DNA of 64,000 bases from Octopus sinensis (Eukaryota): the NCBI RefSeq assembly GCF_006345805.1, contig NC_042997.1, positions 107,942,001-108,006,000 on the forward strand, read 5' to 3'. The position numbers were made by a program, and so were the translations under genes. This document shows positions 1 through 64,000 of this stretch, piece after piece. The notes under the pieces were generated by a model. That model had not been told where the DNA came from. It searched no databases and was given only the letters and a program-made list of their open reading frames with translations. Position 1 is the stretch's first letter. Each line of letters begins with the position of its first letter.

Positions 1-347
1 GACCCCAGGACTTATTCTTTGTAAGCCTAGTACTTATTCTATCGGTCTCTTTTGCCGAACCGCTAAGTTACGGGGACGTAAACACACCAGCATTGGTTGT
101 CAAGCGATGTTGGGGGGACAAACAAAGACACACAAACTTATACACACACATACATGTATATATATATATATATATACATATATACGACGGGCTTCTTTCA
201 GTTTCCGTCTACCAAATCCACTCACAAGGCTTTGGTCGGCCCAAAGCTATAGTAGAAGACACTTGCCCAAGGTGCCACGCAGTGGGACTGAACCCAGAAC
301 CATGTGGTTGGTGAGCAAGCTACTTACCACACAGCCACTCCTACACC
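1..347 (-). mobile_element. tRNA-derived SINE, family S1 (abundant Octopus-type SINE); 3' end cut off by window start
   Basis: Minus strand reads GGTGTAGGAGTGGCTGTGTGGTAAGTAGCTTGC...GGTTCAGTCCCACTGCGTGGCACCTTGGGCAAGTGTCTT (A/B-box head, CORE-like CCTTGGGCAAG). Near-identical copies at 18340, 44885, 53041 and 56240. Confidence 0.85.

Positions 348-349
<2 letters not shown>

Positions 350-417
<68 letters not shown>
350..417. repeat. (TA)n microsatellite
   Basis: Direct reading. Confidence 0.95.
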
Positions 418-421
<4 letters not shown>

Positions 422-1021
422 GCGTAAGTGTGTGTATTGGTCTGGGGTTCCTCCTGAGCAAATGTCTTCATGAGCAATCGTGGGCGCTCTCGAACACTAT
501 CCCCTCTGAAAGAGAAGGAAAACTCTTATCATGAAAAATCGTGTTCCACGCTGAAATGGTCTGCTAGAAACGACGCCGTACTGTTTTGCGTATAGACCAG
601 TAAAATCGGCCAAAATTAATATTCACAATTTAGTCTACAATTGATTACGACATCTGGCACATCCCACATCATGGACCTATATAGGCAACGTCGATTTGAT
701 GGAGGGACTGAGCTAACCTACAGGTCAAACATTATCATTATAAACAAGTCACCTGTGTAGTTGTTCAGCAAACCGGAGGATCAATACGATCTTGCGTTTT
801 TGATTAATGAACCCACAACTGTCATTTAAGACAGGAGGATCGAACACATGCGCGCGCACGCACGCATACACACACACGCACACGCACACTCACACTCACA
901 CATTGTTTTAACTAGCAAGATATCTGACGTGTAATCGTACTGTGTTGTACTTTCCGAAGGCATTTTGCGAATAAGATATCACGCACTCCTTGATTTTCGC
1001 TTATTATTATCATTATTATTT

Positions 1022-1228
1022 AGGCGACGAGTTGCAGAATCATTAGCATGTTAGACAGAATACTCAGCGGTATTTTGCCCCTCATTACGTTCTGAGTTCA
1101 AATTCCGCTGAGACCGACTTTGCCTTTCATCCTTTCGTAGTCGATAAATTAAGTACCAGTTGCGTACTGAGGTCGATATGGCCCCCTCCCACAAAATTTC
1201 AGTCCTTGTGTCTATAGCAGAAAGGATT
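1022..1228 (+). mobile_element. tRNA-derived SINE, family S2, tail type ending in (ATT/TAA)n
   Basis: GGCGACGAGTTGCAGAATC head, GAGTTCAAATTCC B-box, core CTTTGCCTTTCATCCTTTCG..GTCGATAAATTAAGTACCAG. Homologous to 15164, 25365 and 56645. Confidence 0.8.
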
Positions 1229-1284
1229 ATAATAATAATAATAATAATAATAATCATAATAATAATAATAATATAATAATAATA

Positions 1285-1350
<66 letters not shown>
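1229..1350. repeat. (TAA)n microsatellite
   Basis: Direct reading; lies between the SINE tail and an RT fragment. Confidence 0.95.
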
Positions 1351-1353
<3 letters not shown>

Positions 1354-1755
1354 CAAACATCTGGATGAAAGCAACCTGTTTCCAGAAGGACAGAAGGGAA
1401 GCTACAAAGGCTCATACGGCTGTAAAGACCAACTAATGATCAATAAAGCCATAACTGAAGACAGCCACAGAAAGAAGAAAGGCCTCAGTATGGCCTGGGT
1501 CGACTATCGAAAGGCTTTTGATAGTATTCTTTGCACGTGGATCCTCGAAACACTAGCAATGAACAAGGTAGCACCAATAATTATAAAATACATAAGACAC
1601 TATGAATAAATGGCAAACAGTGCTACAGCTCCAAACAAAAGAGGGACTTGTGAAAACCAAAGCCATCCCCATTAGAAGAGGAATATTCCAGGGAGACACG
1701 CTCTCGCCACTCCTTTTCTGCTTGGCACTGTCACCTCTATCTGACATGCTAAATT
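1354..1755 (+). mobile_element. R4/Dong-like reverse transcriptase fragment (same family as 7507-10750, opposite orientation)
   Basis: Encodes [39 protein letters not shown]...IPIRRGIFQGD. Aligns closely with about 9335-9735 on the minus strand. Confidence 0.85.
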
Positions 1756-1756
1756 C

Positions 1757-4700
1757 GCTCTCTTTGGGTATTTGCCATTGAGAGGTTTTATTTGCCATTC
1801 GTCAGAATATCTAAGGCAGCAGTTTTAGCACGGGTTTTCATACGCTTAGCTTTTTCTGCGCTTGTTTCTCGTATGTCTAATTCCGGTATTTGTTGTACTT
1901 GGAATTCATTTAGAAATTCCTGTACATGTTTTGTTACTGAGTATGATGCTTTCTTGTTTTCAAGTTTTGAGTCAAGTTTTAACATCCAGTCCTCAGAGTT
2001 TTTCAGGTATGTGTCCAGGCCGAGTGTGGCAATCTTCATTGTTAATTCCAGTTGTATAAGTCCATGGCCCCATCCTTTTCTTGGCAGATAAAATCGTTCT
2101 ATATCTGCCTTAGGATGGTGCATTCTATGCATTTTCAACAGTTTTCATATTTTTCTGTCAAGATTACATATCTCAGTAATTGACCAGTTAACGATATTGA
2201 AACTGTAAGTCACGACTGGTATGGCTAAAGCATTGATCGCTTCGATCTTGTTTCTTGCATTCAGCTCTGTCTTGAGTATTGTTCTTAACCTACGATAACA
2301 TTCTCTTCTGATCCTTTCCTTCATCACTGAATGCTTGATTCCGTCCCCTTCAAATACCCCCAGGTATTTGTGGCTCTCCGCTGGTTCTAATTCCTTTATG
2401 ACATTCTGCTGGTTAAGATTAACATTGGATGTTTCTATCATTTTTCCTTTGATAAAGGTAGCTTTTGCACATTTATCGAGGCCAAATTGCATTCTGATGT
2501 CATCACTGAATTTTTTAACAATCGCTAGTAAGCCGTTGAGTTGTTGGTCATTTTTTGCAAAGAGCTTTAAATCATCCATGTAAATGAGATGATTTATATT
2601 TTTATCAAACGTTTTATAACCGTATTGCGCATCATTGAGCAATTTTGAGAGAGGTATTAAGGCTAAACAAAAGAGGAGTCACCCTAGCAAATGCCACATG
2701 AAATTCTTATATCTCCAGCATTAAGAGATTCATTGTCACTGTTCAAAGTTAGTGTGGTTCTCCATGATCTCATGCTTACAGACAAAAAGTTTCGCAGAGT
2801 AGGCACTATTTTATACATTTCCAGACATTTCTTAATCCAGCTATGTGGTAGGCTATCAAAATGCCTTTTTATAGTCTATCCAGGCATTCGACAAGATTTT
2901 GTGTCGTTTGTGACAATCTTCCAAGATAATCTTATTGATGAGTAGCTGATCTTTGCAACCATAGGATCCACGTTTACATCCTTCTTGTTCATTAGGGAAT
3001 ATGCTACTTTCTATTAAAAAAACTATAGGTATATTCAGTCAGGACAGATGTTAGCGTTTTATACATTGTTGTGAGGCAGGTTATGGGTCGATAATTTTTT
3101 GGTTCATTTATTTCTTCAGTTTTAGGAAGTGGGTATGATAAACCATTAACTAACTAAGAGGGAGTCAAACTATGTTGTTGTAAAACATTGTTGTAAAGTT
3201 TTGTTAGCAATTAATGGGCCTCTGGGAAGGATTTTAACCAAAAGTTAGGAATTTTATCCTTTCGTAGAGACTTCCATTTGCTTGACTTCCTGACAGCAGA
3301 TCTTACATCTTCTACCTTGATACCATCCCACTTTTGCTCTTCTAAGGAGTCCAAGTCTGTAGATATTCTATCAACCCAAGGGGCCTTTTCACTGTGTGTT
3401 TTTTCTTCTGCCCAAATTTTATCCCCAAATTCCTGTACTTCTTCTTTTGATGGAACAGATTTTAATGTAACTGGTATTTTTCCTATCTTTCTGTAAAAAT
3501 TTTGGGTTATTTTTTAATATGTTGTTGTCCTTGAAGAATCTAACGCGCTTTTCATACCTATGTGGGCAGTTTTAGCACATACCTTTTGCTTGATGGTTTC
3601 TATGGTGATATCGATGTCAAATATTGTTTTCGTATTATATTTTTTCTTTAATTTTCGGGTTTTTGTAGGTTTGATAGTCTTGTCAAACTTAAGGTTTTTT
3701 AAACATTCTATGTCAGACCTAAGTAACTGAATTTGGTGTTGAATACGCTCTTGCCAAGAAGGCTTTTCGTGGGAATGTTGTTGTTTTCTAATCTTTTCAC
3801 CACATAGAATTGTTGAGATTTTCGCGGATGCATAGTACAGGTGGTTGAGAACTGTGATATCAACATCATTAGCTGCAATTATATCCTTAAGTGCAAGTGG
3901 ATTTTACCAATTATTTTCAGAATTTGTTTAAAATTGCGAATTTTTGGGAAAGTGTTGGGTTCATTCATACTGGTTTCTTTAATTTTCAGCCATTCAATCA
4001 TGATTTGAATTTTTAGATCATCTAGTTCTGTTGGGTCAATTTCTGTGTGACTTTCTTCTATTTCATTTTCATTTGCTTTAGTGTTTAAGGTTGGTTCAGA
4101 GAGTATTTCACTCTGCCTATCAATTACATTAACTATTTCAATCATTACTGCGTCTTCATCAGCCCTGGGCTGGTCTATAATTATTTCCTCTCTAGTATCT
4201 TCTTTAACTGCAACTTCGTTCCTTTTATTCTTTACTGATTGTTTAATTTGGTCAATCTCTTATTCAGTTTGTAATTTTTTTTCGTAATGTTTCTTCTGAC
4301 GTTGGCAAGTTTGTTACTGTCTATGTAGGGTCTAACTTCAGGGTGTTTCTGTCTCCAGTTTAAGTAGATTTGTACAGTATTAGATTAATTTGTGAGGAAA
4401 TATATGGCATGGTAGAAGGCCGTAAGAACTTCTTAACTCCTTTATTATCTCCCCTAGACCATTTTCTTTCCTTTTCTTTTGGTTATTTGATGACAAGCAT
4501 TGATGGCCATCTGTTGGAACATTCCGGTTGTTGGGTACTGCCAGTTCTTGTGCTTCGGGAAGATATGAATCAGTAGCTGATTTTTCGCGCCGAATCTGGT
4601 TCATCATTCGAGTACGTGGCCCTTGGTGCTTCGGTTGGCGACAAATCCGGTTTGCATTTTGCTTTATCATTGAGGCATGACTAGCTTGAACGTTGACATT

Positions 4701-4760
4701 AGGGGACTGATCTGTCTGTTTAGGGTTATTTTTTTTTGAGACAGCACCGTCTCAGAGTTC
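1757..4760 (-). mobile_element. R4/Dong-like non-LTR retrotransposon, family B; decayed and lacking the 3' endonuclease part
   Basis: Fragmented ORFs include an N-terminal motif QIYLNWRQKHPEVRPYIDSNKLANVRRNI, RT motifs KNYRPITCL and [20 protein letters not shown] (2145-2642) and MHHPKADIERFYLPRKGWGHGL (1788-2138). Multiple stops and frameshifts. Confidence 0.85.
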
Positions 4761-5064
4761 TCTGCATGTAAACAGTGCTCGTAACGTAGCTTCTTAAAGC
4801 TAACAGGTCTGTATTCGTCTGTATTTTTTGTTGATAGATTTATCTCCAGGCATGGTTTTTTGGTGGTGTTTTTAAACTTATGAATTTTTCACTCTGCGTT
4901 ACTTCGAAAATTAAAAAAAAAAAACGATGCTTTTGCTTCGTTTGTGATACGTGTTTTGATATGCGTGAATGTGTGTCCTGTAAATTTCATGTAGTTGTGT
5001 AAACATTGGGATGTATCTGTAGTCCTATTAAAATGTATATATATTTGTGTAGAGATTCGAGTGT

Positions 5065-5633
5065 GTGGAGGCGCGTGGCTTAGTGGTTAGGATGTCAGCA
5101 TCATGATCGTAAGATTGTGGGTTCGATTCCTCGACCGGGCGACGCGTTGTGTTCTTGAGCAAAACACTTCATTTCACGTTGCTCCAGTCCACTCAGCTGG
5201 CAAAATGAGTAACGCTGCGATGGACTGGCATCCCCTCCAACTGGGGAACACATACGCCATTAAAACCGGGCTCATGAGCCTGGCTAAGCTTTAAAAGGGC
5301 ACATTTATTTAGTGGAGGCGCAATGGCCCAGTGGTTAGGGCAGCGGACTAGCGGTCGGAGGATCGCGGTTTTGATTCCCAGACCGGGCGTTGTGTGTGTT
5401 TATTGAGCGAAAACACCTAAAAGCTCCACGAGGCTCCGGCAGGGGGTGGTGGAGACCCCTGTTGTACTCTTTCGCCTCAATTTTCTCTCACTCTCTCTTC
5501 CTGTTTCTTGAGTAACGCTGCGATGGACTGGGATCCCGTCCAGCTGGGGAGAACACATACATCACAGGAACCGAGAAACGAGGCCCATGAGGCTGGCTAG
5601 GCTTGAAAAGGGCGCATAAAGAAAAAAGAAATA
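5065..5633 (+). mobile_element. Dimer of two tRNA-derived CORE-like SINEs (5065-5310 and 5312-5633) with one 14-bp TSD
   Basis: Both units begin GTGGAGGCGC..TGGC..AGTGGTTAGG and have a TTCGATTCC-like B-box. AGAGATTCGAGTGT is repeated at 5051-5064 and 5634-5647. Confidence 0.85.
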
Positions 5634-5915
5634 AGAGATTCGAGTGTATGCGTAATTACTCAATTTATGTACTTACTGTTTTGTTCCATTTACATTATAT
5701 AATTTGTAAACTTTCTGGTGTTGATTTCACATGTGTTTTACTAAGATATCGTGCATAGAAGAAACTGTGCTTTGTATGGCTTTAAAATTTCGTTTTTGTG
5801 ATTTATCCAATTCCGCCAATGTTATTAGATTAAATTTGTGTTTGAATGAGGTAGCTCGGTGTAGCACATCCATGGTGTTGTTGTTATTGTTGTTGTTGTT
5901 GTTATTATTATTTTA

Positions 5916-6375
5916 AAAATAAAATATGGTCCGTTGTCTTCTGATGAACCGGGGTCATCCCTTGACTCTAGGGTCACAGCAGGTCCTCATCTCATGGAGA
6001 GTACACGTCGTAAAATGTGTGCTGAACCTAGCAACACTATTTTCTGACGTTCTTCCACGTTAACACTGCAAGGGAGTTTGTTGAGCTACTTATCAAGGCC
6101 CTTTTTAACTAGCCCTAACGCTCCAATCACCACTGGTGCTGTGCTGCTTTTCATTCCCACATTTTGGTCACTTCTATTTCTAGGTCTTTGTACTTAAATA
6201 ACTTCTCAACTTCTTTAATGGACACATTTCTCTCTGATGGTACTGTCACATTAAGCATTTCTTATTCCTTCCATCTTTGATGATTATGTCCGGCCTGTTG
6301 GCCTTGATTTCTTTAGCGGTGTTGATTGGCATGTCCCAGAGTACTGTTACATCATCTTTTCCGATCACAGTTTCA

Positions 6376-6377
<2 letters not shown>
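5916..6377 (-). mobile_element. 5'-truncated R4/Dong-like 3' end (restriction-like endonuclease) between (TAA)n tracts
   Basis: LWDMPINTAKEIKANRPDIIIKD...CL (RLE PD motif). Mixed TAA/CAA repeat at 5875-5915 and (TTA)n at 6378-6446. Confidence 0.8.
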
Positions 6378-6447
<70 letters not shown>

Positions 6448-6570
6448 TCCATTTGTTATTAAAAAAGTATTATTGAATGTTTACTTTCAACTTTTGTCTT
6501 GTACTTGAGATAGTTATAAATATATGAGGGTTGTAAGATGAAGAGAAGCAGCTTGATAAATACCTTATTA

Positions 6571-6637
<67 letters not shown>

Positions 6638-6640
6638 CAT

Positions 6641-6989
6641 TGAGTGAGAGAGCAGTTCATGCCATCAAAGTGACACTGGGGTAAAATATACGAAGCCCAA
6701 TATACCCATCATGACTACCCGTCTGATAAAGGTACACCAGGCACATGCATCACAACCATATGTGCGCGACATGGTGATCTCATATCAAGATAAACAGCAC
6801 ATGACCTTGCAGGTGGGGTCCAGTTAGAATTTTCTTCAAGTTGAGTAGCCCATCCCGCTCAAACGGTCCCTGAATAAGGGTTGTTTAACCATGTTGAAAG
6901 AACAACCCATGTTTCCAGAGGTGAACTATTCAAACCCCAAAGAGTCCCTCTCAACACATGGCTATGATGCTCCCCCACTACTTCTGCTC
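6641..6989 (-). mobile_element. SINE-like element, family G (5'-truncated), flanked on both sides by (TTA)n
   Basis: Reverse complement of about 15797-16147; ends CTGCTCTCTCACTCA followed by (ATA)n. Confidence 0.75.
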
Positions 6990-7050
<61 letters not shown>

Positions 7051-7051
<1 letters not shown>

Positions 7052-7412
7052 TATGTTTGAATTTTGCTTTATATTTGTACAAGTTGGCTCCAAGTCTCAC
7101 CCAGAGACCTCAAGAGACAACAGGTTGGAAGTTCGTGTTGTTGTTATGCCTTGTGTGCTATATATTTGGTTTTGTATTTAGTGTTGTACTAGTGAATGTC
7201 TAAAAAAAAAACGAAAATTATGTTTGTTTTAAAACTTGAGATTACATAGAAAGTATTTTGCGTAGGATATGAGCAGTTACCATGAGCACTACCTTTTGAA
7301 TTTCTGCCATTTTGGGGTTTCCTGGTATCTGAGTTAGGTAGCGATCAGCCCCTTTTGCTATCATTCCTAGGGCACCTATGACAACAGGTAATGTTTTAGT
7401 CTTCAGGTTCCA

Positions 7413-7415
<3 letters not shown>
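7051..7415 (-). mobile_element. Family B R4/Dong-like 3' terminus (about 360 bp), flanked by (TTA)n
   Basis: Encodes VVIGALGMIAKG...QKVVLMVTAHILRKILSM. The 3' UTR matches 37188-37260 and 41008-41200. Confidence 0.85.
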
Positions 7416-7506
<91 letters not shown>

Positions 7507-7509
<3 letters not shown>

Positions 7510-10500
7510 TAGTTTTATTTTTATTGTGTGCTTTCACTTCACTACCGAGCGCAGCTCTGTGTGCCTTGAGTATGTGCTGTGATTTGTTGTGATGCTCTGA
7601 TGGTTACTGTATTGGAAGTGTTTTGCCTAGAATGTGTGCAGTGCCCAGTAGTGCAATTTTCTGTATGTTATATGTATTTGTAAGTCCTGGTGTTCTTGTT
7701 ATGTATTTGTCTGAATATTTTTTTATCATGCCTAATGCACCTACTATGATAAGAATTGTTTCTGTTTTTAGATTCCTCATTCGAGTTACCTCTATTTCCA
7801 GGTCTTTGTATTTTGAAAGTTTCTCCATTTCTGTTAGAGAAACGTTGTCATCTGCTGGTATTGATACATCAATTAGAAAGCATTTTTCCTTCATGATCTC
7901 TGACAACTATATCTGGTATGTTGACCTTAATTTCTCTATCTGTGTGTATTGGCATATCCCAGAGTATGGTTGCTTTCTCGTTTTCTGTGGCCTTTTCTGG
8001 TGTGTGCCAATACCATTTTTTTTCTGCTGTTATTCCATAAGGTTGGCATAGCTTCCAGTGTACGTAGGTCCCACCGCTGTCGTGTCTGTGAATATATTCC
8101 TTCTTAGCTAGGACTGGGTAGCCAGAGATAATATGATTTATTGTTTCTTGTCCATCTCCACATATTCTGCAGTTACTTGTTATATTTCTTTTCATTACAT
8201 GTTTTTGGTAATTTCTGGTGGGGAGGCTTTGATCTTGTGCTGCAATTAAAAATCCCTCTGTCTCTTCTTTGAGTCCTAAGTTTCTCAACCATTGCTGGAA
8301 TTTTTCTTTGTCTATTTCTTTTGCATTTAGTTTAGTCCAGTATTTGCCATGAAGGGGCTTGCTTGCCATCGTTTTGTCATGGTCCGTTGCTGTTCTAGTT
8401 TTAGTTTTGATTTAATTTGTTTTATAGCTTTTGTTGTTTCTTCTTCTTCTTCTTCTTCTTCTTCTTCTTCTTCTTCTTCTTCTTCTTCTTCTTCTTCTTC
8501 TTCTTCTTCTTCTTCTTCTTCTTCTTCTTCTTCTTCTTCTTCTTCTTCTTCTTCTTCTTCTTCTTCTTCTTCTTCTTCATATTTGTTAGGCGGTGTGATT
8601 TCTTATTTGTATTTGTCAGCTTCCTTAAATACTGAGAACAGTTTTTTGTTTAGCTCGTATTTTGCCGCTATTTGTATCAGTTTTCCTTTCTTCAGAAGTA
8701 GATATTTTTACAGTCCTATGGTGGTTATTTTATAGTAGTTTTCCAGCTGTATAAGGCTTCTACCACCTTCTATACGTTGTATATATAGCTTTTCTATGTC
8801 AGATTTTGGGTGATGCATTCTAGATCCTGTCATTATTTTTCTTGTTTTCCTATCTATTTTGGTCAGTTCATTTAGTGTCCAATTAAGGATATTGTAGCTG
8901 TAACTTATATCTGGGACGGCTAAAGTGTTAATACCTATTATCTTGTTTTTAGCATTGAGCTCTGTTTTTAGTATTGATCTAACTCGTCTGTAGTATTCTT
9001 TCTTTATTTTATCTTTCATTTGTGTGTGTTGTGTCTTATCTAGTTCATGGATTCCTAAGTATTTGTAAGTTTGGCTTTGGTCTAATTCTTTTATTCCATT
9101 GGTTTTATCTAGTGTGATGTTGCTACTCTTAACTAGTTTTCCTCTTTTCAGGGTTACTTTGGCGCATTTTTCTAATCCAAATTTCATATCTGTTTCTTTG
9201 GTAAATTCATGAACTGTCTTTAGTAGTGTTTCCAGCTGTTTGTCATTTGTAGCGTATAGTTTTAGGTCATCCATTTATAAAAGGTGGCTGATCGTTTTGC
9301 CGTAACATTTATATCCGCATCCAATTCTATTTAGCATATCAGATAGAGGTGACAGTGCCAAGCAGAAAAGGAGTGGAGAGAGCGTGCTCCCTGGAATATT
9401 CCTCTTCTAATGGGGATGGCTTTGGTTTTCACAAGTCCCTCTTTTGTTTGGAGCTGTAGCACTGTCTGCCGTTTATTCATAGAGTGTCTTATGTATTTTA
9501 TAATTGTTGGTGCTACTTTGTTAATGGCTAGTGTTTCGAGGATCCATGTGTGGGGGATGCTATCAAAAGCCTTTCTGTTGTCGATCCAGGCCATACTGAG
9601 GCCTTTCTTCTTTCTGTGGCTGTCTTCAGTTATGGCTTTATTGATCATTAGTTGATCTTTACAGCCATATGAGCCTTTGCGGCATCCTTTCCGCTCTTCT
9701 GGAAACAAGTTGTTTTCGTCTAGGTGCTTGTTCAATCTTTGTGATATTGCTGCAGTAAATGCTTTGTACATTGTAGGGAGACAGGTTATAGGTCTGTAGT
9801 TTTCTGGCTTTGCTGTCTCATTGGGTTTGGGAATTAAGATGGTTTTCCCCTTCGTGAGCCATTCAGGCATTGTCTCTGACTCTGCCAGTATGTTGTTAAA
9901 GTTTTCAGCCAACTTTTTGTGCATTCCTGTTAGATATTTCAACTAGAAGTTGGGGATCTTGTCATGCCCAGGTGCCTTCCAGTTGCTTACTCTTTGCAGT
10001 GCCTGGCTGACCTCTTCAGTTATTATGGGGTTCCAAAGTTGCTCAGATGCTAAGTTTGTTGTTTTAATATTCCTTTTTTTTTGGTTGCTCTTTCGCCGAC
10101 CATATTTCTTTCCAGAATTCTTCCATTTCTTCTGCCGTTGGTGCTGCAGTGATGTCTATTTTATTTTTGCCAAGTTCTTGGTAGAACTTTTTGGGGTTGG
10201 AGTTGAATTGTTTGTTTTGTTGAAAGAAACGTTGGCGTTTCTCATACCGGCGGATCCTTTGTGCTTTAGCAATGATATCTTGCTTTAGCTTTTCTTTTAT
10301 CTCAGGTAAATCTTTTTCTATGATGTTGTATTTGCACAGTATTTTTGTTTTCTTTTTGTTGTTTAGTAGCGTTGATTGTTTATTAATTTCGTTAAGAATC
10401 GACAGATCTTTTCTCATTTTTTGTATTTTTTTATGTTATTTATCCACAGGGTTTGTTTGGGTGGTGGTACTCCTGTTTGCATGGGTTTGAGAGAGTATCC

Positions 10501-10750
10501 AGCTTCCTTTGTGGCTGCAGTGACTGCTGCATATACTAAGTCATTTAGCTCACTGATATTGCTATTTGTTTCAGTGGCTATTAGTTCCGTGACGGCTAGG
10601 TTTATGCTATTTATAATTGATGTTGTTTTTTTGTCTATTTTGATTTATGGTCAGTGTTCCATTTTGAGATCTGTGGTTTTCAGTTCTTTGATTATTCTAC
10701 TTATTATTGTAATTATTCTAATTATTCTAATAATTATTCTAGCTATTCTA
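7507..10750 (-). mobile_element. R4/Dong-like retrotransposon, family D; 5'-truncated and disrupted
   Basis: ORF pieces 10064-10417, 9331-9942 (RT: PENYRPITCL, GCKDQLMINK), 8708-9274 (MDDLKLY), 7869-8369 (CRICG...ETINHIISG zinc knuckle, RHD, LWDMPIHTD) and 7604-7906 (RLE C-terminus). 3' end abuts (TTA)n at 7414-7506. Confidence 0.9.
8438..8578. repeat. (TTC)47 microsatellite inside the family D ORF (GAA / poly-Glu on the element strand)
   Basis: 141 bp of perfect TTC; the minus strand reads NKY-(E)n-TTKAIK. Confidence 0.95.
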
Positions 10751-10756
10751 ATTCTA

Positions 10757-10840
<84 letters not shown>

Positions 10841-13800
10841 TTTATATTTTCTTCTTCTTTCAAATTTCCTTCCATTTCTTGCCGTGTGTCTTCCCGACTC
10901 CTAGGGCAAAGAAACTCATAGTATACATTGGTAGGCCATTAAACTAAACTCACTAGTTCGTTCATTTTTTAAATTTCTTTGTTGTTTTTTTATAGAAATA
11001 AAGTTAAATTAAAATACATGGGTAGTAATAGTTCTCACATCGACAATGCTCTTCTCAATACGTGTGATGTACCAGTTAAGACAATCTTTTGTACTTCTTG
11101 CAGGGATGGTAAGCCAGGGATCATTCTCATATAATTTTCGGTTCCATTCTTGATCATTCCTAGTGCTCCTACGATCACTGGTATTGTAACCGCATTGAGA
11201 TGCTACAGTTTTTCGATTTCAATGAGCAGGTCTTTATATTTTCTGAGCTTGTCAAATTCTTTCGCTGAGATATTATGATCACAGGGGATGCTCATGTCAA
11301 CCAATAAGCAAACTTTATTGTTTTGGTTTTTCACAACAATATCCGGTTTATTGGCTTTGATGGTTCGGTCTGTATGTACTGGAAAGTCCCACAGAATCGT
11401 TACATTTTCTCCTTCAGTTACAGCTTCAGGGTGGTGATTATACCACTTGTCGGCAGTTTTGATATTATAATGCCGACTAATTAGCCAGTGTAGATATTGG
11501 CCAACTCTGTCATGTCTTAATTTATACTCCACTGGTGCTAAGACTTTACATCCAGAGATTAGGAGGCCTCGACCTCCTTGGGCTCTAGGGAGGTAAAGGC
11601 GATCTACGTCTGCCTTTGGGTGGTGCATCCTATTACAACTCAGCAGCTTGCATATTTTCCTATCTATTTTCTTTACTTCACTCATATTCCAGTTCAACAC
11701 ATTGAAGCTATAAGTAACAACTGGAACTGCTAAGGAATTTATAGCTAACACCTTGTTACGTGCATTTAGTTCAGATTTCAGGACTGCTCGGACTCTCCTA
11801 TAACATTCCTTCCTGATCTTCTCTTTCATGCTTGCATACTGAATACCAGAGCCTTCATTTATCCCTAAATATTTGTAGGTTTGTTCTTGCTCAAGCTCTC
11901 TTATAACTGTGTCAACATCTAACACGACTGAATTTGTGGTCTTCACTTTCCCTTTCTGGAAAGTGGCCTTGGCACACTTCTCAAGCCCAAACTCCATCCC
12001 GATGTCATCACTGAATGCTTTCACAGTGCGCAATAGGCCTTCAAGTTCATTATCGTCTTTACCATAGAGTTTTAAGTCATCCATATAAAATAGATGGCTT
12101 ATTTTTTTATTGACAATTTTATACCCATACCCTGTTCTGTTTAATTCACTTGTAAGGGGTATTAGGGCTATGCAGAATATTAGAGGTGAAAGTGAGTCAC
12201 CTTGAAAAATGCCACAGTTGATGTTTATATTCTCTGAGGCAAGTACTCCATTACAGTAGTATAATTGGAGATTCGTATTCCACAACGACATATTATGCTT
12301 CAGGAAGCTTGAAATCACAGGGGAAATTTTGAAGATGTCCAGCGATTTCAAGATCCATGAATGTGGTATACTGTCGAAGGCCTTTTATAGTCAATCCATG
12401 CGGAGCTGAGATTTCTGCGCTTGTGGTGACAGTTCTCAAGGATCATACGATTAATTAGCAGTTGATCTTTGCATCCGTATGAGCCTCGGCGGCACCCTTT
12501 TTGTTCAATGGGGAAAATATCGTTCTTCTCCATGAATGCATATGTTTTCTCCGCCAGGATAGATGTTAGGATTTTATACGTGGTGGATAAACAGGTTATA
12601 CGCCGATAGTTTTTTGGAAGTTTGGTTTCGTTATTCTTTGGGAGTAGGTAAGTAATACCACTTGCTAACCATTCAGGTGTTTTCTTTGGGTCTCTCATAA
12701 TTCCATTGAGCAGCTGAACTAGCTTACCGTGTGCGCATGGGAGCGATGAGAGCCAGAAATTCGGTACCCTATCTTTACCGGGGGATTTTCAATTATGGGC
12801 CTTCGTGAGTGCCTTTCTTAGGTCTGCTATTGTGATGTCTTCTCATGCTTGTTGTTGTAAATTTTGGTTGGATCCTTCTGTTTGTATAATCCAGTCTGCA
12901 TTTATGTTGTACGTCTTCTCGTCACTCCAAATCCTTTTCCAAAAGTTTTGAACTTCTTCCATGGGAGGGGGGTCTTTAACGGTTACTTTCTCCTTCCCCA
13001 TTTCTCTGTAGACTTTTTTGGCATTGGATGGGAACAGCTTATTTTGCTTGTAAAACTTGTTTCTCTTTTCAAATATTCGTATTCTTTGAGCTTTTACTTG
13101 GAATTTTTGTTTCAGCGTTTCTTTTATTGATATCAGTTCTTCTCTTGGTGAAGATCCAAATTTTCTCTTTATCTTTCTTCCTGTTCTGGATCTTACATCA
13201 TTTCCACATATTAGTTCATTTAATATTGATATTTCCCCTCTCATAAATTCAATCTCTTTTTCAATTTTACTTCTCCAGGTTTGATTTCTTCCCAGGTTTG
13301 GTTTTCTTTGTTTTTTCGGGGGCATACAGCTGGTTTCAATTGCCCTAGCAGAAGCGTAAATAATTTCATTTAACTCAGTAAAATCAGGTTTTAATTCTTG
13401 TATTATTTCATTTGTTACATAGTTGCCAATTTTGATTTTGTTTTTTATTTTGGTTTGTATTTGAGAGTTTATGAAGTGGTTCTCTATCATTCATACTTGT
13501 ATGTCTTACAACTTCAAGCGTATTCAGGATTTTCTGCCTCATTTCTGCCATAGACTCTCTGTGTTCTTCAGCATATGCGAGATCTTCAGTTACTGTTGTT
13601 TTATCATTTTCCTGACTATCTTTAACAGGTTCAATAGAATTTCTTGTATCTTCAGGCCTTTGCGTGCTTTGGTCAGATGACAGTCTTTCGATTAAGCCTC
13701 GTGGCGGGCTATTCTGTTCATATGATTCTTCATTTCCTTTGTGTCTTATATTTATGTCATTTTCCGTTGCGTGCTTGATCGCGCTTATTTCACTGTCTGT

Positions 13801-14365
13801 GAGTCTGTTATTTCTAAGGATACCCCTCCTCACATTTGCCAATTTGTTCTCGCCCAAATAGGGTCTACTGTCTTGATTCCGTGTTCTCCATATACTGTAA
13901 GAGTTTGCGGTGTGTATCTCTTGAGATGGCCTACCTAATGCATAGTAATAAGCGTATATTACTTCTTTATACTCTTCTCGGGTCCATTTGTTCCGCTTAC
14001 ATTTTTATTTCTGTGGTGGTTGTGGTGGTGAACTTGGAGGGCTCGAGTTGGGGAATTTCCCGTTCAAGTGACCATCCATGTCCGTATTCGGAGAAGAGTT
14101 TGTGCCAGTTGATGACTTTTCGATCCCAGGCTGGCTCTTCCCTGAGGGACGCGCTTCCAGATTAACCATAGGACAAATGAGTTGGTATACTGATTTAGTT
14201 TTCCTTTTAGTTTCCAAAAACATTTTGGTGCTACGATAATGTTATCATTTTTGAGCTCTGAGTGGCTCGCGGGGAGACGGCCATCATTGCCGTTACAATT
14301 ATAATCGTACCATTATAGCAGCCGTAGCCGGCCTGTGGTCACTCCTTGTAGTCATGGCAACAGTA
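10841..14365 (-). mobile_element. Apparently full-length R4/Dong-like retrotransposon, family E, flanked by (TTA)n on both sides; inactive
   Basis: N-terminal Myb-like RNKWTREEYKEVIYAYYYA (about 13990-13940). ORF pieces 14005-14223, 13408-13857, 12843-13490, 12348-12698 and 11203-12351 (IFQGDSLSP, YMDDLKLY, RHD, KANKPDIVV, DMSIPCD, KY). (TTA)n at 10757-10840 and 14366-14382. Confidence 0.9.
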
Positions 14366-14982
14366 TATTATTATTATTATTTAGAGGAAGGAGAGGGCAG
14401 GTTGGCAGTAGATAGGCAGGATGGCAGTCATACAGTTAGATATCGTTAGTCTATAAATAGACTCAATAGGAGTAGGCGAGGGGTGAAAGAGTGATTGTAC
14501 CCATGTGGTCCAGCAAAGGATCGGTCAGCAGAGGTCAAATATGTGTTTACTACCAACTCACCTTGTGCGTTTTAATTACCGATAGAAAGACAGAAATAAA
14601 ATACACACACTCACACTCACATATATATAATTTCTATATATATAAATTGCTTAAATTAGTTATCCGGCGGCGTTTAAGAGTGTTCTTGTAGAAATTTCTG
14701 GGGTTTTTTCATATTTGGCTATTCACACTACAATGTATATATTAAAGATGATCGTTTGTGTGTGTTTAGCAATTAAAAATTTCTTTTTTCCATAAGATTG
14801 TAGATATTAAAGTTTTTAAAGATGATCATTTGTGTGTTCGTCCAGAGAAAACTGAATATAATCAAGTTTTTAAGCCTGTAAATTGTTTAAGTAAAGATAG
14901 CCAGAGGCGTTTAAGAGAAATTTTTTACATATTTGGCTATTCACAGTAGAGTGTAGATATTAAAGTTCTTAAAGATGATCAT

Positions 14983-15081
14983 TTGTGGCTGCAGTGGCTG
15001 CTGCATATACTAAGTCATTTAGCTCAGTGATATTGCTATTTGTTTCAGTGGCTATTAGTTCCGTGACGGCTAGGTTTATGC

Positions 15082-15085
<4 letters not shown>
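14983..15085 (-). mobile_element. About 100-bp internal fragment of family D
   Basis: Near-identical to about 10510-10613; followed by (TTA)n. Confidence 0.8.
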
Positions 15086-15128
<43 letters not shown>

Positions 15129-15163
15129 GTTGTTGTTGTTGCTGTTGTTGTTGTTATTAATGA

Positions 15164-15296
15164 TATTCCGCCGAAATCAACTTTGACCTTCAGCCTTTCG
15201 GTGTCGATTAAATAAGTACCAGGTACGCACTGGGGTCGGTGTGATCGACTTAACCTCTTCCCCCAAGCTTGCCTCGTAGCAAAAAGTTGAAATCAT
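15164..15296 (+). mobile_element. Partial SINE S2
   Basis: ATTCCGCCGAAATCAACTTTG...GTCGATTAAATAAGTACCAG..GCACTGGGGTCG core. Confidence 0.7.
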
Positions 15297-15319
15297 TATT
15301 ATTATCATTGTTATTATCA

Positions 15320-15600
15320 TATGAAAACTTTCATCTTATTTTGCTGGGTATGATGGGATGTGTAAGCTGTCCAAAGCCAGCAGAGTAAGGTGACACTTGT
15401 TTATTGGTCAGGCTTCAAGAACTCTGCGAACTATTCTTCCAGTTCCAAGTAATATTGATTTTTGTAGGTGTTTTACCTGCACCAATCTTTTTCAGCCATG
15501 ATGGTAGTTGAGTGCTTATACTTCCAAATGCACCAATTACTACTTTTGGTATCACGTCTACTCTCTTCATTGACCACAACCTTCGTATTTCCAACTTAAA
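15320..15600 (-). mobile_element. Old R4-like 3' end fragment
   Basis: Decayed reading RLWSMKRVDVIPK-VIGAFGSIS...LQKSILLGTGRIVRRVLE. Confidence 0.6.
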
Positions 15601-15624
15601 ATTATTGTTATTATTATTATAATG

Positions 15625-16147
15625 GTTTCTGATCTTAAATGATTGGAAGTGTTATCATGTACATTGTTTTGTCTTGGTATAAAAGATGGGCTACAGCAAA
15701 TATTCTGCTCAATACCACAGATTTGCTTGTCAGTTGTTTGATCTTAACCAGTTGACCATGTCCCTTATTGGCTGACGATATGTGCATCTCTGATCACGAG
15801 CAGAAGTAGTGGGGGAACATCATAGCCATGTGTTGAGAGGGATTCTTCGGGGTTTGAATAATTCACCTCTGGAAACATGGGTTGTTCTTTCAACATTCTT
15901 AAACAACCCTTATTCAGAGACCTTTTGAGCGGGATGGGCTACTCAACCTGAAGAAAATTCTAACTGGGCCCCACCTGCAAGGTCATGTGCTGTTTATCTT
16001 GATATGAGATCACCATGTCGCGCACATATGGTTGTGATGCATGTGCCTGGTGTACCCTTATCAGACGGGTAGTCATGATGGGTATATTGGGCTTCGTATA
16101 TTTTACCCCAGTGTCACTTTGATGGCATGAACTGCTCTCTCACTCAA
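15625..16147 (+). mobile_element. SINE-like element, family G (longer copy) with (TAA)n tail
   Basis: The 3' part is the reverse complement of 6641-6989; followed by (TAA)n at 16148-16220. Confidence 0.75.
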
Positions 16148-16149
16148 TG

Positions 16150-16220
<71 letters not shown>

Positions 16221-16689
16221 TATTATTATTATTATTGTTATTTGTTAGCGAATTAACTAATCAATCGTTTCATCAATCATTTGTTTAATCAATCTTGTAA
16301 TTCAGAGTCCTTCAGTCACAGTCTGCGTCCTTATCCATGACCTGACCCCTTCTGCTCTACTTCACTCATCAATTGATTTTTCTGTGTTTTACCTCATTAT
16401 TCAGAGTTTATAAAACCTGAGTATTGTGTGTGTATATGTGCGTGTGTGTCTGTGTATTTGTATGTGCTTTGTGCCTTTGTATATATATGCGTGTGTGCTA
16501 TGTGCGTATGTGATCAAGCTTTTATATTATTCGTTTTTGTTTCTCAATTCTCGGTGATTTCCAGATTTCAGCTGTGTATGTAAATACACTCACAAACGCA
16601 CTTATACATACATACACGTATATAAACGCGTATACACACACAAACACATATACGTACATACATAAATACAAACGTATGTTTGTATGTAT

Positions 16690-17231
16690 ACGTGCAGGTT
16701 TGTATGTTTTGTTTTATGCCTGTCTTCTCATGCATATACTTGCATGTCTAGACATGCTCATATATACTTAAATGATAAACTTCTGGACGGTCTTACAGAT
16801 TTTTACAGTTCCAGTGATGGATTGGATCCGTTGTCTTCGAATTAGCTTTCTTCTTTCTGGTTTTGAGAAACCTAATTTCTTAAGATTGCTATTTAGGCAG
16901 TGTGTTACATATCACAAGACCCCAATAATTACAATTATAAATCTGAACTTGTAATCTGGATAGAGTGACTGGAGATTTCTCCATAGTTCAGCATAGGTGT
17001 TCTCTTTTTCACTGATCTTCAGCTTTATGTTAACATCCACTGGGCAGTTAATTTCCACAACTGTGCACAGTTTCTCTTCTCTTTCTCAAATCATTATATC
17101 AGGTTTGTTGTGTTTACATTTTACTGAGGTTTTCACTAGGACATTCCACCAGCATTCCTTTTCATTATGAGTGGCTACAGCTTCTACCATACTGTGGGTT
17201 CTTATACGTTTGTCCTCGGGATTATCCTTCC
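16690..17231 (-). mobile_element. 5'-truncated R4-like element, family H (RLE 3' end)
   Basis: KECWWNVLVKTSVKCKHNKPDIMI-EREEKLCTVVEINCPVDVNI...EKENTYAELWRNLQSLYPDYKF. Homologous to 33975-34190 and 20914-21230. The 5' junction abuts a (CATA)n tract. Confidence 0.85.
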
Positions 17232-17232
17232 G

Positions 17233-17287
17233 ATGTATGTATGTATGTATGTATGTATGTATGTATGTATGTATGTATGTATGTATG
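17233..17287. repeat. (ATGT)n = (CATA)n on the minus strand
   Basis: Direct reading. Confidence 0.95.
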
Positions 17288-18185
17288 TTTTAAGTTCCCA
17301 CAACAAGTGAGTAACTGTTAGTCTCGGATCAAAACTTTTCCTTCAAGGTTAAGTCATGGAAAATGTTTTGATCACTGTCAGACCACATAACCTCTTCATA
17401 TCGGACTGAATTTTTTTCAAAACAATTGTTAGGATGATTCAGAAGTCGCATCCCACTCCATTCAGTGCATGCGCGTAGGAATTTTTAAGTTGAAAGCTAA
17501 AATTTTATAAGGTAAATTTTAATATACAGACATTCCGCACCACAAACAAAAATAGGAATCTCCTCACTAGCCATATAATTAAGATCACATAGTTACACTC
17601 CTATGAAAGAAATTCTATCACAGAAACCCTGCTTTTGAAGCTGGAAGCTCATGCAAGAACCTCATGGCATGCCCACTAAATGAATCATCTAGCACAGAAG
17701 CCATCATTTATAAGAAAGAGTTCAAAGCTATGGACGCAAACCAGAATATAAACCTTACACGATATATATAGACTGACTGAATGATCCTTCAAGTAGAAAT
17801 TTTACCACCACACCACGTCTTTCAGAAACTTCGCAAAACAGAATGCTATAAAGCTTGCACTCATAGTTAAGATCGTATTTCATAGTTAACAGGAAACTAT
17901 ATAAAATCTAACGAAGGCAGTAATAAAATAATAATATCGAATAAATAAAAATAGAGAACTAGATGAATGAATAATGGAAAAAAAAACTAATTAAAAATAT
18001 AAAGTTAAAAGCCTTCCGATTAATTATCGGTCACGTGTGAAAAAGAGATGGGAGGATAATTAATCTACTAATTCAATGAAATAACTAACTGAAGGCAAAC
18101 AGTTTATATTTGAATCAGTTGAAGTGTAAGCTAAATTGTGTGTGTGTATTTGTGCGTGTGTTTATGTGTATGTGTGTGTGTGTGT

Positions 18186-18236
<51 letters not shown>

Positions 18237-18339
18237 TGTGTTCCTTAAATATAAGGAAATATTTCTTTTGAAAAAGTAATAATGACATAAAGGAAAGAAG
18301 AAATTATTATTTTTAAATCAAGAATTTTCTTATTAATTA

Positions 18340-18598
18340 TACTTTTTATTCTTTTACTTGTTTCAGTCATTTGACTGCGGCCGTGCTGGAGCACCACCTT
18401 TAGTCGAACAAATCGACCCCAGGACTTATTCTTTGTAAACCTAGTACTTATTCTATCGTGTTCTTTTGCCGAGCTGCTAAGTTACGGGGACGTAAACACA
18501 CCAACATCGGTTGTCAAGCGATGGTTGGGGACAAACACAGATACAAATAACACACACACATACACACGCACGCACGCACACACACACACACACACACA

Positions 18599-18629
<31 letters not shown>

Positions 18630-18672
18630 GCGACCATGTGGTTGGGAAGCAAGCTTCTTACCACACAGCCAC
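18340..18672 (-). mobile_element. SINE S1, internally deleted copy
   Basis: Tail TACTTGTTTCAGTCATTTGACTGCGGCCGTGCTGGAGCACC. The head joins the internal (CA/TA)n directly. Confidence 0.8.
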
Positions 18673-19535
18673 AAAATTCAGTGGATGAGGCAATAAGTTA
18701 TCAGCAAATCCATGAAGGGGCCAGCGGTAAGAAATATTTGCCGATCCCTGATTTAAAAAAATGAACTTATTTTAATTTCATTTCTCTCAAGTAATATATT
18801 CCTTTCGACCGTTTCATATGGCTTAGATTAAAGTCTTACAATGAATTCAATTTAATGGATTTTGTTCATTTTCTTTTAGACTATGCCCCCCAGCATTGAT
18901 ATCTTGCTAACACAGTATTTCGTTCGATGTTGTCTTCAGTCATCTTTTGGTGATTGAATGAGACAAGTCAGTGATTAAACTAAAATTTACTTCCATCAAC
19001 TGAGTTTGCTATTAACGCCTTTGTTATTTTCCCCCACAGAACTTAGTTACAAAATTACTACTTTTTTAAATTTAAGAGTATCTCCAAACAGACGAAAACT
19101 GGTTTTGCTTAGTTTAAACTGTTCTTGTTCAAACAAATGTTAATTCGATTGTCATGACAACGTCGACATTTCATAGAACTGCCACGTTATTTATTTATTT
19201 CACAGAAGCAGCAATAATACCATATAAATGGCTATAATCCGGAGCGACGTATGGTCAGAAGATACAGCTGGCAAAATAATAATGGAGAAAGTTGACGTGT
19301 CATTATATTTCTGATTTGTTTGTCTTAGAGAAATAAATCTCGAATTTGTTGAATAATCGTCAAACTGCGAAACAAAATCTGTTTTACAGCAACTAAATAT
19401 TATTTGCTAAGTTAACCTGATGGGAAAGATATTTATGCATTGTGAATAATTTAAATATCAAAACATCTATTATGATTTTTTAGTAGCATTTAATAATCTA
19501 CTTTAACAGACATAAACATTCTCTCTTTCTAGATC

Positions 19536-19545
<10 letters not shown>

Positions 19546-19566
<21 letters not shown>

Positions 19567-19651
19567 CTTCTTCTTCTTCTTCTTCTTCTTCTTCTTCTTC
19601 TTCTTCTTCTTCTTCTTCTTCTTCTTCTTCTTCTTCTTCTTCTTCTTCTTC
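19546..19651. repeat. (TTC)n microsatellite followed by (CT/CTGT)n
   Basis: Direct reading. Confidence 0.95.
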
Positions 19652-19742
19652 TCTCTGTCTGTCTGTCTCTCTCTCTTTGTCTCTCTGTCTCCCTCTGTCT
19701 GTCTGTCTTTCTCTCCCTCTCTCCCTTTCCGCTCAATATATA

Positions 19743-20372
19743 CGGGTCGGATAAAAGAATGAAAACACTTTTTTGGTCCACCTTTCGCATCAATCATGGC
19801 TTTAAGGCGTCGAGGAATTGCCTCGTACAGGTTCCAAACAGTTGATGGAGAAATTTTGAACCGCTCTTCAAGTAAAATCCGCTTTAGCTCTTTCATCGAC
19901 AGTGGTGGAGGCAAATGGCTCCTTGCCTACTGCTCCAAAATACTTCATCAATTCTCAATCACATAGAAATCCAGTGATTTGAGGTAGGGATGGGGTGCGG
20001 GTAACCCAAGTGCTCTTCAATTTTGTGCCCTTCATACCAGTTTTGAATAACACTAGCCATGTGAAATGGCGCATTATCGTTCTGGAAGATTGTGCTAGTA
20101 TCAGGGAACAATGCTTGTGCTATGGTTATTCAAAGTACTCAGCCCTTGGCGTTAACTTTGCCATGTAAAACAACGAAGGGGTTAAGGGAATTCCGTGATA
20201 TGGCCACTGAAGTCATCAGAGAACGACGATAGATACAGAAAAAAGGAGTGCTGGAGGGCTTTCTCAGACATACACAATGCATATCAATACATACATAAAG
20301 ACTAGAACAATTTTGAATTTGTCCATATTACCAACAGTTAAGTGGGATTTTCATTATTTTGTCCGACCTCTG
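19743..20372 (-). mobile_element. Internally deleted Tc1-like DNA transposon
   Basis: Imperfect TIRs of about 30 bp (CGGGTCGGATAAAAGAATGAAAACACTT and its counterpart ending GTCCGACCTCTG) flanked by TA. Minus-strand remnants FQNDNAPFHMAS...PPPLSMKELKRILLEERFKI...IPRRLKAMIDAKGGP match the Tc1 DDE C-terminus. Confidence 0.85.
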
Positions 20373-20489
20373 TATATATGCGTATTTGTAAATATTTTTG
20401 TATTTAAGTATGTATGCATATGTTATTTTTTCTTTATATCTTACTGGTTTTAGCCAAAGACTGGGGCCATGCTGGGGCACCGCCTTTCC

Positions 20490-20900
20490 TTGTACTTGGG
20501 TTCCTTTTCTGTACTATTTCTGATGAAGTAGCGAGTTGGACGGGGCTGCTTCTCTCTGTGCCTCCTGTCACATGTACACCTCGCAAATTTCTGTGGCTGT
20601 TTGGCAGAATATTGAATAGCTGTGAATCCTTAACATTCAAGTTGTAACAGAACTGGTTCCTAATTCCAGATGGAGAAGACGTGTTCTTCGGTGCTATCAA
20701 GTGCTGTCTGATTGATATAACTTTCAATTCCAAACTTGGGAGCGCGACCTTCCAGGATCTTCCGTATGTGTATTATTGCATATTTTTCATGCCATCTCTC
20801 TAGACAGATGGGTTTCAGTTCCTTTAGCTTCTCCCAGTAGTTCTGTTGCACCGATTCAATCTTCTTTGCTTAGTGGCACTGGATTGTCCCGAGTTCCGCC
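20490..20900 (-). mobile_element. Decayed CR1/L2-group LINE 3' ORF2 fragment
   Basis: IESVQQNYWEKLKEL...KYAIIHIRKILEGRAPKFGI...LFNILPNSHRNLRG resembles the post-RT region of CR1/L2-type LINEs. Confidence 0.6.
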
Positions 20901-20913
20901 ACCAGTTTGGATA

Positions 20914-21230
20914 CAGTGAAAAAAGAGAACAGCTATGCTGAATCATTGAGAAATCTCCAATTACTCAATCCAGATTACAAGTTCAGGTTTGTATCTGTAA
21001 TTATTGGGACCCTGGGATATGTAACACACTGCCTAAATACCAATCTTAAGAAATTAGGCTTCTCAAAACCAGAAACGAGAAAGCTAATTCGAAGACTACG
21101 GATCCAATCCATCTCTGGAACAGTAAAAATCTGTAAAACTTTCCAGGAGTTTATCATTTAAACATATATGATCATGTCTAGATATGTAACTATATGCATG
21201 AGAATACATACATAAAGTATACAAATCTGC
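20914..21230 (+). mobile_element. Family H 3' terminus followed by a long (CATA)n
   Basis: EKENSYAESLRNLQLLNPDYKFRFVSVIIGTLG...ISGTVKICKTFQEFII. The 3' UTR matches 16690-16790 (minus). Confidence 0.85.
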
Positions 21231-21313
21231 ACATACATACATACATACATACATACATACATACATACATACATACATACATACAAACGTACATACATAC
21301 ATACATACATACA

Positions 21314-21346
<33 letters not shown>

Positions 21347-21564
21347 GCATACATACATACATACCTACATACATACATGCATGCATACATACATACATAC
21401 ATACCTACATACATACATACATGCATGCATACATACATACATACATACATACATACATACACACATACATACATACATACATACATGCATGCATACATAC
21501 ATACATAAATACATGCATACATACATACATACATACATACATACATACATACATACATACATAC
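21231..21564. repeat. (CATA)n array with CATG variants
   Basis: Direct reading. Confidence 0.95.
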
Positions 21565-22005
21565 ACTCTAATTCAATCCCAATATCTGAAGTGGTTTGGC
21601 TAAAGCTATAAACTCTAATACTTGTACGTCTTGTGACCGACTAAACTAGAATCAGTCCCACTTAAGATGTGATATATGTTGTCTATGCGTTTTTCAATGT
21701 CGCAGTTTTTCTCAAGGCAGAAACAATTCTTAAAACGATTCGGGAATTAACACGGCGTGTGGTTTATCTATGAGGAGAGAGAACGCAGAAATATAATGTT
21801 TCGGAAATTCAAATATGTTCAAAGCCCTGCAAATATATTCCTAGAGAGAGAGATTAATCCATCAAGGTTGTAGAAGCAATTTATTAAACTAAACCTTGTA
21901 ACCTAAAACTGTTGCAAATATATGAGAAAAACTACTCCTTTCAGACTGTTTATATATTAACATCATAAAACTGATGACTTCTTTGTACACATATGCACTA
22001 TGCAC

Positions 22006-22077
<72 letters not shown>

Positions 22078-22169
22078 TAAATAATAAGGGTAAAATATTG
22101 ATATTAATTAGATTAATATCAATTTAAACCAATGGCCTAGCATATTGAAAAAAATCTGAAGATTCAGAA

Positions 22170-22219
22170 AATTATATTACATACATATATGTATATATAT
22201 GTGTATATATATATGTATG

Positions 22220-22318
<99 letters not shown>

Positions 22319-22420
22319 CATACATGCATACATACTTACATACATACGTACATACATACATACATGTATACATACATGCATGCATACATACATACATACA
22401 TACATACATACATACATACA

Positions 22421-22452
<32 letters not shown>

Positions 22453-22467
22453 GACATACATACATAC
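22170..22467. repeat. Compound (TA)n/(CATA)n microsatellite
   Basis: Direct reading. Confidence 0.9.
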
Positions 22468-22668
22468 ACTCTAATTCAATCAGATACTTGCAAATCCCGG
22501 AAACTGTCTTAATTCAAAAACCCCTATGTATATAAAATAGTCATATGTATAATACTTAATCTATATATACCGTCGATAGGTCAGTCACTTACGGTGTTTA
22601 GTGGTCCAGCATTAGGGCTTAAACGTATAAACGAATAAAAGAATATATATGTATGCATACACACACAC

Positions 22669-22759
<91 letters not shown>

Positions 22760-25364
22760 GCACACACAATGACTCTACATTGCTTTTCAAGTTACGATTA
22801 ATCATTTTGATAGTTTGTAGGAAATGCCAGGCCTTATAGGGTTTTTTATATGACAGAACTGAGGAAAATGGAAAATGTCTCCGGAGTAGATCAAGCTTGC
22901 GCAAGAGTTTGTGCTTTCTGGTCAGCTCCTCGAATGTACAACTGCAAATTCATTCAGTTTATAAAACTGAAATTATATTTCGAACATAGAAATGAGATCA
23001 ACCCTTGTTGACAAACACTTCTTATTCATCATTTAGTCATCGTTGTAAAAGTCAGAAATTGGATGCAAACTTAAAAAAAACTGCCTCCGCTCTGTTTATG
23101 TTAGCAGACATATACATCACCCGAGAACCTTTCCCCAAACTCGTTATTTTTTGATAACCTTTAGTTCTCCAACGAGTAGTTTTACATGAACACAAAGCAC
23201 CGTTTGTTTTTAACCGTGAGTTGGCGTATTACTAACAACATTAATTTATTCTTCTCTTACACAAGTCCTTGAATTTCTTTTATTTTCATCCAGGTCAATC
23301 CTGGGGCTATCTGCTTCGATGGCCAAATATGTCAGCTACAAACGTGTACAGAGTCTCTCACAGAGAAACCTAGCTGGTTTCTATATCATCTGATTTGAAG
23401 GTCGATATGTTTAGTCTTTCAGAGCTGGTTTTAGAAAAAGCTTTTCAAACACTAATGGCTTAAGATTCTCCACCTTCAACTTTTTTGCTGGTGGCTTGAC
23501 CGAAACGGTTCTCTTGCTTATAAAATTCAATTCCGTTAGCAATGACCCCGCGGTCAGCAGTCAGCGTCTCACAAAGATCCTGTTATCGGCACATCATTGT
23601 TCTGTTAATGACGTAAGCGTAAATATATATTAAGTACCTGCTGGCAGTTCCTGTTTCAGGACATTTGATCTTTCCACATACTTGCTATAGTTGTGCTGAC
23701 TAACGGTATACAATAACAACATCACCAACAATCCTTAGTCATCAATATTCACTCGCCGTTAATTACTGGTATGCAATATTATGTTGTTACATTCTCAACC
23801 AATGCAACAACAATTCTCCAAGGACTAGTCTTTACAATTAAATGATATTCTGTTAGATATAAAATAGTTGAAGCGTTGCAACAAACTCACAACTCATGCC
23901 TTCAAATCCATTTTAGATGTTTTCGTTGTACGTCCGGTTAAATTATCATTCTCCATTGTTTCACTACAACTGGCTAAAGCAGAATTCACTTCATCTGGCT
24001 AAACAGATGTAACGTGAGTTACACCAAATATTTATCCTAATGACTGAAAGGGAGAATGGCAGAGTACTTGACCATCTTCTGCATGCCTAGTAGCAACAAG
24101 ATGTTTTCAGATAAGAGATCTGCTCCGAAAGCTTGCAGAAGAATGAACTTTAATAAAATCTGCCACCCAAGAACAGGGACAATTCTTCCGACGAGATCCT
24201 ACCAAGGCTCTCTAACAAATCTCGTTTAAGCCAGAAGCTATTATAGAAGACGCTTGACCATTCTGGGTATATTACAAATGGAACAGAATCTTTATATAAT
24301 CATTTCATAGGACATGAAATAAATCATGAATTAGCGACTTGATGTCTGGATTTCGACTTTCGAATTTCGCAGACGATATAGAAATTCTTTCTGTTTCATT
24401 CTCATTAAAACTATTCCCATTGAATAAATTTATTTCTTGTCTGACCTTCCTTTTTGATGTTTTATTTTGATATTTATATAACATTTGAAAAAATCATTTC
24501 ATTTGAAATATGGGCGCATACGAGAAAGGGTTATAATGTTGAAGTAGAAATTAAAATGATCTCGAAGCAAATGAGAATAGCCTCATAGCAAATTTATATA
24601 ATCACGAACAAAATTAAAGGATGAGACACGTGGGATGGAAGAGTCGTTGAAGAGGTCACAGGTGTGTGACGAAAGGATTCCAGTCATTGAACATAAGATA
24701 AAATAATAATAATAATAAACGAGTGAAGAACGAACGTATAGTGCGAGTGTTTATTTGGCAAGAAAAAAAAGAGAAAAAAAACGACCATCCTGAAATTAAA
24801 CAATAATTGCTTCAACACACGAGTTTACATCAGGAATCCTGCAAAACAAATTCATAAACGTAAAAATTAAAAAGTAATTACTTAAAACAGAGTAAGATTT
24901 TGAATGGTTTTATCTTAAATGTGACGATATATCATCGTCGTTTAACCGAGGTCTCCAATACAGCGTTTAATTATGAATGACAAAAATCAGTCGCAAAGCT
25001 GAGAGACTACAAAATCTCGTATTTCACAAAGTTTCACACAGAGAAGCAAGCGGGGAGCCTTACAAGAAATCTACGCTTAAAATTCCTTTTTTGTGTACAA
25101 TTTGTCGCTGAAAGAGAAGATTGAGAATCCGTTATTACAGTACTTGGTGTAGTAATGAAGACAACGGCATATATTTGGTAATCAGGAGTTGTACAACATA
25201 ATGGCTGAGTGCCTGCGATATGTCTTACATGCTATTGAGAAAGACCTAAATATTATTTTGCCTAGCCCTGAATATCATTCTGTGAGAAGTAAAAGCGAAG
25301 TTGATATTACATTAAAGAGTAGGGCTGCCAGCTGACAGAATCTTTATCACATCAATAAGGCGGC

Positions 25365-25935
25365 GAGCTGGCAGAATCGTTAACACGCCGGGCGAAATGC
25401 TTAGCGGTATTTCGTCTGCCGTTACGTTCTGAGTTCAAATTCCGCCGAGGTCGACTTTGCCTTTCATCCTTTCGGGGTCGATTAAATAAGTACCAGTTAC
25501 GCACTGGGGTCGATATAATCGACTTAATCCGTTTGTCTGTCCTTGTTTGTCCTCTCTGTGTTTAGCCCCTTGTGGGTAGTAAAGAAATAGGTATTTCGTC
25601 TGCCGTTACGTTCTGAATTCAAATTCCGCCGAGGTCGACTTTGCCTGTCATCCTTTCGCGGTCGATAAATTAAGTACCAGTTACGCACTGGGGTCGATGT
25701 AATCAACTTAATCCGTGTGTCTGTCCTTGTTTGTCCCCTCTGTGTTTAGCCCCTTGTAGGCAATAAAGAAATAAGAATATCATAAATTTCGTCGCGGTCG
25801 ACTTCGCCTTTCATTCTTTCGGGGTTGATGAAATAAGGACCAGTTGAGCAGTGGGGTCGATATGATCGACTTGCCCCACCCCAAAACCGAAATTGTTGGC
25901 CTTTGGCCTTGTGCTTAAAATTATAACCAATATTA
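25365..25935 (+). mobile_element. Three tandem SINE S2 units (full 25365-25589; 5'-truncated 25590-25775; third 25785-25935 with the alternative tail)
   Basis: The core GTCGACTTTGCC...GCACTGGGGTCGAT occurs three times. Units 1 and 2 end TGTCTGTCCTTGTTTGTCC...TAAAGAAAT. Confidence 0.85.
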
Positions 25936-25982
25936 TTAAACATTTTTCTAAAATCTCCAATAGCATCCCAGGAAATTAGAGA

Positions 25983-26144
25983 AAATATCTAGAGAAAATA
26001 TTAAGCAAAAATTTCAAAAAAATATATTGGGATTTCATTAAAAATCATTTTTGTTTGGATGTATCTATATATACATGCATGATTTTTAATAAAATCCCAA
26101 TATATTTTTTTGAAATTTTTATTTAATATTTTCTCTAGATATTT
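25983..26144. repeat. AT-rich near-perfect inverted repeat (arms of about 66 bp, 30-bp spacer)
   Basis: 25983-26048 is the reverse complement of 26079-26144 with few mismatches. Confidence 0.9.
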
Positions 26145-26422
26145 CCTTGTAAACTGTTTTTAACATTTTCTTATTATTATCAAAGAACATATATATGTAC
26201 TTTAATATTTTGTGACAACCAGTACTTAACACAACAAAGCTTATACAAAGCTTTTACATTTTACGTTTGACAATCTTTTTCTAAAAAAGTGAAACCGGTC
26301 AAGTAAATAAACATCTTTAAAATTGCATTTTGAAACCTTCTTTCATATATATTTCCATTCGTGCGGTACCTTACAATTTCACTTTGCTATGTATATATGT
26401 ATCTCTCTTTCTCTCTCTCTCT

Positions 26423-26461
<39 letters not shown>

Positions 26462-26795
26462 AAAGACCCCCTTCGGTCATGAATGACCATGGGATTGCAC
26501 CTAGAAAGTTACCCTCCTAGACACAAGTCCGGGCAAGGTTGTTTATGGAAGGCCAGCAGTCGCCCATGCATACCAGCCTCCCCTCTCCACGCCACCAGTG
26601 TTATCCAAGGGAAAGACAAAGGTCGATACAGCTTGGTACCAGGGACGTCGCAACTCATTTCTACAGCTGATGAACTGGAGCAACGTGAAATAAAGTGCCT
26701 TGCTCGAGAACACAACACGCAGCCCGGTCCGGGATTCGAGCTCACAACCTCACGATCGTAAGCTCGACGCTCTAACCACTGAGCCATGCGCCTTC
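26462..26795 (-). mobile_element. tRNA-derived CORE-like SINE (third tail type)
   Basis: Minus strand GAAGGCGCATGGCTCAGTGGTTAGAGCG...CTCGAATCCCGG...TTGTGTTCTCGAGCAAGGCACTT. Confidence 0.8.
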
Positions 26796-26819
26796 ACATG
26801 TGTATGTATATATATATAT

Positions 26820-26871
<52 letters not shown>

Positions 26872-26912
26872 TATATACATATACATACATATATATATAC
26901 ATACATACATAA

Positions 26913-26959
<47 letters not shown>

Positions 26960-26974
26960 TATATAATATATATA

Positions 26975-27018
<44 letters not shown>

Positions 27019-27019
27019 G

Positions 27020-27075
<56 letters not shown>

Positions 27076-28039
27076 TGGCAAATTACCGTTCTGATCACGG
27101 TTAAGTGATTTCGAAACTATGATGCTCGTATAATAGAGGATATAAACTAGATAATGCGGGCGTGCAATGCTCGAAAACAGAATGATTTTGCCATGTTGGA
27201 AAGTCTTTGTTCAATCTTGTTCAATCCTAGCCTAGGGCTCAACAGTAACACCAACAACAACCACAACAACAGCAATAGAAGTGGTACAAAAGCGTAATTG
27301 TTTGCTGTGAATTTTGCGCCATTTTGTCTTTTGGAAAGAAGCGGAATTGTGTTGCAAAGTTATTGAAAGGTGCGTGAGAACCGGAATGCAAATCTGCGTG
27401 TGTTGAGGAAACTATTCGTCTTACATGTCACTTATTTGTCATTCGGTATATTTGATAACATTTCAAATGTCCCCGGGTGTGGTTAGGGTACCATGGCTTT
27501 TAGGAATCAACTCAGGTCAGTCACTTTCTCTGTTAGTTGTCGGCTGACATATTTAGAAATCAAAAATCATTTGTTGCCGTTGTTGTTGTTGTACAAAATG
27601 AATCGAGTTTAGGGGAAAAAACTAATTGCCAAAATCTCTGGTAGCTTTTGATAATTATTTTCTGCATAAATTAATGCTGCCCTCCCCCCACCCTCCCGAG
27701 AATATGTTTATCTATTTCTCCTCCTCCTCTTCCTCTCTTAACATGCCTGCAATGTATCAATGCAACAACTTAAAACTTGTCAGTTTCGTTTTTGTCTAAA
27801 CGTCGTGGTGGTGGTGGTGGTGATTGTGATGGTGGTGTGGTGGTGGTGGTGGTAGACGCCGTCGTCATCGTCGTTGTTGTTGAGCGAACGGTCTTCATCC
27901 CAGAGCTCGGAATATGGGAGAAGTCCGAAACGTGGTCCTTTGCTATTCGTAAGACCCGCAGAAGAGAAAGCAGGTCAACCCCCGACACCGAGAGTATCGA
28001 CGGATGGATGAATGTGCATACAGGATCAGCGTAGGAAGT

Positions 28040-28243
28040 CGGGGACAAGAAACAAGAAGAAAGAGTGAGAGAAAGTTGGGGCGAAAGAGTACAACAGGGG
28101 TCGCCACCACCCTCAGCCGGAGTCTCGTGGAGCTTTAGGTGTTTTCGCTCAATAGACACACACAACGCTCGGTCTGGGAATCGAAACCGCGATCCTCCGA
28201 CCGCCAGTCCGCTGCCTTAACCACTGGGCTATTGCGCCTCCAT
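28040..28243 (-). mobile_element. SINE of the same type as 5312-5633 (partial, solo)
   Basis: Reverse complement of GGAGGCGCAATAGCCCAGTGGTTAAGGCAGCGGAC...CCACGAGACTCCGGC. Confidence 0.8.
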
Positions 28244-28511
28244 TGTTGTTGATGCGCCAATCATCTATGATCATGCAGAGCTATTATCCACGGCACTCCA
28301 GCCGTGACGATCCCGTCTTTCTTTTAAGGTCGATGTGTATCTAGGCTTACATTATACAGTGTGTCCTTACCTGTAGGGTGTTATTCGAGAGAGATTTGAT
28401 TTGTATTTCTAACAACTTGAGAGGCCACGTGTAGAGGCTTCTTCATGAAACTGGAGTGTTTCGTTGTTGTTTGTGTTGGTATTCAACACCACCACCACCA
28501 CCACCACCACC

Positions 28512-28557
<46 letters not shown>

Positions 28558-28649
28558 GAGTCCTTACAAACGCCAATGAGTGTATATTTAAGGGCATATG
28601 TTACCTTATGTCTTTAAGCAAGTAACACACTCAACTTTACTTTTTATGT

Positions 28650-28707
<58 letters not shown>

Positions 28708-28921
28708 ATATACATACAACACACACACAATCATATAGAGAGAGATCAATCAAGTTGATTGGGACTTCGCAATGTAGACTCTACTCTCAATATAGTCACA
28801 CGATCTTCAAGTTTTCGGTTGTTATTCTTAAACAAGCTTTAAAAATGGCTTCCATCCATCGTTGCTTTACCATTTTATCGATGCTGTACCAAATTATTCT
28901 GAGCCTATGTTCTATGTAGAA

Positions 28922-29488
28922 CAGTGGCTCTCAACCTGTGTCTATATGACCTCTAGGGATCCATATAAGATTGTTGGGGTCCACGCTATCAAAATATTAA
29001 ATTGGGGACCCACATTAGTATTTTAAGGGTTCATGAAAAGTTTTGATTTAAATTAATGTCGTGCAAGAAACGGCCATTTTGCATCGTTCAAGTGAATGAA
29101 TAAATAACAAAATACGTATTTTGAAGAAATTATCTATAAAACTGTGGAGGCGCGTGGCTAAGTGGTTAGGGTGTCAGCATCATGATCGTAAGATTGTGGT
29201 TTCGATTCCCCGACCGGGCGACGCGTTGTGTTCTTGAGTAAAACACTTTATTTCACGTTGCTCCAGTCCACTCAGCTGGCAAAAATGAGTAACGCTGCGA
29301 TGGACTGGCGTCCCGTCCAGCTGGAGAACTCATACGCCATAGAAACCTGGATAGGCTTTAAAAGGGCGTATTTATTATTTATTATCTATAAAACTAGTTT
29401 TTTTTAAAACATCGTACGTCTATGGGGTTACACCACAACAGAAGAATAATGAAAGAGGCCCATGGGTAAAGAATGTCGAGAACCATTA
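28922..29488. mobile_element. hAT-type MITE (CAGTGG.TCTCAACC termini) carrying a SINE insertion
   Basis: Left end CAGTGGCTCTCAACC; degenerate right end GTCGAGAACCATTA. 8-bp flanks ATGTAGAA / ATGCAGAC (6 of 8 match). Confidence 0.6.
29144..29380 (+). mobile_element. tRNA-derived SINE (type of 5065-5310) with a 15-bp TSD
   Basis: ATTATCTATAAAACT at 29129-29143 and 29381-29395. Confidence 0.9.
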
Positions 29489-29992
29489 ATGCAGACAATA
29501 ACAGCAAAGTTTATGTTATAGCTTTGCCTTCAGTGTTTTGGGGCAATGGCTTTGAACTTTGCAGAAAATTTAGCATGAATCAAAACTAAATGTTATAGGA
29601 TTAATCTCGAGTCTATATATGATCGGGGCAACTGTGTGAGTGCGATATTTATTTATATTTCGTTCATGAAAATTACCGGCAAAATAACAAACTTGTATTT
29701 TTAACTGCACTGACTTGTGCAGCTGTGATCTGCCACTAGAGTGTAGCACTATCGTCATTGTTTTGTCGTCAGCTATGAGGCTGACTAAAAGCCGAAATTG
29801 TCAACATACCTTTAACATTTAAACTTTAACCTTTCTGAGAATATTTTCCTTTCACTTGTACATAATGAACAAATGTTTCTTAAAAATAATATCGTTGTTA
29901 AATAATGTAATATATACAAATTGAATGAAGTATGTATAGATACGTGTGTGTGTGTGTGTGTGGTGTGTGTGTGTGTGTGTGTGTGCGCGTGC

Positions 29993-30050
<58 letters not shown>

Positions 30051-30213
30051 TATGTATGGTGATGGTTGTTCACCACCATACATATATTTCGCGACCCGTC
30101 TCTTTTGCCTGTGCTTCTAATTGTTGTTTCTCTGTATCGTCTATCTGTCCGAATGTTTTAATGTCCTCTATTGCGTTTTGTTCCATTATATATATATATA
30201 TATTATATATATA

Positions 30214-30253
<40 letters not shown>

Positions 30254-31430
30254 AATGAGGAAGGAAGTGTTGTAAAATATTTTCTATTTTCTCGCCGTTT
30301 ATTTCGTGTTCCTTTCTGTGGAAGAGCGTTGGCTCAAAACGTAAAAGACTTTCTCCCTTCCCGAGCGTTAAACAAATGCATCTGTTGGTTGTTTACACAC
30401 CCGTCTTTTGTTTTTTTGTAAATTCTCACTATTGTAAAATAAGGTGAGTTGCTTACGTGCAATGTATCGCAACTCACGTGAAAGCATTCAAATAGAAAGA
30501 AAAAGTCGTATATTCTATACAGGTTAATGTGATTGCACACACGTGCGCGCGCGTATGTATTTATGTTTTAAGGGAAATTTGTCATAAAGTGTAAGTTAAT
30601 TTGTTTGTTTACTGTTTTTCTTCTTTTCATTCCTTCCTCGTATGTCATCTCTTTAATTCCTTACTCTCTACACAACCCTCACACAAGTGCTCTCCTCTTA
30701 ACCGAGGCATTAGTGCTGCCAAACAAAAAAAAACCTCCATATTTTATAATAAGAAAGAAAACTTTATCAATTTAATAGCATCCGGGGGATGACAAACTTG
30801 ACAAAATGATACCAACGCAGATGCTACTTATACAGTAAGTATTTCATTTCTGTCGTCGCCATTTTGACTCGTCTAGAATGACTTTTGTCGGAAACGAGCG
30901 TTGTTTACATCTTAACTGTTCGTTGAAATCTAGTGAAGCAGATTTCATCTACTTGGACCAAGTGGAGCCTGATTCTATTGCTGTTACTCAATGACTATAC
31001 ATGATCAATGTAAATATGAAGTCATACAAGTGACAAGACGTTAATAAATGATGTGGCTTAAGTGTTAACAACTTAAACGTTGTTGACGTTTTCAGAAAGA
31101 AACGAAAGCCAATCGCTGCGTTAAGATGTTTACAAACGATAATACTTACAGAGTCAAGAATATAAATAAAACAAATTTAATAAACTCTTTTTATAGGAAT
31201 TTATTCAGTAATTAACAAGAGAGCAGAGAAAATTAGAATAATGAACAACGCCTATTTCAAATAAAATTAAGATTCACCGTCATTTTGGCGGCGGTTTAAA
31301 AATTCTTCAGTTTTACTGAAATAATAAATATTAGCATGGGTTAATGCACACACCCTCTTTATATACATACATACATACATACATACATACATACATACAT
31401 ACATACATACATACATACATACATACATAC

Positions 31431-34190
31431 TGAAATTTTCCGAGAAAAAGTAACTTTGGCATTGAAGTACTCTTTCGAGGAGAGAGTATTCTCTACCAAA
31501 GTAAGTAAAAAAACCCCCACCAGATACAGTATTAAAAGCTGTTAACGAAATTGGTGATGAGTATTTACAACAGTGTGAGGAACCCACATTCAGGCAGATT
31601 AACGCCAGTCTGACATATTCTCTGGCTACTATTGTAAAATTATACATGAGTGCTATTCGAAAGGTGAACAAATCCGATACAACAAAGAAAGTACCATCAT
31701 GGGATTTGAAGACAGAGAAAAAAGATAACTGGTTTACGGAAGACCATCAGTCATGTAATGATGCTTATTGCATGCAAACAAGCAAATCACCATACGTCCC
31801 ACCAATAGAAAGTAAAGAAGGAGAGAGAAATGATGTTTGGAGACAACAAAAAGAGGACACTCACTTGCAAACTGATTACTCTCAAGCAGGAGCTAAAAGC
31901 TGTCAGTGAAAAACTCCGACATCAGAAGAGAATAACCGAGAGAAGAACAATGAACAAAAAATCTGACCGCAACAACGCAGCAGTATACAGAGACATGAGA
32001 GGAGGGGCAGTAAACATCACGGAGGCTCCTTCACGGGAAGACATAGATTCCTTCTGGAAGAAAATCTGGATTGAAAAGAAATTCAACCACGACTCACTGT
32101 AGCTGGAAGAAATCCGAAAGTTACTGCTTCTGTGTTACATTCAAGACATACAACATTGATGGCGAAACTTTTGCAACTGTGATCCAGAAACTTCAGGATG
32201 GAAAAGCACCTGGAAGAGACATGATTGTTGGATATTGGTACAAGAAGCTAACATTCAACCGACCATATCTTATCAATCTGTACCAGCAAACTCTCAGTGG
32301 GAACAGTAACATACCACACTGATTAGCTCTGGCAGAGGCAAAATTGATCCCCAAATACAGAACTACCCACATGGCAAAAAAAAAAAAACTACCGGCCAAT
32401 TGCATGCCAGAACTTAATGTATAAGATATATACAGCATGTTTAAACCTCTTCCTCCGGGACCATTGTGAAACCAATAACATTATCACAGCAGAACAAGCA
32501 GCTGGGAAGAAGGGAGTCTGTGGATGTGCCGAACAATTATTAATCAACAAAATTGTGATGTCAGAGGTACGAGAGCATAGGAGGAACCTAGTTTCAATGT
32601 GGCTAGACTACAAGAAAGCCTTTGATTCTGTTACCCATTCATGGATGCTAGAAGCCCTTCAAATTGCTAAAGTTCCAGTGAGAATAGTCAAAGCCATAAC
32701 TGACCTAACTTCATCGTGGGCCATCATATTGAAATTAAACACAAAGAGTGACTGCACTATCACCGATGGAATACAGTTTCGCAAAGGCATGTTCCATGCC
32801 TCTCCAAGATGTTTATATTCATGTTAAGGAAATCTAAAGGATATCTCACTGGTTCACAAGGAAGCAGAAATACCAAAATTACACACTGTTTCTTTGTGGA
32901 TGACTTAAAACTTTATGCAAAGAATATGCACGAGATGAAAAAGATCCTTGACCTAGTTACAACATTCTCAAAGGATGTAGGGTTAGAGTTTGGTCAGGAT
33001 AAATGTTGCTATAGGGTTGTGAAAAGAGGGAAAACTGTAAACCAGACTAGTAACATCTCCATCAATGTTTTGACTGTTTTCCCTGTATCTGACGAGAAAT
33101 GTTACAGATATCTAGGTGTGGATGAAAATATATCTTACAATGACACCTGTAACAAAACACGTGTTACTAAAGAATATTTCAGCCGAATAAAGGAAATTTG
33201 TACCTCAGAACTGTCTGCATTCAACAAAACAGTGGCCCACAATGTGTTTGCAGTGCCAGTACTCATACCATCATTTGGGCTGCTTGATTGGATGCTTGAT
33301 GAGATCTGAGCCATTGAGGTGAAAACCTTGGAAATACTAACCAGCACACATAATTTCCACATAAATAGTGACGTAGACTGCCACTACCTAAAACGAAAAG
33401 AAGGCGGCAGAGGCTTAACATCAATAAAAAATTGCCTTTGAATTTCGTACCATATCCCTTCGGCAACATCCTTTAACTACCAAGTGTTGAAGTGCATCCC
33501 TTGACCAAATTTGCATACACACATAAAACCTGGGAGGCAGCTCCTTGAGCAACATTCTTTGTCTGATAATCTAGAATACATGCCCAAAGAAGTCGCACGA
33601 CTCTACCACAATGTATCATCAGATGAAAGGATGAGTGTATATGAGCAGAAAGACTAGGCATGGAGATGTCAGTAGAAATTTCCGTGATGATAGTAACATC
33701 AATAATCAAAGCAGTGTACCAGGGACCAATAGCCGGATTACTACCTCCCGCTTTGAAGGGTACGCGTTTGCAATACAGGAACAGGAAATATCAACTAAGT
33801 ACCTGATGTACAGAAGGAACAGAGATACAGAAAAAACCGTAAAATGTGACAATCAATGCAGACTTTGTGGAGTTCATACTGAAGATATCACCCACATCAT
33901 AAACAATTGTCCGAAAATGTCATTACAATGGATCTACCGATGAGACATGTTGCAGCTAGGACATTCTATAATGAAATCTGTCAGAAGGATAATCCCGAGG
34001 ACAAAGAAATAAGAATCTACAATATAGTGGAAGCCATAGCCACTCACAATAAAAAGGAAGTCTGGTGGAATGTAGCAGTTAAGACCTCAATAAAATGTAA
34101 GCACAACAGACCTGATATAATGATTTGGGATAGAGAAGAGAAACTGTGCACAGTGGTGGAAATTAGCCGCCCAGAGGATGTTCCTATATA
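31431..34190 (+). mobile_element. R4-like retrotransposon, family H; 5'-truncated against (CATA)n 31364-31430, 3' end missing
   Basis: ORF pieces: KAPGRDMIVGYWYK, AGKKGVCGCAEQLLINK, WLDYKKAFDS, FVDDLKLY, CRLCGVHTEDITHIINNCP (zinc knuckle), HNRPDIMIWD...VVEIS (RLE). Confidence 0.9.
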
Positions 34191-34222
34191 AAGACATAAC
34201 AAACTAAAATTATATAAGTAGA

Positions 34223-34756
34223 AGTTGTTGAAATAATTTTACTTCGGTAAATAATGAACAGAAATGTGGAATAAAAGTAGGAAAAAGAAATGTTAGTAAA
34301 AAGAAATGTTAACTTATCTGTATGGTAATTTTCTCTGCACGACTTAAACATGGCTACCAGCAATCGTATAATCCAACATTGAGAGCTAATGTGTAAGGGA
34401 GATAATTCTTATTAACATTTAAAAGTTCTTAAGAGGTATTTACTATTATTTATAATTACCGTGTAAGGGAAGTGAATAATAATAAGTCAGGAGAGGCCAG
34501 AAGTGAGTTTATGATGAGAATTGTCTAATCTTCTATGTGGTTAATTTATTTTATTAATATGTTAACTTTTATAAATAATAAATTTCTAGGTCTATTTTAA
34601 TGTTGGATTTTACGATTGCTGGTAGCCATGTTTAATTCGTGGAGAGAAAATTACCATATAGATAAGTTAACATTTCTTTTTACTAACATTTATTTTCCCT
34701 TCTTTTATTCCACATTTCCGTTCATTATTTACTAAAGTAAAATTATTCCAACAACT
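34223..34756. mobile_element. Fold-back / MITE-like element with 158-bp imperfect TIRs
   Basis: 34223-34380 is the reverse complement of 34599-34756; 218-bp spacer. No clear TSD. Confidence 0.8.
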
Positions 34757-34759
34757 AGA

Positions 34760-35401
34760 CAGAGAAAAAAGATCTGTGGACAAAATGGTGAAACCGTATG
34801 GCATATTTCCAGCCAATATACGCCACTAGTCCAGAAGGAATATAAGAGATGCCACGACAATATAGCCAGGCTTGTCCATTGGACACTGCAACAAATATGG
34901 ACTTGACAGAGCAAAAAATTGGTACGAACATAAACCCGAGGGCATCATCAAAAATGATAATTGCAAAGATCCTATGGGATTCAGTGCGACCATGAGACAG
35001 AGAATAGGAAACCGGACATAGTCTTCATTGAGAAAGAAAACAAACGATGCTGGATCATAGATATAGCATGCCCAGCTGACAACAAGGTATGCGATAAAGA
35101 AGAAAAAACTCGATAGATATAACAGGTTAATTTGGTAGGTAAAGCAGTTGTGATCGCTGAAACAGGGGATAATAGTACCAATCAATGTCGGAGCCCGGGG
35201 AGCAGTGAGTAAAAATCTTGAGAAGTACGTGGAACAAATTGGGGCTGCAATAAGTTTGGAGCACTTTCAGAAAACAGCACTGCTTGGAGCCGCTCGAATA
35301 CTCTGGAAGATGCTCGAAAAATAAAGGGTGATACTTTAGTTCACTGGTTGTGAACAGCTGACATCGTAGTACATCTCCAGCGTTAGAAGCTGTGCAAAGA
35401 C
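34760..35401 (+). mobile_element. R4/Dong-like 3' end (further family) followed by (TAA)n 35402-35531
   Basis: RHDNIARLVHW...WYEHKPEGII...RKPDIVFIEK...IIDIACPAD...VGARG...QKTALLGAARIL. Confidence 0.8.
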
Positions 35402-35448
<47 letters not shown>

Positions 35449-35482
35449 TAATAATAATATAATAATAATAATAATAATAATA

Positions 35483-35531
<49 letters not shown>

Positions 35532-35624
35532 CCCATATGTCCATCCAATGAACTGTATAGGTAGTTAGAAAAAAGTGAGCTGCTACATGCTGAAAAAAAA
35601 GGGCGCCGAAAGAGGGGCCAGGGA

Positions 35625-36002
35625 ATGAAGGGTCAGCCCTGAGCTCCGTAGGTGTGCTTCTGGTCTACATTTGCTTGTTTGTTACGAGTCACATATTTGC
35701 CATGGAGAAGTTTTTGTTCCCACCTATCAGCCAATTGTTCAAACGCATTTTGCTTTGCTATTGATTTCACCTTCTTTACAATTACAGTTACTGCACTTCT
35801 ATCATGCTGTTCAACCTGGGCATTATGAATAAATTCACTAACAAATTTTTTGCTCTTCTTCATAATAAAATAGAGCTTTTTGCGTTTTTCATGGTTTTCA
35901 ACGAGCTTTAACATCCAGTTGTTAGATGTTTCAAGATATTTTGCCAGTCCAATTGTGGTAGTCTTGTAAGAGATTTCAAAATTGATCAAGCCTCGACCAC
36001 AA
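35625..36002 (-). mobile_element. Internal fragment of a family-E-like R4 element
   Basis: GRGLINFEISYKTTTIGLAKYL...WEQKLLHGKY. Confidence 0.75.
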
Positions 36003-36996
36003 TTCACAGGTAAAATATGCATTTAAAAGATTAATAAATAAATACATTCATGAATGAATATTGTTTTCACAACGATAATGTTCTTCTCAGTACATGAGCC
36101 GTTCCAGTTAACATGATTCTTTGCAATGATTCTAGGTAAGCCTAGAATCATTTTCAAATAGATTTCAGTACCTTTTTTTTTTTTTTATCATTCCTAGAGA
36201 ACCTACAATCACTGGTACTCTAGTCGCCTTGAGATGCCAGTTTTTTCAATTTCTATTAGCAAGTCTTTATATTTACTGATCTTGTCAAATTCTTTCGCCG
36301 CTATATTGTGACCGCAAGGAATACTCATGTCAATTAATAAACACATCCTTTTTGTCTGATCTTTTATAATAATATTCGGTTTATTAGCTTTTATAATTTT
36401 GTCGGTATGTACGGAGAAGTCCCATAGAATCGACACATTTTCTCCCTCAGTCACAGCTTCAGGATGGTGTTTATACCATTTGTCAGCGGTTTTGATTTTA
36501 TAATGCCGATATATTGTCCAATGTAAATACTGGCCGACTCTGTCATGTCTTGCTTTATATTCTACAGGTGCTAAGACTCTACATCCTGAGATTAGGTGGT
36601 CTATAGGTTCAATCTCATCGTTACGGAATTGGCATTTTGGGTCAGATCCATTTTTTATCACATTGGCTTGGTAGTTCCGGGTTAATAAACTTTGGTCTTG
36701 AGCAGCTAATATGAAACTTTCACTCTCCGCTTTTAGCCATGAGCTTCGTAACCATTGGTGCGTGTGTTTTTGGTCGACATCAGCTTGTTTGCTACGGACC
36801 ACATACTTGCCATGCAGACGTTTCTATTCCCATCTGCAAGCTAATTTTTCATGTGCTTTTGTCTTTGCAATCAATTTTATTTTCTTTGCAGCAGCAGTTG
36901 GCGCATTTCCTTCAACCTGATCAATCTGGTAGGTATCTAAAAGATCAGTAGCGAATTTTTTGCTCTTTCAGAATAGAGTGAAGTTTTTTTCGGTTT

Positions 36997-36997
<1 letters not shown>
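36003..36997 (-). mobile_element. Family-E-like R4 element, 3' portion
   Basis: HQWLRSS.LKAESE.FILAAQDQ, RHDRVGQYLHW, ILWDFSVHTD, KANKPNII, DMSIPCG, KY (36209-36802). Ends in 3' UTR joined to the fragment at 35625-36002. Confidence 0.85.
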
Positions 36998-37067
<70 letters not shown>

Positions 37068-37187
37068 TATTATTATTATTGTTGTTGTTGTTGTTGTTGT
37101 TGTTGTTTTTGTTGTTGCTGTTGTTGTTGTTGTTGTTTATCATCATCATCATCATCATTATCATTATTATTATTATTATTATCATTA

Positions 37188-37919
37188 TTTTCTGTTCGAC
37201 TTTTGCTTTACATTTGTACAAGTTGGCTCCAAATCTCACCCAGAGACCTCAAAAGACAAGTTGGAAGTTAGTTTGCAATCGACCCCTTTTGCTATCATTC
37301 CCTGGGCACCTATGACAACCCTAACCCACTTTTGCTCTTCTAAGGAGTCCAAGTCTGTAGATATTCTATCAACCCAAGGGGCCTTTTCACTGTGTGTTTT
37401 TTCTTCTGACCAAATTTTATCCCCAAATTCCTGTACTTCTTTTGATGGGACAGATTTTACAGTAACTGGTGTTTTCTCTATCTTCCTGTAAAAATATTTT
37501 GGGTTATTTTTGAAGATGTTGTTGTCCTTGAAGAATCTAACGCGCTTTTCATACCTATGTAGGCAGCTTTAGCACATACCTTTTGCTTGGTGGTTTCTAT
37601 GGTGGCATCAATGTCAAGTATGGTTTTCATATTATATTTTTTCTTTAATTTTCGGGTGTTTTAGATTTTGTAGTCTTGTCAAACTTAAGGTTTTTTAAAC
37701 ATTCTAATGTCAGACCTAAGTAGCTTAATTTTGGTGTTGGATACGCTCTTGCCAAGAAGGCTTTTTGTGGGAATGTTGGTGTTTTCTAATCTTTTCACCA
37801 CATAGAATCGTTGAGAATTTCGCGGATGCATAGTACAGGTGGTTGAGAACTGTAATATCAACATCATTAGCTGAAATTATATCCTTAAGTGCAAGGCGGA
37901 TTTTACCAATTATTTTCAG
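37188..37919 (-). mobile_element. Internally deleted family B derivative (N-terminal ORF segment fused to the 3' terminus)
   Basis: 37325-37919 aligns with 3327-3920; 37188-37320 matches the family B C-terminus and 3' UTR. Flanked by TTA-rich repeats on both sides. Confidence 0.8.
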
Positions 37920-38002
37920 GTTTTCAGGTTTATTATTATTATTATTATTGTTGTTGTTGTTGTTGTTGTTATTATTATTACTATTACTATTACTATTATT
38001 GC

Positions 38003-38042
<40 letters not shown>

Positions 38043-38057
38043 ATTATTATTATTATT

Positions 38058-38096
<39 letters not shown>

Positions 38097-38125
38097 ATTA
38101 TTATTATTACTATTACTATTATTGC

Positions 38126-38173
<48 letters not shown>

Positions 38174-38174
<1 letters not shown>

Positions 38175-39158
38175 TATGGTTTTCTTTCATTATAACTTTC
38201 TTTCAGCTGCCTTAGTACCAAGCATCTTCTAGAGGACAAGAGTAGCAAAGACATTTTTGTTTTGCTAAAATTATCACCACATTTATTCCACTTTAGATGG
38301 AGAGTGCTTTCCGTAGTATACGGGCTGTACCCATCAAGGTTATCTTTTGTAGCTCACGGAGATTGGAGTTACCAGGGAGTTGCTTAATATACTTCTCAGC
38401 TCCGTTCTTTATCATTCCCAACGCACCAATTACAACTGGTATTATCGTAGTACTAAGCTTCCACATTTTTGTGATTTCAATTTGCAGATCTTTATAGTGA
38501 GAAAGCTTTTCGTATTCTTTTCTTGAAACATTTTGATCTTGTGGGACTGACATATCTATTAACAGACAAGTTCCTCTCTTGTTGTCCTTGATCACAATGT
38601 CTGGTCGATTGGAATAAATTTTTCTGTCTGTTTGTATTGGGAAGATCCAAAGAATGGTGACGCCCTCGCCATTTGCTACACCCTCAAGACGGTACCACTT
38701 ATCATAAAATTTAATTTTGTCGTATTTACAAGCATTCCAGTGGATGTACTGCCCTAGTCTGTTATGTCTTATGAGGTGCTCCTTTTCAGTGAGGACTGGG
38801 CAACCAGAAACAACATGATCAATTGTCTCTGTGAATTTTCCACAAATTCTGCATGAGGGGTCAGATCCATCTTTAAGGTAATTTCTGGTAGGTAAGCTCT
38901 GACCGTTGCACTGCAATAACAAAACCTTTTGTTTCCCTTTCAGACCTGTCCTTTGTAGACATTCGTGTGTTAGATTTTGATCAACATCTAGCTTGGACTG
39001 GCGGTTAGGGTATTTTCCATGCTGATTTGAGGGATTGTTCGAGCTGTATCAAGCCTCTTCCACCTATTTTTCTTGGGAGATAAATTCTGTCTAGATCTGA
39101 TTTTGGATGGTGCATTCGGTACCTTGTAAGGATTATTCAGATGTTTCCATCCATATTC

Positions 39159-39160
<2 letters not shown>
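38174..39160 (-). mobile_element. 5'-truncated R4/Dong-like element flanked by (TTA)n on both sides
   Basis: ORF 38293-38922: CRICGKFTETIDHVVSGC, RHN, SNRPDIVIKD, DMSVPQD, VVIGALG. Confidence 0.9.
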
Positions 39161-39211
<51 letters not shown>

Positions 39212-39216
39212 CATTA

Positions 39217-39264
<48 letters not shown>

Positions 39265-39265
<1 letters not shown>

Positions 39266-39845
39266 GACGTCACATAGTATACAGTATTGTGAGGTTGTTG
39301 ATTGAAGATATTGTGTCTACCGTGGGTTTGTACTGTTTGTCAAGTCACAACAAGGACCTCAGATAGAGAGTACTTTACGCAATATGCGTGCAGTTCCAAG
39401 TAATGCCAACTTTTGCAATACATCTAGATTGTAGGGTATTTCTAAATTTTCAGATGTTTTTTAGATTGGGAGGTATTGAACCCAATGCTCCGATGACAAT
39501 AGGGACAACCTTTATGTTTGACTCTCGTAGCTGCCACATCTTGGCGATCTCCATATTTATCAATGTTTTCTATTTTTTTTCCATGATAATATGTTGATCT
39601 CCTGTCACTGCCACGTCGATTATTAGACACCCTTGTTTGTCCCTCCTAAAGGTTACTATTTCCGGCCTTCGGTGCGCTAACACCTTGTCTGTCTGGAAGT
39701 CAAAGTCCCAGAGGATTTATGCCTTCCCCTTTTCGTCCATTACCTTTTCCAGTGTTTGTTGGTACCAAGCACCTTTTACCTCGTTTCCATACTTACGGCA
39801 TAGTAGTCAGTGAAGGTTTTAGGCTACTTTGTCGTGTCTGCGCTA
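39265..39845 (-). mobile_element. Decayed R4-like 3' end abutting (TTA)n 39161-39264
   Basis: RHDKVA..., ILWDFDFQTD...RRPEIV...IIDVAVTGD...VPIVIGALG. Confidence 0.75.
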
Positions 39846-40070
39846 TTATTACCTCCGCCTTACCGAAGGCGGAGGTATTGTTTTCAGTCGTGTTTGCTTG
39901 GTTGTTTGTCCGTGGACAAGATATCTCAAGAACTGCTGGATAGATTCGGATGAAACTTTCAGAGATGTTTGGCCTCGTGATTGGCACAAGCTGATTAGAT
40001 TCTGGGACGAACTGATTACATTTTGGGATCGATCCGGTGCCGGACGAAGATTCTGGATAATTTGTTATAT
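39846..40070 (+). mobile_element. Helentron/HINE-like non-autonomous element end with a 12-bp hairpin
   Basis: TACCTCCGCCTT-ACCG-AAGGCGGAGGTA (39850-39877), followed by GTTTGTCCGTGG...GATATCTCAAGAACTGCTGGATAGATT...ATGAAACTT. The resemblance to widespread HINE/DINE-like repeats is from memory. Confidence 0.5.
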
Positions 40071-40439
40071 TTACTTTACTTTACATGGAGTATTACGATC
40101 TTACGTTCACTTTCAAGTCTTTCTCTGATTATCTCCCTTGAAAATCCGCTCATGGTTTCCACATAAGTTATGGCGGCTTTGCTGTTACCAAAGTTTTATT
40201 TTCGTTTCCCTATTATTAATTTTACTCGCGTCTTTATTTTAATAGAAACTGATGGATAGGGAAATCAAACTACATAAACAAACGGCAGCAAAACCGTTCA
40301 GAAATTAAATAACACTAACATATTCAGTAACAATGATAAATTTAATTTTTCCTCGAAAATTTTTAGTTATACCAATCTTGACTATATCGTTCCTGTTTAA
40401 AACCTCTTACCTACTTGACAATTGCATTTCTAGCTCATC

Positions 40440-40660
40440 CTTGAAGGAAGCTTTATTTCTTGGACTCTCGTTTTTGTGCGCAACGATGTTGTTAAACCTC
40501 CGTTAACAGCACCGTATACAGGTCCTTTCCGTTTTCTTTCACGCACGGATAAATTTTTCCCTATAGACCTTAATGGTCGTAAAGACACTATATCAGTGGA
40601 TAGACTAAAAAAGGCCTTCATAGAGAAAACTGTCCCTGTTCCCACTGCAGACGACAGCCT
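40440..40660 (+). mobile_element. Gypsy/Ty3 integrase C-terminal (GPY/F) fragment
   Basis: VFVRNDVVKPPLTAPYTGPFRFLSRTDKFFPIDLNGRKDTISVDRLKKAF. Confidence 0.75.
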
Positions 40661-40932
40661 TACAAACACGGCCTGCACCCTCACCTACACATTTCATAAC
40701 TACCATTGGGATCAATCAAGCACCGGACAAGGATTCCGGATGATTTTTCCGTTTTTTTTTTACTTTAATTTTTGAGAGCGGTCGAGTTCATTTTTAGCAT
40801 TCTTGTTTGTGAGAGTAGTTGAGTTTATTTCAGATATTCTCATTTTAAAAATAATCTCCGGCTAATCGTTGAGATGACGTTGATTTTTTCCTTGGCGGAG
40901 GTTTGTGCTCTCTGAGTGCTCTTGTTTATTGC

Positions 40933-40982
<50 letters not shown>

Positions 40983-41007
40983 TATTATTATTATTATTAT
41001 TATTATT

Positions 41008-42483
41008 CTATATTTGACTTTTGCTTTATGTCTGTACAAGTTGGCTCCAAGTCTCACCCAGAGACCTCAAGAGACAACAGGTTGGAAGTTCACGTTGTTG
41101 TTATGCCTAGTGTGCCATATATTTGGGCTTTTTTTTTTGGTGTTGTACTAGTGAATGTCTGATACATAAAGTAAAAAAAAAAAAAGTTTGTTTTAAACCT
41201 TGGGATTACATAGAGAGTATTTTGCCTAGGATATGAGCAGTTCCCATGAGCACTATCTTTTGAATTTCTGCCATTTTGGGGTTTCCTGGTATCTGAGTTA
41301 GGTAGCTATCAGCCCCTTTTGGTATCATTCCCAGGGCACCTATGACAACAGGTATTGTTTTAGTCTTCAGGTTCCACATTTTGCTGATTTCTATTTCAAG
41401 ATCTTTATATTTGCTCAGTTTTTGGTAAGTCTTGACAGATACGTTTATATCGATTGGGACAGTCATATCAATGAGGAGGCATGATTTTTGTCTGAAGTCT
41501 TTCAATATGATGTCTGGCATATTTGCATCTATCTTTCTGTCAGTTTGCATCTATCTTTCTGTCAGGTGTTACGCCTAGGGTGCCATATATTTGGTTTTGT
41601 ACATAGTGTTGTTCTAGAGAGTGTTTAAGAAACCATAAGAAAATTATGTTTGTTTTAAAACTTGAGATTACATAGAAAGTATTTTGCGTAGGATATGAGC
41701 AGTTCCCATGAGCACTATCTTTTGAATTTCTGCCATTTTGGTATTTCCTGGTATCTCAGCTAGGTAGCAATCAGCCCCTTTTGGTATCATTCCCAGGGCA
41801 CCTATGACAACATGTATTGTTTTAGTCTTCAGGCTCCACATTTTGCTAATTTCTATTTCCAGATCTTTATATTTGCTCAGTTTTTGGTAAGTCTTGACAG
41901 ATACGTTTATATCGATTGGGACAGTCATATCAATGAGGAGGCATGATTTTTGTCTGAAGTCTTTCAATATGATGTCTGGCCTATTCGTATCTTTCTGTCA
42001 GTTTGAATGGTGAAGTTCCGGAGGAGTGAGATGTGATCATTTTCAAGCACTGGAGGTGGTTTGTGTTCCCACCAGTTTTTATCATGGGGCAAGTCCAGGC
42101 TTTTGCAAATTACCCAGGGAATATATTGTGCAGCTCTATCATGCCTGTTGAGAAACTCTGTAGGCGCTAGAAGACTGCACTTGGAGACAACAGGATCAAT
42201 GGTTTCATTTTGTTGCTGACATACACGTCATGTTGGGCTACTGCCGTTCTTTAATATGTTGGCCTGGTAGTTTCTTGTTGGTAGGCATTGATCTTGAGCT
42301 GCTATGATAAACCCCTCTGTTTCAGATTTTAAGCCAGAGGCCATTAGCCATTGATGGGTCAGGGCTTTGTCAACATCTGCATTATTCGCTCTCTTTGGGT
42401 ATTTGCCATAGAGAGGTTTTTCTTGCCTTTTATCATTCAGAATATGTAAGGCCGCCGTTTTAGCACGGGTTTTCATGCACGGG

Positions 42484-42486
<3 letters not shown>
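41008..42486 (-). mobile_element. Two tandem family B 3' portions (41008-41565 and 41566-42486) between (TTA)n tracts
   Basis: Both encode PDIILKDFRQKSCLLIDMTVP...KY...VVIGALG. A 22-bp direct repeat lies at 41522-41565, at the junction. Confidence 0.9.
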
Positions 42487-42534
<48 letters not shown>

Positions 42535-43769
42535 CATTATTATTATTATTGTTATTATTATTATTATTATTATTATTCCAGCGATTAACTTGATGTGAAA
42601 GTCTTCAATTGATTTGTTCCAGTTTCTTTGTAGGTCAACGGTGCTATTACTTGTTGAAGTCAATAAGGTATTGATTGACTGACTGAAACGTCACTGGTTC
42701 GATTGTGTCCCAGGTGCTCCATTGTGTCCATACCTAAGATACTTAAATCTGAACATTTTCATTTGCTGAGATGGTAGGACTGTCAGTTGCAAGCAGTTGC
42801 AAGCATTGCAATAGTGACGAGCTTAGGTCCAAAACTTCCCGGTAAAGCAAATAAATACTGAATGATATTCATTGGAGACGCAAAGCGTTATTTTCGGTGG
42901 AAACAGTAAATTACATTAATTCAGCCCCGTGTCTGGGATTATTTTATCAACTCCCAGAAAAATGAAAGGTGAAGTCAACAGCAGCGTGATTTGAAGTCAG
43001 AACGAAAGGGCTTATAACTAAATACCATCAATAATATTAATGCCTAAAATTGTGAAAAAGCCACAGAATTTGGGGAAGAATGAAAAATAGCTGACGGTTG
43101 AAATGGGCCCCGGGGTTTTGGTTTGGTGCTCTTGAGAGGTTGAATTGTAAAGTCGTCCACACAGGGATTTGAACTCAGAGTGTTAAATAGTTGTAACTTT
43201 AGTATTTAAGCCAACGATTCTCTGGTTCAGTTGTGTTGGCACAGAGACAGAGATCTGGGCCCTTTTTTTTCTAATATGAAGCTGTTGACTACATCCATCC
43301 TTCCAAATTTGTGACTTTAAAGCAAATAATCTTTGCTGGGATAACGGCGAAATCAACTCAGTACTTCTCATTCTCACTGAGCAATATGGAGGCACGCCTG
43401 GATCAGGCAAAACACCTTGTGAAGGTGAATGGACGAACATAAGTCGCTATCCTAACCAAAGTGATTTTGTTGATGCCATAAACCTCTAGTGTAGCCTTCC
43501 GTACCATACAAGCGGCATCCTGGCTTTCTGCTGCATCACATGCACCATTGGGTTCCGGCTAAAGCCCGACGTCTAAAAGCAGCAACAGACGTCCAAGTAG
43601 AAAGAGCCTTGAAAGGCAGCTAGAGAGCGTGGACGGTCCTTTCATGAGCGAAGACCACGCGCTGAAGCACTCCATAGCTCCCAAGCACAACAGGGAGCTC
43701 CCCTCAACCCTATATAATTACAGAGAAAGGCATTTGGTGGTTGCTGACCTATGTTGCTTTGAAAGGCTT

Positions 43770-45075
43770 ATTCGCGATACTCTGGTAGGTGAGGCACAGA
43801 CATGTTCCATACCAAACAGATCCATCCACGACAACCTCAACCTCATTTGATATATCTTAGAGAGAGTAGGTGAGCTCTGATAAATTCAGATCTGTAGAAG
43901 GCTTTCCATATGATCTGCCATCAATACTTGACGGCTGAAATGAAGGCAGCTGGTTTTGGACTCGTGTTTGGAGGCAGGATCGCTACCATGTAGAGCGAAT
44001 GGCCAGCAGTCGGAACCGTTCAGTATTATGCGTTCGGTATGTACCCATTCAGTAAGTACTGACCCTAAGGTCACTACAGTAGCAGTTGGAGAACAAGGGT
44101 GCGGAAGATTCGTGTTTGCATATGCGGACGACATCACCGTTACAGTGTCGGACACGAACGCATCGAGGTGATCGATGAGGAACTACGAGGAACTGCGAGA
44201 ATAGGATCGGAGCGAAAATTAACTCAAAGCAGTCAATGAACCTGCAGTTGGGCAGTTGGAAAGGCAAGTCCATGCCATCTAAAAGCGTCGTAGGGTGACG
44301 AAGTGATTAAATTGCGCGGGATTTGGTTTGCTTCGCACTTCCAGGTGGGCAAAAACTTGGATAAGGTGACGAGCAGATTGGTTTGTTTCACTCAAAACTA
44401 GACTGAAATTGAACTACTTATGAAGGGCCGAGCGGAGGTGATGAACACCTACTCCGCATTCAGCTTCTATTACTGCCTTGTCGCGCTTCATGGTTGATCA
44501 GAATGGAAAGCTTGCTCTTTCGCTTTTTGTGGATAGGATGCATTCTGCTGGTCGGACGGTCCATTTGTTGCTCACATCCACTGCCTGGTCGATTGGGCAT
44601 GCCGTGGATGATGATCTACCGACACGTGTCGAGGCTACTGCATTTTCTACATTTCCTTGATGGTGATCAGGTGTTGTTGCTGCTTGTTGGAAGCATTTTT
44701 CCACAGCTCGTCTTTTTGTCAGTGATGCAGTTCTGGATCAAACGTAGACCGAGGCAGGGCACTTGCACCTTGAGAGCCGTTAGGCACTCAAAGCCCTATA
44801 TCAATCGGGCGATGTTTCACCAGGACGTTCTGTAGAAGGTTATTGGTGGCTAAGAGCGACGACGTTCTAGGAGAAACTTTGGATACTCTCTTTTTACTCT
44901 TTTACTTATTTCAGTCATTTTGACTGTGGCCATGCTGGAGCACCGCCTTTAGTCGAGCAAATCGACCCCAGGACTTATTCTATCGGTCTCTTTTGCCAAA
45001 CCGCTAAGTTACGGGGACGTAAACACACCAGCATCGGTTGTTAAGCGATGTTGGAGGGGGGGACAAATACAAGCA

Positions 45076-45115
<40 letters not shown>

Positions 45116-45660
45116 CACATATACGACGGGATTCTTTCTGTTTCCGTCTACCAAATCCACTCAAGGTTTTGGTTGGCCCGAGGCTAAAGTAGAAGACACT
45201 TGCCCAAGGTGCCACGCAGTGGGACTGAACCCGGAACCATGTGGTTGGTGAGCAAGCTACTTACCACACAGCCACTCCTACGCCTATGATAATCGTTGAT
45301 GATAATCAACTGGCTGGTCTTTTCTGGAGGATTTTCGGGCCGGGGCCCCATGAATAATTTTCAGAAAATCTCTAACCATGCAGTACTACCGGAATGTGGG
45401 AATGGAGCCGTATTGCCGGTTCGGGATAAGCTCAACAGGCATGATAGTGCTGCCAGCCAAGCCTGCACGAGATGCGCGTAATGCAATAAATCTGCTCTGC
45501 ACGCACACGTACATTGCTCGGGAATGATTGAGTTATGGAATTATGTCGAACAGTCGCCATTACGTGTAGGATGGATCTGGCTATCGGCCAATTCCATTGT
45601 AGCGATATTGATATCCTCACTGTTTGAGGGACACAATAAAAATGATCTCGTTTGAGATTA
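43770..45660 (+). mobile_element. Decayed Tx1/L1-like ORF2 fragment interrupted by a SINE
   Basis: LVGEAQTCSIPNRSIHDNLNLI, FAYADDITV and PVRDKLNRH...CTRC are paralogous to 49220-50640. Confidence 0.75.
44885..45285 (-). mobile_element. SINE S1, full length
   Basis: Complete head to TACTCTTT-type tail. Confidence 0.85.
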
Positions 45661-45702
45661 CAACCACCTTTGGCTAGTTTGACCCTGTTGTGTCCACTGA
45701 TC

Positions 45703-45834
45703 TGATTGGTTGGCATCTAGCACGGTCTGTCTCTCTACCTATTTCGCACCAGAGTGTGAAACCAACCAATCACGGCCTTCGGGTAAAGCCTGCTTCTTGA
45801 TGCCTTTCTTTGAGCCTACCACGGGCTATAAATA
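45703..45834 (+). promoter_or_regulatory. Pol II promoter-like module: two opposed CCAAT boxes and TATAAATA
   Basis: TGATTGGTTGG at 45703-45713 and CCAACCAATCA at 45762-45772 (11-bp inverted pair); TATAAATA at 45827-45834. Confidence 0.45.
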
Positions 45835-46107
45835 GGCTTGCATTTTCCCTATTCTTCGTCTTTCGACTTTAGCCCTCACACACGTCTACGGAGTGCTGCT
45901 TCTTGTTTAACCGTAAGGTTTGTTATTATTATTACTGTTGTTATCACGTTTGTTGGTTTCCCGTAAGGGAAGCATTGTTGTATTGCATTTGGTTAAATAT
46001 TGTAAACCGTAACCCTTCCCCTTTGGGGGAAGGAACTTTTTTGTGTAAAAATTGAACTGTGTCTCTGTTTGGGAAATTGCTGTTTTTACGGAAAAAATTG
46101 TGTTAAA

Positions 46108-47263
46108 ATGTCTTCAATGGAAGGAAATCAAAAAATGAATTTCGCTGCAGCCGTTGGCGGTCGCGAAAAAATAAGCATGAAAATAGAAGAAATCCAAACA
46201 TTCTTCGGAATGATAAGCGAAAGTAATGGCGTATCAAAAATAACACCACCCAACGAACTCAAAAACAAAATCAAAGAGAGAACCATAATATATAAAAGTT
46301 ATAACGCGGAAAGTAAAATATTTGAACACCTGAAAGAGAGCACTATAGAGAGATGTTTTGGTGCGACATTAAAAGAAATAAAATATCTAACAAGAGGTAA
46401 TAAATTCGCCACAATAGAAGCAAGGTTCGAGTCAACGGAACGTGCAAGGGAATATTCGACTCGAACCTTGCAAAGTGGCAAAATTTTGTTGTTGCCCCTA
46501 TATCTGGGGCGAAGGATGTCCCGAATTAAAATTTAAAATATCCCTCCTGAGATGGAGGTTGGGTGGATTTTGGCCACGCTGTTGTATAAGAGAGAAGATG
46601 AAATTAAAATAATTGAAATAACAAGAGACGGATCACAAAATTGACGGGGCCAGATCCTTGAGTTCCTGGCTCAAGCTACCACAAATGACCTTGAATAACT
46701 ATCTGAGGTAATTGTCATGGATGAAATGAAAATATACCCATCAATGTAGAGGGCAGGAAGCCAGGTTGTTTTAAATGTGGAAAAAAGGGCACATAAAAGA
46801 AAAGTGTCCAGAAAACAAAAAAGAAATGAACCAGCCCACCAATACCATCTTCAAGGAAGCCGACCCCCATGAGGGGAATTTTATAACTAAAACAGGCAAA
46901 AATCCTCTCGGAAAAGAGGTGTTACTCGTGGACAAGGAGGAGGCAAAACAAAAAACAACCTCAGCTAAAACCAAAGAGGGCTCACTCCCGGCCACGGAGG
47001 CCGTTACTAGGAGGGCACCTACCCAAGAGAAGGCACTCCCGGCCAAAGAGGCCATCAACGAGGGAGCGACCACCTCTCACCAGCCAACACACGAACATAT
47101 TACGGACAGTGAAGAAGAAACAAGTATGCAGGACACAAACGAAGGGTTTCATACAGTCTCTAGGAAAAGAACCAAGAATGCAGATTCTCCAACAAAGACA
47201 CAGGCCCCGAAAACAAAGGTACCAAAACCGGAAAAAAAAAGAAAAAAGGATAATCATTCATAG
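46108..47263 (+). pseudogene. Tx1-like ORF1 (gag-like, CX2CX4HX4C knuckle), with stops and frameshift
   Basis: MSSMEGNQKMNFAAAV...; CFKCGKKGHIKEKC reconstructed across a frameshift at about 46770-46810. May extend to about 47560. Confidence 0.75.
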
Positions 47264-47632
47264 ATATACCTATAGATATCAACCAGAACAAAGTCTCGGT
47301 GACAGTGGCATACAAAACTAAAAACATCTATCTAGATGGGGTCATTAGACCCCATCGAGATACATCGATATACATTAACAACTATAAAAACAGCCCCATG
47401 ACCATAGCAAAGATTCTTAAAACTTTATTTTTTGACTTAACAAACTACATCCTAACGATATCGGGGCACTAAAAGATTTTTAAAAAGTGTTTGACCCGCC
47501 GGATGAACCCGCCCTGGAAGAAAAGGACGAAAGCCGGGAAATGGTCTCAAATGTTTTGAGAACCATTCCCCTTGAAAGATAAAACAATACAAAGGAATGG
47601 TAAGTGTCTTTCCTTTTCCCGCATGACGTAGG

Positions 47633-50600
47633 ATGACCGTGTTAAGGATCGCATGTTTGAATGTTCGTGGCCTGGGCTCAAAGAGGAAGCAGGCTTGCCT
47701 CCTCGACGACCTCAGGTCACACAGAATAGATGTGATGGTTGCTACAGAGACCAGGTTGGGCAAGCTGCAGGCCTTCTCGACCCTCCTGAACGACAACGAG
47801 AAAATAATTTCTCCTAGCCAGGAGGGAGGGAGTAGAGGGGTGGCAGTTTTGATCCGGAAAAGCCTGGCTCTGCAGACACGTACAATCTTCGTGAACCCGG
47901 AAGGCGAGTCGGTCGTTCTGGATCTAACGTACAGTGGTAAGGCCTTCAGGTTGGTTGGCATCTACGCGCCTGGGAATGCAGGCAAACGGGTTGACTTCTT
48001 TCGACGCCTGGAGAACTTTCTGGTGACATCGAGGACAGTAGTTGTGTTAGGCAACTTTAACGCTATACTGGAGGCATGATTGGATAGCGTTGGTTCGAAA
48101 GATAGAAAGGGTAACTCATGCCTCATCGATCTGATGAAGCGATTCAGGCTGGCAGATCGATATAGACTTGATCATCCGAGCGTTCCAATGGGGACATGAG
48201 CAAAAAACGACGGATCGATAGTGGTAAGTATTAGAGATAAGTCTAGTTTTACTTGTCCACAATTTACCTATGTACCCTACACGGATCACAAATTAGTGAC
48301 GTGTGGGGTGCATATAGATAAGGTACATAGACAGGGATCTGGCCATTGGAAGCTAAACAAGGCACTATTGGATTGTGAGGCATACTGTAGCCAGATTAAG
48401 GTATTAGTTAAGAGGACGCTAACCGGCGCTGTGATTAACAACCGGTGGTGGAGTGCCCTCAAAAGAGCCTTTCGGATTGAGTCAATTAGATTTAGCAAGC
48501 AGTTAAGTCTAGAGCAGACTAGAGTAGAAAGGGATCTAGTTAAGACATTAGAAGAGGCACTGAGATCGGGCCCTGTATCACAAGTGTTGGCGGCGCGAGC
48601 GGCTTTGGACCAACATCTCAATGCCAAGCACGAGGGATGCAGAGTCCGGGCTAGGATACGTGCCATGGGCCGTGAAGGTATCAATGTTACCAGATGGGCT
48701 CGCTCGGAAGAAACCCGACGTGGCATCGACGCTACGATTGGGTCTTTGGCAGATGAGTCCGGACAGGAGATCCAAGGACAAGAGGAGATATGCAAGGCCT
48801 TTCACAAGCACTTTGCCGCGTTGTTCGGGAGGAGCAGGACGTTGGACATGGAGATGCCTTACGGCGTTTTCTGACTGGCGTCCCGCGTCTTTCGGCCCGT
48901 GATGCTGAGCATTGCGAAGGACCAATCACGACTGAGGAGTCAGAGAGGTACTGACCGAGTGCCCCAGGGACAAGTCGCCGGGTCTGGATGGTCCTCCTTA
49001 CGAATTTTATAGTAGCATGCCAGACTTGTTCGAGAACGTACTGGCCAGAGTGTACACGAATTGGCAGCAGAATGGGAGGATTACCAAAGCTGTAAGCCGA
49101 GGAGTGGTGACACTGATCAGGAATGACCCGAGCAAGGGGGATGACGTCAATAATTTTAGGCCCATAACTCTGTTAAACACAGAGTTAAAGATTCTGGCTA
49201 AAGAGTTAGGGTTGTCGTGGGCGACCTGGTAGGAGAAGCACAGACATGTGCAGTCCCTGGAAGGACGATAGAAGACAACCTTCACCTCATTCGCTACACC
49301 ATAGAGCGGGTGGGTAAAATGCATGGCAATGGTGGGGCACTGGTGAATTTGGACCAGTCTAAGGCGTCTGATAGGGTTGACTACAAATATCTGGCGGCAG
49401 TCCTCCGGGTGACCGGATTTGGCCCGACCTTCCGACGCTGGATTAAAGCCATATATGGTAATATCGAATCTGTAGTCCGGGTGAATCGGTTCTTCTCGAG
49501 CCCCTTCGCGATCGAGCGTTCGGTTCGCCAGGGCTGTCCCCTGTCTCCACTACTGTATGTATTGGCGCTTGAGCCACTGCTGCGGAAGCTGAGGGACACG
49601 GGGAAGACCCGCGTGATCTGGGTTATAGAAGAAATGTGTCGGCATATGCGGATGACGTCACCATCACCGTAACTGATGAAGGGCATCAAAGGATACGAGA
49701 CGGTGGCAGGAGCCAAAATTAACCAGGAAAAATCAGTCGGCTTGCAACTCGGCACCTGGCAGGGCAAGGCGATGCCTCCCAACAGTGTTGTTGGGCGCTG
49801 GACGGAGGGCCCGGTTAAAATGCTCGGGGTCTGGTTCGGACCGGATCTCCAGGTGGAGAAAAACTGGAGTGAGGTGACGAGCAAGGTGACATCTATAGCC
49901 CAGAAGTGGTCTGGTAGGAAGTTATCCTTGTTGGGAAGGGCAGAGGTTGCGCAGGTGTTCATGGCATCTGTGATAACCTACCGCCTAACTGTCGTGCCTT
50001 GCCCCGGTTTGTGGCTGACCATGTTGGAGAGGATCCTTTTCCACTTTTTGTGGGGAAGTAGAACTCCACTTGTGAGGCGCTCCATCTGTTGCCAGAAACC
50101 GTTAAAGGGTGGGCTGGGGATGCCCTGGCGAATGATGCGCAAGTATGCACTGAGGCTGAGACATCCCCGGTGCCACCTGGATGGTGAGCAGGTGTGGTCA
50201 TCGCATGCCGAGCTGGTATTCCCAAAGGTAAAGTCACTTGTGGATTTAGGTGCATGGATCACGCGGAGACCCAAGCTGGGGAAATGGCGGGAGGAGTGCA
50301 AACAAGCACTTTCCCTCTTCTCTCGAGTGAGCAATGCTGACAGCAGGGTTACCACAGCGGGTTTTTATAGCGGTTTTGTAGAGCTTAAGTCCGACAACGA
50401 CCTGGGGGAGACTCTAGGCTTCGATAAGGGGCAGTTAGCTAGCCTGTTCGGGAGGACTTTTGGGTCGAGATTTCTGGATAACTACCAGAAATCTTTGACC
50501 TGGCTGTGCTACCGATCGGCTTTACCGGTTCGAGAAAGGTTGTCAAGGCATGGTATTGACACCTCCCCCACGTGTCCAAGGTGCGGGCGTGCTAGTGAAA

Positions 50601-51010
50601 CGGTTACGCACGCCTTCGTACACTGTGAGGAGTTGAGGGAGTTGATGGCCTTTGCCGAACAGCTGATGTCGGATGCAGAATCAGTACGGCTCTCGTCCGA
50701 GTCCATGATAAAGATTGTACCACCTTCCTCTTTCACCAAAGAAAAGAAGGTAGCTTTTCTCTGCATAGTAACCATATTGAAAGATGTGGTATGGAAGACA
50801 TGAGCGGAAGGAATCACAACAGGTCAATTCATCTCCGGACGTGGGCTGGTGAATTACTTCATCGCCCATCTTTCCAGCAAGATCCGTCTGGAGAGGAGGA
50901 GCCTGCCGCAAAGAGTTTTCGGTGAAATATGGATGGAAGTTGTAAGGAAGTTGAGTATGCAAGGTGCTGTGCTTGCACGGTCGGTCCACGTGCAAGGGAA
51001 TGGAAAGTAA
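47633..51010 (+). pseudogene. Tx1-like ORF2 (APE endonuclease, RT, zf-RVT-like C-terminus), disrupted
   Basis: MTVLRIACLNVRGL, ATET, IYAP, GNFN, YTDHK, WKLN (APE); KSPGLDG, NFRPITLLN, VRQGCPLSP, AYADD (RT); CPRCG..ETVTHAFVHC. Confidence 0.9.
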
Positions 51011-52093
51011 GCGCTTAAAAGGAAACCAACCGGCGGGTTAGTCTACTAACCCGGATAGAATAATGTAATACCCATCATATATATTTAATTTAATCACTCG
51101 TTTTCATATCATTTTATTCTCATGTATAAACCCATCCGTTTTTAATTTGTGTAATGGGCGCGTTTGACCCTTATATATTCCTTGTCTGTCCTTGTTTGTC
51201 CCCTCTATGTAAACCTTTATAGGAAAAATAAAGAAATCCTTTCGACTCCAGACCTTTTAAGGTCTAGTCATTGACCACAGAGCTACTCAGCGATGTTCCA
51301 GTTCCAGCGACAGACGACCAGCCTGCCAGCCATGCTCCTGCTTCAGCTACTACGACGCTAATGTACACCCGTAACACCAACTCCTTACGTACGGTCGTAT
51401 AACGCTACACCATCGTGTGGACCAGTCTTCGGTTGGGAAATGCTGGCGTTTTTTTCTCTATTTGCTGGAGAAAGAGATTGTGTAGGGACTGAAAGGACAG
51501 AAGACGAGTGCTCTCCTTTTCGGCATCATCGACTTTTTAGAAATAATTCCGTTTTGAAAAGAGAGATGAAGGTTTGAAAGGGATATGTTGACCCCCCACC
51601 CGCCACCAGTAAATTTGTTAAAAGGTAGATGAATATGGCGTTAGTAGGCTCATTCTAAGCTGGCGTCACTTGGTGAGGAGAGAGGGACTTCCCAAATCAT
51701 CATGGTACCTCAGATGATTTGGGAAACTAAGGATCTGTAGATTTCCTTGGTTACCCTAGGGTTTTGTATAATGTTTTATATATGTAAATCGCCACTGTCC
51801 TTTGTCTTTAAATTGTCCTAACAGTTTTTTTGTGAATAATGCTATTATATTAGAAATATTTATGTCGTTATTTTCAGGACCATCACCGAATAGAAATATG
51901 TTTAAAAATTGTGAATATCACAAGAGAGAGAGAGGGTGGGGAGCGCGCAATCATCGCCTTATGGAGGAATGTATTTGAAATGATAACTTTTTTGCTTGTT
52001 CACCGTTATTATGCGGAATATATTTATAAGTCTAATTTTTTTGCCTACTCACCGTTATTATGGCCACTGATTAAGGAGGAGAGCGAAGAAGCC

Positions 52094-52228
52094 ATGGGAG
52101 CTGGCAACACGAAGGCGGATGATTCGGTCAGTGCGAAATACTTTGACGAGAGCGAAAGGGTTAAAATCACCGAACTTTTTCTGAAGATATCAAAAGACAA
52201 TGAGACATTTACCAGGGAGCAATACAAG
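52094..52228 (+). CDS. MEAK7: First coding exon of a probable MEAK7/TLDC1 (mTOR-associated, TLDc-domain, N-myristoylated) ortholog
   Basis: Kozak gccATGG; MGAGNTKADDSVSAKYFDESERVKITELFLKISKDNETFTREQYK; Gly2 is compatible with myristoylation; donor AAG|GTAATA, phase 0. Similarity to vertebrate MEAK7 is recalled, not searched. Confidence 0.7.
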
Positions 52229-53040
52229 GTAATATTATTCGAATAATCATCACACGGCTGTCTTCATCCTCATCATATGGCAGGTGCTTCGAAGTTCACA
52301 ACATTAATTGTCATCATAAAACATTTATAGGAAATTTAGCCTGAAACAACCGTGGAAAAATACTCTTCTTGATTTTATTCGTTGTTTCCACCTCTACGTA
52401 TTTATCGAAAGGAGGCGGTTTTTTAATGTTATTTCTTCAAAATGTCTTTTTAAAAAAAATAATAGGATGCGCAAAAAAAAAAAAAAGAAACAGCTTGAAG
52501 CAATTCTACTTTAATTCGCATTGTTAATTCGTTTCCTGGTTAATGTTAATTATTAGTTTTATTTTAAAGCCACGACAAAATGCATGTCCTCTAAAATAAA
52601 AACTGACAATGTTAAATTAAGCAGTAACATGTTTGTAAACAAATTGAAATCGAAAAATAACAAACGAAGCAACAGACTGCAACCCAAAGCATGCATTTCT
52701 TGCTTATCTGGCATATGTGTGTGTGTATATATATATAAAATGATAAAGTCATACCGTTTTCTCTAATATTCATGCTATGAGATTGTGGCCCGATGACGAT
52801 CGTGTTGTAGCAAATTGTCCCACTTTCCCCCTACAGTTCTCTGTTTATTTCAACGACGGCCCCACCCTCACCGAATAATAAAATGAACGTTTTCTATTCA
52901 AATCTCCCCCACCTCTCCCGTTTCCTTTATCATTCTGTGCTCTACTCCTTATTTTACCGAACCTAGTTTTTAACACGAGTTCAATACCTAAGTAGGACAT
53001 CTGATAATCATCTCAGAAGTCGATATTAATAGTTTTTTTT

Positions 53041-53528
53041 TTTATTTGTTTCAGTCATTAGATTGCGGCCATGCTGGGGCACTGCCTTCAAAGATTTTTA
53101 GCCGAATAAATTGACTCCAGTACTAACTTTTTTTTGAATCTGGTATTTATTGTATCGGTCTCTTGCCGAACCGCTAAGTTACGGGGACGTAAACATACCA
53201 ACACCGGCTGTCAAGCGTTTGTAGGGGACAAACACACACACATATAGGCATATTAAAGATATTAAGAAAAACCCAGAAAAAACAACAAGTCAATTGGTCG
53301 TAAAAATGAATATTGACGCTCCATGGAAGTTTTAGCTGGAAAATAGGAGGGACGTTTTGACGGGCTTCTTTCAGTTTTCATTTACCAAATCCATTCACAA
53401 GGTTACAGGGCTTTGGTCAGCCCGAGGCTATTGTAGAAGACACTTGCCCAAGGTGCCACGCAATGGGATTGAACCCAGAACCATGTGGCTGGAGAGCAAA
53501 CTTCTTACCACACGACCACGCCTGCGTC
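53041..53528 (-). mobile_element. SINE S1 in MEAK7 intron 1, with about 110 bp of unrelated sequence in its middle
   Basis: Tail and head match the other S1 copies; 53250-53357 differs. Confidence 0.75.
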
Positions 53529-56239
53529 TAATGTTGTTAGTTATCAAGTCCCACTTATTTTGTTGCATGTTCGAATTCTATCATATTTCCTTAATTATAA
53601 ACGATCAGCTTTTGGAGGAAGCCAAAATAATTAAGTCACAATTAAATATTAGTGATTCTAAATCTTACGAAAGCCATTATTTCTAAACCCCTTAATGAGT
53701 TGCTCATTATATTTCATTCCAAGTCATGTTTTTTCTTATATTAAAAAACAAACTAAAATGTGTTATCTTTTCATTAGAAGAATTTTATATTTTTCTTAAC
53801 ACCTTCCCCCCCGCCAAAATTTTATCTTCTAGCAACATACTTTACCAAAACCGTTTCAATGTTTGTTATGCAGAGATAGGATGGGTGGGGTGGAAATCTG
53901 CATTTAAAGAACATTCTTTTGCGTGAACAGCCCTGAAATCATTTAGATGACTACCTGAAAGCGTTTCTTAGCAACTGAATGCCAACTCTTGTATTCTTTA
54001 TCTTTAATCACAGATTGTTGGTCTATTTACTGCCAAGATTATAAAGGCCTCACTCAACATATTCATAATTAAAATACTAACTCAATTAGTCACAGTCACC
54101 CGAAATGAAAATAATTACTTGAACCAGTCTCTGAAAATATTATCATCATTATTTTACATCTGTTTCCCATGATGGCATGGGTGAGATGGTGATCCAAAAG
54201 GACTGTGTGAAGCTTTGTGTGTCTGCTTTGGTATGGTTGGATGCCCTTCCTAATGCCAACCACTTTACAGAGTGGACTGGGTGCTTTTTACCTGGTCCCT
54301 AACACTACTGAGGTCACCAAGTAACTCACAAGACCCCTCAACAGGGAATTAGTATTGACAGTAAGCATGTCTAGGGGCCCAGTTGACTTACTTTCAATAA
54401 ATACTTCAGGACCTAGTGCATCGATTTGTCGGTAGGCCTATAATGCTGCAAAGGCATCTTGAGTATTGAGGAAGGTGGCTTTGTGCCAGGTGATGAGGTG
54501 TTAATGATGGGGGACAGGAACAGTGCCTTGCTGTAGGGGGGAAGATACAGGGTTACCCTGAGTTGGAGAAGGAGGATGGTGGTGAAGATGTATCAAGGTG
54601 TACCCTTAAGTAAGTTTATTTCCTGTACATTCTTAGTCTTTTATTGTACCCATACATCTACTACACGCAAACACTACTTGCTCTGTCAGCCTTCTTGGGA
54701 TACCTCTTATGTGTCCATTGCTTGCACCAAGTACACAATATGGAATTTCTACCTACACCTTTTGCCAGCCTCCTCTGGCCCCTGTGCCATACCATAGACA
54801 CCAAAAACATGAAATTTGTGGGGAGGGGTTAGTTATTTGCATTCACCCCAGTACTTGACTGGGGATGAACCCTGAAAGTATGAAAGGCAATCTCAGCTGT
54901 TAGTGACAATAGTTTTACTAAAATTGTTGTAAATGATGAGATATTTGATGTCTGCTGTAACTAAATCAAAGCAGAACTCCATATTTCCTTATCTTTGTGT
55001 GACACTTGTTACCTTTCTGAACTTCCTGGAACCATTTCACTTGTCATCTGTCCTTAATTATTAATATTCCTCTTCATATCCTTTTGTGCTACCAAAATAT
55101 CTCTCCTCAGCCATCACACACCTTTCACTATCATGTAACCTACTGACACATGTCATCTTCCTCTCTTTCATCCATTCTCTATCTACTATATTATTTCTAT
55201 TCTAGTACTCCTCACTCCATTTACTGTCAGTCATCACCTACACTCCCTTACCTTCCCACCATCTCTTGTATCATCAACCACCCTCCTCTCTTGCCCACTA
55301 TTCATTACTTCCACCCATCAACTTACATAATCTCTACAGCCGCCACCTACTTTTCCCTTCATCTAGTTATCAACTAATCATTAAACCATGTTCCTCCCCA
55401 TTTCCCATCTCTAACCATTCCTCACTCCCCTATTAAACTCTTACAAATTCTACCTATACTCCTTACTCTTATCACCACTTTCCTTTTTCACCTTCTTGTA
55501 CATTTAAGACCCATCCTTACCAGTTAAATCTGCTCTTTCATAACATGAGTAGCCATGTAGCAACTCTACAGCAAGAAACCTGTTCTATTTTGGCCTTTTC
55601 CCTCACACTTTAATCCCTCATCTAGCTTAAAATTTTCCCTAATCCCACTTAGTTGAAAGGGTTCATTGCCTTGTGAACTCATAATGACTTCACAAGGTAC
55701 CGTGAGAAAAAAAAAAGCTCCCAGTACAATCTATAAAGTGATTGGTGTTAAGGTTGTAGAAACCATACTAAAGGGGACATTGGAGCACAATGCAATCCTT
55801 GACTCAAACAATCCAATGTCTACCAACATGGAAGATGAACATGGGAAGGGTGTTCCCCCCTCCTGGCTTTCACAGAAGGAGGAAAAGCATGTCTGCATGG
55901 TTTTCACAGACAGAGGATGGAGACATGTCTCCATTGTTCTGAGGAAAGATATGTCTGTTTGACCTTCACAAACAAGAGGAGGGCATGTCCCCACTATGGC
56001 CCTCACAGGCTGATGGGGGGTCTCAGGCCTCTCTGGACTTGTGAATGCAGTTAATGTTCTTCAACTGTTGCAATTTGACAGCTGCAGGGGAAAATGTGAG
56101 GAAATTTCAGAAGGAGGAATTCAAACAAATTGTAGAGGAAGAATTGAGTTGGGTCTGGTGTGACTGAATGGAGGTGGGCCTGAGAGGAGAGAGACCACTT
56201 GGATTGGATTTGATTTCATGAATGTAGAGTTCTGGAACT

Positions 56240-56618
56240 AGGCATGGGTGGTTGTTTGCTTCCACATGGTTTCAGGTTCAGTTCCACTTTGTGGAACCTT
56301 GGGGCAAATATCTTCTATTGCAACATGGGACCGGCCAAAGACTCAAGTGGATTTGGTATATGGAAACTAAAAATGCCCTTCATACATGTGTGAGTGTTTG
56401 TGTGTCTTTGTGCCTGTCTTTCCCACCACTGCTTGACAACCGGTGTTGGTGTGTTTACATCCCTGTAACTCAGCAGTATGGCAAAAGAGATTAATAGAAT
56501 AAGTAGCAGGCTTAAAAATAATAGCAAGTCCTGGGGTCAATTCATCTGATGAAAATTTCTTCAAGGCCGTGCTCCAGCATGGTCGCAGTCTAACAACCGA
56601 AACAATTAAAAGTAAATA
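56240..56618 (+). mobile_element. SINE S1 (diverged), followed by SINE S2 on the minus strand at about 56645-56850
   Basis: CCACATGGTTTCAGGTTCAGTTCCAC...GCTTGACAACCGGTGTTGG...GTGCTCCAGCATGG. Confidence 0.75.
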
Positions 56619-56946
56619 TAAAAAATCCCTGAATTGGAAATATACTTTTTTACTCTAGGCACAAGGCCTGAAATTTTTGGGGAGAGACCAGTCGATTAAG
56701 ATTGACACCAGTATGCAACTGGTACTTAATTTATTGACCTCGAAAGGATGAAAGGCAAAATTGACTTCGGTGGAATTTGAACTCAGAACGTAAAGGCAGA
56801 CAAAATACTGCTGAGCATTTCATCCGGTATGCTAACAATTCTGCCAACTCCCTGAATTGAAAATATTGACCAACAAATCTGTGCAGGATAAATATCTTCC
56901 AATAATTTCCAAATCTGTTGTTGAATTTTATTTTTATCTGTTTCAG

Positions 56947-57222
56947 GAATACATCAAGAATAAGCTCAATGATGATATTGCTCAGAACTTCTATGAACAT
57001 ATCCTTTGTTCACAAAGCAGATGTCCATCTCGGGGTTATATACCACACCATAATGTGACTGTATCACATTTGAAGTTCAGTGACAGCCTAGCCTCTCTTT
57101 TGAAGGGCAGCGTGGAGGAAAAAGGTAAGGCTGTCATTGCTCTTTGTAAAAGGAAGACTGCAGCAAAACCCCCAGCCACAATCCCAAGGCCAGAATCCAT
57201 TCAGTTTGAAGCTTTGCTACAG
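56947..57222 (+). CDS. MEAK7: Second coding exon of the probable MEAK7/TLDC1 ortholog
   Basis: Acceptor TTTTTATCTGTTTCAG|GAA; donor CAG|GTAAAA; 276 nt, phase 0/0. FSDSLASLLKGSVEEK resembles the MEAK7 motif FTASMSHLLKGNSEEK as I remember it. Confidence 0.72.
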
Positions 57223-57404
57223 GTAAAAATGAAACTTTAAAGGATTTTACAAAAGTTTGAATTTTAAAAAAACTTTAAATTAAAATTTTTCTTTTAAATT
57301 TTTATTTGATGAAAGTGAAATATGTTTTCAAATGAAATTCAGGAGAAATCAAGTTGAAAAACTAAAACAACAATTTGGAATTGGATGAATGAGTCTTTCA
57401 TGTA

Positions 57405-58617
57405 TCAGGTCATTAAGAATGAAATGTCCAATTTCCTTCTGCACCAAGTTTCACAGTCGTTAACTCTAATGTTATATCCTGACAATTCTTTGTTTTACAA
57501 CATTGAAGAGTTACATCATCACTTTTCGAAATACAATTCATGGTGTCTGATTATAATGGTGAGTTTTCTCTTGTAAATGAATCTTTTTGAATCCACGAAT
57601 ATGAGATTTGTTGTGGAACCAATGCATCCCAAACAGCTCGAAAACATCAATGAGGTGTTTGGTGAAGATGTGGCGAATGAGTGCACTGTACGTCGATGGT
57701 TTGAGAAGTTCTGGTCTGGTGACTTTACTCTTGAAAATCAGTGCTTTGGTAGACCTGAGACCAATGATGAACTGGAAACTGTAGTGAAAGTGAATACATC
57801 TCAAACTATGTGTGAGTTAGCAGCAGGGTTTGATGTTTCAATTCTAACTGTATTGGACCATCTGAAACAAAAGTTGGTAGGTACCAAGTGGGTACAAGCA
57901 TCACATGACACATAGTCTTCAAACTTGCTGTTCTTTGCTGTCACGGCATAAAAATGAACCATTGTTGCATCATACTGTTATGAAGAATGTGATGAAAAAT
58001 GTATTCTTTTCAACAATAGCAAGTGTTCTGCATAGTGCCAAAACACAATCCCAAAAAGAATATTCACCAAGAAAAGTTAATGGTATCTGTTTGGTGGTCC
58101 TGCACTGGTGTCGTCCACTATAGCTTCATGAGACCTGGTAAGTTAATTACAGCGGATGTATGCATCAACCAATTGGATGAAATGATGAATGAACTTGCAA
58201 TTAAACAACCAAGATTGGTCAACAGAGACAGGCCAATTCTCTTGTATGACAATGCTTGACCACATAATGCACAAAGAACATTACTCATGTTACAGGAACT
58301 GAACTTGGAAGCACTCTGTCATCCATCATATTCACCAGACCTTGCACCAACTGACTATCCTGCTTTCCAGGCATTAGACAACTTTTTGCAAGGAAAAAAC
58401 TTCAAATCTGAAGAAGATGCAAAAACAGCCTTTTATGATTTCATCACCTCGTGCTCTCCAGAATTCTTCACTGCTGGCATAAATAAGCTACCGATAAAAT
58501 GGCAAAACTGTGTTGATAATTTAGGTGCATACTTTGATTAACTGCATTGCTTTTTGTTGAGAGAAAGTAAAATAAACTTTTGGTTCAAAATTGGATATTT
58601 CATTCTTAATGACCTGA
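57405..58617 (+). mobile_element. Full-length mariner (DD34D-type) with disrupted transposase, in MEAK7 intron 2
   Basis: 30-bp TIRs at 57405-57434 and 58588-58617 (1 mismatch), TA on both sides. NINEVFGEDVANECTVRRWF (HTH), LLYDNA*PH, HPSYSPDLAPTDY. Confidence 0.92.
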
Positions 58618-59504
58618 TATATTGTGAGAGAAGTGAAAGAATGTGTCTGTCAACCAAGGGAGTACATGATGGAAGGGAACAGTGTGAAGCAGGTAACCTA
58701 TTTAGGCTGTTCTTATGTCAGAAAATGGTCAATGACTTTGCTAATGCCATAAGCTGCAGAATTGCCTTTACAAGCGATCCACACAAAAAAACCATTCTGG
58801 TGCTCATTTAGGAGAGAATTACATTCCTGGTAATTACATTTAACACCATCTTCAGCATAAATTGACACAGCACTACATGCCTGTCTGTTAGTCTTGTACC
58901 TCCTGAAACCAAATAAATTCAATCAAGTTTGTTTACATTCATTTTAAAGAAAGTTATGAAGAGCAGGAGGCTTTAAACTATTCCCTTCTTATTTATTTAC
59001 ATTTAATGCCCCTTTCTCTATCATTTAATGTGTTATCTCCACCCACACGTCACCAAATTTTTCCAGATTTTTTCCAGTTTTCCTTGAAAAATAGCTGCTG
59101 ACCATTGTTTGAGTGACAATATATTCAATGATTTAATCTTTGAATTAAAGGCAGATAAGGCTTTCAAGAGGATAACTAGAGTGATATATTCGTTTCTTCT
59201 GTGTAAACTTGGTGTCTGATTTGATCCATCCAGTTTTTCAAGTGACTTGAATGAACTCAGGTAATTATCTGAAGAATAGTTGGACACATGTTAACCTTTG
59301 GCAAGCATTGTTGGTCCAAAAATACCTGTAGAATTAAATCTAATAAACATGGACATACAAGCATCACAAATGAAAATAAAGTATTTTTCTCCTGATGTTA
59401 AAAGTTGAAGATGTTGATGGATGTTTACAACTGTTTTTATTATCTTTCGGAAATTGCAAGTGAGGAAGTCCAGTGTGATTGTGACAGTGGCACTACCTGG
59501 CAAT

Positions 59505-59720
59505 CATCATCATCATCATCGTTTAATGTCTGCTTTCCATGCTGCCATGGGTTGGATGGTTTGCCTGAGAGCTGCACCAGGCTCCAATCCTATCTGGCAA
59601 AGTTTCTACAGCTGACTGCCCTTCCTAACGCCAACCACTCTAAGAGTGTAGTGGAGGCTCTTTACATGCAACCAGCACGTGAGCCAGTTAGGCGGCACTG
59701 GCATTGACCACACTTGATTG
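59505..59720 (-). mobile_element. SINE-like repeat with (GAT)n tail; related fragments at about 54145-54330 and 61745-61925
   Basis: Shared TGCCCTTCCTAA(C/T)GCCAACCACT...AGAGTG core. Confidence 0.6.
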
Positions 59721-59884
59721 GTGTTTTTAACGTTCCACTGGCATGGGTGCAAATCAGGCAGTACTGTCATTGGCCACAACAACAATTTCACTTGCCTCAA
59801 CAGGCCTTCACAAGCGCAGTTTAATGCCCAATGATTGAAGGGTACTCATAAATGGGCTGGTTATGCTACTCTGAGACATAGGCC

Positions 59885-60230
59885 ACAGTTACAGTCTCAC
59901 TTGGCTTGCTGGGTCTTCTCAAGCACAGCATATCTCCAAAGGTCTAGGTCACTTGTCATTGCCTTGGTGAGGTCCAACGTTCGAAGGTCGTGCTTCACCA
60001 CCTGATCCCAGGTCTTCCTGGGTCTACCTCTTCCACAGGTTCCCTCTACTGCTAGGGTGTGACACTTTTTCACACAGCTGTCCTCATCTATTTGCAATAC
60101 ATGACCATAACAGCACAGTCACCTCTCTTGCACATCACATCTGATGCTTCTTATGTCCAACTTTTCTCTCAGGGTGCTTACACTCTGTCGTCTATGCACA
60201 CTGACATTACAGATCCAGCCATGACTCACA
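59885..60230 (-). mobile_element. RTE-clade LINE 3' end
   Basis: VEGTCGRGRPRKTWDQVVKHDL...MTSDLDLWR. Confidence 0.75.
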
Positions 60231-62134
60231 GAAATAAGTTTGAGGGAATTTGCTTTGATCATGATTAAAAGGTGGTGTGGAGGAGGGAGGTGATTAACTC
60301 TGGATTATACCATTTTGAGGATCAGTCACATTGTTAGGATCAACTGATTAGGGGTGGTGGGTTCCCCATTTAGTTGTCGTGTGTAAGAGAGTTGGAATGG
60401 AAGTGAGACTAGGAAAAGTTTCGATGTGTTTGTGTGAAGTTGGAAGCAAACAATTGCATTATCTGTCAAGCTGGAAGATTCTGCAAATTAATTTAAAATC
60501 CTTTTGTTGAAGAAGCAAAAATTCTATTTGCAATGTGGCAGGCATCCATTTGTTTCTTAATGTATGTCTGGCAGTCATTGCAGTTGTGGATAACTGAGTG
60601 TCAGTTGGTGGTGTGCACAGCCTGGTAGTCGTGGGTCACTTCCTGTGGGTGGTCCAAGTTATATTGTACAAGTGCAGCATAACTTTAGGTAATGTAAGCT
60701 GAGGGAGACCAAGCTAATTTGGTCAATTACTCAGCTGTTGTAGACAGATCAAGATTGAAACCCATTTCTTGCAAAGACTTGTCCAAAGAAGAGCAGATAT
60801 GTGGACATAATGTGATGATGATGTTGTTGTTGTTGTAAGACTTGTCACGAAGAAAGGAAGTGATGTGAAAGTTGGAGATAAAAATTGAATATTATGCAGC
60901 ATGAAGTCATATGAGAGCAACTGGTTATGGGAAATATTGATGTTTCTAGGCATGGTGACTGTTCTAGATGATGCTTGTCTGATAAAGAGATGCTATGTTG
61001 AAGGGGCTCATGACAAAGAGACAAGGTGACATGGGGTCATTTGAGAATGATAATAACAACTGCAACCAACATGGAAAAAGCAGACATTGGAAAGGTTTTG
61101 GGCTATTTGCCACATATTGTATCTGTTTCTATTAATGACTTGGCCTCATCAACTAAAATTTAATTTAAAACAAAAAAAAAAAATTACATATCTGTCCCTG
61201 TTAATTGTTTTCAGCACCATTTTTCGATGTTCTTTTTGTTGTTTTTTTCCTTCAGTTGGTCGAACAGCTTTCTGAGTCTCTTTGGATGCAAATGTCCAGA
61301 GTTGTGTCGAACCACTACAACTGGAGCCTGACCTGCCACACTGATTCAATAAAACAACTCGGCACTGCACTGCTTGAAGATCTCTCAGTATCAAGTGAGT
61401 ATAAACATTTGGTAATAATAAATCTGGTTTTGACTGAAGAAAACCTCCCCAAAAATGGAACTTGAATGGAATTGTTGATTCAATTTATTTGTCTAAAGGC
61501 AACTTTGATTTCTTTTAAGACAGTTTTCAATAACATTCTGCTGTGGTAGATCTTTTGTGATTTTCTCATCTCTTGTGGATTGAGAACTACTCTATCTCAT
61601 CTCTTTGCAATATCTTCTGCATCATTGATTAATGTGGATCCATCTTTGGAATGGGGAGGAGCAATGGTTGATTGGTGAGGAGTAAATATTTGTTTTGATA
61701 AGCTGCAGATTATTCTGAAGTGTTTTTTAGTCAAAGACCTGTTGAATCATCATCATCAATTAATATCTGTTTTGCATGGGTTATACAGCTTGACCAGGGC
61801 TGGCAAGGCAGGGACCTGCCCCAGGTTCCATACTTTGTGTTGGTACAGCTGGATGTCCTCCTTAATGCCAATCACTTTACAGAGTGGACTGGGTGCTTTT
61901 TATGTGGCACCAGCACCAATGCGTTTTATATAGCACATGGTATATATTACACACACACACATTTAAAATTCTCATAATCATACATCCACTTTTTCATACC
62001 TCTTGATTGAACCACTCTTCTCCAGTTAAGTCTCTTTTCTTGCCATTTGTTAGAATTACTTGTCATTTCATTTGTGAGATTTTAAATATTGAGATAAACT
62101 TTCACCACTCCTCTGTGTGTGCATATATATATAT

Positions 62135-62904
62135 ATAAATATAAAATACATCAAGTACAGGACATCACCGATGAGTAAAGATTACGTGGACACATGAGTG
62201 TAAGTACATGACAAATTACTAAAAAATATACAATAAGAACAGGACATCACCAATGAATGAAGAATACGTAAACAGATAAGTATGAGACAAATTGCCAAAA
62301 GAAGTCTAACCCATCCTCGGTTGTCAACTGTTTATTACTCCTTATTTCGAGCTTTTAATGACAATATAGGAAAACTTCATAAACAGCAGTATCCAGAAAT
62401 TGTAGAAATATAAAATTTGTGGAAGGTTAGAGATTCGAATGAACAAACAATGACAGAGTGGACGTACAGAGTAAACAACGACAGAGTGGACGTACAGAGT
62501 AAACAACTGATGAAGACAAACAGTAAGGGCCATTAGGCCAAGACACATTGTAATGGGTAATGTATGGGAGAAATTTTGAAAGGATATAAAATAAATCCAA
62601 TGCGTCTTGGCCTAACAGCCTTTAATATTTGTCTTTGTTGATTGTTTACTCTGTACATCCACTCTGTCGTTGTTCGTTCGAAGCTCTAACTCTCCAGAAA
62701 TTTTATATTTTAAAAATTTCTGGAAGCTGCTGTTTATGAAGTTTTCCTCTATTGTCATTGAAAGCTCAAAATAGGTAGTAATTAAGTCGACAAATGAGGA
62801 GGGGTTAGACTTGTTTTGGTAATTTGTCCCGTACTCATCCCTCATCTGTTTACATAATTTTCACTCATTGGTGACATCCTGTACTTGATGTATTTTATAT
62901 TTAT
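62135..62904. mobile_element. About 770-bp fold-back (long-TIR MITE-like) element
   Basis: 62135-62546 is the imperfect reverse complement of about 62595-62904; the left arm carries internal duplications. Confidence 0.85.
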
Positions 62905-62955
62905 TTATAATTCAACTCCACACAGCCTTGTCCACAGTAAGTTTTTACTTATCTA

Positions 62956-62998
<43 letters not shown>

Positions 62999-63429
62999 CT
63001 CTCTCTCTTTCGGAGAGGCACTGAGCACCTACATGCACATATACACACATGGCAGTAACTTCTGCATATATATATATATATATGTGCTGTCAATATATCA
63101 TATATCCAAAAAGAAGCACACTCTAAAATATAGAGTAGAAAAGTATTAAAGTAATGAAGTTAATGTCTGGTTAAAGAGTGATCAAGGGTTTCACATTCAA
63201 GAAGGAAGGTGCAGCTTCACAGATGACTCAATCAGATTCTAGTCCAAAGAGAAATTTAACTCATCACCTTTGGGAGGTAGAAATCTGTTATGGTCATTGG
63301 TCATTTGGTCATCAGGGTATAACAAGTCCAGCGTTAATGAGCACAGCTTACCTCTCCTAGACCAGCTATTTGTGAACCTGGAGAGGGGAATAAGGGCTCT
63401 ATCCCTTGGGCTGCTATTGGATTTTAAAG

Positions 63430-64000
63430 ACTCTTCTGGGGCTTAGTTAGCAAACTGGGAACCTCATGCTTGCAGCAGGTAGTGCTTGAAATAATGGATG
63501 CATAGTGTGAAGATTTCAGCGACCCAGGTTTCAGAGTATCCTAGCTCGCTTAGCTGTGCAGAGCTGGCAGCATACACTCCTGTTGGTATAGGATCCCAGC
63601 CATTCTAAGATCTTCCACTTGATATTGTATGGGGTCCTTTCATCTTAGAGGTACCACACATGGCTGACCAGGGATGTGATAAATTGTCTTTCTGGGACCC
63701 TGAAGGAAGACCTGTAGTTGTACAAGTGTCGCTTGAATGCTGTACTGGCTGATCCAATGTATTTCCAGGCTTGGGTGCTGGTTGTGTTCACATTACTGGT
63801 GCATCTCCAGTTCGCTCTTGACCTTGGATGTTGTTGGGGTTGCCATCAGTGCTGTTATCATTATGATGTGTGGGTCCAGCAAAGCTGCTCTTGCTGTGGT
63901 TGTCATCATTGTGGTGGGTGTAGGGTTGGCACTATTGTTGCCGGTGATGATGTAGGTGCTGTCAGTGGTAATGTAGGGTGTGGGGCTTCGTTGGTGCTGG
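63430..64000 (-). mobile_element. Penelope-like element GIY-YIG endonuclease remnant
   Basis: Minus strand about 63803-63534: WKYIGSASTAFKRHLYNYRSSF...SLVSHVWYL*DERTPYNIKWKIL...YTNRSVCCQLCTAKRARIL, then CCKH. Confidence 0.75.

What the first reader, a model, noticed from the sequence alone, without database searches (positions are those of the whole stretch)
51182..51237. SINE S2 tail is shared with the 3' end of the Tx1/L1-like LINE: candidate SINE-LINE partner pair
Seen: the last ~56 nt of the LINE, inside its candidate TSD, match the tails of the SINE S2 units at 25533-25588 and 25718-25772. TGTCTGTCCTTGTTTGTCCCCTCT is identical over 24 nt (51183-51206 vs 25718-25741), and both end in TAAAGAAAT. 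Established: many SINEs take the 3' end of their mobilising LINE (stringent recognition), whereas mammalian L1 recognises poly(A) rather than a shared tail. Inference: this cephalopod Tx1/L1-clade element uses stringent 3' recognition and drives that SINE subfamily. I do not know whether this pairing is already described.
Basis: partly seen in the sequence, partly recalled or inferred. Interest (0 to 1): 0.72.

Follow-up and report, generated by a model that had tools for sequence, protein, structure and literature searches.

The report
Octopus SINE and LINE share a tail
A decayed L1-like jumping gene in this octopod sequence ends in the same ~56-base tail as a nearby short parasitic repeat (SINE), and related elements from other cephalopods end the same way, so this is an ordinary SINE-LINE partnership, notable because it involves an animal L1-type element that has no poly(A) tail.

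Summary
The last 56 nt of the LINE (51182-51237) match the tails of the two S2 SINE units: 24 nt are identical and 47 of 58 aligned columns match, against a maximum of 36 in shuffles.

The tail belongs to the LINE and is not an adjacent SINE fragment. Every relative whose 3' end I could read ends in a homologous module. These include two copies in Argonauta hians, one of them a 5'-truncated copy holding only the 3'UTR. In A. hians at least 9 SINE copies within 22 kb carry that same tail.

More distant relatives (36-43% protein identity; cuttlefish and metagenome contigs) keep a core motif. It is a C-rich run, a short stem around an invariant CTTGT, an AT-rich stretch and AATAAA. The commoner second SINE tail in the window matches that version.

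No copy has poly(A). The stem shows compensatory changes (83% paired against 66% in shuffles).

The LINE has AP-endonuclease, RT and zf-RVT domains, and its closest solved structure is human L1 ORF2p. Placement in Tx1 specifically was not tested.

Sequence-specific 3' recognition and trans-mobilisation are inferred, not shown. The window copy is dead (12 in-frame stops).

Verdict: a well-supported new member of a known kind, of moderate interest.

The parts
45869..51237 (+). L1-superfamily LINE copy, decayed. The 5' boundary is uncertain.
   Evidence: ORFs and domains; TSD CTTTCGACT on both sides; an older LINE fragment lies directly upstream.
46108..47263 (+). ORF1 region, broken by stops and a frameshift (46108-46536 and 46775-47263). 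It holds the remnant of a zinc-knuckle-like WKKGHIKEKC.
   Evidence: no Pfam hit at E <= 0.01.
47633..50803 (+). ORF2 in one frame with 12 in-frame stops: AP endonuclease 47657-48064, RT 49232-49600, zf-RVT 50489-50638.
   Evidence: closest solved structure of the 60%-identical relative P0002 is human LINE-1 ORF2p, E = 1.5e-21.
50804..51181 (+). Remainder of the ORF2 C-terminus (lost behind a premature stop, to about 51007) and the 3'UTR upstream of the tail.
   Evidence: Alignment with the 3' regions of relatives; tblastn self-match runs to 51007.
51182..51237 (+). The finding: the 56-nt 3'-terminal tail module of the LINE, shared with SINE S2.
51211..51229 (+). Mutated version (AAACCTTTATAGGAAAAAT) of the stem-CTTGT-stem core seen in relatives and SINEs.
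   Evidence: Alignments A4 and A5.
45860..45868 (+). Candidate 5' copy of the target-site duplication, CTTTCGACT.
51239..51247 (+). Candidate 3' copy of the target-site duplication, CTTTCGACT.
25359..25588 (+). SINE S2 unit 1, full length, with A-box-like and B-box-like head; tail-1 at 25533-25588.
25589..25772 (+). SINE S2 unit 2, 5'-truncated, joined head-to-tail to unit 1 and 93.5% identical to it; tail-1 at 25718-25772.
25787..25928 (+). Third, 5'-truncated SINE of the same body type with the other tail (tail-2: ..GGCCTTGTGCTTAAAA..).
56644..56848 (-). SINE copy with tail-2 (..CCCCAAAAATTTCAGGCCTTGTGCCTAGAGTAAAAAAGT), flanked by an 18-bp TSD (56626-56643 and 56849-56866, 1 mismatch).
   Evidence: 21-nt exact match to the 3'UTR of the distant LINE in L017.
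1023..1230 (+). SINE copy with tail-2, followed by (AAT)n.
15165..15294 (+). 5'-truncated SINE copy with a degenerate tail-2, flanked by (ATT)n on both sides.

Best explanation
Positions 51182-51237 are the genuine 3'-terminal module of an L1-superfamily LINE; RepeatMasker would most likely call it L1-Tx1. The module has three parts: a pyrimidine-rich stretch (TGTCTGTCCTTGTTTGTCC..CTCTGTGT), a small stem around an invariant CTTGT, and the terminus AATAAAGAAAT. The S2 SINE subfamily joined its A/B-box-like head and body (tRNA origin not confirmed) to this module, taking it from a close, intact relative of the window LINE. Inferred mechanism: the LINE's ORF2 protein recognises this tail on RNA in a sequence-specific way (the 'stringent' type) rather than through poly(A). 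It starts target-primed reverse transcription at or just past GAAAU, sometimes on (AUU)n slippage repeats, and so copies both its own RNA and the SINE RNA. The window LINE itself is a dead copy. The pairing holds at the level of the LINE group. The commoner tail-2 SINEs in the window carry the version of the same core found in more distant members of the group.
For: SHOWN. (1) The tails are homologous well beyond chance.

(2) The tail is LINE-borne. Relatives at 60-67% protein identity end in the same module: L001 ..GGGCCCTTGTGGCCAATAAAAGAAATC(ATT)n, L002 ..CTCTTGTGGCCAAT, and A. hians L018 ..CAGCCAGGTGGCTAAGAAAGAAAT. A separate 5'-truncated copy in L018 holds only the 3'UTR and ends ..CGGCCCTTGTGGCTAATAAAGAAAT. 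Each LINE lineage has its own diverged version of the tail.

(3) In 22 kb of A. hians, at least 9 SINE copies end in ..GGCCCTTGTGGCTAATAGAGAAAT; by the sequence upstream of the tail they look like at least two body types.

(4) Distant relatives (36-43% identity) keep the C-rich run, the stem-CTTGT-stem core, the AT-rich stretch and AATAAA. These are L015, L016, L017, cuttlefish L020 and the Tara contig L021. L017 shares 21 identical nt with the window's tail-2 SINE.

(5) The stem covaries. 83% of cells pair, against 66% in shuffles (0/500) and 13-43% when partners are slid. Three of four pairs show changes on both sides, and the middle pair occurs as CG, GC and AU.

(6) No LINE or SINE copy ends in poly(A).

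(7) The TSDs found (9-18 bp) for both the LINE and the SINEs start T-rich: CTTTC.., CTATTTC.., TATTTTC.., ATTTG.., ATATTT...

(8) L1-superfamily affinity rests on Exo_endo_phos, RVT_1 and zf-RVT domains and on the best solved-structure match being human L1 ORF2p at 1.5e-21, against R2 at about 1e-12.

INFERRED: recognition of the tail by ORF2p, trans-mobilisation of the SINE, and the LINE-to-SINE direction of tail transfer.
Against: There is no functional test. The window holds only two S2 units, and they are adjacent, so 'subfamily' rests on little. The last 28 nt of the window LINE differ from S2 at about 8 positions, and its CTTGT core is mutated to TTTAT. The hairpin has only 4 bp, and predicted folding energies of the tails are no better than shuffles (z from -1.65 to +0.29). 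I anchored the covariation alignment on the motif after seeing it, and its sequences are related, so few independent events underlie the counts. The LINE's 5' end, and hence its TSD, is uncertain. Only about ten LINE 3' ends could be read, and no genome-wide census was possible. The AATAAA in the terminus could serve polyadenylation rather than recognition. ARAGORN and Rfam do not recognise the SINE head as a tRNA.
Confidence: 0.75

Rival explanations
1. The 56-mer is a 5'-truncated S2 SINE that inserted, or was fused by template switching, exactly at the 3' end of this particular LINE copy. On this view it says nothing about the LINE's own tail.
For: The first 28 nt are 100% identical to S2b although the LINE is otherwise heavily decayed. 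SINEs and LINEs here often lie head-to-tail, so insertion next to an existing tail does occur.
Against: There is no other tail-like motif upstream of 51182 in this copy. Independent relatives in other contigs and genomes end in homologous, lineage-specific versions of the same module, including a 5'-truncated LINE copy. The single candidate TSD encloses the LINE plus the tail. The last 28 nt are not S2-like enough for a recent SINE insertion.
Confidence: 0.06
2. The shared tail is real and LINE-derived, but it acts as a transcript 3'-end signal (AATAAA, polyadenylation or termination) or as a stability element. It is not the element recognised by the reverse transcriptase, and the SINE is mobilised in some other way.
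For: AATAAA lies 5-8 nt from the end in most LINE copies. Folding energies of the tails are unremarkable.
Against: SINEs presumably transcribed by Pol III keep the module while often losing AATAAA (AATAGAGAAAT, TAGAGTAAAAAAG) and still keep the CTTGT core and the GAAAT-like end. Copies end within a few bases after AATAAA, without poly(A). That is not what a used poly(A) signal plus poly(A)-primed reverse transcription would leave. The stem covaries.
Confidence: 0.12
3. The similarity is chance or low-complexity resemblance between pyrimidine-rich, AT-rich sequences.
For: The tail is compositionally biased (T/C-rich, then A-rich).
Against: 0 of 100 dinucleotide-preserving shuffles gave any match. 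47/58 columns are identical against a shuffle maximum of 36. The same module recurs at the ends of LINEs and SINEs in other cephalopods.
Confidence: 0.01

Closest known systems
Stringent-type SINE/LINE pairs with a common 3' tail (e.g. eel UnaSINE1/UnaL2, tortoise Pol III SINE/CR1, salmonid SmaI/SalL2), as reviewed by Ohshima 2013 (PMC3747384)
   Same: An A/B-box-headed SINE (tRNA origin not confirmed by ARAGORN or Rfam) and a LINE in the same genome share tens of nucleotides at the extreme 3' end. A small stem-loop with a conserved loop lies near the end. There is no poly(A), and short tandem repeats ((ATT)n) sometimes follow. SINE subfamilies with one body and swapped tails point to partner switching.
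   Different: Those pairs involve L2, CR1, RTE, Rex1, I, R4 or Tad clades. Here the LINE is L1-like (zf-RVT C-terminus, closest to L1 ORF2p). The stem is only 4 bp. Trans-mobilisation has been shown experimentally for UnaL2 but not here.
L1-clade LINEs with conserved 3' ends shared with SINEs in plants and green algae (maize/sorghum ZmSINE2/3 with LINE1-1_ZM; Chlamydomonas SINEX-3_CR with L1-1_CR), Ohshima 2012 (PMC3472496, PMC3747384)
   Same: A LINE of the L1 group whose 3' end is conserved across family members, forms a hairpin with compensatory changes and a conserved loop, and is shared with SINEs whose heads are tRNA-derived or tRNA-like. This was taken as evidence that L1-group elements can be of the stringent type.
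   Different: Those cases are plants and algae, with different sequences and (T)n or (A)n ends. The 58-pair table in PMC3747384 lists no animal L1-group pair and no mollusc pair.
Crocodilian SINEU mobilised by Tx1-Mar LINEs (Kojima 2015, PMC4494074)
   Same: An animal SINE attributed to a Tx1-clade LINE. Shared insertion preference was used as the evidence.
   Different: SINEU elements end in poly(A) and share no 3' terminus with any LINE. Here the evidence is a shared specific tail, and there is no poly(A).
Mammalian L1 with Alu/B1 (relaxed, poly(A)-dependent recognition)
   Same: The ORF2 architecture is related, and human L1 ORF2p is the closest solved structure. TSDs fall in the 9-18 bp range.
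   Different: There is no poly(A) on any LINE or SINE copy. Instead a specific shared tail is present.

Membership tests
SINE/LINE partner pair with a common 3' tail (stringent type) | The SINE and LINE 3' ends are homologous over tens of nt and end at the same terminus | tested here: met
   47/58 columns identical, shuffle maximum 36; both end in TAAAGAAAT.
SINE/LINE partner pair with a common 3' tail (stringent type) | The tail is an integral, conserved part of the LINE family, present in other copies and relatives | tested here: met
   Seen in L001, L002 and L018 (two copies). The core is kept in L015-L017, L020 and L021. Only about ten 3' ends were read; there was no genome-wide census.
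SINE/LINE partner pair with a common 3' tail (stringent type) | The SINE and the LINE coexist in the same genome | tested here: met
   Both lie in this 64-kb window. In A. hians, the LINE and at least 9 tail-sharing SINE copies lie within 22 kb.
SINE/LINE partner pair with a common 3' tail (stringent type) | The SINE has an internal Pol III promoter head (tRNA-derived A and B boxes) | tested here: inconclusive
   A-box-like TGGCAGAATCG and B-box-like GTTCAAATTCC are visible, but ARAGORN and Rfam find no tRNA.
SINE/LINE partner pair with a common 3' tail (stringent type) | A conserved 3' stem-loop supported by compensatory changes | tested here: met
   4-bp stem with CTTGT loop; 83% of cells pair against 66% in shuffles (0/500); three pairs show changes on both sides. 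Energetic support is absent, and the alignment was anchored after the motif was seen.
SINE/LINE partner pair with a common 3' tail (stringent type) | The LINE protein mobilises RNA carrying the tail in trans, and the tail is required in cis | not testable with these tools
   This needs a retrotransposition assay.
L1 superfamily LINE | An N-terminal AP-type endonuclease, then an RT, then a C-terminal Cys/His zinc-binding domain in ORF2 | tested here: met
   Exo_endo_phos 1.1e-9, RVT_1 4e-11, zf-RVT 9.7e-11.
L1 superfamily LINE | The RT is closer to L1 ORF2p than to other LINE RTs | tested here: met
   For P0002, human L1 ORF2p scores 1.5e-21 and R2 proteins about 1e-12. Only clades with solved structures could be compared.
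Tx1 clade (within or beside L1) | RT phylogeny places the element with Xenopus Tx1 and its relatives | not tested
   No reference Tx1 or other clade sequences were at hand. The indirect hint is that L1-Tx1 is the only L1-type class among the recently active LINE classes listed for O. vulgaris (PMC13282606).
Tx1 clade (within or beside L1) | Target-sequence-specific insertion | tested here: inconclusive
   Head-to-tail arrays occur (S2 dimer plus a third SINE; LINE behind LINE in the window, L015 and L018), (ATT)n flanks some copies, and TSDs start T-rich. There are too few copies to define a target.
Relaxed (mammalian L1-type) poly(A) recognition | LINE and SINE copies end in poly(A) and otherwise share no tail | tested here: not met
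   No copy ends in poly(A), and a specific tail is shared.

The most novel reading that the evidence does not exclude
A whole group of cephalopod L1/Tx1-like LINEs, spanning octopods and cuttlefish with members down to about 36% protein identity, uses a conserved 3' module for sequence-specific template recognition. The module is a C-rich run, a CUUGU hairpin and a GAAAU-type terminus. On this reading the group is the engine behind the large SINE expansions of octopus genomes, with different SINE subfamilies (tail-1 and tail-2) each borrowing the tail of a different member. That would be the first described animal case of a stringent-type L1-group LINE with SINE partners. It would support the idea that stringent recognition is ancestral in the L1 group and was relaxed independently in mammals and in plants.
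Probability: 0.4. Interest if true: 0.65.

Novelty: new member of a known kind. Interest (0 to 1): 0.45.

Why it matters
SINEs make up about 8-12% of octopus genomes, and their expansion has been linked to cephalopod genome evolution. Yet the recent O. vulgaris repeat annotation I read (PMC13282606) leaves 893 of 900 recently active SINE families unclassified, and I found no partner analysis in it or in the other cephalopod papers I checked. Knowing which LINE group supplies the machinery would allow several things: SINE families could be classified by tail, SINE and LINE bursts could be dated together, and active drivers could be predicted. More broadly, animal L1-group elements are usually taken as the model for relaxed, poly(A)-based recognition. 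A clear animal L1-like lineage with a specific shared tail would be a natural test case for how template recognition evolved in this group.

Tried and rejected
(1) DNA pattern scans of public collections for the tail. Genome contigs gave 10 hits, all chance matches in bacterial contigs with no tail downstream. Metagenome contigs and viral contigs gave nothing.

(2) The search for related loci with the ORF2 C-terminal alignment confirmed no relative in metagenome contigs or viral contigs. All extra LINE loci therefore came from protein look-ups.

(3) ARAGORN and Rfam on the SINE head found no tRNA call.

(4) Thermodynamic support for the tail hairpin was sought and not found. z-scores ranged from -1.65 to +0.29, so energy gives no support.

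(5) I joined the two flanks of the LINE to see whether the older upstream LINE continues across the empty site. No protein similarity extends beyond the junction. The region 45550-46250 shows only a 13-nt match (CCCCTTTGGGGGA) to relatives' 3'UTRs. The 5' boundary and the TSD stay uncertain.

(6) I tried to identify the host species from a putative exon (52090-52246). No homologue was found. Closest named relatives are from Argonauta hians and Octopus bimaculoides, plus a more distant one from Acanthosepion pharaonis.

(7) One literature search (tRNA-L1 / cephalopod) returned nothing useful.

(8) Contigs L003, L014 and L019 stop before the LINE 3' end and gave no information on the tail.

Full report
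THE OBSERVATION

The window LINE ends ...CCTTGTCTGTCCTTGTTTGTCCCCTCTATGTAAACCTTTATAGGAAAAATAAAGAAAT at 51237. The two S2 SINE units end ...TTGTCTGTCCTTGTTTGTCCTCTCTGTGTTTAGCCCCTTGTGGGTAGTAAAGAAAT at 25588 and ...TGTCTGTCCTTGTTTGTCCCCTCTGTGTTTAGCCCCTTGTAGGCAATAAAGAAAT at 25772.

The 24-mer occurs three times, twice exactly and once with one mismatch. None appeared in 100 dinucleotide-preserving shuffles. BLAST within the window reports the 28-29 nt cores at E = 1.7e-7 and 2.1e-6. Over the full tails, the LINE matches S2b at 47 of 58 aligned columns and S2a at 45 of 58. Shuffled tails give a mean of 28 and a maximum of 35-36.

WHAT THE LINE IS

- ORF2 (47633-50803) stays in one reading frame but carries 12 in-frame stops, so this copy is dead.
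- Its pieces match Exo_endo_phos (1.1e-9), RVT_1 (4e-11) and zf-RVT (9.7e-11).
- The ORF1 region (46108-47263) is broken and matches no Pfam family. It keeps a zinc-knuckle-like remnant.
- A 60%-identical intact relative (P0002) has human LINE-1 ORF2p as its best solved-structure match (1.5e-21). R2 proteins score about 1e-12.
- Closest named relatives come from Argonauta hians and Octopus bimaculoides, with a more distant one (36% identity to P0002) from Acanthosepion pharaonis.

The element is therefore a cephalopod L1-superfamily LINE. Placement in Tx1 specifically was not tested, because no reference sequences were available. Among the recently active LINE classes listed in the O. vulgaris repeat annotation, L1-Tx1 is the only L1-type class (PMC13282606), which fits.

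IS THE TAIL PART OF THE LINE?

DNA scans of the public collections found no cephalopod DNA. I therefore reached other copies through protein homologues and the contigs that encode them. Every 3' end I could read in the close family (60-67% protein identity) ends in a homologous module:
- L001...CTGTCCTTGCCTTTTGTATCGTCCTTAATGTTTCCGGGCCCTTGTGGCCAATAAAAGAAATC followed by (ATT)n.
- L002...CTCTGTCCTCTTGTGGCCAAT.
- A. hians locus L018, LINE 3'UTR: ...TTCTGTGTCAGCCAGGTGGCTAAGAAAGAAAT.
- L018, about 130 nt downstream: a separate 5'-truncated copy made only of 3'UTR, ending ...TTCTGTGTCGGCCCTTGTGGCTAATAAAGAAAT.

Alignment A4 shows the conserved block ...CCCTTGTGG..AATA.AGAAAT across LINEs and SINEs. 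Each LINE lineage carries its own diverged version of the tail. That is what an integral part evolving with the element looks like. A pasted-in SINE fragment would look different.

S2 tails match the A. hians LINE tail at 44/59 columns and L001 at 40/59 to 40/60; shuffle maxima are 36-37.

The single candidate TSD, CTTTCGACT (45860-45868 and 51239-51247), encloses the LINE and the tail together and arises in about 1% of shuffles. I give this less weight. A degenerate older LINE fragment (43717-45640) lies head-to-tail just upstream. The supposed 5'UTR also holds a 13-nt motif (CCCCTTTGGGGGA, 46018-46030) that occurs in relatives' 3'UTRs. The 5' boundary is therefore not secure.

THE PAIRING RECURS IN ANOTHER GENUS

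In the 22-kb A. hians locus, at least nine SINE copies end in ...TGTCTGTCCTTCTGTGTTCGGCCCTTGTGGCTAATAGAGAAAT or close variants. Judged by the sequence just upstream of the tail, they look like at least two body types, one of them about 75% identical to the S2 body. They lie next to the LINE with the matching tail. Tail sharing between SINE and LINE is thus conserved between two octopod genera.

The other SINE copies in the window share the S2 head and body but carry a different tail. They lie at 1023-1230, 15165-15294, 25787-25928 and 56644-56848 (minus strand). Their tail reads ...CCCCAAAAATTTCAGGCCTTGTGCCTAGAGTA(A/G)AAAAG.

This tail-2 shares 21 identical nucleotides with the 3'UTR end of a distant LINE relative (about 40% identity). 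That is L017...CCCCTCAAAAAATTTCAGGCCTTGTGCCCAC...TTTTAAAGAAATAAAG.

The same architecture closes the 3'UTRs of L015, L016, the cuttlefish LINE L020 and a Tara Oceans contig L021. It consists of a C-rich run, a short stem around CTTGT, an AT-rich stretch and AATAAA. Both SINE tails in the window are therefore versions of one conserved LINE 3' module. SINE subfamilies with one body and different tails look like partner switching within this LINE group.

A CANDIDATE RECOGNITION HAIRPIN

The bases flanking the invariant CTTGT can pair: GGCC/GGCC (L001), GGCC/GGCT (A. hians), AGGC/GCCT (tail-2), GCCC/GGGT (S2a) and TGAC/GTCA (L021).

I tested this on 24 LINE and SINE tails, including the mutated window LINE and L002.
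- 83% of cells form standard pairs, against 66% in column shuffles (0 of 500 reached the observed value) and 13-43% when the 3' partners are slid.
- Three of the four pairs show changes on both sides.
- The middle pair occurs as CG, GC and AU (a first version is).

There are caveats. I chose the anchor after seeing the motif. The sequences are related, so few independent events underlie the counts. The stem has only 4 bp. Predicted energies of the tails are no better than shuffles, although the hairpin appears in five of eight minimum-energy structures. I treat it as a reasonable candidate, not as established.

MECHANISM

Shown:
- a shared tail that is LINE-borne, conserved across the lineage and co-terminal in LINE and SINE;
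- no poly(A) on any LINE or SINE copy; (ATT)n follows the L001 LINE end and (AAT)n or ATT-type repeats follow some SINE copies;
- TSDs of 9-18 bp for the LINE and the SINEs that all begin T-rich: CTTTC, CTATTTC, TATTTTC, ATTTG, ATATTT;
- frequent head-to-tail arrays: the S2 dimer plus a third SINE at 25359-25928; LINE tail, then LINE, in L015; two LINE ends in L018.

Inferred: ORF2p of an intact family member binds the module on RNA. It primes reverse transcription at or just beyond the GAAAU terminus, with microhomology to T-rich targets or slippage on (AUU)n. It thereby copies SINE RNAs carrying the same module. This is the stringent model established for UnaL2/UnaSINE1 and proposed for a plant L1 lineage (PMC3747384). 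It contrasts with poly(A)-based recognition by mammalian L1.

The main rival that survives is that the module serves RNA 3'-end formation (AATAAA) and not RT recognition. Against it, SINEs keep the CTTGT core and the GAAAT-like end while often losing AATAAA, and no copy carries poly(A). The rival that the tail is an adjacent SINE fragment is very unlikely given the relatives.

COMPARISON WITH WHAT IS KNOWN

SINE/LINE tail sharing is a well-known phenomenon. The survey of 58 pairs lists L1-group pairs only in maize/sorghum and Chlamydomonas. It lists none in animals and none in molluscs (PMC3747384).

Crocodilian SINEU elements are attributed to Tx1-Mar LINEs, but they end in poly(A) and share no 3' terminus with any LINE (PMC4494074).

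Papers on mollusc SINEs and cephalopod repeats do not report a partner LINE for octopus SINEs (PMC4758252, PMC4824008, PMC5786205, PMC9115989, PMC13282606).

I could not consult Repbase or Dfam, where such a pairing might already be noted. I therefore rate this as a new member of a known kind. It could fairly be the first animal L1-group example of the stringent type.

VERDICT

Still open are the Tx1 placement, the identity of the exact driver, and the mechanism itself. Interest is moderate (0.45).

Noticed in passing
window 43717-45640 (+): A degenerate fragment of a second, older L1-like LINE, 42-54% identical to the L001/P0002 family. It lies head-to-tail directly upstream of the LINE in the finding, and its 3' part could not be traced. 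It makes the 5' boundary and the TSD of the main LINE uncertain.
   Followed up: partly
window 25359-25928 (+): Three SINE units lie head-to-tail: a full S2, a 5'-truncated S2 starting at position 49 of the unit (93.5% identical, no spacer), and, 14 nt further on, a 5'-truncated unit with the other tail. This suggests insertion next to existing tails, or tandem duplication.
   Followed up: partly
window 1000-1022 and 1231-1300; 15070-15160 and 15295-15320: (ATT)n, (AAT)n or (GTT)n microsatellites flank SINE copies on both sides. The L001 LINE end is followed by at least 28 ATT units. These are either RT slippage tails or a microsatellite target preference.
   Followed up: no
window 46018-46030; L001 about 1857-1869; L018 about 12110 and 12520: A palindromic C-run/G-run motif (CCCCTTTGGGGGA in the window and L001; CCCCCCTATTGGGGA-type variants in L002, L003 and L018) recurs in the 3'UTRs of LINE relatives. 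It also occurs in the supposed 5'UTR of the window LINE. It may be a second conserved hairpin, or a trace of tandem LINE arrangement.
   Followed up: partly
window 51029-51056: The window LINE 3'UTR holds an imperfect hairpin, CCGGCGGGTTAG-TCTA-CTAACCCGG, at roughly the position where relatives have the CCCC..GGGG hairpin.
   Followed up: no
L015 212-300 and 6362-6470: The same LINE tail motif (CCCCATTTTTCGGCCTTGTGCCAAAT...) occurs both at the 3' end of a full-length LINE and immediately upstream of its ORF1. This is another head-to-tail LINE arrangement.
   Followed up: no
protein P0004: A cephalopod LINE ORF2 fragment is deposited as 'MAG: zinc-binding domain-containing protein [Herbaspirillum sp.]'. 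This is evidently host-DNA contamination in a bacterial metagenome-assembled genome. Several JGI, ENA and Tara 'metagenome' contigs (L001-L003, L014-L017, L021) are likewise most likely host DNA from cephalopods or other eukaryotes.
   Followed up: no
window 52090-52246 (+): An ORF segment starting MGAGNTKADDSVSAKYFDESERVKITELF... looks like the first coding exon of a host gene, with an N-terminal MG start typical of myristoylated proteins. The word-index protein search found no homologue.
   Followed up: partly
window 25359-25450: The SINE head has A-box-like (TGGCAGAATCG) and B-box-like (GTTCAAATTCC) motifs about 75 nt apart. Neither ARAGORN nor Rfam calls it a tRNA, so its parent tRNA remains unidentified.
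   Followed up: partly
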